Below the pieces are notes generated by a model. That model did no database searches. It was not told where the DNA came from and saw only the letters and a program-made list of their open reading frames with translations. From positions 335,234,001 to 335,298,000 of the forward strand of contig OZ024740.1 of NCBI GenBank assembly GCA_964016885.1: a DNA stretch of 64,000 bases, given 5' to 3'. Both the position numbers and the translations under genes were made by a program. The DNA is from Eledone cirrhosa. Its lineage: Eukaryota. This document shows positions 1 to 64,000 of the stretch, in pieces (position 1 is the first letter of the stretch; every line of letters begins with the position of its first letter).

Positions 1-310
1 AGATTTGATGGTATTTGTGGTTTGGCGGGAAGTTTTTCTCAAGGATATAAAAAAATTTTTTAGCAATATTATCCTTAACTTGTAAATTAAAAGGAGCATT
101 ATACCAAGTAACTCGTCTATTACGGTTTCTATGTTGTTTATTATTTTTATTATTTTTATAGGTTGTATCATGATTTTTACTAGGAGGATTAATGTTAATG
201 ATCTCACCACAACTATTTTTAGTTATATTTGTAGATTTAGGTGTTTTATCTTTTTTATTAGGAGTTTTATTATTAATATTTATTATAGTTGTATGATGAG
301 TAGTTTTTTG

Positions 311-394
311 AGGGTTACTATACTTTATATTAGGGTTACTATACTTTATATTAGGGTTACTATACTTTATATTAGGGTTACTATACTTTATATT
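311..394. repeat. 4 x 21-bp tandem repeat (agggttactatactttatatt) at the inversion junction
   Basis: Four exact units; the source sequence occurs once, reverse-complemented, at 1750-1770. Confidence 0.95.
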
Positions 395-396
395 AG

Positions 397-2664
397 AATA
401 CTTACAAGAATCCACCACACAACTTTTTACTTGAAGACTTCGAGAAAGACCTTTTTAATTTAATTAAACACCTCAAATTTAAAAAGTATAAATCCGTCTT
501 TCAAAAGGACCTTGATTCTACCCTATTGGACCTAAAAAAGTCTAAAAAAATCCATGTCCACTCGGACAAAACTGGTAACTTGTATCATATGGATATTGAA
601 CATTATAATGAGTTCATATATAAAGAACTCAGAAAAAATTATAAAAAATCTAATAATGTGTCACTCACCAACATCAACAACAAAACACACAACATAGTAA
701 AAAAACTAAACATTGAAGATAGAACTGAACCTTTGGCATTGAAAAGACCACACTTCAACCTGAAAGATCACAAATCTAACTTTAACTCTAATCCTTCTAT
801 TAGACTTATATGTCCCTCCAAATCAGATATTGGAATAATTAGCAAAAAAATTTTAGATAGAGTCATCCCACAAATAAGAAAACACGTTATTTTACCACTC
901 TGGGAAAACACCTCCCAGGTAATTAACTGGTTTAAAAATATTAGGTGTAAATCTTCTGCTTCTTTCCTACAATTTGATATAGATAATTACTATTCTTCTA
1001 TATCACCTATACTCCTGAACAAAGCATTAATATTTGCTAAAAATAGATCTAATTTAACTTCGGATGACATTAACATTATTACACATGCTAGACTAACACT
1101 TATTGAATTTCAGAATGAATACTGGACCAGAAACACATACAGTAATCTTTTTGATATTACTATGGGTTCAAGCGATTCCGCCCAAATTACTGATCTTGTG
1201 GGCCTCTTTCTCCTTTTCAACATAAATGCCTCTTTTCCCCACCTCAAAGGTGGTTTATATCGTGATGACTGTCTTCTTCTTTCTAACAACCTTAGCCTTT
1301 CAGAAATCGAAAAAAACAAAAAACATATTAGAACTTTCCTTAAAGACTATTATAATCTTAATATTACTTTTGAAAAAACAAGTAAAGTAGTAAATTTCCT
1401 AGATATAACTTTAGATTTAGCTACGGGTATATACCAACCTTACCATAAACCTAACCAAAACTTACATTACATACACTCACAATCTAATCACCCTAAATCT
1501 ATCCTTAAAAACCTTGCATATAATATATCACTTAGAATTTCTAACCTTTCTTCTAACCAAGATGTATTTGATAAAAATGCGACCTTTTATAATGAAGCTC
1601 TAGATAGAAGTGGCCACAAAAATAGATTAGAGTATATACCTTCTACTAAAAATACTGAAAGCATACAGCATAATATTACCAACAAACACCAAATGAAAAG
1701 TACACACCTAAATGCCACCCACAATATACCCCAAAATACTAAATCTTCTAATATAAAGTATAGTAACCCTCAAAAAACTACTCATCATACAACTATAATA
1801 AATATTAATAATAAAACTCCTAATAAAAAAGATAAAACACCTAAATCTACAAATATAACTAAAAATAGTTGTGGTGAGATCATTAACATTAATCCTCCTA
1901 GTAAAAATCATGATACAACCTATAAAAATAATAAAAATAATAAACAACATAGAAACCGTAATAGACGAGTTACTTGGTATAATGCTCCTTTTAATTTACA
2001 AGTTAAGGATAATATTGCTAAAAAATTTTTTTATATCCTTGAGAAAAACTTCCCGCCAAACCACAAATACCATCAAATCTTAAATAGGTCTACAGTTAAA
2101 TTCTCATACTCTACAACAAATAACATAAAACAAAATATAAGTGCATATAATGCATATAAATGTAAGAAAACCATAAGTATACCACCAGTACATCAAATTA
2201 ACAATAATATCTCCTCAAATACAGAATTAACGAAAGGATGTAACTGTAGAAACAAAACAAACTGCCCATTAAAAGGGAATTGTCTTGTTAACAACATAGT
2301 CTATAAATGTAATGTTAAAACTAAAGATTCTATTTGCTCATATATAGGAGCTACCTCTAACAATTTTAAGACAAGGTTTAATACCCACAAGCATAGTTTT
2401 AAAAATGCCGCACTGGCTAATACAACATCTCTAGCAGAAAAAATCAATAGTTATAAAAATAAGAATATAAAATATGATTTGACCTGGAGTGTGCTCAAAA
2501 GAGCCACCCCTTATCAAAATAATAGAAAGGAATGTAGATTATGTTCCCAAGAACTATTTGAAATAATGAAGTCTAAGGATATCTTATTAAATAAACGACA
2601 GGAATTAATTATATCTTGTAATCATAAACTAAAAAAAACATTTAAATATTATAAACCTAATTAA
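397..2664 (+). CDS. PLE reverse transcriptase + C-terminal GIY-YIG endonuclease, 5'-truncated
   Basis: Frame stays open upstream of the called 526 start (NPPHNFLLEDFEKDLFNLIKHLKF). Motifs: DKT, FDIDNYY, MGS, catalytic YRDD (1258-1269), VNFLD, YHKP, SNHP, CNC..CPLKGNCL, NIVY..YIG..FKTRFNTH, CRLCSQE, LLNKRQE..SCNH. No internal stops. Confidence 0.93.
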   Translation, partial: NTYKNPPHNFLLEDFEKDLFNLIKHLKFKKYKSVFQKDLDSTLLDLKKSKKIHVHSDKTGNLYHMDIEHYNEFIYKELRKNYKKSNNVSLTNINNKTHNIVKKLNIEDRTEPLALKRPHFNLKDHKSNFNSNPSIRLICPSKSDIGIISKKILDRVIPQIRKHVILPLWENTSQVINWFKNIRCKSSASFLQFDIDNYYSSISPILLNKALIFAKNRSNLTSDDINIITHARLTLIEFQNEYWTRNTYSNLFDITMGSSDSAQITDLVGLFLLFNINASFPHLKGGLYRDDCLLLSNNLSLSEIEKNKKHIRTFLKDYYNLNITFEKTSKVVNFLDITLDLATGIYQPYHKPNQNLHYIHSQSNHPKSILKNLAYNISLRISNLSSNQDVFDKNATFYNEALDRSGHKNRLEYIPSTKNTESIQHNITNKHQMKSTHLNATHNIPQNTKSSNIKYSNPQKTTHHTTIININNKTPNKKDKTPKSTNITKNSCGEIININPPSKNHDTTYKNNKNNKQHRNRNRRVTWYNAPFNLQVKDNIAKKFFYILEKNFPPNHKYHQILNRSTVKFSYSTTNNIKQNISAYNAYKCKKTISIPPVHQINNNISSNTELTKGCNCRNKTNCPLKGNCLVNNIVYKCNVKTKDSICSYIGATSNNFKTRFNTHKHSFKNAALANTTSLAEKINSYKNKNIKYDLTWSVLKRATPYQNNRKECRLCSQELFEIMKSKDILLNKRQELIISCNHKLKKTFKYYKPN

Positions 2665-3139
2665 TAACATTATTCTAGAAATTAATTTAATTTAAATGTT
2701 AGTTAACCTATAAATTTAATTTAATTAATATTTTATTACAGATGAGAAAATATTATGTAATCATAAATTGTGAAAAACCTTTAAATATTACTAATATATA
2801 CTTAGTAATTTAATTTATAGATTAATTTTAATTTATTTAAACCTTTTTTTATTATAAATTTTTTTTTTATTATAATTCTTTTACAGATAAAATATAACAA
2901 AATAATATCATGTATCCAATGACGGAGAAATAATTTTTAGTATTATAGACCTAATTAATATACATTTTGGAAATATATTTATTATTTGGTTTTAGTTTTA
3001 ATCAACCTAAAAATTTTAATTTTAATTTGCTTAAAATTAGTATCCTTATACAGACGAATTGCAGAATGTCATGTAATCATAGAATGGGATGTGTTTTGGA
3101 TATATACCTAGTTAATATATTCTGTGCAATTTTTTGAAA

Positions 3140-3214
3140 AAGATATGTATATGTATATGTGTATGTATATGTGTGTGTTGTGTATGTGTATCTGTATGTA
3201 TGTATATATGTGTA

Positions 3215-3263
<49 letters not shown>

Positions 3264-4413
3264 ATATGTATGTATATGTGTATGTGTATGTATATGTATA
3301 TGTATGCGTATTAATTTTGATTTCTATTTGCATATAATTATATTATGCTATTGATGAAATACAATATCTGCTTTATGTATTGTATACCTAATTAACATAT
3401 ACTAATTAACGTATACTATTGAAATAAATATATAATTTTTAATTTAGTTAACATATAATTTATATGCTACTACCGATGTAATACTTTATTTTATTTTTAT
3501 TTGGGTTTCTTTTCCCTATTACTAAATTCATCTCCTAATATTGATACCATAACGTTATTAACTTTAATTTAGTTATACTGTAATTAATAATCTACTACTG
3601 TTTGACTTCAAAATTCTGCTTCAAATATTATAAACCTAACTAATTTACACCTTAGAAATCAATATGTTGACTATCTTTGGTTTAGTTAACATATGATTAA
3701 TGGTATACTTATTTATTTTGAGATGCATAGATTTCGTATTTCCTAGCACTGAAAATATGTAAGAACATACATTGAATTAAGATACGGAAAATATTATATG
3801 TTTCTTGTAACATATATTTACTTTGATCCCCTTCTCCAAACCCCCCCTTTCCCCCATACTATTATCATCTGTATTTGTAAGCGTCTATGTATGAATATAT
3901 ATGTAGGTAGGTGTCTATATAGGTTTGGGTATTTATATCTAAATATAAAAATACATATATGAGCATGCAAATATGAATGTAAGATTGTGTGTGTATATAT
4001 GATTGTACATACATATGTATGTATATATATGTATATATATGCATTATATATGTATGTGTATGTGAATGTGTTGTATGTATATGTGTATGTATGTGTATAT
4101 ATGTGTATGTATGTGTATGCTTGTATATATAGGAATATATATATGTGTATATATGTATGTATATGTATATGCGTGTATGTATGTATGTGTTTGTGTGTTG
4201 TGTATATATATGTATGTCTCTCTATTTATATGTTTATCTTCGTATCTATGTGATATATGTGTGTGTGTGTGCACGTATGCATATGTATGTGTTAGTGTGT
4301 GTTTGTATGTGTGTGTGTATATATGTGTATGTGCGCACACGCACATACACATATATATATATATATATGTGAGTGTGTATGTGTGTCTGTGTGTGTGTGT
4401 GTGTGTGTATGTG

Positions 4414-4449
<36 letters not shown>

Positions 4450-4753
4450 GATATATATATATATATATATATAGGTGTCTATGTGTGAATATATGTCTTT
4501 ATTCGTATGTGTGTATTTATGTATGTATATATTTATGTGTATGTATGTATGTGTATGTATGTATGTATATATATATATATATATATATGTATATGTATAT
4601 ATATATATGTATATTATTCTTTATTATTATAATATAACTTATGTGTATATGTGTATAAGTGAGATTGTGTATGTATATGTAATATGTGTATATATAAGAG
4701 TAATAAAATATATATATATATATATATGTGCATGTCTGTTTTTTATGTGTGTG

Positions 4754-4789
<36 letters not shown>

Positions 4790-4917
4790 TATACGTGTGT
4801 GTATATAGATATATATATATATATACATGTGGGTGTTTGTATGTGTATTTATGGTGGTATGAGTGTGTGGATATATATGTTTATATATATATATATATAT
4901 ATATATGTATGAGTCTA

Positions 4918-4968
<51 letters not shown>

Positions 4969-5286
4969 ATATATGTGTGTGTATATATATATATATGTGT
5001 ATGTATGTGTGTATATATATATATCTCTATTAATGCGTGTGTGTATGTATATACATATGCCTTTTTATTATTATTTTTATTTGTATGTCTGAGTTTGGTG
5101 AGGTTGTATTGTTTTTTATGTATATACACATATATGGAAGCGTATGTATTTATATATATGAGTATAAGTAGGTGCATATGTATGTATGATTATATATCTA
5201 ATTCTATGTATGAAGGTACATCTATATATATATATATATACGTGTGTATGTAAGTTGTGTGTGTATGTATCTATATGTCTATGTGA

Positions 5287-5334
<48 letters not shown>

Positions 5335-5423
5335 CGATGTGCGTATATGTATGTACATGTATGTACATGTATGTGTGTATGTATGTGTATGTATATTTAG
5401 ATGTATGTGTATGTATATGTATA

Positions 5424-5476
<53 letters not shown>

Positions 5477-6050
5477 ATATATATATATATATGGATATAT
5501 ATCTTTATTATCTATTTTTTATATATATGTGTATGTGTGTATGTGTTGCGCGTGTGTGTGTGTATATATATATCTTTTTATATGTGTATGTGTATGTTCG
5601 TGTAAGTGTATGTGTGTGTATGACTGTATATGTATGTGTGTATGTGTGTATGCGTAAATATCTCTATGTGCGCGTACATGTATGTATGTGTATATATATC
5701 TGTATGTGTATGTATATTATATTATATTTATTATATTTTATTGTTTTATTTTTTTATTTTTCTTAATTTATAGATACATTTATATTAGGCAGTCTGCTCA
5801 GACAATTGAATACTGACCCCTCCCCCCCCCCCCCTCCCACCTAATTTCTGTATCTTGATCTTGAAATGTGTGTGCCAGTGTTTTATGTGAGTGATTTAAT
5901 TTCTATGTGCTTATGATTTTATATCCACATATATAAATGTGAGTGGGGGAGTGTGTGTGTTAGTATGTTCGTGGTTATGTGTATATTTATGCATATACGC
6001 GCATGTATGTGTGATTATACTGATATGTGTGAGTATGAAAAAATATATTT
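3140..6050. repeat. Compound imperfect (TA)n/(TG)n/(TATG)n low-complexity tract
   Basis: Direct reading; densest at 3140-3305 and 3980-5720. Confidence 0.9.
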
Positions 6051-6301
6051 ATATGCTTGACTCCATAAGTATCAATGCGCATCTTATCAGCGCATTAAGC
6101 TTACAGAGATATTAACCTTGAAATTTTGTGTTTGCATCCATCTTTTTAGTATGCGTATACAAATTATACACACATTTTTGTAAAATATGTGTAAGGATTT
6201 TACATGTATATACACACACCGAACTGCTTTTAACCCTTTGTGTTTTCATTGGTCAATTTTGAACTGATATTTTGAATTGTTGTTATTATCAATAAATATA
6301 C

Positions 6302-6456
6302 TTCATTATTTCTGAAGACGGCGTATATATGTGTTAGATATGTATATTTAATCTTGATAATTTGTATAATTTTGTATAATTTTGTACATAAATCTGTTGA
6401 ATATGCATACCAATTATAACACATATATACCCTAGAAACGATCGTTAAATAATGAA
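6302..6456 (+). ncRNA. Type I hammerhead ribozyme with ~116-nt stem II
   Basis: Stem I ttcattattt/aaataatgaa; CTGAAGA 6312-6318; stem II includes gtatatatgtgtta/taacacatatatac; GAAA 6435-6438; palindromic stem III cgatcg; GUU site. Confidence 0.8.
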
Positions 6457-6501
6457 CTTTTTTTGTTTAATATAAGGAATTGTTTATTCATTATTTGTTT
6501 A

Positions 6502-7005
<504 letters not shown>

Positions 7006-7039
7006 TACACGAGTGTGTATGATTGTGTATAGAAGATTA

Positions 7040-7353
7040 TATTAATAAAAGGAATTCCAACTTGGTGTGATTTACTCGTTTTATTTACAATGCTTTAAAA
7101 TGTATAATGGTATTAGAATGAAATAGTATGGTAGAATATTAAATGTTAAGTGTTAATTTTCAACTCAGTTGAAAATTGCAAGCTTGACTGTCACCACACA
7201 TTATGAACCTGAAGATTGCGAAAGCATGAAAGTACTTGTTCAATTAACACTTAACATTTAATATTCTACCATACTATTTAATTCTAATACCATTATACAT
7301 TTTTAAGGATTGTAAATAAAACGAGTAAATCAGACAAATCATTCCTTTTATTA

Positions 7354-7355
<2 letters not shown>
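7040..7355 (+). mobile_element. PLE terminal fragment with inverted partial pLTR
   Basis: 7041-7158 is an imperfect reverse complement of 7242-7355; an HHR lies between the arms; ends in (TA)n. Confidence 0.75.
7204..7242 (+). ncRNA. Minimal type I hammerhead ribozyme
   Basis: tgaac-CTGAAGA-ttgc gaaa gcat-GAAA-gtac-TT-gttca. Confidence 0.85.
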
Positions 7356-7389
<34 letters not shown>

Positions 7390-7400
7390 TTGTGTGTGTG

Positions 7401-7481
<81 letters not shown>

Positions 7482-7630
7482 AAATATATATATATAAATA
7501 TATATATAAATATATATATATATACATATATATATGTGCATATATATATATATAAATTTATATATATATATATTTATATATATAAATTTATATATATATA
7601 GAAAAACCACAGACCCTCCATCTCAACTCA

Positions 7631-7668
7631 CCCTTTGAAAAGCAGAAGAACTGCGAAACCGGTAAAAG
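7631..7668 (+). ncRNA. Decayed hammerhead motif
   Basis: ttgaaaa (for CTGANGA)-gcag aagaa ctgc-GAAA-ccgg-TA; core mutated, stem I poor. Confidence 0.45.
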
Positions 7669-7797
7669 AACCAAATAAATATATATATATAAAAAAAATA
7701 AGACTCCAGTTACATTTTCGATTTCATCGCTTTTTCATTATACTTTCACTAGTGTAGGACACCTCGGTTATTTTTCATTTTGTAAAAAAAAACTCAC

Positions 7798-7954
<157 letters not shown>

Positions 7955-8753
7955 GAGAGAGAGAGAGAATAAGGAAAAGCGAAGTAGTTTCAGCTGTTCA
8001 AGTCCTTTAATAATAAAGCTGTGATATATATTTCAATGGCGACAGTGGCCACACTGTTCCGTGCGCCAGTGCCGCGACATCGTCAGACAGCTTGTTACAT
8101 AATAAGGTTATGTTTCCGAGGCAATCCAAATTAAATCGACATCTGAAGCTACTTCGCTTTTCCTTATTCGATATTTACTCCGTCACTCCTATGTGGAATA
8201 AGTACGTTGAGTGCTTGAATTGAATTGCATCAAGGTTTACCTTAAGAATTTAGCTCCAATTAGTTGAGCGTTCTATGATGTAAGCGATATAGTGAAGAAG
8301 AGAGGAACCAGCCACCAGCTACACCCGGAAATTCCCTCTTCCATGGGGATGGAACTCCCTTATACTGGACGGACATAAAAATAACTTCCGGCAGGATATA
8401 TACGCGGAAACAAAAACAACAATAAACCCCTATTTTCCTGCACCAAATTGCATTTGAACAGAAGCCCCCTCAATTCAATCTATATATGGACAAATTGACA
8501 ATCATATTTATCATGTATCTCCTATCTCATTTTGCATATATGTACTGTATGTGTTTTTTGCATTTATGTGATACTTTTTTGATATTTTTTGTGTTTTTTC
8601 TTTTGTGTACTTACTTCATATATGGGTGTGTGTGTGTGGGGGGGGGGGGTCCATGTGATAGAAATTCTAACTATGTACCCGCCTAACTACTACCTCTCAT
8701 ACTGTAATTTACCATCCGTTCTACTGTACAGTACTATCGTTCAGTATGTAGAT

Positions 8754-8937
8754 AATTGTCTCTACTTTAGGCACAAGGCCTGCAATTACCCAGTGCGTTA
8801 CTGGTACTTTATCTTATCGACCCCGTAAGGATGAAAGGCAAAGTCAACCTCGGCGGGATTTGAACTCAGATCGTAAAGGGACGTAACTATGCTGGAAAGC
8901 ATGGCGTCCGACCCTCTACCGATACTGCCAATCCACG
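8754..8937 (-). mobile_element. tRNA-type SINE, family A
   Basis: Recurrent ~185-bp unit with B-box-like gttcaaatccc and central gcctttcatccttacggggtcgataa. Confidence 0.85.
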
Positions 8938-9644
8938 TAGATAATATATCTGTAATATTAATACCCCTTTCAAAACTTCTTACTTAAACATCTCCCTACG
9001 TAGTAGATAGTATAGGTGCATATATTTTTTACTCACTTCAATCTATATTTTTTTTTACTCACCTCAATCTAGATTCTCACTTGTAAATCTTTTTAATTTT
9101 TAATTATTAATTTTTAATTTTTAATTTTTAATTTTTAATTTTTAATTTTTAATATTTTATTTCTGATTTTCGATTTTTAACTTTTAATTTTTAATTCTAA
9201 TTTCCAACTCTCATTCATAACTTCCACTGTGAAACCATGATACCTAGAATTAAGTATACTTTCTCTTAGAGGTTGATGGTCAATTATACTGTCGATGCTT
9301 AATGAAGGGTAGTATTGAGACCTATTGATACTCACACTCTCCCATCCCCACTGGCTTTCGGCTGACTGCCACAGACGGGGTGGCTAGCAGTGAACTATAT
9401 ATAACAGGCCTGAATGGGTCATTGTTTGGTTTGAGAGGGGGGAACCGATTAGGCGAATTTCGTTGAAATATGCGGTAGCTAATGGTCAACTTCCTTCGGA
9501 CCACCTACGCCTGCGCAGACCGGTGGGGGTGAATTGGAACTCACAAGGGAACGGATGAAGAACCCAAGAGCACACACTTCGTCCGTTTCCATGTCGATTC
9601 AATTTGGATTGCCTCGGAAACATAACCTTATCATGTAACAAGCT

Positions 9645-9694
9645 GTCTGACGATGTCGCGGCACTGGCACACGGAACAGTGTGGCCACTGTTGC
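9645..9694 (+). ncRNA. Hammerhead-like motif (GGAA variant); inverted copy at about 8039-8088
   Basis: CTGACGA 9647-9653, GC-rich stem II, GGAA instead of GAAA, stem III acagtg/cactgt, GUU here and GUC in the inverted copy; stem I weak. Confidence 0.55.
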
Positions 9695-9842
9695 CATTGA
9701 AATATATATCACAGCATTATTATTAAAGGACTTGAACATCTGAAACTACTTCGCTTTTCCTTATTCGATATTTACTCCGTCACTCCTATGTGGAATAAGT
9801 ACGTTGAGTGCTTGAATTGGATTGCATCAATATTTACCCTAA

Positions 9843-9945
<103 letters not shown>

Positions 9946-10229
9946 TATACAAGTGGAAGCTTAGTAAAATCGAAGCTTTGGCTGTGGTCAAGCAAAGTCG
10001 ACCTACAATTAGGAATGAGTAGCAAAGCACTCAATAAGGGTAGGTCCTTAGAGTAATAACATTACGTTTAGATAGCTTGACAATTTGAACATTGCGGTAG
10101 GCAAAACCCAAACACACAATACCAAAAGAAAGAACTAATCAGGTTAAACAACATATATATACACGCACACACACACACAACAATGACAACCATTACTACC
10201 ATGAAACGAACGAGAAAAAGAACCACATA

Positions 10230-10490
10230 ACTGACACCCCGTCGGTCACGACGACAAATGTTTCAGTGATAGATCAATGGAACAGCTTGCTCGCGAAACT
10301 AACGTGCAAGTAATTGAGCATTCTACAAACACACATACACTTAACGTATTTCTCAGGGACATTGAACGTGATGCAGTGTGTGACTAACTGGCACTTTGAA
10401 TTACAGGAACAACTCAGTTTTGCTAGCTGAGTGGACTGGCGCAACGTGGAATAAAGTGTCTTGTATCTGGACATAGCGCGCCGCCGGGAA
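10230..10490 (-). mobile_element. SINE, second family (CORE/V-like central domain)
   Basis: Minus strand: ttcccggcggcgcgctatgtcc..caagacacttt..ccagtccactcagct; recognised by resemblance only. Confidence 0.5.
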
Positions 10491-11054
10491 TTATTACAAA
10501 ACTGCAGCCATCACAAGGACGATTATAATAACTTTAAAAAATAACACTAACAAATGTAACAGCTATAACAACGAGAAAAAAATAGCAGCATCAACCATAA
10601 CAATATAGACAAAGTTTCTCATATTCTTACTGTCAATAGTGCTGGCACACATGTTAATGCAAGCCAGGGAGTTGTCTAGGTCGCAGAATTGGTAGAAAAA
10701 CATAAATTAACCTTAGCGAATCAAAGTTTATACAAATTTGTTTCATCAATTTGAACATATAATAATTTCCCCCGGTCAATAAATATATATTTAAACATCT
10801 TTACCACGTAGAAGCGTCGTGAAAATGTCCAAAGCTGGGATGTTCTCACTCATAACAGAATTTGGTGAAGGTCAATGGAAAAGGAAGGTACAGTAACTTT
10901 ATGAATGTGGCCCGTGCATGACGTGGGTAAAAGTAGGTTTGATAATTTAGCAAACCGTGAGATGCTTAAGTGTAAGAAGAGGACACACATTGTTTATCTA
11001 GCCAAGTGTGCTAAATTCACCAGTGCTGGTTGAACCTGTCATTTGAAATTTCAT

Positions 11055-11236
11055 GTGAATTGGCAGTATCGGTAGAGGGTCGGTCGCCATGCTTTCCAGC
11101 ATAGTTATGTCCCTTTACGGTCTGAGTTCAAATCCCGTGGAGGTTAACTTTGCCTTTCATCCTTACGTGGTCGATAAAATAAAGTAATGCACTGGGTATT
11201 TGCTGTGGCCTTGTGCCAAAATTAGAAACAATTATT
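11055..11236 (+). mobile_element. tRNA-type SINE, family A
   Basis: Same unit as 8754-8937. Confidence 0.85.
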
Positions 11237-11497
11237 AACAAACATACACGCATGCACATGCATACGCAAGCACACACATACACACACACACGTGCATATA
11301 TGTATATATATGCGTGTGTGTGTGTGTGTGTGTGTGTGTACACACAATATTTATACAACCAGAGATACACGCCTGAAACGATGCGTATATCCATTTAGTA
11401 CTACGTATATATTTGTAAGTTTATCCAAACATAGATATACACACAGTGATATACGCACGCATATCAACACACAGACATATATATATATATATGTGTA

Positions 11498-11528
<31 letters not shown>

Positions 11529-11615
11529 TGTATGTGTGTGTGTGTGTGTGAGTACGTGCGTGTGCACGCGCAAACACGCATATCAACACACTGACATATA
11601 TATATATGTCTGTGT

Positions 11616-11700
<85 letters not shown>

Positions 11701-12329
11701 TACGTGCGTGTGTGTGCGTGCGTAGAGAGAGAGAGGGTGAGAGAAAGGGGGGGGGGAGAGGGAGAGAGAGAGAGAGCGAGAGAGAATGTGTGTGTTTTGC
11801 GAATATATATGTTCATGTACATACAATATCTAATAACATATAAGTGCGTATAAACAGAAATGTAGGATCTTGTCAATTGAACGTTCATTAAACAAACTCG
11901 TGATGTAAAATTCGATCTACAAAACTGTAACGATATTTGCAAAGATGTTTTACAAGTTACTACCAATAAGCTAGCGGCTAGGCGCAGAAATGTTATCGAA
12001 ACAGATATAGTACCTCAGCCAAAATTATCTGTTAGTTCAATACCTATCCAAACAAAATAAAGATTCTAGCTGAAGGCATTCTTAAAATGTTTATTACTTC
12101 GCCTTCGTTAAGTGGATTCTACCGTCGAAATAGAGGCAAGCTATTTGCAGACATAATTGCTCGATGAAAATCGAAGTAACGAGAGAAAGGGAGACGAAAT
12201 AATAACAATTGTGTCAACACTTAGCAGTAAGGTGTTTGCCTTTCTCATATATCATATATCACTTAAACAATGCAGAAGTAAATGATAAAGTAGAAAATAA
12301 AACTTTCCTGTTGTTGTCTTCCTGTTTCT

Positions 12330-12860
12330 TCTACAACACCTACAACGGTACGCGATGGGACCCACCCACAGCCCCGGCGGAAATAATGGAGAGGGAGTTT
12401 CCCCGGAGCATGGTAAGCGAGACGCGCTGCAAAAGCCACTCCAACTCGGCTGGCCAGCTCAGCGCCTATGGTGGTGAGTAAGGAGGTAGCCTTGGGGCCG
12501 AGGACACCAGAAGTCTCCAATGCCAGGGGTACGACCGCAAACCTGTCGGAGAGCGACCGGTATTTGAGGAGTTTGGCCCCCTCAGCTCAACGTGCAGCAG
12601 AAACTGGGTCAGTCGCAGACTGCACCAGGTTGCAGCTGCATAAAGTGTCGGTGCACGTGGCACCCAGACGCGGGGTTTGCCACCGCGGAACGGGAAGATG
12701 GTCATGCCATCTGGCTTTTGCCGTCCCCTCGATCCAGCGCCACCGGCTCGAGCTGGGGAGGGAAACCTGCAGCGTCCAATCCATGCTTAATGACCTCGTT
12801 GCGGGCAGCATGGCGTGGAATGCGGCCGGCACTGTTGCGACAGGAAAGCCTGTGTGACTT
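12330..12860 (-). pseudogene. CRE-like non-LTR retrotransposon 3' fragment (restriction-like endonuclease), frameshifted
   Basis: Across frames: SCRNSAGRIPRHAA.NEVIK..LEP..DG..DGMTIFPFRGGK..ATCTDT..KY..ETSGVLGP; GC-rich island. Confidence 0.75.
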
Positions 12861-13551
12861 GTTTATTGATGAAAGATAAAGAAACGGTTAATTCTCCGGC
12901 CAGATGCTTTGGATCACTGCCATTACTGGATGGCGTTTATGTCTGGTCTTAACAAGCAGACTATTAAAGCTATTGTGAAACTACGTATTTTTAAAAGGAT
13001 GAATGGGTGTGAGTTCGGGGAAACGAGATAGCAGCAAATGTCTATAGGCGAAGTTAATGATAGAGTGTGGAAGCAAATGTCTGTTAGAACGGTAATAAGA
13101 CGGTGAGTAGAGTGTGAGAAGGAAACATAATAAGTAGTTGTGTAGGTGGTAGCGTTATTCTTGGTAGGGGTAATAGTGGTAGTGCTAAGATAATGAGGAT
13201 GGTGGTGGATATTCTTGCAAGTCTAATGAAATAGGTCAAACAAATGAAAACTTGGAATATTTTATATGTTAAAAAAAATATTAAAAATATGAGGTAAACG
13301 GAAAGCTTGGAAATAAATATGTGTGTGTATGAATGTGTGATTATAGGTAAAGAAAATCATGTGTGTATTAAGGCAAACGAAGAAGTTTCGTTTACATGTA
13401 GATATTTTTGTTATTGTGTATCGGCCTGTTACGCGTCTTTCGCAGGAAATTGGCTCAAGGTCACAAATCAAAATTATGGCCCTGACTCCATTCTGCCTGT
13501 GCTTCGAGTGCTTTCTTTGGCACCACCATCAATAATTTAATGAATCACATA

Positions 13552-13633
<82 letters not shown>

Positions 13634-13705
13634 ATGTATATATATATATATATATATATATTAATATATTAATATATTAAATACTACCATATTACTTGGA
13701 CAGCA

Positions 13706-13754
13706 GCTTCCTGATGATTTCTTCCGAATGAAACAGTTTTACTCCTGTAGAAGC
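13706..13754 (+). ncRNA. Type I hammerhead ribozyme
   Basis: gcttc-CTGATGA-tttc ttcc gaat-GAAA-cag ttttactc ctg-TA-gaagc; embedded between (TA)n tracts. Confidence 0.88.
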
Positions 13755-13764
13755 CTTTCTATAT

Positions 13765-13798
<34 letters not shown>

Positions 13799-13832
13799 AT
13801 ATATATATATATATATTAAATATATATATATA

Positions 13833-13907
<75 letters not shown>

Positions 13908-13949
13908 AATAATGATGGCTGCGCGTTGCAAATGGTGATGCATATGAAA

Positions 13950-14020
13950 AAGTAAGTCCTTCATCAGTGACCCTCCAAATGCCTGGGATGGTTGGAGCGT
14001 CACTGATGAAGGACTTACTT
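13950..14020. repeat. Hairpin with a perfect 22-bp stem plus 6 bp
   Basis: aagtaagtccttcatcagtgac / gtcactgatgaaggacttactt, then ctccaa/ttggag, 13-nt loop. Confidence 0.9.
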
Positions 14021-14126
14021 ATATATATATTAAACAGAAAACAAAAAAAAAAACAACGTGGAAGCGAGGAGACAGTACACATGTTAATATTAGTTTCACG
14101 CTTATATATATATATATAGGTACACG

Positions 14127-14194
<68 letters not shown>

Positions 14195-14211
14195 AGGTAC
14201 ATATATATATA

Positions 14212-14678
14212 TATATAAATTATTCTGATTAATTTTTTAACCTATGTAAACCGTAGTGACTGACCCACATGGTAATTTCAGACCTTCGTCTAATGACACG
14301 CCCAACAATTTTAGCAAAGTTAGTATCTCTCACAACCTGCTTGCTTACAAGAACAGCTATATACATCGTATGGTTACTGGTAGCGGGACTGCTACCACCA
14401 CAGTAGCATATCAAAAACAAAATCATTACAACTTAACACTTGTCTGATGAAAACACGTTAAAGGGTTATTATACAATCACTTTGACGTTTTTGAAATATG
14501 TATATCAGGATGTTATAATAAAGAGTGTACATTCTCTCTTTATTATAAAATCCTGATGTACATATTTCAAAAACGTCAAAGTGATTATATAATAACACTT
14601 TAACGTGTTTTCATCAGACAAGTGTTAAGTTGTAATGATTTTAGATAGGATAAAAAAGTAATCAGAATAATTTATATA
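14212..14678. mobile_element. Fold-back element (A-B-C-C'-A') with two opposed long-stem-II hammerhead motifs
   Basis: 14419-14525 pairs with ~14535-14642; the ends are inverted repeats; HHR-like motifs at 14439-14510 (+) and 14551-14622 (-). Confidence 0.75.
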
Positions 14679-15170
14679 TATATATATATATATATATTTG
14701 TGTGTGTGTACCTATATATATATGGTGTGTGTATGCGTTTGTGTGTGTGTGTGTGTGTGTGCGCGTGTGCATGCTTGAATAATTAATAATTGTTTTCCGG
14801 AAAGGGAATCAGAGTTAAATTATTTACTATTATTGAAATGAACGAAAGAGTTCTAATGTTGTATAATTCATTTCTATATCAATATACGTATATATATATA
14901 TATATTGTAGCACATAATGAGAGTGAAAGAGAAAGATAGAACTGCAATTAACCTATATATATAAAGAGATAGACAAAGCTCACGGTATGAAATAAGATTA
15001 ATTAATTAATGTTAAAAGAGAGAGTGGTTCCGATAATGTAATATAGCGATACAATAATAGAGCTGAAAGATCTATCAAAGTAAAGCCGTTTTCCATTTTT
15101 AAGGGATTAATCTAGCTAACCATCAAACCAGCCACCTCTTTTTAATCTTACTGTGTTGCCTATTAAAGAT

Positions 15171-15355
15171 AATTGTTTCTACTTTTGACACAAGGCCAGC
15201 AATCACCCCTGTACATTACTGGTGCTTTTATTTGTATCGACCCCGTAAGGATGAAAGGCAAAGTTCACCTCGGCGGAGTAAAACTCAGAACGTAAAGGGC
15301 TTTAGCTCTATGCTGCAAAGCATTGTGTCTGACGCTTCACTGCCAATCACCGCCC
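15171..15355 (-). mobile_element. tRNA-type SINE, family A
   Basis: Same unit, somewhat diverged. Confidence 0.8.
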
Positions 15356-16350
15356 AATATTGATAAATGTTAGTCCAAGTACAAAGTCATTGCGGTTCAA
15401 ACATATACTATGTAATTTTTTATTCATAAAAATTTAAATTAAAGAGATTTAATTTCGACTAAAATTTCCATGACCCATTAACTTGCCTACTTACGCAAAT
15501 CAGAATTTTCCCTAGCAGGAAAATTTAATTTCTGTGAAATTCGTTATTTTATAATTAGCTCCCTTTTCTTTGAGAGGTGTTTGGATTACTTGTTGTTTCT
15601 TTTTTGTTTTGTTTTTTTTCTCCAAATTAAGACGAAAATGTCAATTGATTTAGAATATTTTGCATACGTCATTCATTGTATATGCACCTTCTACAAATAT
15701 CTAAATAAATACTATTGGCACACTAGAAATGTTTTCATTTAGAATGTATGTGCGTGTGTGTGTGTTAATGCGTGTGCACCAGAAAGTGGGTGTCTGCACG
15801 CACGTGAGTATGTGTGTATGAATGCAGCTTTATGTGACTTGAAACACCTTAATCCAGCCATTGTTCTGCAATTTCCACTGTAAATCCTCATTTCACCATT
15901 AATATTAACCCTGACTCCACATCTTCTATTTCTCTATCTCCGTCTCTCCCAACCCCTTCTCTCTCACTTTCGCTCTCATTCGCATATTTTCTTACTCTCA
16001 TTAGTCACACACAGCATTCGTCTAATTATCTCTTGACTTAATCTATTTCTTCAGTTCCTCGGGTCAATAATTAATGATATTCCCGTTGCTAAGTCTCACT
16101 CACTCACACTCACACATTCATCTACACGAACACACACAGCGTGTCACATAGATTTACACCCCCCCCCCCCCCACTCCACACACACAGCGCAATCACTCAC
16201 AATTCTTTCAATAAGTTTAATCATTCATTAATTTGTACCCTATTAAGTTGCGGTACGTTGTACTCGCAAATTTTTGCCTCTTCACTATAAAACGTAATCC
16301 TACACAATTACACACGCTTTCTTCCACTTACAAATACATTCAATAAACCC

Positions 16351-16503
<153 letters not shown>

Positions 16504-17284
16504 TCTCTCTCTCTCTCGCTCTCTCTCTCTCAATCTATCTATCTCTCTCTATCTCTCTCTCACCCAATCACTCTATCTATCTCTCTACCTTCCTACTTTC
16601 CCTTTTCGCGTCTACTGTCATTTTATCTTCATTAAACCCACCATTTTACTAAATTCATTAAAGTGCAACCTCTTATTCTCCTAACGACGAATACTTCATT
16701 AAATCGGACGCAGCTGTTTTATGAGCCACGAAATCTAAAAATCATTTGAAATTTATTTGATAAAATGAAAATGGTATCTTGAAATTCTGTTAGATTGTAT
16801 GTTGTTTACACTGCATATGTAAATGTAAATTGTATACATGCATAGTTATACATACATACGTAACATAGACATAGACATATACGTATATATGTGTGTGTGT
16901 TTGTAAATGTACTTATGTATACTTTAGGTATCTGATATTGCTAATAAAAACATACAAACATCAGTTGAGTTTCTCTTTGGTATTTATTAGTAATCAGATA
17001 ACTAATCCATCCATGTGCTGGATTAGTAATCTCATGTTTATTTATTGTTAACCCTCTCTCGTCACATATTATGTGACTTTTACAAAGACTATTTTTTCCT
17101 TTTCTTTTTGTCGTATTGTTTACGATTTTCTTCTAGTTACTATATAGCTCGCGTTTTTCTGATGACCAAATATTCGTTGAGAAGGTCATAGGATGCGTGA
17201 CAAAAAGCGTTGACAATTAAATAGCCATCCGGTTACTAAACCAAGCGTGGAATGGATTAAACACCTTCTTATATTAAGCGCTAA

Positions 17285-17470
17285 GTGGTGTGAGTGTTGG
17301 ACACTGAGAGATGAAAGGGATCATAGAAACCAGACATTCGAGAGCAACTGGCTCAGGAGGCTGCTGCACATCCCGGACGGAGCACAAAAAAAGCTTTGTC
17401 AGGCAGCAAGTTAACACATATGCAGGCAGACAGGAACCACTCCTTGCGTTGGGCAAAAGATGGAAGCTTT
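17285..17470 (+). pseudogene. RTE-type LINE C-terminal fragment
   Basis: GCECWTL..QTFESNWLRRLLHIP.TEHK.SFVRQQV..QEPLL resembles the RTE post-RT region. Confidence 0.6.
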
Positions 17471-17849
17471 TATGAAACTCATCTAGGCTAGGTCAGTAGT
17501 TTTCTTTTTTTTATTGGCAGAAATATCATTATATATAGAGAGAGAGGGAGGAGGGGAAAGTCTGAGGTGCTGATACCGGGGAGAACACTAATCATGGGAG
17601 TAATCAATGCATGGGGAGATGCGAAGTGGGTATAAAGATATATAAAATCCCGACCGTGGTACCAAGTGGTTTCAGCTTGTGTTTTCAGCAACCCTTTTGA
17701 GGCTAGATAGTTGTCATAAAATGGTGCATGTTTTAAATCGAAATATGTATGTGAATAATAGATTAGCTACATAGTGAGAGAGAAAAAGATAAAGAGGAGG
17801 GAGATAGATAGATAAACAGACAGACCGACAGACAAGCAGACAGACAGAT

Positions 17850-17922
<73 letters not shown>

Positions 17923-20469
17923 AGGGAGGGAAGGAAGGGAGGTAATTATAAATAGATTTTTAATACCGTTTGTCTTCATATTCCCGCTCAGTGACTTAAG
18001 TATAGATGATGGATTAGACTGTGCAGCTTGCTCTCATTTAACTGACGTTAGTGCAAACAAATAACTTGGACGTCACTGATGTCATAGTATTATATACGCG
18101 TGGGCGCATATACAGAGGACCATGATGACAGGGGGAGAGAGCAGGTTGAAACATATGTTTGCTTTAGCTGATTGTGGGGATTAGCTATTTGAAGATGTAG
18201 ATTTGCGCATGAAGAGAAATGCAGTAAGCACTTGTTCCCAGAGGCAAATCTCTTTATTTATTATGCAAAGCTATTACGCATTGTGCGTTATATATTACTC
18301 GTATATATGATATATTGAGCATCATGTATTATATATCATGTATACAGCTATGTTTTGAAGTCAAAATAAGAAGCAAAGTGAAAGTCTGAGAATTAAAAGC
18401 CTATAATATTCGCGCCTGCGTCATACTGCGTATTTTCAACACGTTCCCCATCATCGTTATCATCATCATTATCACATCATCATCTCATCAACATCATTAT
18501 CATCTTAACGGCAGCAATTTGGGACAAAGGGAAATTCAATTATGTTGATCCCAGTAGTTAACTAGTTCTTTATTGCGGTAGGATGAAAGGCAACGTTTAC
18601 CTCAGCAGAATTTTAATTCAAAATGGAGAAAGTCGTGACTAAATACAACACGTGAATATTAACGATAGAAGAAGAAGAAGAAGAAGAAGAAGAAGAAGAA
18701 GAAGAAGAAGAAGAAGAAGAAGAAGAAGAAGAAGAAGAAGAAGAAGAAATCCAATCAGCCTCGACAATTCCCCTGCTTTTACCCATATTTCCTGAAACAC
18801 ACTAGAGGGCAGCACTTCCCTCATTCTGCCCTCACCTTCATCTGAAAGTAGAAGTTATGAAAGCATGGTCGGATAGGACCATTCCTATCCTCTAACATTT
18901 TAAGTGAGTCCATTGTCATATGTACCAGGTAGAGGAACACATGCCACGTTTCCCTTCTAAAACAAATTGATTGTTCAATCCTCACTAAAGACATAGAGGG
19001 TAGATGGATCTTATCTAGACGAGATAACTATTTTTGACACAGGGCCTGAATTCTGGAAGACACGGCCACTTGGAAAAAACCATGCAGGATGGTCTTGTCG
19101 ACCTGAATACTTTTCGGATGGGTCCTGCTGCTGGCACTTTCCAGCCATAAAATGGTTGTTTCCTTATGTAGCACTGCCAAGACGTTTTATAAATTGTTCA
19201 TAATCCTCCACCTGAATATGCTCCAGAGAATCTGTTCAGACTATCCTCGTCATAACATAAGCCTGTTTCCAGGTGATCATTACATATGCCTTCCAGTAAT
19301 GTTTTATAAAATGTAAATGATTTTCTGGTCGTCTGTCATGTTTTTCAGCTAGCAACATTTCGTGAACGGTTGGCAGGACATTAGATGTCAGGTGCCTAGC
19401 CTTAGTTTGCTCTTGACCCAGTACTGTATCACAGTAAATGAGATGAGCCGGGGATATATCGCACGAAAATGCCCATACTAGTTGAACTTCACTTACATTG
19501 TCTTCGTCACTTTGGAACGAGGTAATTCCGCAGCGGTTTTAGTGGAAGTGCTGTGTGCGGATCATTAGAGGAGGAATGCCGGAGCCATTATGGAATGCAT
19601 GTTAGTAGATGAATCGTCAATACCATCATAAGAAAACATTGTATCTAAGACAATACTAGATCATGTAATTTTGAAAACTAATTTTTAAAAAGCTAAGATA
19701 GCCATAAGTGTAAAGCGTTTGGTCATTGGTTTGCTCAATTAGAGCTTACTCAACCTATAGCTAAACAAAAAATAAATTTTCGTCACGATAGTCTCTCCTA
19801 TTACCACAATAACAACCATAACAAAAATCACAAACACTATACCTACCAACACCATCACAATCACCGACACTAACATTATCGCCGATATCATAAGAACCCC
19901 GACTACAGAATGAAGGACAAACTTAATTCTAGCCAATCAGCAACACGATGAAGACCATAAGAAATGCTTCTAACAAAAACATAATTCGCAACAATAGTAA
20001 TTACAGTCGCCACTAAGCTCAGCGTTATACACCAACCACAATAACAATCACAGCTTTCACCATTACCACAAAGACACTAATCACTAGAAACTTTACTACC
20101 ACAACTATCGCATCCACTCAAATCACAGCCAACACCACTACCAGTGTTTTTGGTAGTTATATGAACTGATGCTAATGGTTCTACCCCACTACCATCATTA
20201 CACATCGACCACAAAACACAAACATATCAGAGTTATTACAATGTCTATCACATCTGTCACACCTCTAAAATAATCCTTTTGATCATAGTTCTGCTTAATC
20301 AGAGCTAACCTGGGGCTAAACAATAAATACGACATAAACCAATAGAAAAAAATAACGAACACGACAACCAAACAAGTACAAGACTAGGAACCATGCCACC
20401 ATTATTAATAGGAGTGGAACTGAAGTGGATTGTGATAAAGATTTTGTATGTGGGCAAATTGGCAATAAT

Positions 20470-20640
20470 AATTGTTTCTACATTTGGCACAAGGCCAGCA
20501 ATTATCCCAGTGTATTACTGGTATTTTATTTTATCGACCCCGTAAGGATGAAAGGCAAAGTCAACCTCGGCGGGATTTGAACTCAGATCGTAAAGGGACG
20601 TAACTATGCTGGAAAGCATGGCATCCGACCCTCTACCGAT
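20470..20640 (-). mobile_element. tRNA-type SINE, family A
   Basis: Same unit. Confidence 0.85.
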
Positions 20641-20768
20641 GTGATTCTCATAGCATTGCTGCACATCATATTACACTTAGCTGCCTACAGGCTGAGCAGG
20701 CTGATCATCATTATCGAGATCATCATCATTGATCGTATTTATCAGTGCGAATATCAGTAGCGACGTCC

Positions 20769-20821
<53 letters not shown>

Positions 20822-20822
<1 letters not shown>

Positions 20823-21512
20823 GTGGTTGAAGCACCATATTTACAAGGAGGAGGCTAGCCCACTGTGCAGGATCTGTGGAGAGAGAGAGGAGACTGTGGC
20901 TCACATTGTGTCCGAGTGTAAACACCTAGCCCAGACCCACTATAAGGGCTGGAGACACGATGTGATGGGCAGGGTGATCCACTGGCACCTGTGCAAAGTA
21001 AACAATTTACCACATTCTGAGAAATGGTATGAGCATAGGCCAGAGGCGGTGATGGAGAACAATCAGGTGAAGGTGCTGTGGGATTTTAGGATACAGACGG
21101 ACAAAAAACTGGAACACAATAGACCTGACCTGGTGGTTGTGGACAAAGAAAAAAGATCGTGTCTGATTGTGGATGTGGCCTGCCCTTTCGACACGAGAGT
21201 GCAAGAGAAGGAGAGGGAGAAAATTAACCGATACCAGGACCTAAAGTGGGAGGTGAAAAGGATTTGGAACTGCCATGAAGTCAAAGTGATCCCGATTGTC
21301 ATAGGCGCACTGGGGACTATCTCCAAAAGTTTCCAGGGATGGTTAAAGAAAATCGGCCCCTTCACGCTTTTTGGAACGCTTCAAAAGGCATGCTTGCTGG
21401 GAACAGCAAGAACCCTCCGATACGTCCTGAATATCTGAGGCTGCAGGTAGTGGCTTGATATTCATTCCAACGGACTTTCCAGTTAACCAACATCAATGAC
21501 TGAGATTCAAGG
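20822..21512 (+). mobile_element. R4/Dong-like LINE, 5'-truncated (CCHC + restriction-like endonuclease ORF 20827-21438)
   Basis: CRICGEREETVAHIVSEC, RHD, NRPDL..VDVACP, KINRY, GALG; flanked by (TAA)n on both sides. Confidence 0.88.
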
Positions 21513-21518
21513 AATAAC

Positions 21519-21572
<54 letters not shown>

Positions 21573-21574
<2 letters not shown>

Positions 21575-21891
21575 GAGAGTGCAAGAGGAGAGGGAGAAAA
21601 TTAACCGATACCAGGACTTAAAGTGGGAGGTAAAAAGGATTTGGAACTGCCATGAAGTCAAAGTGATCCCGATTGTCATAGGCGCACTGGGGACTATCTC
21701 CAAAAGTTTCCAGGGATGGTTAAAGAAAATCGGCCCCTTCACGCTTTTTGGAATGCTTCAAAAGGCATGCTTGCTGGGAACAGCAAGAACCCTCCGATAC
21801 GTCCTGAATATCTGAGGCTGCAGGTAGTGGCTTGATATTCATTCCAACGTACTTTCCAGTTAACTAACATCAATGACTGAGACTCAAGGAC
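21573..21891 (+). mobile_element. Second, shorter copy of the same R4/Dong-like LINE
   Basis: Near-identical to 21193-21512; (TAA)n on both sides. Confidence 0.9.
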
Positions 21892-21946
<55 letters not shown>

Positions 21947-21949
<3 letters not shown>

Positions 21950-22132
21950 TGTTTCTACTTTTGGCACAAGGCCAGCAATTAACCAGTGCATTACTGGTAC
22001 TTTATTTTATCGACCCCGTAAGGATGAAAGGCAAAGTTAACCTCGGCGGGATTTGAACTCATCATACAGGGAGGTAACTCTATTCTTCAAAGCATGGCGT
22101 GCGACCCTCTACCGATACTGCCAATCCACCGC
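21947..22132 (-). mobile_element. tRNA-type SINE, family A, inside (TAA)n
   Basis: Same unit, full head. Confidence 0.85.
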
Positions 22133-22133
22133 C

Positions 22134-22167
<34 letters not shown>

Positions 22168-22169
<2 letters not shown>

Positions 22170-23490
22170 CTTTCTTTATTAACCACAAGGGTTTACATAA
22201 AGTAGACATTAAGGACAGTACAGGACAATACAGGACGGTACAAATGGCCATTTCTGCGTGTAAAAAAATACAGAGGATGTAATAAAAAATAACAATGAAA
22301 AATTCCCCAATAGGAGGGAGACTTCCGATGGACATTTGTGGAGAAAGCCCATTAAAAGGTCACAGTGACCCTGATCACCACGGCAAGTGCCCTCTCCCAG
22401 TTTTCCACCTTTAATTTACAGACACATACTCAGAGTAGGGGCCATACTTGCTTCTCTCACCCATCTTTCAACAAAATGCTGGGAAGAGAGCACTTCCCTC
22501 TCTACCCTGATTTTCCTTTTCAAATGAAATTTGAAAAAGTTAATCAAGGCATCACCGAAGAGGTAAGTGCTCGTCTTCAGCCCTTTCAAACGTGTCCACC
22601 ATACTATCTCTTTCGCCATGGCCACCAGACAGATAAAAACTGCCTGCCCTTCCCGGCTAAAAGAAGAGGGCGGGGCAATCCTCATGATGGTCTCAGCTGA
22701 TAGCTGGATCCGTCCTACACGTGACTTTTCATCTTTGTTTGAGAGATCCATGTTGAAGCATGGCCTCTTTTTTGCTGCTGCCGCAGCGAAAGTGTTATTC
22801 TTGTTTTCGTTGGGTGTTTTGTTGTCGTTGTTCTTGTTGGTGTTGTTGTTAGCACTGTCGCTGTTATCATTGTTGTCTTTGTTACCACCGTTGTTCTCGG
22901 TGCAGTTGGTATTGTTGCTGTTGGTGCTGTGGCTATTTGTTTTCATGTTAGTGGTGTTGATATTGGTGTTGATATTGGTGTTGATACAGTAACAGCGACA
23001 ACGAAAATACAGATAACAAAAAAAAAAATAACAAATACAGATAACAAAAAAAAATAACAAATACAACAGTATTTGTTATTTTTGTTTTTGTTATCTGTAT
23101 TTTCGTTGTCGCTGTTACTGTCCAAAATTAGTGTTCTTATTGGTATCATTGGTGTTTTTGTTTACCTTGTGTGTGGTTGTGTTTGTTTATCAATGTGGGT
23201 TAATTTCGCTGTAGCGCTCCTCTCAACTTCTAGGTCGTTGTCGCACGACAGCCTACATATCGCTGGGGGGGGGGGGGGGCGGCTCAGCCATGTTTTTTCT
23301 TCTTCGTAAATTTTTTAACATGTAAAAAAAAGTTCAAATATTTGGGCCAAAAGGCCCAAATATTATACTTTCCCCTTCACTTCACGGGGCAAAGTCTAAG
23401 GGCTTATATCCCCTACACAACAAGAAATATTTAATATAAATTGTCCATAATCGACTTACTGCGAGCGAGCAAAATACGTCCGCTTAGACC

Positions 23491-23491
<1 letters not shown>
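22168..23491 (-). mobile_element. Internally deleted Tx1/L1-like LINE
   Basis: ORF 22416-23066 ends in ..LVAMAKEIVWWTRL..RKIRVERE..FVERW (Tx1-like ORF2 tail), preceded by an N/T-rich tract; aataaagaaa 3' end; (TAA)n on both sides. Confidence 0.6.
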
Positions 23492-23530
<39 letters not shown>

Positions 23531-24720
23531 TCTCCCTAGGAAAGAAGGAGGACGTGGGTTAATCCAGTTAGATATTGCGTTTGAAAACTGCAACAATTGG
23601 ATTATCTACATATCTAAGGGAATCACATGATTGGATGATCAAACTCGTTTTGAAACACGAAAGCATCAAAAGATCATACTCCATTACAAAAGATGCACAA
23701 AGATACAGTAATGGACTACACATTTCAGAAGTCCTGCTGAAATGGAAAATACAGAAAAAGCAAAGCAGGTAAAAGTAACTGCAAAGAAAGAACTGCTACA
23801 GAAACTGGCTAAGAAATGGCAAGAAAAGCCTCTGTATGGAAAATATCCAGAAAGAGCTAACAATCTTGATGTTGACAAAACTTTAACCATCAGTGGTTGG
23901 CATCCTCTGGACTGAAATCGGAGACTGATGGACTGATTATATCAGCACAAGATCAGTGTCTGCCAACAAAAAATTACTAAGCCAACATAATAAAAAATGG
24001 ATGCAACCCATTATGCCGTGTATGTAAAAAAACAACCAGAGACCATTGACCATATAATTTCAATGTGCAGTCCTATAGCTCCAACCGAATACCTAAACAG
24101 GCATGACAGAGCTGCACAATACATTGGATAATGTGTAAGCATTTTGACCTGCCCCATCAAAAGAATTGGTGGGAGCATCAACCACATCCCATACTTGAAA
24201 AAGAGCACATCTCAATCTTGTGGAACTTTAGCATCCAAACAGACCGAAAAATAGATGCAAATAGACCTGATATAATACTGAAGGACTTTTAAAAGAGGGT
24301 ATGCCTGCTAATTGATATGTCCGTTCCAATAGACAAGAATGTATCTATAAAAACATTTGAAAAATTGAGCAAGTATAAGGACCTGGAGATAGAAATTGAA
24401 AAAATGTGGAAATTGAGAACTAAAATAATACCAGTGGTTGTAGGCGCTCTGGGAATGATACCTAAGGGTCTAATGATCACTTATCGCAAATCCCAGGAAA
24501 CCCGCATATAGGAGAAATACAAAAGATAGTACTAATGGGAACTGCCCATATACTAAGGAAGATTCTGTCAATATAAGTACATCACATGTCTAAACACCTA
24601 AAGATGCATGTGTGTATGTATGTTCTTTTTTGAACATGGCGGACTTTGTTGTCTCTTGAGGTCACTGGTTGTGACTTGGTGATAACTCGTATGAACATAA
24701 ACCAAGATAAATGCAACTAT
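23531..24720 (+). pseudogene. Degenerate R4/Dong-like LINE (different family)
   Basis: LPRKEGGRGLIQL, WQEKPLYGKY, CRVC..ETIDHIISMC, RHDR, NRPDII, KLSKYKDL, GALG, with stops and frameshifts; (TAA)n flanks. Confidence 0.85.
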
Positions 24721-26639
24721 AATAATAATAATAATAATCAATATTATCGTCACCAGCGCCCTTACCGCAGTCATAATATCAATATCAATATCCACTCTCT
24801 CGCCAACAGCACCTCTTACACCACAATCCCCTCCTTAACTCTAAATCTATCGCCACGGCCATCCCACTTTCCACCATAACCAATTATGTAACCTCCAACA
24901 ATACTATTGCTGCCATCACCATTATCACTACTTTTGTTTGAAATGATGATGATGATGATGATAAACACGATGATGATGATGAAGAAGAAGAAGAAGAAGA
25001 AGAAGAAGAAGAAGAAGAAGAAGAAGAAGAAGAAGAAGAAGAAGAAGAAGAAGAAGAAGAAGAAGAAGAATATTATGATGATGATGAGTGTGGTGGTGGT
25101 GATGATGATGATGATGATGATGGTCGTTGTGGTGTTGATGGTGCCTTAGGTGTTGGTGGTGCCTTAGGTGTTGGTGGTGGCGGTGGTAGTGGTGGTGTGG
25201 TGGGGGATGTAATAGTGATATTGCTCTTTCGAGCAAAATTAATCTTTGCTGTAAAAAAAAAAACTAATAGCCTCTCAAGAAAAGGGGAAGATAATTTCAA
25301 GAAATTAAGAATTAATTTCACAAAATATATTTGGCTATTTAAAGAAAATGTGTACATATTTTTGCGTTATTAACTCGCATTAGCATACAATAGTCTACTC
25401 CAACCTACTTTGATAAATTGTTTATAGTTGTATATGTAGAAAATAATGATCTACTTAGTTAAGTGTTGTTTTGAGTAAGGCATCCATAACATTTATTATC
25501 AGGAGGTCCTGTATTCGACCTTACTACATTAAATCTTCAGCAAGTCACTTTACCATGGCTACAGGTGAACCCACAGGTGAACTTGGATATACGGAAATTG
25601 TGAAGAAGCCTGTCAAAGGGATTGTACTTGATATTCGATATGTATTGTCATATATTGTCTCACGCTGGTTCGGATTTAAGGGTACCAGCCACTGATTTAT
25701 TTATTCAATATACAAAATCTTTCAAAGTCATAAAAAGCCATTAATATTATATAAAAATAATTGAACAGAATCTTATAAAAGCAAAGCACACAATTAAAGG
25801 GAACAGAAAAGGAAGAAAAAAAGAAAATGAAAAGGAGAATAAGAAAAAAGAAAGAAGAAACAAGCAACAAAGGAAAAGGGCTGGAACTTCAATTTATTGA
25901 TCAACGAATTGCTCATTGTCGAACACGACGGAGATCCATGATTATTTTTTAATTATTTCTAACAAATTGATCAATCACATTCAGGTTTCCTTGAATTATG
26001 ATTGTGGTGACGTTAGTAAGGTGGTGCTGATGAGAAATTAAATCGATAGCAAGAAGTAAAAATAATTGAAAAACTAGTAAGAGAAAGAGAAAATACAATT
26101 CTTTGTTTACAAAAAATTAAGAAGAAGAACAAGAAGAAGAAGAAGAAGAAGAAGAAGAAGAAGAAGAAGAAGAAGAAGAAGAAGAAGAAGAAGAAGAAGA
26201 AGAAGAAGAAAACAACCACACCTCAAGATCACGATGATCATGATGATCATGCGGTGAAAGGGCGGAGGTAAGAATAGAAAGGAGTGTAGGCTGATTGGAA
26301 CTGTCGAAGACAGGGGCTGCATATTTTTCAACGTTGTTTTAGTCTACGCTAATGTTTCAGTAGCAAGAGGTTAATATAATCACTGACTTTACTGACCTCA
26401 TGTTGACCGCGATCTGACTTTTCCAGCCAGATCTATTATTAGATTCAACCAGACAATGGTAAACATTCTACACTTTATTACACTGCAAAACTAACTTTAG
26501 CCACCTCTCCGGTTTTTATTTCAATTCTTGTACGCCTGTCGCCGACACAATAGCTAATAAAGAAACCTCTGTGGAGTCACTCGATGTGCTAAGTATACTA
26601 GCCAAATCGCTTTCGAAAATTATAAATTTTTCATTTTCA

Positions 26640-26850
26640 TTTGGTAGTATCATTAGAGAATCGGACACCATGCTTTTCGACATAGAGTTACGACCCTTTA
26701 CTGTCTGAGTTCAAATCCCGCTGAGGTTAACTTTGCCTCTCATCCTTACGGGGTCGATAAAATAAAGTACCAGTAACGTACTGGAGTCTATTTTATCGAC
26801 ATTCCCATCCTCCCAAATTACTGGCCTTGTGCCTATACGAGAAATCTATT
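26640..26850 (+). mobile_element. tRNA-type SINE, family A variant
   Basis: Same central domain, longer 3' part. Confidence 0.75.
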
Positions 26851-27424
26851 TTCATTCCATGTCACATTGTGTTACATCGGGCCATTCTTGGTCGATTTCA
26901 AAAGCATATCAGTTTATTAGGTATCTAACTCCTCCCCCTGCATCATTTCTGAGATATAAACAAGCTGTGATTCGTCTTCTGCACCTATTTTTCCGGTGCA
27001 ATGAAACCGATTCCAACTCAAGGAGAGGAATAGGCAAAGTGGCAACAGGAATCGGTTTGTCATGACTGATATTTTATTTATCGACCCCGAAAGGATGGAA
27101 GGAAAATTTGATCTCATCTTGTTTGAACTCTGAGCAGAGAGGAGTAAGTCATTCTACCCAAAATCCCGACTCCTGCAATTCATCTTATCGTTTGAAAATA
27201 CATACGTTCAAAATGTGAGGCCTTTTATTAATACTAGAAACTTTCAGTAGCAATTTCGTTTCCTCAAAGACTTGGTCATTTACACTTTCTTGTATTAATT
27301 ATTTCACCAACGCAATGAAGTAAAATGGGATTGTCACTTTTATGAGGGGCTAGAGGAGAAAAGGAGGACAGAAAGACCGGTCATTATACTTCTGACCTCA
27401 ATCTCTCTCCCACACCCTCACATT

Positions 27425-27610
27425 GGTGGATTGGCAGTATCGGTAGAGGGTCGGATGCCATGCTTTCCAGCATAGTTACGTCCCTTTACGGCCTGAGTTC
27501 AAATCCCGCCGAGGTTAACTTTGCCTTTCATCCTTACGGGGTCGATAAAATAAAGTACCAGTAATGTACTGGGTAATTGATGGCCTTGTGCCAAAAGTGG
27601 AAACAATTAT
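27425..27610 (+). mobile_element. tRNA-type SINE, family A
   Basis: Full-length unit. Confidence 0.88.
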
Positions 27611-28358
27611 ATATATAAACACGCGCGCGCGCGTGTGTGTGTGTTTTATATACATAATTCAATAATAAACACTTTCAAAATCGTGACTTAAGAGCTGTAA
27701 CACTCACAAGAAAGTTTAGGGTCAGGAAGATTGAAATGACTGTAACAATTATCTCAGAAAATGTTCAAGGAAAATAGAGTTAAGTTTCTTGCCTAAGGTC
27801 GCAGCACATTTAGAATAAAATTTTTATAATGGATTGTGACCTCACCACCTCCATTCATGAAGCTTTCGCGTTTATCCTTTCTCATGTAAGCTGGAGCGTG
27901 GTGGTGGTTAAAATAACTTTATCGAATGAATTGGTTTGAACAACCAGTATGCTGACTGGCTGGTTTGCTAGATGGTTGGTAACCATGGTAACACGACTGA
28001 TTTTATTTTAATTTTATTTTTCATTGTTGTTACGTTACTTTATAATCTCTCTATATCACTTTTTTCTGTCTTTTTTCTCTTCTCATTCTCCACATATCCC
28101 CCCACCACAACCACCACACTTCCACTGCTCCCAATCTCTTTCCAAACACTCCTCATTCTTCACCAATGTCCACATCTCTGTCCTCTACTACTTCATGCAT
28201 AAATTTAGTTTGACTTTATTTCTAATCTCCTTCCCTCAGTGTTCTACTATAATAAATATGAGGAAAAACATCAAACTTTCAATCATATTTGATCTTCTTC
28301 AAGGATGCTTTATTTGTAATTAAAAATTTATGATCCGGCAAGCATTATTATTAATATC

Positions 28359-28408
<50 letters not shown>

Positions 28409-30384
28409 GTGTAGTAGGTGTTGTTTATATTTGTTGTTGCTAACAAAAACCAACATCGACACAAAATAGTTTTTTCTCTTCAAAGTAGGAAATAAGGTAA
28501 CTTCAGAAGATTATAAGGTGTATGATTTGTTTATATTGTTGGCCTCGTAGGTGATATTGCACTATTATTTCTGTTTACTGCTGATGTTATTGTTCTTGTT
28601 GTTTGTGGTATTGTCGTCGTTGTTGTTATTTTAATTGGCTTCTAACCAACATTTTTAATGGACTATCTAAATTACTTTGGCGCTTTTCTGCCAAGATCAA
28701 GAAGAAAAAAAATGTCCTAAAACTCGAATATCCTCTCTGAATAAAAGTCATACATACATACATAATTGCATACATACATGCATACTTAAATAATTGCATA
28801 CATACATACATACATACATACGTATGTGCACACATAAGCACATCTATATTCACCCGCCCACTTCTAATACAACATATCAAATATCCTCGCTACTCCACCA
28901 TCATCGCAAATCCTACTAAATCACCAACCTCCTAATAACAAGAACACTGACAAAACATCGAAACCAGAAAAAAGGTAATTAATTTCTCCAATGCATTCTT
29001 GTTAACTATTCAATTTATTACACGTTATTATTTTTTAAATACCGTTTGAAATATCGACTACCAAAGATAAGAACGCTATTAAAGGTGTTCACGTTGATAC
29101 GATAGAAAGAAAAAAAAAACAATATACTTTCATCAATGAGACCAGCTCCTGCCAAGTTATATATTTTTAATAATGAGTGTGCAATTTTTGAATATAAAAT
29201 ATGTACTGCCAATGTTAGTCTTATTTTTTTTGCTATAAGATAATGCATTATTATGTATTCAAAATTTAGGTTTCAAGCAATATCTTTTCCTTTCAAGTGC
29301 GTCATCAACATATTATGAACCACCGAGGGTTAAACGATGTAAATCTTTATGCAGTCGATAAATCTGCTAAAAATAGCAGTTAAATCTCTTTTCATTTACA
29401 TTTTATTGTTTTAAGAATATAAAAACATATTGTATGATATTGTCCTAGGTTACATAGTTATTAATCATGGATCAGGGCTAATCAACAGTAACGCGAATAT
29501 CATTAATACATATTGGGGTGAAACATCAACAAATAGCTACCGAAGGAACTTCTATGTGGCTACTTGATCTACTAGGAATACCAACACGCCTTTAAATCAC
29601 ACTCTGTTAACATACGTTAAAAGAAGCCATTCTTATAAAATTCAGAGGCGCACTATAAACAATCGAATAGAATTCAATGAGCCTCAGTAAATGATTGTAT
29701 TACAGAGGTATATATAATACGCACTCTCTCTCATTTTCTCTTTGGCCACTTCCTTCTCTATCCTTAATCTTTCATTTGTTCTCTGAAGGAATTGCTAGAA
29801 TTTAATGAGGACTTGTGCCTATTATTGAAGCATGAATTATTATCTCCCTTTTTCTGTTTAATCCATACAGTCGCTATGCTCGCTATGCATCACATTACAG
29901 CACCTGACCAAATTCGATCACACTGAAGCCCAGTGGAACAGAATGACAGACCCAAAATGCCTTCCTTATTATATTTTCTTTTAAATCATTCATGATTCGG
30001 GAAGGTATTGTAATGGAGATTCAAAGACAATATCATTTTCGTATTCTTTGCCTACTATGGAAAAGTTGTATTTTACCAGAAAATATCAGAACCAATAAAA
30101 TATTTCCTAACTTACCATTTCAATTTCTTTGTTATAGCTACTCTTTCTCTCTCTCCCTCACACACACTACATACACACACATACACACACACACATACAC
30201 ACACAAACACAAACATGCACTACCCCCACCCACCATATATATACACAGAGTGCCCCCCCCCCAAAAAAAAAATATATATATTCATTCTTCAACAGCATTC
30301 TAATAAATATTGCCTGTACAAGTAATCAAAGTGTGTATACATTTTGTGGGACACACTGTATCTATATATATATAGCATCACATA

Positions 30385-30425
30385 TAGAAGATCCCGTTAA
30401 GGGTGAAAGCAGCGATTCTTGGCTT
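30385..30425 (+). ncRNA. Decayed hammerhead motif
   Basis: tagaaga-tccc gttaa gggt-GAAA-gc..gc-TT in a short TA-flanked island. Confidence 0.35.
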
Positions 30426-30537
30426 AATCTTTAATCTGTTATTTTAATAAATATTTGCTCTACGGTTCTTATATATTTGATAAATATTTATCCTTATCGA
30501 GCCCTCTTTGGATTTTAGTCTTCAAATTTATTGTTAT

Positions 30538-30574
<37 letters not shown>

Positions 30575-30723
30575 AAAGTTTTATTTAAAATTGTTGGGTT
30601 ACAACAAGTAAATATTTTATAACTGATATAAAGCACTCGACAAGTTTTTGGAGTAGATATACGATATTAAACAAATGGAAACTATATTTATAAAACCATA
30701 TTTATTTCATTATACATATTTCG

Positions 30724-30790
<67 letters not shown>

Positions 30791-31735
30791 ATGGAGAAAT
30801 TGAAAGAAAAGAAGAGAACGAGTGAGTAATACGCAGATAATTATGCTTGCAATATATCAAGAAATAATTAATCTGAAGCCATATAGATATTTTCAAGTAA
30901 TAGAACAGTGGGCGTTAATTAATGTCATCACGAAAGCATGTATAGTCAACGTTCTCTCACAATAATTAATCATTTCCCTGAAGATGAAAATCATCCATGC
31001 AATATTGTAAATAAATTATACGTAAAGCTTCCTAGATTAGAACTTTTTTTTCATAATTATCTGGGTTCCAAAATTAGTAAAATCATTCACATACATTCCT
31101 TCAATAATATCTTATCTTTGAGAAGCTAAATTGTTTCCAATTTATATATAAATGTATACAGTGAGTTTTCTCTCTTATCACCATAATCATACATAGCATC
31201 TCTACCGTTCTTATAATCATTGTCATCAGCATCACAGTGAATTAATGTTTTTAAAACTGGTTCTAATACGGTATGAGTACGACATAACGCAATCCATTTT
31301 CGATTCTCAATGTCTTGACATGGAATCTCACCATGTTTTTCTTTGCTCAATTTCATTCTACAAGCAAACGAAGGACATGTGGTCATGTGGCCTACTAGAA
31401 GTAAGATCCAAATTTTCTCAAATCTCATTATTATTTTGAAAATATGGAACAATAGGCAATATAGTTCTACACATTAAAAAGGGAGTAGTAGTAACAGCTG
31501 AAGGTGCTATGACTATCACAGCTGAAAGCGCTATGACTATCTATGTTTGCTCTATCCCATCTGACCGGGAGTTAAATAACATCTCAATATACAAGGCAAC
31601 ATTCCAATAAAGTCACCTCTCCTATACATATTTTGCTAGTTTATATACCTGTAGTGTTTGTCTGTGTGAGACAGCGTGCGAAAATGTGTGTGTGTCTGTT
31701 TGAGGATATCTTGAGCTTGTTGATAGCATTATGAA

Positions 31736-31803
31736 TCGATAAAATAAAGTACCAGTAATGCACTGGGTAATTGCTGGCCTTGTGCCTAAAGTAGAAACAA
31801 TTA
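31736..31803 (+). mobile_element. SINE family A, 3' fragment
   Basis: tcgataaaataaagtaccagtaatgcactggg..gtagaaacaatt. Confidence 0.8.
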
Positions 31804-32780
31804 TGAATTGAGCGGTCTTTATTTTTCTTTTGTCAGTTTAGGTATTCCTTTTTATGTCATTTGGGGAGAGTATCCATTCTTCTTTATGGCTGGGGTGACT
31901 ACATTATAGCATAAACATCCGATGATATCTCCTTTTTATTCCTGGCTAAATTATAACTTCACAAAAGCGCACATATTTCTCGTAATCTCTGCTTTCAAAT
32001 ATACTATAGTAATTTCTAACACTGACAATGTTGCAAATCAACAAAACTAATATTTTATTACATAAATATGTGTTCAGTGACCGGTTATAATTAAATCATG
32101 TATTGATTTCTTTTTCCGGTTCCGCTCAACGTTTTCAATGAACATTTGTATATAGCACGCTGGTTTCTACATTCAGGAAAAGCAATAGCGCAGTGGAAAC
32201 TTCCACTGATGAAGACTTAATGCATTTCCAGGTTGTTTCACGACCAATGAATAATGCCAGATAACTTCAAATATCACTTCCTATTCACAACATTTAATTC
32301 TACTGTTATTATTTCTGAAGCAACTTAGGATTGGAATTATATAAACCTGACGAAGGGCAGTAACCAACAGTCAAAAAATTGACGACACATTCCATGATCG
32401 CGCCGAAATAGATTAAATACTGGATCTACTGTATAACAGCCAAGAGACAAAAAGTACAGAGTATAATAGGAACCTAGGGACCTGCAACTGAAGACAATCG
32501 GAAGAATGTCCTAAATGGAAAGTGTATTTTCAACAACGTGAAGATCCGTGTCAACATATACCGATGACGTCAACACAGTGGTGTCAATCAGCAAACCCAC
32601 TGAGTTGATCGGCACCGCTCTAGGAGTATACGAAGCGATAAGTGCAAAAAATAAACAGGAAAAGTCGATGGGTTTGCGGCTCGGCACCTAGAGAGGAAAA
32701 TCCATGCCGCTAAATATAGAAGTAGTAATAGTAGTGGTGGTGGTGGTGGTAGCAGCAGCAGCAGCAGCAATAGCAGCACC

Positions 32781-32836
<56 letters not shown>

Positions 32837-33743
32837 GCTTATGTTCATGTATATATCTCATACTTCACCTATTCCATTTTCCTCTCAAAACTTCCCACAA
32901 TTATAAGCAGCGACAGTACTCAGTATGAATCTGTTGATGTGGATATATGTTCTGCCATATCAATTGTATGCATATATGTAGGGGTGCATATTCATATTCC
33001 TTCCCGCAATTATTATTAGAAACCATGCTGTTACTGTTAAACGATTAGTATTACTTGTAATATCATTGATACTACTATCAAGATCATTTGTTATATGAAA
33101 GGGATAATTAACAATATGATTCTTCTTACAATCATACCTTTATGGTTGATATTTTCGGGATTACTAACAAAACTAATGATGCTACAAAGGTTGTTACTGG
33201 TGGTCATCAATAATTAATTATCGTTAAAACACTTACCATCACATTAATAACAGTTATTAAAACTGTTATCGTATTATTAATACTCTAACTACTATTACCT
33301 TTAATAAATATTTTTGTGGGAACAATAGTTGCTCCTCAAAGAATTATCTAAACCGCAAATGTGTATGTGATCAACATTTAGCCTGGAAATGCATCTGGCA
33401 TTCACCCAGAAGGCAAACTCTCCGACCAGTCCAGACATCGAGCACATTTACTTGTATTATTTATTGGATTTACTGGCAGATAGGGACATTAAGTTTGGCA
33501 AGACCTAATATCGCAAATATAAAAGAGAAAAGGAGGTTAAATTACGATGATGGGTCTATGTGCTAGCTAATAAAACTCCTAGAATAATAAGTTCCCGCAA
33601 AAGTTATTAAAAAGATAAGTATATATAGTGTATTTTGCAATACAGTGTATGCTTAATTAAAAACATTTTGAAGACATTACGCTATTGTTTTAAAGTAGTG
33701 ACAATGTCACTTACTTCTATTTTCAGCAAACAAGGGGAGATAA

Positions 33744-33908
33744 ACTGACAGAGCTCTGTTTCGTACTTATCAAAGCTCAACACTCCTCCTGAAAATTATG
33801 AATGTTGGATTCTTATAGAATTCCAGTAATAATCAGGAACTGATTATACAGAGCGGTTGCCGGTCCAGCAAAAATTGAAAATTAGAGCTTTGATAAGTAC
33901 CAACAAGT
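33744..33908 (-). ncRNA. Decayed hammerhead with ~138-nt stem II
   Basis: Perfect 16-bp helix 33763-33778/33885-33900, then GAAA-cag agct ctg-TC-agt on the minus strand; the CUGANGA position reads ttgttg. Confidence 0.55.
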
Positions 33909-34489
33909 AGGATATATATGTATCGCTATTTCAGAGCACCAATTTTAATTTTTAAAAAGATATAATTAACTTTAAACTACATTTCGGGGGAAATGGTTTC
34001 CTACAATGAAATCTGGCTAGCTATTTCATATACAAATCGGATGTAGACATGGTACTACTAAGTAAGATGATGAATTCATCTTCTACTAACCTGAATCTAA
34101 CCAAAGGTTTTACACAAAATATGACGTCCTTCACACGAGCAACTTCATGGTTTGATTATATCCAAATTATCCAATTAAAAACTTATCAAACTGGTATATA
34201 TATATTTACACCCTTTCTAAACGTAGCATGTGCCAGTATATACTATTTATAGATGGGTAATAATACGTGTGCAATGAATAGACCATTTCGTCAGTAATTT
34301 TTCTTCCGGTCAAGTGCGTAAGAACACATCATGTGCACGGAATTAAAGATGTTTAAGTACGATACAGAGATATTCTCCAAGAAAATCTCCAAAGGGGGAA
34401 CAAAATCCCGGAACTCTAAAGAAGTGTACGGAATCAGAAAAATACACAGACCCCTGTACGTAGAAATAATTGTAAGGGATCCTAATAAA

Positions 34490-34679
34490 TAATTGTTTCT
34501 ACTTTTTGGCACAAGGCCAGCAATTATCCCAGTGTATTACTGGTACTTCATTTTATCGACCTCGTAAGGATGAAAGGTAAAGTTAACCTCGGCGGGATTT
34601 GAACTCAGAATGGCAAGGGCCGTAACACTATACGTCAAAGCATGGCGTCCGACCCTCTACTGATACTGCCAAATCCACC
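34490..34679 (-). mobile_element. tRNA-type SINE, family A
   Basis: Same unit. Confidence 0.85.
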
Positions 34680-34880
34680 GATCCTAATGAATAATCGTTT
34701 ATAAACTCCATCGCGTTATGATAATTTTAAGTTCTGTAAAGTGAACACGCGGAAATACTCGGATGCAATCATGTATAAACAACAGAGGCCGAATTTTTTT
34801 AAAGTATTAAGAAGTAACTATTTTCATAAGCTAAGCACTTCTAAACGCGTTTAATATATATATATAAATATATATATATA

Positions 34881-34992
<112 letters not shown>

Positions 34993-35225
34993 CGTGCGCG
35001 CGCGTACATATATATATAAACATATACAGTTATCTTCATATATGTATGTCTGTGTGTGTGTTTAATGGATTGTAACCTTACTTTACTGTTGGTTCACCAA
35101 CTTGAGCAATCGATGAATAGGTGGGTCCATTTAAGTGCAGTACGTGGAATTGGACATGTATGTTATATTATGGTCGCTTTCCTTCATAAGAAGAGTGTAT
35201 TTTTAATAGTAAGTTAACAAATCCA

Positions 35226-35316
35226 AGAGTCTGATGAGCAATTGATTCCAGTGCCAGGCCCGATCGATACAGATCAAACCTTAAGCTGATCATTCGCGAA
35301 ATGCGTGTTTCGCCTG
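35226..35316 (+). ncRNA. Decayed hammerhead with ~60-nt stem II
   Basis: CTGATGA 35231-35237, gcaattgat../..atcattcgc, GAAA 35298-35301, gcg tgttt cgc, then aataaa; cleavage site and stem I eroded. Confidence 0.45.
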
Positions 35317-35467
35317 AATAAACTTAATGATGATACTCTGACATATTGCTCCTACATATTATTAATATATATATATATATACATATATATAATATTTATA
35401 CTCTGCTATGCATCCTACTTACTGTGGTTACCCCCGATTGAACCCGGGATAAACATATATATATATA

Positions 35468-38450
35468 TCATCATCATCATCATCATCATCAACGTTTAAC
35501 GTCCGTGTTCCATGCTTGCATGGGTTTGGACGGGGGTAGTCCCACTTGAGGCAAGAGTGATTGTCTTGCTCGCATAGGACTGTCTGGCAGGTTTTCTACA
35601 GTTGGATGCCCTTCCTAACACCAACCACATTTACAGTGTGGGTCTGGGAGGTTTTTACCGTGTTGCCTACACGGCCACATTACAGCGTGGACTGTGTGTT
35701 TTTTTGTCGTGACACCTACACGATCTCATTTGTTTCGGCCTCGATGGCGCGGCACCAACATAACTTTACATAGAACGGGGTGGTGTGGATCGGGTGGGGG
35801 TGGTGGTGGTGGGACGGGGTGTATTTTGTTAGAGATGCCTACTGGCTGGAGTAGGTTTTACTATATATTTAGGTAAGGCGGGTCTTCTCTGTTACTGAGT
35901 ACCGCCAAAGGTCTCGGTCCAGTGACATTGTCTTGGAGAGGTGTAAGTGTGTGATGTCGGAGTTTATCAGCTCGTCCCAGGTTTTTCTAGGTCTGCCTAT
36001 TCCGTGACTACCGTCTATCTTTATTGCCCTGCACTTTGTTATACAGCTATCGACTTTCATGCGCATCACGTGTCCATACCAACGTAGCCTTCTCTCGAGT
36101 AAACAACATCTGATCCCTCTTATCTCTAATTTTTTCCTTAGTTCGTTTATGCTTTGCCGTTCACGTATATTACTGTTACACATCCAGCGGAGCATGCAAG
36201 CTTCGTTCCTCTCTAGTCTGCGTATATCCTCTGCACACAATGCCCAGGTCTCACTGCCATGCAGCATTGCTGTTCGTATGCAGGCATCGTACAACCTGCC
36301 TTTCATTTTTAGTGAGAACCCTTTAGCAGCTAATAGTGGTATAAGCTCTCTGAACTTTTTCCAACCAGTTCTGACTCTAGCTACAGTACTTTCAGAGCAC
36401 CCTCCCCCACTGCTGATTTTATCGCCCAGGTAACGGAAGCTGTCCACTATTTCTATAGAACCCTCTGCGCAATTGAAAGAGCTAGTAGTTTGTGGGCACT
36501 TGCTGCTACTTATTGCACCAGAGCACCGGCCACATGTAAAATCTATGTTCTTAGTTAGCTTACCTGTGATCCCACTACATCTTTTATGCACCCATACTTT
36601 GCATTTAGGACATAAAATGGAGTTTCTACCTACGCCTTTCCTACACACCGAGCACGACCATTTCCCAGAAGGGACCCCCGCCTTGTTTTCTTTCCTACAA
36701 ACTAGTACTTTGGTCTTAGCCAGGTTAATTTTAAGTCCTTTTGACTCTAGGCCGTGCTTCCATGTTTGGAATTTCTTCTCTAGCTCGGCCATTGATTCCG
36801 CTATGAGTGTCAGGTCGTCTGCGTATAGGAGTTCCCATGGGCAGCCTGTCTTGAACTCCTCTGTTATAGCCTGAAGGGCAATAATAAATAGTAGTGGACT
36901 GAGAACAGAGCTCTGATGGACGCCAACTTTTACGCTAAACTCTTCACTATATTCGTTGTTAATTCTAACCTTGCTGACTGTTTCTTTATACATGGCTTGT
37001 ATAGCCCTCACAAGCCATTCGTCAACGCCTAGTTTTCTAAGAGCCCACCAGATAATGGAGCGGGGGACTCTGTCGAAGGCTTTCTCCAAGTCGACAAAAG
37101 CTAAGTAGAGGGGTTTACCTTTAGCTAGGTACTTCTCCTGTAGTTGTCGTACTATGAAAAGAGCGTCTGTGGTACTTTTGCCTGACACAAACCCGAACTG
37201 CATTTCATCTAGGTCAATTCTCTCTCTGATTAGTTGCGCTATTACTTTTTCCGTGACCTTCATGACCTGGTCGATTAATTTAATGCCTCTATAGTTACTC
37301 CTATCTAGGGCGTCTCCTTTACCCTTATAACAGTTAACGATGATGCTGCTATGCCAGTCCTTCGGAACAACCCCATTCTGTACGACTTGGTTAACTATGC
37401 GGGTGACCATGGTGTGTCCCACCGTGCCAGATGCCTTCAGCATCTCAGCAACTATTTCCGAAGGCCCAGCCGCCTTACCAGTCTTCATATCCTTGATTGC
37501 CTTACTTATTATACTCCCCTCGACTAACACTGCTGGTCCCTCTATTGGGTCGATATGGGGGAGACTGCCTTTCTCCCAATTATTCTCCTCATTTAGTAGC
37601 CTTTCATAGTGACACTTCCAAGCTACCTTCTTATCAGCGTCGGTGATGGCAAGTGTGCCATCGTCGTTTAGTACACACTTCTCCCCGACAATATCACGGT
37701 TTTCCTTGACGCATTGCCTAGCAATCCTGAACACCTCACGTTTTTGGTCATCGCGTTGTAGAACATGCTTGAACTTTCTTTCCTCAGCTTCCCTTCTTGC
37801 TAAGTACACTTGTCTCCTAGCTTCCCTCCTGGCCACTTGATAGTCCTCTCTACTTCCCCATCCTGCCATACTTTCCAAGCCTGCTTTTTGGCCTTAATTA
37901 ACCCCTCCACCTTACTGTTCCACCACCATGTTACTCTCCTCCTGCCTACAGGCCTGCTCCAGCCACAGACCTCGTCTGTCGCCAACAGCAGGTTTGCTTT
38001 CAGAAATTCCCACTCTCCCTCTATATTGTCCGACTCTAAATGTTCTTCCTTACTGTCGAAAGCATCAAGTAATATGCTTTGAAATTTATTCCTGGCTGTG
38101 GGGTCCTTTAGCTTCCATATTTTCCTCCTGAGGATAGTCCTCTTCTGTTGTCGAGTACGTCTCGTCCTGACTATGAGGTCGCTAATTATCAGTCTATGTT
38201 GGGAGGTGCATTCTTCATGGGGGAGGGATTTAGTGTTAACAACAGACACTCTGTCACGTCTTCTGGTAAGGATATAATCTACCTGGCTTGTGTGTTCCCC
38301 GGATCTATAGGTGATCAGGTGATTGTCACGTTTTTTGAAGTTAGTGTTACAGATAGTTAGGTTATTTGCATCACAGAATTCCAGGATTCTGGCGCCTTCC
38401 TCATTTCTAGTACCAAACCCATAGCCTCCATGGATTTCGTCGTAGCCGTC

Positions 38451-38452
<2 letters not shown>
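35468..38452 (-). mobile_element. RTE-clade LINE, 5'-truncated, (GAT)n tail, inserted in (TA)n
   Basis: APE C-terminal motifs (SQVDYIL, SQHRLI) and an RT ORF; tail at 35468-35490. Confidence 0.92.
35869..38452 (-). pseudogene. RTE APE-RT ORF with a single frameshift near 37860
   Basis: QFGF, DLEKAFD, HQSS (for QGS), YADD, YLG. KQAWKVWQDG in one frame continues as GSREDYQ in another. Confidence 0.88.
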
Positions 38453-38525
<73 letters not shown>

Positions 38526-40218
38526 TAGTAACCATGTTATACGACAAGTGTACACTTAAATTTTTTAGCATGGTATTTTCTCAGTTTAGCTTCCATAGAG
38601 CGTTCACACATTACCAGAAGCAGGTACAAATCAGTTAATTTTGCAACTCGGTAGATATTATCTTCCTAGTTTAGGCTCAGTTTTACCCAATCACCCAACA
38701 CATTAATCGGAAAACCAAAATATATTTACTTTTTAAAACCACAACCTGCGCATATATTTTAATATTCAGAACTGGTGTGAAAGTGTTTTCATTCCCATAT
38801 CTGTACGTTATCGGCATTAAATGTCCATTTTTCTCTTTCTTTACAAATATTATACAATAACGTAAAATGCACACTTTAACACATTTTGGAACGACTAGTT
38901 GGCAGTGACAGGTTTGTCGCTCCGAACAATAATATCTCTATTCTAGATATTGACTGCTTGTAGAGAATGTTGATAATAGATTTTTTTACCTCAGTCCATA
39001 AGAATGAATGTGTTGAAATTTCATGAATACAATCACATTGCTGAAATCACCACGTTTTCTTCTATGAACAATACTACAATACCACCATCAACTAATCACA
39101 AGAGAGCGGTTATATGACCCTTGACCTATGTTCCTTTACACCTATTTACTCTATAGCGCTTTCACTTAAAGGTATTCATCTTGGTAGATGTTCGTTCTCG
39201 TGCTAAACTTTATATATTTCCTCCAGTAAATGTATTCTGCAGTAACTCCCCCATCAACGATTTATCGTAAGCATATCGATTTGTACAATGCACATAAGGC
39301 AGCAGATTTATAAGTCAATAGAAATAAGAGGGTATAATACTTGAATCCTTTTAAGAAATATTGACAAGGTAAGTGAAGATATAATTCCCGGCGCTAATAT
39401 ATAATATTTGTGCAGGGAAATTAATTATTAAGTGGTACAACATCCACTCCCATTTCGTATCATTTAGGGAAATATTTTCGATCGGAATGAAATCAAATGC
39501 TCTCAACGTTTCTATAAATATTACCCATTATCTATAAGGTACCCGATCTATATTTATAACTAAGCACACTTTCTATACAACTAGTATCGAAATCAAGCCA
39601 TATCCACTCGCTTCCCAGTCTTTTCACCAATGTTCAACCATAAGTATTCCAATGAGAAGAGATGTCTTGTTAATATTATAAAAGGCTCAAATGCAGCGGA
39701 GTGCTACGATCACTAGAGCATCGAACAGAATATTCTATGGTACGTAATTACAAGCTTCTATATACAGAATGCAAATCCTGCCAATGTCAAATTTGCTTTA
39801 AATCATACTGCTATCAATAAATAAAGTAGCAGTCAAGTACTGTAGTCGATTTAATCATTTACCAAACTTTCTAATCTTGTACCAATGTTAAAAATTAGTA
39901 ATAATACGACACATTAATTTAATAATAATTGATGTTGATATTGCTCTCCCAAAATAAAACGGGGCTTCTTATTTAATCACCTCCAATTCTGACCTAATTG
40001 AATTGCAAACTATTTTAATCATCCTGACAATTCTTTTCACAATTACATTATCAGCAGCAGCCTCATTCCTCACCATCCTCATCATCATCCCTGTCACTTC
40101 TACCTAAGTAATTTGTGAAAACCTGAGGACGCAAATGCATATGGGCTTGTACCCTCACACATATATGTATGCACATAGATGTTACATCTGTTCATCTCCT
40201 AGATCTCTCTCTCTCTCT

Positions 40219-40272
<54 letters not shown>

Positions 40273-40279
40273 ATGTATG

Positions 40280-41741
<1,462 letters not shown>

Positions 41742-42037
41742 CAATAAAGTATGTCCATAGAATCATCTGATAAGATATATACACCATCTCCTCTCCCAAT
41801 CAGCATAATAAACCACACAAAAAAAAACAATTAACCCAGGCTATAAGATTTATAGGCACCTATGAGGAAATAATAGATAAATAAACGACAGCCATCTATT
41901 CGCGATCAACAGCTATAGAATATTTACCCAGCATTTTAATAGCACATGGAAATCGTTTAAATATATTGTCAACCATACATAATTAGGTATAAAATTAAAG
42001 TTAGAAGAAAAAATGTATATAAACATACCAAGATTAC

Positions 42038-42119
42038 GTTTATACCCCATTGGGTTTCTTTCGCTTTTGGGAATATCCGATCAAGGATAAATTCACGAGC
42101 ATCGAAATCATCAGGAAAC
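42038..42119 (-). ncRNA. Type I hammerhead with ~50-nt stem II
   Basis: gtttc-CTGATGA-tttcg..tatcc ttgatc ggata..cgaaa-GAAA-ccc aatg ggg-TA-taaac. Confidence 0.7.
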
Positions 42120-42303
42120 AAACTCACTTGGATGAAGATTTTTCTTAAATGATCCCCGCCAGAAACGAATTCAAAATAGCTAAGAACTGTGACGTGGCAG
42201 TGGTCAAGTCAGAAAGAATGTGATTGGTGCCTTACGGCGAGTGGGCTGGTTGCTAGAAACCGCAGCCTAATATTGCCTAAATTGCATCTCAACCTTATGG
42301 GAG

Positions 42304-42424
<121 letters not shown>

Positions 42425-42559
42425 ACAGATATGAAATCTATATGCACATATATATATATGTGAGGGTACAAGCTCGTATGCATTTGCATCCTCTTGTATG
42501 GGATAAGGCGCACATTTGAGATTATCTCAAAAATGACATTGTTAGTTTGAAATGTTATA

Positions 42560-42732
<173 letters not shown>

Positions 42733-42788
42733 TATACATGTGTGTGTGTTTATGTGTGTGTATGTGTAATTATATATATATATACATA

Positions 42789-44687
<1,899 letters not shown>

Positions 44688-46858
44688 TATATTTGTTTTT
44701 GTGTATATATATGTATATTATTACAAGGTCATGACTTGCAGCTATGGTTGTCAGAGTTACACACGTTTACCATACAATTTAACGCACGGAGTACGACATC
44801 CCGCGTTCAGTTGCCTCTTAACAAATTATAACATTACATCATATGCTGAACGCATGTAACCACATAGCAATGTTAACATTTACCAACAGTGCTGTTATTC
44901 TGTCTTCCATTTCTCTCACCTCACCATTCTTAATATTCCGACTCAACTTCCATGATGTCTTTCACGCAATTGAAGCATTTTTTTTTCACTTTTTTCCAAT
45001 ATATTGAATATAATTTCTTTAAGAATTCAATAGTAATATTTCTTCAACAATCATTATTATCATTATAATAATTATTTTGATTGAATTTGCCGCTGCTGTC
45101 GGTATTGTTGTTAGTGATGTGGTGGCGGTTTGTGGCAATGGTGGTTATAATAAAATTATACACATTAATATTTTTTTATATTTTTCCACGTTTTACTTTC
45201 AAATTTAGTTTCAAAAGAAACAAAAAGAAATATTTTTTTATGAATCATTCTTTCCTGTTTTCTTTCTATATTGTCATCTTTTTCTTTCTCATCTTCTGTT
45301 TCTTCAGTGACAATACAACTTGATAACCACTGTTAACTATTTTGCTATTACATTTCTCCTGTTCTTTTCTTTCTATCTTACACTTTTCAACGACTGCAAA
45401 CCTTCTGTCATATTCGACATGATTCTTAGCTTGAGATAAGTTTTTTTTTCTGTTTTATATTTTATATTCCATAATTTCATATTTTCAGAATATTTCCCTC
45501 ATTTTATTACATTTTCTTCATATTTATTTTTAGTGTTAAATAAGATATAACTTTGCCTCTATCTCAGGATTACTGGCTTCAGTTTTCAATTAAATATTCA
45601 TTATTTACTATATCCGATCATGTTTCATTAATATTTCATGAGAGATGTGAGCATCGAATCTTAGTGCAAAATTATTGTCCCACAATTGTTTATATAAGCA
45701 AACACACCATATATACATCATACACGCACATGTACACAGTCAATCATATAATATACCCACCATACATACATCTCTGAAAACATAGTCTTATTGTTGTTTA
45801 GCTCAAAGTAATCCCACGACCTAATCAAAGGCTTCCAGCTCTGACTACACTTTTAGTATTTCAGGTACATTGATGTTTGAAATGATTATCACCAATATGT
45901 ATGTGTGACTTTGTGTATATTTGTGCTTATATGTATATACATGCACATATGCATATATGAATATACATAAATTCGTATAAAAATTATAAATTTCAATCTA
46001 ACGTTTTAATGTAAACAATCAAACATTAACAGTCTAAAATTGAAGGGAAAAAACTGAAAAAAAAAAGCTATTTGAACCCCGTATTTTTTGTTCGTCACAT
46101 AAATGCTATATTACATATAACATATTGAGTTCACAATATTTCCTCTTTTAAATTTATTAGAAATATCTATCTGCTATACTTATCATCCAACTAGTCATTG
46201 TCTTTGAATGTTTACGGCAAATTATGAAGAATTTAGTTGTGCCTCTTCCACTAAAGTTAATTTATTCTAATTCGTTTGAGAGACGATAATTAAGTTAATG
46301 AATATAATGAATGATAAAATAACGGTCAATATTTCACATAAACGAAACTGAATAGTAAAAAGATTGATTGTAAAGAATAAATAGAAATTAAAAACTACAA
46401 CAAAGCAATTAAGGAAAATTAAATAAGTCATATTGATGGATCCTCTGTGGATTTCGAAAATGAACATTTATTTCTTCAATCACCGGAATCATCTGACTGT
46501 TGAAATTGCTGTATATGTGTCCAACGATTCCACATACGCGTGTAGCTTTAATACATTTCTCAGGCAGAATCAGAGTGACATATGTGACAAGACTGCGTCA
46601 TTAAATTCAATCGATCCAGCGGGCGTAATTTCACTCACAATGTTTGGGTCGATCTCTGGCCAAGTTTAAACACATACCAAAGTTAGCACGCGGTGGGATC
46701 CAACCTTTCGCATTTAGTCATTCTTGTGCCCATATTGAATACAGTGTGAAACGAGTCACATTTGGTTTGATGCACGAGGAAGTGGTGTAATAGTAGATAT
46801 AGTATTAAGAGGTCTATGAGATATAACCATAGTTAATTGTATATATATATATATATAT

Positions 46859-47065
46859 ATAGGAACCAGTAAGACCCCGACAGCTGAGCTCAAGCCGTTT
46901 CGACGGCTAATTCTGGACTAAATCATTTAGTCCAGAATTAGCCGTCGAAACGGCTTGAGCTCAGCTGTCGGGGTCTTACTGGTTCCTATTACCCACTCTA
47001 CTACCTCAAGTATTGAGTACTTTGGTGCGTTATGGTCCACCTGGTTCCTTACCACATTTCCTTCG

Positions 47066-47068
<3 letters not shown>
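46859..47068 (+). mobile_element. PLE terminal fragment starting with a perfect ~130-bp palindrome containing an HHR 3' half
   Basis: Arms 46859-46923 and 46925-46989; GAAA-cggc..gctg-TC-gggg at 46947-46973; TA flanks. Confidence 0.8.
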
Positions 47069-47160
<92 letters not shown>

Positions 47161-47582
47161 TGTGTTTATGTGTGCGTGTCTTGTAAACATATGCACAAGC
47201 ACACATATAGCTCACAACATCCACACGCACACATGCAAATACAATCCATTAATGGAACAGTAAAAATATGTAAAACATTCCAAAAATTCTGCGTCAGATA
47301 CAAAGCATATCCACATGCACACACACCTCAAAGCATCCACATCCACACGTATAATAACATCCATACCTGGACACACATGCATGAAGACATGCATACATAT
47401 CTACCTAGTTGATGTTGTGTAAATTGCAACGAGATAGTCTTGTATCTATGTTAGAAACCGGCTCTCTCTATATTCGCAAAACTTTATGAAATTATAAAAG
47501 AAGAACATACATACATAAATACATGTATACACACACACACACACACATACACACATACATACATACATACATACATACATAC

Positions 47583-47613
<31 letters not shown>

Positions 47614-49114
47614 GATACATACATACATACATACATACATACATACATACATACAAGCATGCATACATGCATGCTGTCTTGAGCTCAAAAGGGATGCTCT
47701 GACAGTTGATGAGATCTTTAGCATTATGAGATCTTTAGAGAGAATTTAATAAAGATCGAGTGTTTATTATAGTTGCATAGGTAAAATATGTTTTTATGAC
47801 ATTTTAATTAATAATTTGTCCTTCTCTATAAAATTAATTGTTTAAGCTGTTCAATATCCCGTCGTTAATATATTGATTCACATATGATTAATTGATCGCA
47901 AATATTTTAAATTGGTGCTATTATTCTCTAGTTGTTAAGAGGGAGTGCTAATGTATTGTACATATATAAATATATTATGTGTACGTAGTATGCGTGTAGG
48001 GTGTTTATAACTCCTCCGTATCTTGGAGACATCAATTCCTGTCCGTCCTGTATGATATATGTTGCTTGGAGGGGTTTTTTGTAACGTGTTAGTTGAAAAG
48101 AATTTGCTAGTGTTTAGCTCAACTCCCCCCTCATTTCTCAAAGGAAAGTATAACTCAGCATTTTCCACACATGACCTTCTTTCAGGACAGTATAGCCGAT
48201 TCTGAGAAAGTGCAGAGAAAGAGGAAGAAGGAATCGATCTCAGAACTTGATTCATTCAACGTTTATCATCACTGTTGAACTCAGATCGCAAATGGTAGGA
48301 GCAATTTCCACATGTCATAAGTCCAAAGCTCTAACGATTTTGATAATCGACTTCGCTATGTATATATTTACCTAGAAAAATTCAAACATACCTTTTCAGT
48401 AATATGTAAGTTCTATACGCACAGGGATTTCATGCAGTGTCTAAGTTTTATTGGAAGAATTAACGTTATTCTGTTATTTCAATAGTTTGAGCTTTCGACT
48501 GGAAGCAAATTTATGCTAATCCCATCAGAGAATTTTGATGAGATATTATCTTTCTGTTATTGCTGTTAAATATTTACTTATGCTTTTGATTTCCAACTGT
48601 TTGCAAGTATTTATGTCTACATCCTGACTCATAAATACACCATAATATTTCTATATAGCAAATATAAATAGTTATATACCCCAAACGGATGAAAAACACT
48701 TTCTGTTACTATTCTTCGAAATCTAACAAACGAATATTCAGCATTCCACTTCAGTAAATTGATTCGGACCATTTACAATGCAATATAAGCGAAATCCCAA
48801 GATACGACATCACAGTGAGATCGAACCCTTCTGCATAAAAATTATCGAATACAATAGCTTGATGGAAGTGCCACTTGATCAAATCTCTTGCTTCGAAAAT
48901 CAATAGGACTAATACCCAGGGCTTACACGCCAGATAGACTGCTTGTCTATAATCACAGTTCAAAGAGTCAAATCCCCGTTGCATTAAAACATGCAATCTG
49001 ATCATTCATACTTGATCACACTCAGGATGAATATATACGAGAATGCAATTCAGTAACAGCATATATATATATATGGTGTTACTAAATTACTTTATCGCTT
49101 ATATATATATATTT

Positions 49115-49262
<148 letters not shown>

Positions 49263-49362
49263 GCGTGCGAGTGTGTCTAATAAAGAATGGTTTTCAGAAG
49301 AGAAGGGGAAAGAGAGAACAGATAAATGAGGTGCACAATACATTAGTAGAGAATGTACATGC

Positions 49363-49456
49363 TTTATTTCATATAGAAATGACTGCTACAGGATTTCAAA
49401 TGTTTCATCCTGATGACTTTGAACTCCTGCAGAAATCATTTCTATATGAAATAAAT
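49363..49456. repeat. Decayed fold-back related to the 13706/51088 HHR family
   Basis: Perfect 20-bp arms tttatttcatatagaaatga; the interior resembles gaaaca..cctgtag..tttctatat. Confidence 0.55.
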
Positions 49457-49623
49457 CATTAATTCATATAGATTCATATATATATATATATATATATATA
49501 GGAGGTGAGTTTTATTGTAGTACAATAAAGCTATGCAGATATCGGATAAGAAGCACTCTACAGTTTGTAGGACTGGAGTATACATAATATAAGATCAAAA
49601 GATGGTTAAAGGAGTTCCATGTA

Positions 49624-49690
49624 TTTTATTATGCGCATTTCAAAAACAAACATCATCATGCAATAATATTTGTGTTTTCATCAGATAAAA
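49624..49690 (-). ncRNA. Type I hammerhead with extended stem II
   Basis: ttttat-CTGATGA-aaacacaaatattat tgc atgatgatgtttgttttt-GAAA-tgcgca-TA-ataaaa. Confidence 0.85.
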
Positions 49691-50929
49691 CAGGAGAACA
49701 TGATATGAAGGCTAAAAAACACTTGTGGATAGTGCAGTTTTAAATCAACATATGAAAAGTGGTTTTAGATTGATGTGTGATATTGGGAAGAATATTTTAT
49801 TTAGAGAGGGGGGGTGGAAAGGATGAAAAAGGGGAGGAGATGAGAGGGAGAGATGGGTGATAGAGAGAAAGAGATAGTTTTTTATAACTGAGAGAAGATA
49901 TATTGTTTTACATAGAGAGGTTGAAAACCGTTGGAAGATAATGTATAAATTAAAAGAATTTGAAAATTAACGAAGGGAAAGATATGTACGAGGAAAAAAT
50001 ATTTTATTTAGGGAGGGGGGTGGAAAGGATGAAAAAAGGGGGAGGAGATGAGAGTGAAGGTGGAGAGGGAGAGATGGGTGATAGAGAGAAAGAGATAGTT
50101 TTTATAACTGAGAAAAGATATATTGTTTTACATAGAGAGGTTGAGAACCGTTGGAAGATAATGTATAAATTAAAAGAATTTGAAAATTAGCGAAGGGAAA
50201 AATATTTGCGAGGAAAGAGAGGGAGTTTATGTATGAAGATAGAGAGAAAAAAATAATAATTGTGGATGAATATTCTAACGTCAAAAAGGTGTATGTTGAT
50301 AAGTATTGTGGCAATTTCAAAATTAACGAAGAGAAAAAATTATTAAGGTTTGTGTGTAGAAGGATTTGAGAAAAATAATGTGAAGTTAAAGTTTGTATTT
50401 TGAAGGAATTGATAATATGTGCGAAGAACGAGTTAATATGTATTAAGAATGAGTTCGTTGATGGGGAGAAAAAAATAATAAATTAAGGATGAAATTGAGA
50501 TTAAAAAGTTTTATGATAGAGAGAAAAAATGATAATAATTGCGGATGAATATTCTAACGTCAAAAAAATAAATGTATATGTTATGAAGGATTTTACAAGG
50601 TGAAGATAGAAAGAGGGTAATGAGTAAACAAATATTATAGAGTGTATAATGCCCTTTAAAGTAAGGTAGGAAGATGGGTATATTTTAAAGAGGTGTATGT
50701 ATATGTGCCTTTGAGAAAAGATTCTAAATTGATAAAGAATTGAATATTAACTGTATACTTTGTGAAAAGTCCTATGGAATTTATGCAGGCAGATAGAAAA
50801 CAAATCTGTACGTCTATTTATTACAGAATCTATAGATTTGTTTTCTATCTGCCTGCATAAATTCCATAGGACTTGTCACAAAGTATACAGTTAATATTCA
50901 ATTTTTAGCCTTCATATCATGTTCTCCTG

Positions 50930-50996
50930 TTTTATCTGATGAAAACACAAATATTATTGCATGATGATGTTTGTTTTTGAAATGCGCATAATAAAA
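50930..50996 (+). ncRNA. Identical inverted copy of the 49624-49690 hammerhead
   Basis: CTGATGA 50936-50942, GAAA 50979-50982. Confidence 0.85.
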
Positions 50997-51028
50997 TACA
51001 TGGAACTCCTTTAACCATCTTTTGATCT

Positions 51029-51070
<42 letters not shown>

Positions 51071-51074
<4 letters not shown>

Positions 51075-51268
51075 TTAATATAGATGAGATTCTACAGGAC
51101 TAGAACTGTTTCATTCTTTAGAAATCATCAGGAATCCTCATGATTTCTAAAGAATGAAACAGTTCTAGTCCTGTAGAATCTCATCTATATTAAAACTTTT
51201 ATACTCTGCTATGTTTTGAGTACCTTACTTACTCTGGTTACCTCCGATTCAACCCGGAATAACTTACC
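51071..51268 (+). mobile_element. PLE terminal fragment: 127-bp palindrome of two back-to-back hammerheads
   Basis: Arms 51071-51133 and 51135-51197; the tail 51198-51268 resembles 35393-35455. Confidence 0.8.
51088..51136 (-). ncRNA. Type I hammerhead ribozyme (same family as 13706)
   Basis: gattc-CTGATGA-tttc taaa gaat-GAAA-cag ttctagtc ctg-TA-gaatc; the plus-strand twin has CTCATGA. Confidence 0.88.
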
Positions 51269-51296
<28 letters not shown>

Positions 51297-51300
<4 letters not shown>

Positions 51301-51474
51301 CTCAAGCCGTTTCGACGGCTATTTCTGGACTCAGAAATAGCCAGAAATAGCTGTCGAAACGGGTTGAACTCTGCCGTCGGGTCATACATTTTCCTATTAT
51401 CCACTCTACTACCCTAAGTATTGAGTAATATGGTGCGTTATAGACCATCTGGTTCTTTAACACAACTCCTTCGT

Positions 51475-51478
<4 letters not shown>
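51297..51478 (+). mobile_element. Diverged relative of 46859-47068, also beginning with a fold-back
   Basis: gagctcaagccgtttcgacggcta..tagctgtcgaaacgggttgaactc, with a similar 3' tail ending ccttcgtta. Confidence 0.8.
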
Positions 51479-51569
<91 letters not shown>

Positions 51570-52329
51570 GTAAGACACTCTCGGGAGAGCTGGACAGCAG
51601 AACGTTTTCAGAAAAGTGTTTAGGCCCTTAACTTCTTACAGCCTATGGGGACCGGGTCGCATCCAGGTCATGACTCCTGGGAGCACTTCTGCTGACCTTT
51701 AGCCATTCGGAGATCGATGACTTACTGTGTATCTATACCGTGTGGTATTTTGTTGACAGGATCTAGCTGGTATTCCTATCACTTATCTCTGCTTTCAAAC
51801 TTACATTTAAATGAATTGTTGAACGGGAAATCTAATGCTGGTAGTCATGATAGCGCCGATATGCCAATACCGTCACCGGCGCTGCCGCCAACACTACAAA
51901 TAATGACTGACTAAGAATTACTAGCTTTACCGTAAGTTAACATTCAAACACGTGGTATGGAAGTCATTGTGGTTCCTCCTCCATCAGATCCAGTTGAAAA
52001 TCATTTACGTTGCCTTGGTTCCTTGTGTTCTGAGAGATTGAAAGTTGTTTCATGAGACTGTAGGCAGATTTGCCTACAAAGCCTCTGACTCCATCCTCTT
52101 TGGCAAGAGACTTGATTCGGAAAACGGCTCTTCTCAGTCTGTTGGCCAAACTGGCGAATACTTAAAGTACCAGTAACGCACTGTGATCAATTTAATCAAC
52201 TTTATCTCCCCTCAAAATTGTTGGCCATGCGCCTAAATCAGAAACCAATTTTATTATAATTTACGACTGCCGTCAAAAAAATCTCAGAATTGTTCAATCA
52301 GCTTCTCAACATACACACACTTAGATATT

Positions 52330-52910
52330 ATATGTGCTTATACATATATACAGCCCAATATAACACCACACAGATAATACATAACAACGCTTAACAACAT
52401 GCTAACTCCAACCAAAATCTGACCAACCAGCAACATAACAACAATGCAATAGCCCCCTGGTGTAACTGCAAAAATCCGGAGGAGTGCCCACTGAGAGGTG
52501 ATGGCCTCATCAGGAACATTGTGTACCAGTGCGATGTCACGGCCGGCCGAAATGAATACACCTATCTAGGCGCAACCTTGACAACCTTTAAGGATGGACT
52601 TTACAACCACAGAAGCTCTTTCAACCACAGACTTAAATGCTCCCAAACCTGACTGGCAGATTTGATCTGGGACCTCAAGGATAAGAACCTGAAATACCAG
52701 ATCAAATGGTCCGTCAGTAGACACGTGACCCAACTCTCCACCGGGGGGAAGCCACTGCAGGTTGTGCCCGGCCGAATTGGCCGAAATGAAACAACTTTAA
52801 ATTAAAATCATGAAACAACTTTAAATTAAAATCGACCATTAATTTGAGATCGGAAAACCTAATAAACTGCAGACACACCAGGAAACATAAATTCTCCGCC
52901 TTCATATTCG
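52330..52910 (+). pseudogene. Degenerate Naiad-type GIY-YIG endonuclease
   Basis: CNCKNPEECPLRG..NIVYQC..YLGAT..FK..YNHRSSF..IWDLK..IKWSV..CRLC..E..NCRH, with a stop and a frameshift. Confidence 0.88.
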
Positions 52911-54003
52911 GGCAGGAGCCACGTACAAAACATAACCTAAACACAATATCGGAATGACCTCTACTATTTTCATATCTCATTTCATTACCACTGTTATCCT
53001 TGTTAATTTTACTTTTACTCCTGTAAATATTAGATTGCATCCTTTATCATATCCCCCACCACTAAACATATCATGATGCATCCACCACTCTCAACCACAC
53101 CAACACATACCGCATACCCTTGAGTCACACACAAACCACCTGCACCATACTCTTCACAAGTGATTTCATCACCTCCTTTTGTATTACTAATTTCACCACC
53201 GTTGTTTAACATCACTTGTATTCCCTAGCACACTTTCACCCTTCTCATATTTTGTCTACCACCATTTAATCACACATGATATCATCTACATGCACTGCTA
53301 ACGCACGTACATCCACGCTTACTTTGTGTGTGTATACATATGTATGTGCATATGTATGTGCATATGTATATGTATATGTGTGTATGTATATATGTATATA
53401 TGTACATGTGTGTTTTCCTGCACCCCGGCACAAAGATATAGTAGTATTGAGCCCCGGACTATCAGCACGCATATCTCGTTAGCGTGTACACATGCGGAGG
53501 CGCAGACATATGTATGGTGTGTGCGTGGGACAGTGTGTCCGAAATACCTATAATTCGTATGAGATATATGTGAGCTCGTTGTGCCAGTGCGGGCGTGCAG
53601 GATAACCAGTGTGGAGATTACATAAGCCTTCCCACGAGCAGACGCATCTATTAATGTATGCCCGTGTGGCTCCGAGTATCTTCCGCGCGTACCAGTGTGG
53701 GATGATGCATGACTGTATACATATTTACATTGATCCATGTGTGGGTGTGCATGCATGCGCGTATGTATCCGGGTGCTTATGTACACATGTATATTTATTT
53801 TCCTTTTTATATTCTTTTAATAAAATATGCACTGCATCTTGCCTCTACCCACAGTGATTTAGCAACCTTTATTAAAAAAAATAAACAATTTTATAGTCTT
53901 TTCAAACACAAATCTCATACCATAAACCTTTATTTCATTAATTCTTTATCTATATTTTCAAACACTAAACTCATACCATTTTCATCACTTCATTAATTAT
54001 TTA

Positions 54004-54170
54004 GGTGGATTGGCAGTATCGGTAGAGGGTCGGACGCCATGCTTTGCAGCAAAGAGTTACGGCCCTTTATGGCCTGAGTTCAAATCCCGCCGAGTTTAAC
54101 TTACGGGGTTGATGAAATAAAGTACGGAACTGGAATAATTGCTGACCTTGTGCAAAAAGTAGAAATAATT
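54004..54170 (+). mobile_element. tRNA-type SINE, family A (internal deletion)
   Basis: Same head and tail. Confidence 0.8.
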
Positions 54171-55214
54171 AATTATTTATGGTGCAAAACCACTCTTCCG
54201 TGACAAACGGATGACCAACTAAATCCCTCTCACACCTAGTACAGCATCGCATCTTTCATGTCCCATCACTCACAGCCCTACCACATCCACAACATACCCA
54301 GCACCTCCACCTCACCATGTTCACACCACACCCCCTGCAACTCACATCAACCATCGCTCCCCACCATCACCTCTTCACTATGCTCATCTACCCACCTATC
54401 ACACATACCAAAAAGTTCCTCATAACTAAAGCACCAATCAAGACAACATAATTTGTTGTTGTTTTTTTCGTGCAAATAAAATTGAAAATCTTAAAGTTTT
54501 CGTCAGCAACATTTGTACTATATCTAGTATAACAGATGCTCCAATTAGACATCTGATTTTCCGTATTTGGTAAGTATAATCAAATAAGTGTGCTATCAAA
54601 TATTTGAAAACAGAAGAACAAAGGTTTATCAAATTATGTTGAGAACATATATTGATCTATTATTAAACCACACTATCCGTTAGCTAGCGTGGACTCGACA
54701 ATATCCTTACAGCTCTCAGCTAGACACATAACATAGACTTTACCGGGAAGGGTTAACACGGAGATCCCTCTATAATTGGAGCAATATATACGTGCATATA
54801 TTTAAGGAAAAGAAATTGAAAATGCAACTGGAGTCTTTTAAGAATATGTATTTACTTTACCGATTTCTCACTAGTGCGAAAGTAAAATTGAGATGGAACG
54901 TTTGTGTTTCTGTTGTAGTTTGTCTTGCATCTAGTTTAAAAATAAATTCTTTCTGATTTTTGAAAAAAAATCTGGCTTAGATTGCTATTTGTTAAATTAT
55001 AATTTGATTGGTTGATGACAGTCATGTGATTAGGTACAGTAATTTCTGCGGCAGGAAAAGTGGATCAAATTGCTATTTGCCCTTCTATTTTTTGGTGGCA
55101 GTCACATGATTTGTGTGTGTTTGTGTGGGAGTAGTTGCTGGAAAACAAAATTATTTGCATTTTTGTATGCGCGCACGTGTTTATCCATAGACGTTTATCG
55201 CATTAGTAATAATA

Positions 55215-55890
55215 CTTTCGACCAACTCAATGAATTCATAACCTTAATTAACAGCATCAATTACCATATCCAATTCACAATGAAAAACAGTCACGACCGA
55301 CTCCCTTTTCTCGACATCTTAATCATTAAAAAAAACACAAATATTGAAACTGACATCCAGCACAAACCAACTGATAGCAAACAATACCTGCTATTCACCA
55401 ACTATCCAAGGCAAACGAATTAAAGTAAATTCTGCTCGAAAGACAGTACCCATCATTATTGATAATTAATGGAATAGAAAGGGCTAAAGCATACAAGAAT
55501 TACGAAAACCGAAACAAACTCAAAGTATTTTAAATATTCTATCATATATCTCAACACACAACCCAGGAAGCATACAACATTATGAACAAGAAGATTCCAC
55601 TATTGAAACAAGACCCAAGAATGATAAAAGCACTTGAAATACATGAAATAATCAAGAGCAAAACACAACCTAAATCACTAAAAGCATTACTAACCAGTGC
55701 GAAATTATCCACCACAAACCCAACACCAACTGTCAAAAAATGTTGTCGCTCTAATTGCAGGACTTGCATTTACCTCATTGAAGGAACAATGTAAAAACTT
55801 CAATGAGGACAAACTTTTGTTACAACAAATCATTTCACTTGTTCATCAAAAAATGTACTTTATGCTATTAAATGTAAAGGATGTAACGAA
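55215..55890 (+). pseudogene. Degenerate PLE RT-thumb/endonuclease remnant (Neptune-like motifs)
   Basis: IQFTM..LPFLDILI..HKPTDSKQYL; KKCCRSNCRTC; FTCSSKNVLYAIKCKGC. Confidence 0.8.
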
Positions 55891-56054
55891 TATACCACCA
55901 TCGCCTCCACTATTATCATCATGAGACACCAAACCACAAGAGAATTAAAAATATTTAGAAGACCATTCGCTATGAGCTTAAATAATTAAATATACGGTAT
56001 ATTGCCGAATATACTATACATACATGTATACATCGCTATTTCAGAGCACCAATA

Positions 56055-56110
<56 letters not shown>

Positions 56111-56210
56111 ATGATTTCTATAATCATGTAGAATTCATTTCTATAATAAAGATGTATATACTAGACCAATGATATATTATATTAGAAATAACTACATACT
56201 ATAACATATA

Positions 56211-56271
<61 letters not shown>

Positions 56272-56506
56272 AGTGTGTGTGTGTGAGTGTGTGCATTATT
56301 CTATATCATGGCTAAGTGTTGTTAATATGGAGTCACACCGGTATGCACAAAGTGTCCTCATTTAGTGTTATGATGCTGTGAGTACGAGAGTGAAACGTGA
56401 GACTAATGAAAATCATCACTTTTCAATATTAAAGAATATTACTAATACCTACTTCGGTATTATGTACTCATTCTCTGCTCCGTCAAAATCATACCGGTAT
56501 ATATAT

Positions 56507-56560
<54 letters not shown>

Positions 56561-56828
56561 GACATTCCTCAAGCTATATGGACAGTAACAACACATTGGG
56601 ATGGGAACTTCCCTCAAGCTATAGGGACTTCTCTGGAACATGTAGACACCTCAGGGTCTGGACCTTCTTCAAGCTATATGGACAGTAACAACACATTAGG
56701 ATGGGAACTCACCTCAAACTATAGGGACTCCTCCGTGACATGCAGACACCTCAGGGACGGGACCTTTCTCAAGCTATATGGACAATAACAACACAATGGG
56801 ATGGGAACTTCCCTCTAGCTATAAGGAC
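56561..56828. repeat. 100-bp-period tandem repeat, about 2.7 copies
   Basis: tcaagctatatggaca recurs at 56569, 56669 and 56769. Confidence 0.9.
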
Positions 56829-57989
56829 AGCAGCCCCACCACACCGAGCCCACGGTAAACCACCCCCTGCACAGTCACCACCCCTAGCCCTGCCTCGATC
56901 GACTCCTGTGACAACACATACTTATGCATATGTCCATGCATAGATACTGTTATTTAGGATTGTACATGCACAGATACTTATATGTGTGTGTGAGCGTGTG
57001 CATGTGGGTCTGTGTGTGTGGGTGTCTGTGTGTGTATCTGGGTGTATGGGTGTGGGTTTATAATGTGTGTGTGAGGGGGGCATAGGGGGTGCACCTGGGC
57101 ATGTGCCTGTGCGTGTGTGCTTGGAACGATTTGAGTTGACATACACGCATAAGTGCTCTATGCCGAAATAGGAACTGTAGTCCTCTGCATTTCCGGATTT
57201 TAACACTCGGGTTCTGGTGTTTTACACTCCACCCTTGTCTCATTTGCTCTTAAAACGCACCACACCATGATAGTGTAAAGATTGTGATCCTTTGCACTTC
57301 TTGATTCTGACACAGCCTTTCTACTTCGGTCAATATCTTCCAAATCTTTCAAACTTTGAGATTGGTTATAACACACACGCATTTTATTTTATTATTTTAT
57401 TTTATTATTTTATTATCTTATTCTTTTTACTATTTTATTATTTATTTTTTTTTTACTTTATTTTATTTTACTTTTTTATTGATTTCTTTTATTCTTCTGT
57501 TGTTTTATTTTTTTCCTTTTTTATTTTCTTCATTTTATTGCCTTATATTCTTTTATTTCTCCATTTTACTTTATCTTACTTCTTCATCTGCTTGGAACAC
57601 ACACCCCCACCACACGAGAAATGGTGGCAGGATAGATGCCAACACACATACACAAATTATTCTAAAAATAGCGGCAGCCGAACTTAAGCTGACCCCAACA
57701 CTAACACCACTAACAACATAAGGAAGGAGGTCAGCTGCACTTAACAAAAACAACCACTACAGATTGCCTTGCCTCAGAAAAAATTTCTTTAGACTTTTGA
57801 CTGAGGAATGTTCTCACAACTGACCAATGGGAGGAGAGAGTGTCCTTTGACGCCGAAATTCGTTTGTTCGAATTCATGTTTCCAGTTCCTCAGAGAATTA
57901 ACAACCCAACCAGGAACTGGGCATATCGGAGTATTGACGGAGTTAAACACCTCAACAACATGTGTACCCGTCTCTATCACACCAATCGG

Positions 57990-58044
57990 ACTGCCTGAAG
58001 AGGTCACAGCCAAAGATGGCTGTCACCGAAATATATATAGCAGT
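57990..58044 (+). ncRNA. Type I hammerhead ribozyme
   Basis: actgc-CTGAAGA-ggtcacagcca aaga tggctgtcacc-GAAA-tatata-TA-gcagt; aataaa about 8 nt downstream. Confidence 0.9.
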
Positions 58045-58214
58045 ACACCTTTAATAAACGATGCCAAATCTTAAATATTTGACTTATTTATTTTATTTTA
58101 TTTTACTCCGGAATAACCAAACCAACACGCGCACACCGTCGAGTGCTCCATTCTGCCAACTAGGGTGTCGATATACGACCAATATATACTCAAAATAGAC
58201 TGGCAGGAAGGTAT

Positions 58215-58257
58215 ACGTTGCTGACGATAGCTAATAAGCTTGAAACTAGTACAGCGT
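58215..58257 (+). ncRNA. Minimal type I hammerhead ribozyme
   Basis: acgttg-CTGACGA-tagc taataa gctt-GAAA-ctag-TA-cagcgt. Confidence 0.9.
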
Positions 58258-58530
58258 TCCTTTGTCAGTGTTGAACAAATGAGCAACGATGGTTGCTAGA
58301 CACTGTACGGCTTAATTCGGGATGTTTGTTTACAAACACACCGAGCATTATAATAAATGTTCGGTGAATCCATACGTACATATATATATATATGTGTGCA
58401 TGTATGTATATATATATATACATACTACTTACTGTACGTCTGTATACATATATGTATGTACGTATGCATACTTATATTTAAATAACAGCCGTACTAAGAG
58501 TGAGAAATGAAATTTCGTTTCATTTTTTCC

Positions 58531-58632
<102 letters not shown>

Positions 58633-59269
58633 TTATATGTATATATATATACTTATATATATGAGATAGATAGATAGATAGATACAAATCTACATATATA
58701 CAGATACATGATAAATTTATCGTTCCCTTCAGCTGTCTGCCGCACTATTTGATGTGTGTATGTGTGTTTTTGTTTACATGGCACACATTGTACGTTGCCA
58801 AAATTTATTCACCACGGCGACCTTTCAACACAAATGCTAGGAATATTAATGTATCATAAAAGTAAATTGCCGATGAAGTGTTTTGGAATATTAATGACCT
58901 TCAGTGGCAGAATTCAAACCGTAAGTCAAATAATGACTAAAGTTTGATAAGTTTGAATATAAAAAGAAATGGTGCTGACAGTAAAAATTTGTTGTGGATA
59001 AAATAAAACGAGTTTTCGTTTTTTACTGAAATCAAAGGCACTTCTTATATATAGAAATCATTGTCTAGTTCTCTAACAAGGTTTTATATGTCAACTATTT
59101 AGGTGAACGTAGCAGGGATGGATGTAGCTTTCAAGCTTGAAAATTGATTATAAACGTCTCTTAAATATTTTCTAACGAGAAATGAATACATCATTGTATA
59201 ATCTTGTCGAAGCACTTTCTACTTTAATATATGCATTGATACTAATTTATGTCGACATTAATTGCTATG

Positions 59270-59445
59270 TTAGACACAACACTAGTAATTTGGTGAAAGG
59301 AAAATTCGATTTTATCGATTTAGTATTTAATTGGTAATATATTTTATCAACCCCGGAAGTATGAAAGGCAAAGTTGATCTTGGCCTGATTTGAATTCCGA
59401 GCCCTGAATTACTGTAAAGCATTTCATCTCTGCTCTAAATTCTAT
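59270..59445 (-). mobile_element. Old diverged SINE (family A-related)
   Basis: ttttatcaaccccggaagtatgaaaggcaaagttga..gatttgaa. Confidence 0.6.
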
Positions 59446-60049
59446 GATTCCACCCCCCTTGAAAAATTTAGGTAAATTATCCGAGGAATCGGAAAGACTT
59501 AGAGAGAAACGTCGGTGAGATATCGAAACTGCACTTTCGGATGATGCATCAACTATTACAATAAGGGAGCCACTGGCCACCAATTGATAGCATTTAGCTT
59601 TTAAACAAGTAGTGAAATGTGTGAATATCCAGTTGCTTTAAGAAACATAACACATTTGAAATCTGAAATGAAGTCGACTACTCTAAAAAAATACTTTTGA
59701 AATTGGATAAAAAATCTTCTAAAACACTATAATTCAGGGACAGAGACTTCTAAATGTTAATGCACTCAACTTGCATCAAGAAATGCGGGTAAATCAGTTC
59801 TTTCCTTTCTATCTCCAGGAGTACTCTACTCGATTTGCTTAACTATTATTCATATAGATCAACTAACGTTATAATCCTTTTCATTGCAAAGACTACGTTT
59901 CAGATTTCAAATTTTTCTAATGCTTCTTAAGTCAACTGAATTTTCCTGCTTGTAATATGAATATATACTTTTAACAAATTACTATGAATACATTATATTT
60001 CAGCCCGACAAGATTAAGTTTCTCTCGCAATATATGTACCAGAATGTAT

Positions 60050-60265
60050 GGTGGATCGGCAGGATTGTTAGGACATTATATAAAATTCCATTGCGGGATT
60101 TGTTTTTTGCTCTTTACATTCTGTGTTCAAATACCGCTGAGGTGAAAGCTGCTTTTCATCATTCTGACCTCGATAAAATATAGTACTATTTCAGCATTGT
60201 GGTTGATTGAACCAACTTTGCCCTTTCTCCAAATTTGCTGGATTTATGCCTAAATTAGAAATCAA
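60050..60265 (+). mobile_element. Old diverged SINE (family A-related)
   Basis: gttcaaataccgctgagg..cttttcatc..tcgataaaata..gcctaaattagaaa. Confidence 0.6.
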
Positions 60266-62063
60266 TATATCTAGTAGTGAAATAAAGGTCAGAGCTCAGA
60301 TATTTATTCTGAGATGGCGGGATCAAATCAATTTTTTTTCTTTTTTCGTTGTTCCCTTCAATGACCACGCCGTAAAGGTTAATGTTTGAAATCATGCAGA
60401 TGTCAAACATTATTCAGAGCTTTATGTCATCCAATCATTTTATTTGGGAACTACAGAAAAGTTGTAACAAATATATCAATACTTACCTGTTCAATAAATA
60501 AAAATCATGTAGAGGTTGCCGAAGGTGCAGTTATGAAAGCGAATAAAGAATCTTGTGGTTTGGATGCTTACCTGAAAGAGATAAAAATACAACATATTGA
60601 AACTAGTGAAACTATCTTACATTTATTTGCTTGTACATGTGCTTTTATTTTTTGTGTGCATTTTTGAGTACTAATGACAATCTAATACATCTATATAAGC
60701 GTGTAGGAAATATATTAATCGTATGTTGTGGTGACTTAGTTGAACATATTACGTCTTTTATCTGAAATGAAAGTACGTCGTAGAGCTGAAAACTATGATA
60801 TTGGGTAGTCAGTTGAGAAGAAGGTAAATCATAACCTATCAAGGATATTTTATTGATTCTGCGACCAATACATTTAAAATGGCCCTTTAGTCTACTTTAC
60901 TTTAAATAAAATCATCCTTGATAATTCATTGTTTGTAACAAAGTTGGGGAATACTTTGTTAAAATGTAGTACTGAGATAAATGTCTCATGTATCAGCGCT
61001 CAGAATTATGTTATTATAGGCCCATGATTGCTAGCCCATTAATGGATAGTTCTAATCATGAATGATCAAAGTGAGATTAAATATTCTGACGGCAAAAATA
61101 TGGATTAAACTGCAATATTATCTAATTGTGTTTGATTATTAGTGAGAAGATGAGGACGCGCCCATCTTATTAGGTTGAACTAAAACTCCATTGAGAGTAA
61201 AGCGATTGATATTCAGTTTAAACAACAATACGTCGGGGGTTACTTACTGAAAATATTTTCTAGACTTCAACATTTAACCCTTTAATGCTGGTTTCATTTA
61301 AATTTCATCGATGGAATTGTGTTGTTTAGAAACCAAACCCTCATTTATAGGAATTGTTTATATAATATTTTACAAAATTGGCATACATATAAAAATATGT
61401 GTGCTTATTTTTAAGTGGAATAATGTAATAGCATAATAGAAATGTTATAGTTGCACATATACGCAAATAACACACACACCATACACGTACAGGCGTAAAT
61501 ATATACGTTAATCTGTGTGCATATGTATGTATTTGTGATTAATTATGTTTCATGAGCATTAACAAAATGCTAATACACAATCATACTACATGCTGTAACA
61601 CACACTAGCCTACACTCGCATACATTTGTGTATGTATGTGTATACATGCAAGCATAAAACAGATATATCATACATACTTTTGTGTTTGTTATTGTGGTTC
61701 ATGTTCCATATTATTTTTTAGACAAATAATTTTCAAACAATGGTGTTGTGTTTATTTTGACAATGGCGCCATCTACAGACATTTAATAGTAAATACGGGT
61801 GATGTTAGAGCTAAACTAATTTAGACTTGATACAGATCGAACAAAAATTTGATTTATTGGTTCATGTCTTTACGTTTTATTTCAATTTTCTATTTTGTTG
61901 TGAGTTCAGCCAAATGCCAGTAGAAAACGAGAGCAAAAGCCGAATGTAATGCATTAATCAATGGAAGTACTGTTATGAACCACATGTTCATCTTCCAGGG
62001 TCATCGATAACAAACATTCATCTTTTCACTTTAAATCATAATCGAGTCAGACGGTGCTGCTAA

Positions 62064-62289
62064 ACCTACGCCAGTCACATACGATCGTGGATGACTTGAT
62101 AGCGTGTACAAAGCTTTCGCTGTTTTTTCAGTGCCTCACCCTCGTACACACGGCTGGTATGTTCTTTATCTAGCACGAAACGATTAAAAGTAAAGTAGAT
62201 ATCGGAGGATTGTGAACGCAGAGCGCACCCAGCCAGAGCAACGCATCCTAGGCCACGATCTAACAATTCTACCAATTTGACCAGCATAA
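62064..62289 (-). mobile_element. SINE-like insertion with a 15-bp target-site duplication
   Basis: agacggtgctgctaa at 62049-62063 and 62290-62304; weak similarity to the family A head and centre. Confidence 0.6.
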
Positions 62290-64000
62290 AGACGGTGCTG
62301 CTAATAAGTGTACGTGATTTGTACTGTATTGTAACAGGACCTTATTGATTTAAAAGAAGTTAGCGTTTTAGTTGACTAAAAAAATACTAATATTAGTGAC
62401 ACAACATTAAACCGAAACCTTTTAAAAACCATTTGAAATATGTTACATTCTTTTATTTCTAATTAATATCTTACTGTAAGGAATACGTGCAGTGACATGA
62501 CAATGGTCAGCGTCTCAGATATGCGTTGGGGGAAGAGAAGAGGTTATACGCAAACAGGAGGCATGGTACTAATACTTTCCATAAAGTTGACTCTGCTAAG
62601 GGCAACCTGGTTCATGTGATGGTCATAAACCGGTGAGCTTTACTGTTAGATTCGAATTCTCTTGGTAATTTAAGGTTATTTGCTTTTCATATATGTACCA
62701 ATCTGATCTAGACCCTGATATAAACTCTCAGCTAACCTTTTTCAGTACCATAGATCGATTACTGATGGAACCTGTTTCATTTCGCACATAATATCAATAT
62801 TTCTCTATTACATTTAAAATATCTAGACATTTGCATAACCATTTATTTGCTTTGCATTTTCTTTCGTTCCATACATTCCTTTGCTTGTAAGTATTTAATG
62901 TAGATCTTACTATATGAATCGAGTATAGCATGGGCTTGAATTGACAATAGCTTAAATATTCAAAGTTGTATGTTGAAACAAACAGTTATTCAATATAATT
63001 TGTTTTGTTTTTTTGTTTTTTTTTTGTTTTTTAGATCTGACATGTTCTAACTATACAAATGATATATAGTTATATTCAAATGCTAAAAAAGAACTACGAT
63101 ATCAAATCCTAATTAATTTAGCCTCAGTAAGAAATTAATGAGGGTTTTTTTATTATTATTTTTTATTATTATTTACTATTTAGCATTATTGATGTACAAG
63201 CATGGTTGTTTCGTTAAGAACTTGGGTCCCCTACTACGTAGTTCGGATTTGTTCCTACTCTACGGTACCTTGATCAAGTGTCATCTACCGCAATGTAATT
63301 AGTTTTTATAGGTCATCGCAATATTAATTGAAATCAAATGCAGACATGATATTTTACTGATTTTTATAAATATATAGAGTACTTTATAATTTCTTTCAAA
63401 ACAAGACTTTTAAATGTCTTGTATTGCTTTTAGGTAAACACATTTTATATTTAAAGCATAGAAAGATACATTATGAATTCCTTTCATTTCGACGTTTATG
63501 CAATGCTATATCAGATACTGTATAAAAGGAAAATGAGACTAAGAGTGATAGAATTCTAGAACGTATAAATTGCACCACATATACAATCTCAGCTACGATA
63601 ATTTGAAGTTGAAAATGATGAACCGTTTAAAAAGCTATTAGATTTCGAAGATGATATCCCAGAGCGAAAATCAGTAAAAATGTGGCTTATTGTAACAAAA
63701 CTAGAAGAGGATTAAGAACATGACATGATATTTGGTTACAGACCTTCATTAAATGTAGTTTAGCTATAATATTTCAGAAAAAATCACCAAATGTTGTTTA
63801 CCCTCTCTAATTCGATGTAGAATTTGCTTCCGACTTTTTGGAATTGAGAATATTTTGAAATTGCTGACATTCATCGGTTGGATAGATTCAGATATTGTAA
63901 CTATGACTCTGTTTTCGATATAGCATTCGGACAATTCTAGCTGTATTTTCAAGAAGGTATCGCTTGATACAATATTTCGAATGCATTCTAAGTATCAACT

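Follow-up and report, generated by a model that had tools for sequence, protein, structure and literature searches.

What can a hammerhead ribozyme do for the retrotransposon that carries it when its two core boxes lie 116 nt apart, and which RNA would it cut? The question is raised by positions 6302-6456 of a 64,000-nt stretch of the Eledone cirrhosa genome (contig OZ024740.1, 335,234,001 to 335,298,000 of the forward strand; the window). From its letters this segment had been described as a hammerhead with a giant stem II, linked to an intact ORF, with cleavage to be expected after position 6446. Both the role of hammerheads in Penelope-like elements (PLEs) and the regeneration of the PLE pseudo-LTR are stated open questions (PMC2377424, PMC8557442), and for the latter PMC2377424 sees no obvious mechanism.

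The element and its hammerhead

The features that bear on the question are the following.

1-333, minus strand: end of an inverted, 5′-truncated arm of the element, the reverse complement of 1748-2080 (100%)
334-381, no strand: filler of short tandem repeats between the arms, from sequence
382-2664, plus strand: RT-GIY-YIG ORF of a Hydra-clade Penelope-like element, by its DKT, YRDD, CxCX5C, YIG, CxxC..E and CxH motifs
2665-6304, plus strand: 3.6-kb microsatellite-rich 3′ UTR, part of the element (97-99.6% repeat in the inverted arm and tandem units)
6248-6254, plus strand: ATTGG (reverse CCAAT) box, a putative promoter element, at -57 to -82 from A6305 in 12/12 read-through copies of both families
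6291-6296, plus strand: AATAAA, fixed 14 nt upstream of A6305, at the same position in 12 copies of both families
6302-6456, plus strand: type I hammerhead ribozyme motif with a stem II about 5 times the usual length, from sequence and predicted fold
6302-6311, plus strand: stem I 5′ strand, with an initiator-like TTCATT that includes A6305, the modal 5′ end of short copies
6312-6318, plus strand: core box C3-A9, CUGAAGA, from sequence
6319-6434, plus strand: 116-nt stem II, with C/A mismatch, 2 bp, C/C mismatch, 14-bp helix, 13-14-bp helix and apical helix
6435-6446, plus strand: core box G12-A15.1 (GAAA, 6435-6438), stem III and N17 = U, from sequence and fold
6447-6456, plus strand: stem I 3′ strand, pairing perfectly with 6302-6311
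6487-6496, plus strand: second copy of the stem I 5′ strand, a predicted competing (off) hairpin, from fold and sequence
6497-6590, plus strand: short 3′ end of the element at about 6510, then the (TA)n target, from sequence

On its sequence the element is evidently a high-copy Hydra-clade Penelope-like retrotransposon with a hammerhead in its pseudo-LTR. The inverted arm (L031:3579-8000) matches 6510..2081 at 99.6% identity, reaches 4.4 kb past the upstream edge of the window and includes a second ribozyme and a long tail. ORF end, 3′ UTR and ribozyme have thus been duplicated together, and because the arm repeats 1748-6510 the 3.6 kb of microsatellite DNA and the ribozyme belong to the element. 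This bears out the proposed linkage of ribozyme and ORF. The ORF itself is not intact as originally described. It has no stops from 397 to 2664 and its homology starts at 382, and the copy is 5′-truncated: of the 813-aa family ORF it lacks the initiation codon plus some 53-58 codons. Tandem units elsewhere in the genome are ~6.6 kb long and encode the 813-aa ORF. Allowing up to two mismatches, the 22-nt 3′ core is matched 15,742 times in the 3.0-Gb genome (control 1), a count that may include sister families, and ribozyme and tail lead into the 5′ UTR at 317 junctions. Copies terminate at either of two points ~137 nt apart, adjoining (TA)n; two alternative 3′ ends are expected from two RT initiation sites (PMC11167929).

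The characters of the Hydra clade are present: a single ORF in which the RT is followed by a C-terminal GIY-YIG, the motifs SDKT, RVRWR, CNCRNKTNC, CRLCSQE and CNH (compared with section 11 of PMC8557442 as available), a (TA)n target, tandem and inverted copies, a tail and a 3′ hammerhead. The ~6.6-kb unit departs from the short size of the clade (<3 kb), which is a tendency rather than a strict criterion. A Pfam scan of the window ORF returns no family. In an RT tree of the Eledone genome's own families and 15 of 118 homologues, with published Hydra sequences compared by eye, the two long-arm lineages group as sisters, as a single origin of long arms would have it, at a support of only 80/78. 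Pieces of the element family are present in sequencing-run contigs of three organisms, and one of these contigs has the same inverted junction at the -7 site as L032. A 310-bp tandem satellite lies just upstream of the window (L031:1-1347). At the start of the 3′ UTR, 2725-3115 holds three loose repeats, one with CAGAUGA...GAAA, which are possibly decayed ribozymes and show no hammerhead fold. Two LINE copies on the minus strand (35869-38555 and 43179-44717) are 95% identical over 1.8 kb and encode an endonuclease, an RT and an inserted PHD finger.

Every structural detail of the original prediction is reproduced, from the 10-bp stem I and both core boxes with their 116-nt spacing to the stacked helices between them. 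Three helices surround the core, with the open ends in stem I. C3-U4-G5-A6-N7-G8-A9, G12-A13-A14-A15.1 and U16.1-H17 are all in place. Stem II contains a perfect 14-bp helix (6323-6336/6417-6430), a 13-bp helix with two G-U pairs (6339-6351/6397-6409) and, in the minimum free energy (MFE) structure, an apical helix with 10-nt repeats; its base is a C/A mismatch, with a C/C mismatch at the fourth position. Stem III of the monomer is only 2 bp, closed by GAUC within a 10-nt palindrome (6437-6446), and the predicted cut follows U6446 in a GUU triplet. The C/C mismatch, this stem III and the competing strand at 6487-6496 add to the original description. The stem II terminal loop is more than 35 bp from stem I, so the canonical loop II-stem I tertiary contact cannot form. 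Positions 6290-6470 fold at -43 kcal/mol (z -5.38; 0/200 shuffles equally good), and stem II has a z of -7.1 against mononucleotide shuffles. A hammerhead descriptor requiring a stem I of at least 10 bp has one match in the window and none in 100 Markov-resampled windows. An Rfam scan (141 matches at E<=1) reports no hammerhead family and misses the window's short-arm motifs too; its matches are microsatellite-driven miRNA only, below the gathering score.

The 10.1-11.1 position of a type I hammerhead is paired, usually as G-C, and is C/A here. The mismatch had been noted at the outset as a possible cause of reduced activity. It may still slow cleavage, and both C/A at this position and the GUU triplet are suboptimal. 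Judged by sequence, it is normal for the Hydra clade and not decay of the window copy: A11.1 occurs in 98/99 full copies, and C/A at 10.1-11.1 is also found in PLE-X1_cBra (PMC8557442 File S2, as available). U/U is the best-tolerated mispair there, and natural active exceptions to the pairing are described in the accessible part of PMC3088659.

Homologous copies retain the core boxes, whose loss would have spoken against the motif; since the copies were found by core patterns, their conservation among the 99 full copies is partly by construction. Stem II measures 104-126 nt in these copies, changing by 10-nt repeat units, and 98-103 nt in a sister family whose ORF pieces are 55-80% identical. 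Basal stem II covaries: four of seven pairs change on both sides and 303/303 cells are paired, against 37-51% in slid controls, in an alignment of 19 sequences that is effectively one two-family comparison and is in register only at the arm base. Stem I covaries at its tenth pair and is 14 bp long in the sister family. In a third family stem II is unrelated and 81 nt long (1,248 matches), further Hydra families of the genome have one of about 20-25 nt (the 25-nt case by eye), and hammerheads occupy the same position in four other families. All catalytic nucleotides are retained across families with ORFs 42-54% identical. Most likely the long arm grew by slippage and is tolerated, with selection keeping its base paired; it also extends the terminal repeat, from some 45 nt to some 140 nt.

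Other hammerheads of the genome vary as well. Those of the L156 and L171 families have C at position 4 (CCGAAGA) in every copy seen; the L156 family is the one with the 81-nt arm, which carries a bulged U after 4 bp. A palindromic short element at 7038-7358, with arms 80% identical, has a short-arm hammerhead at ~7210 (12-nt stem II) that recurs in L164 and L170. Hammerhead-like motifs also lie at 14419-14642, 40370-40541, 49579-49718, 50735-51197, 8015-8100 and 57995, several of them within inverted repeats. Their stem II lengths include the intermediate values 26, 36, about 42 and 45 nt, and arm length seems to vary over a range in the genome.

Two patterns of 5′ ends

The 5′ ends of copies were mapped at all places of two pattern listings in the first 67 Mb of contig C1. 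Among 117 arms, 41 start between -12 and 0 relative to C3 (17 exactly at -7, which is A6305), 60 read further upstream (~6 of these look by eye like -5 to -9 starts or misalignments) and 16 begin within the ribozyme. The counts are non-independent, since an inverted pair contributes both its arms and a tandem array several of its units. In the sister family 20/26 scorable copies start near -7. The modal start is -7 both where stem I ends at -10 and where it ends at -14. The family with the 81-nt arm shows no pile-up near the core, with only 2/30 starts within 15 nt. Many short copies form tail-out pairs 250-310 bp apart, which are independent events because their fillers differ. None of the 117 mostly terminal copies starts at the cut site.

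An extra G at the junction points to a cap. Genome-wide, G precedes ATTATTT 649 times against 2456 for A/T, and at the next base, taken as control, the figures are 50 for G and 436 for C/T, giving an odds ratio of 2.3, or ~6.5 against T alone with T shares estimated by eye from the first 100 matches listed. Among 30 inspected G junctions, ~5 could draw the G from the opposite arm and ~3 from local duplication. An extra G marks the cap in L1 insertions and likewise reflects it in SVA insertions (PMC11702581, PMC2912911, as far as available). Taken together, the sequences suggest that the RNA probably has a capped start at A6305, inside stem I.

The motif around A6305 is initiator-like. A DPE-like motif stands at +28 in 5/6 sister-family copies and in 0/6 of the window's family. 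Only the spacing of the upstream AATAAA is informative, because 11 of the 12 copies compared had been pre-filtered for AATAAA within 30 nt. This AATAAA could be the poly(A) signal of the element, brought to the U-rich tract by the folded ribozyme; its fixed place recalls retroviral U3 poly(A) signals, which are brought near their site by a long hairpin. An alternative hammerhead register that would cut NUC/A6305 was rejected: the sequence holds no matching enzyme strand or stem III.

A tRNA-like SINE is inserted independently at the site equivalent to A6305 in L245, L246, L247 (both arms), L239 and L228. These insertions mostly carry target duplications, the 3′ end of the SINE matches the target, and the loci come from a pattern that favours such junctions. 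The same SINE lies at 8744-8936, 20464-20640 and 21940-22144 of the window and elsewhere. The fusions of SINE and ribozyme at A6305 were considered as template jumps and discarded, most being secondary insertions by their target duplications. An ORF fragment at 20761-21438, presumably R4/Dong-like, has the look of CCHC plus a PD..D-type endonuclease, adjoins (AAT)n and has no Pfam match; it is a possible partner of the SINE.

ORF-linked copies begin differently. Inspection of 92 of the 317 junctions into the 5′ UTR finds none that starts between -12 and 0, 76 that read through and 16 that are truncated downstream of C3; the Fisher p against 41/101 is 2e-12, inflated by non-independence. Three of the 16 truncated arms start at the cut site (+0, +1 and +2) and six within +0..+13. 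The p for the three is about 0.003 under a uniform model with the interval picked after seeing the data, and the cluster consists of 3-6 arms, a single locus supplying two of these. Among terminal copies, joins exactly at the cut site number 12 in the genome, and cDNA fold-back fits them equally well. The tail pattern is blind to terminal copies trimmed past the cut site, of which two were found as partner arms. Thousands of copies retain the uncut site and the downstream tail.

Folding, mechanism and alternatives

Folds given here are nearest-neighbour predictions, which leave out tertiary contacts and protein. In isolation, 6302-6456 forms stem I with a probability of about 0.98; the active monomer has a probability of 0.013, falling to 1e-4 with natural flanks. 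The active monomer is improbable because the core boxes pair mutually and 6487-6496 competes for the 3′ strand. The original prediction had named a dominant alternative fold as grounds for doubt. This doubt applies in part: in its flanks the lone copy is predicted to be dominated by the competing fold, which makes simple monomeric cleavage unlikely. An RNA starting at A6305 has a stem I probability of at most 0.04, against 0.5-0.96 with upstream bases and a 10-nt 3′ extension. Adding the tail lowers stem I in the window's family, and the sister family stays at 0.76-0.95. Two copies behave differently. Left unconstrained, the dimer of 6302-6456 takes the form of a double hammerhead (-96.2 vs 2 x -40.7), and in flanked two-copy RNA a fold that would let the 3′ copy cut the 5′ one is more favourable than two separate monomers in 7/8 set-ups. 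This fold lies 2-7 kcal/mol above the predicted MFE in the window's family and about 1 in the sister family.

Taken with the motif, the covariation and the 5′ ends, these predictions favour, with a probability of roughly 0.6, a mechanism in which the RNA of this type I hammerhead with its 116-nt stem II starts at A6305 and cleavage requires two copies on the same transcript, paired by the palindrome of stem III. That cleavage does take place in the two-copy RNA is put at slightly better than even odds. A promoter in the 3′ UTR would start a capped RNA at A6305. At such a 5′ end the ribozyme would be left with a 7-bp, all-AU stem I, would stay unfolded and would keep its cap. Reverse transcription from the tail would run off at the cap and give the short copies, about 40% of the family. 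ORF-length RNA would bear a second ribozyme with the full 10-14-bp strand, able to pair with and cut the 5′ copy. Cutting plus ligation, or a jump between the long repeats, would then yield a template without a capped end, and from this the promoter-bearing pseudo-LTR and the tandem arrays would be rebuilt. A circle or an end-to-end jump is needed because none of the 76 read-through ORF-linked copies stops at A6305; the data fit either. Dimer dependence and weak, protein-assisted cleavage are known in PLE hammerheads (PMC4209133 and PMC11167929, in their available parts), dimer cleavage is also summarised in the accessible text of PMC6765202, and a circle has been proposed for PLEs (PMC4209133, likewise in part). 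Speaking against the model, mutating the ribozyme of an Anolis PLE left insertion in vitro unaffected (PMC11167929).

A more tentative proposal is that the start site splits stem I as a switch. The lone capped ribozyme would be off, and only ORF-length RNA with two ribozymes would cut and circularise. The giant stem II would serve as a long terminal repeat for end joining, and both RNA ends would survive in the genome as fossils, the capped one in the cap-G starts of short copies and the cleaved one in the cut-site starts of ORF-linked copies. If true, the switch would give in vivo evidence on how Penelope-like elements regenerate the pseudo-LTR.

Some of the same data suit a hammerhead descendant that barely cleaves and works as a structured terminal repeat, with RT reaching the capped end and jumping to the identical 3′ repeat as in retroviruses, perhaps aided by the palindrome and the long arm. 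This would explain the 0/92 ORF-linked stops at A6305 and the 0/117 cut-site starts, and it agrees with the dominance of competing folds and with uncleaved RNA as the main substrate (PMC11167929). It is nevertheless doubtful: the catalytic nucleotides are all kept across divergent families, 6/16 truncated ORF-linked arms begin 0-13 nt past the cut site, and the jump would need an efficiency above 95%. The pile-up at A6305 has also to be considered as the place where reverse transcription halts, with the cDNA snapping back where the long hairpin ends, or where a different nuclease cuts, beside an ordinary PLE hammerhead with a long arm. The family without the pile-up has the less stable arm (-23 vs -37 kcal/mol), the site is also a favoured target of the SINE, and stem I pairing constrains TCATT as well. 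However, a structural stop should affect ORF-linked copies, and 0/76 of those passing the site stop there. The position-specific G would be unexplained, the mode is -7 whether stem I ends at -10 or -14, and the junctions face the inverted partner arm and not the 3′ end of an inserted element, which together leave this explanation improbable.

The simplest reading of the original prediction, in which a monomeric ribozyme efficiently cleaves all transcripts after 6446, can draw on the stem I probability of the isolated segment, and in a read-through 3′ copy folding could precede synthesis of the competing strand. It is very improbable given the 2-bp stem III with its palindromic loop, the low probability of the active monomer and the thousands of copies in which the uncut site and the downstream tail are present. 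Nor did the motif arise by chance as a hairpin of AT-rich, microsatellite-like sequence. GC content of the region is 27%, (TA/TG) runs and 10-nt repeats occur in the arm, and Rfam is without a hammerhead match, but covariation and the 0/100 resampled windows refute such a reading, and the motif sits at the expected PLE position, where four other families also place hammerheads.

Relation to known systems

A hammerhead in a Hydra-clade PLE is expected; the greater value as a lead lies in the fossils of start site and cut site. In a young family with thousands of copies, the two 5′-end signatures make the role of PLE hammerheads and the regeneration of the pseudo-LTR directly testable. The literature searched, which excluded subscription journals, Repbase and bioRxiv supplements and was in part available in extract, contains no giant stem II and no cap-ended PLE copies. 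The core search used for PLEs in PMC8557442, in its accessible description, takes short spacers (7-17 nt, half cores 35-50 nt). PLEs regarded as ribozyme-less may hide long-arm variants, because a stem II of 80-126 nt escapes both that search and Rfam.

Compared with the Hydra-clade PLEs of PMC8557442, as far as its text and files were available, the element shares the RT with C-terminal GIY-YIG, the motifs DKT, RW[KR], CxCX5C, CxxC and CxH, the (TA)n target, tandem and inverted copies and a type I hammerhead near the 3′ end. The published Hydra rows (File S2) have a basal stem II mismatch in 15/26 and U at N17 in 10/26 by our own count, and both are found here. Unlike the published elements, the unit is ~6.6 kb with a 3.6-kb 3′ UTR (vs under ~3 kb), stem II is 98-126 nt (vs at most 26 nt in the 26 rows) and the tail is ~137 nt (vs 30-40). 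Hydra-1_Obim is distinct, having a different ribozyme, and three family motifs have no matches in the supplement.

The minimal, dimer-dependent PLE hammerheads (PMC4209133; Anolis PAc, PMC11167929), judged by the accessible parts of both papers, likewise have a short palindromic stem III, low predicted monomer activity and a choice of two 3′ ends that correspond to two RT initiation sites. The helix II called "large" there is only 6-8 bp, unlike the one here, and a start inside stem I or cap-ended short copies were not found for them in those parts. In Drosophila virilis Penelope, as available in PMC2377424, the pseudo-LTR also holds a promoter with Inr and DPE, and an upstream copy drives the downstream ORF. 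There transcription starts 46 nt before a 75-nt intron, and the end of this intron adjoins helix I (PMC4209133, in part), whereas the putative start here is within stem I. The discontinuous Clec2 hammerhead (PMC6155905, in part) also has its core halves split by a long insert; it differs in being type III, with the insert in helix I and in a host gene 3′ UTR. Non-LTR retrozymes (bioRxiv 10.64898/2026.07.22.740005, in part) are likewise short, non-coding, hammerhead-bearing derivatives of a PLE pseudo-LTR. They are head-to-tail tandems, whereas the short copies of the Eledone element are solo or form tail-out inverted pairs from the putative cap site.
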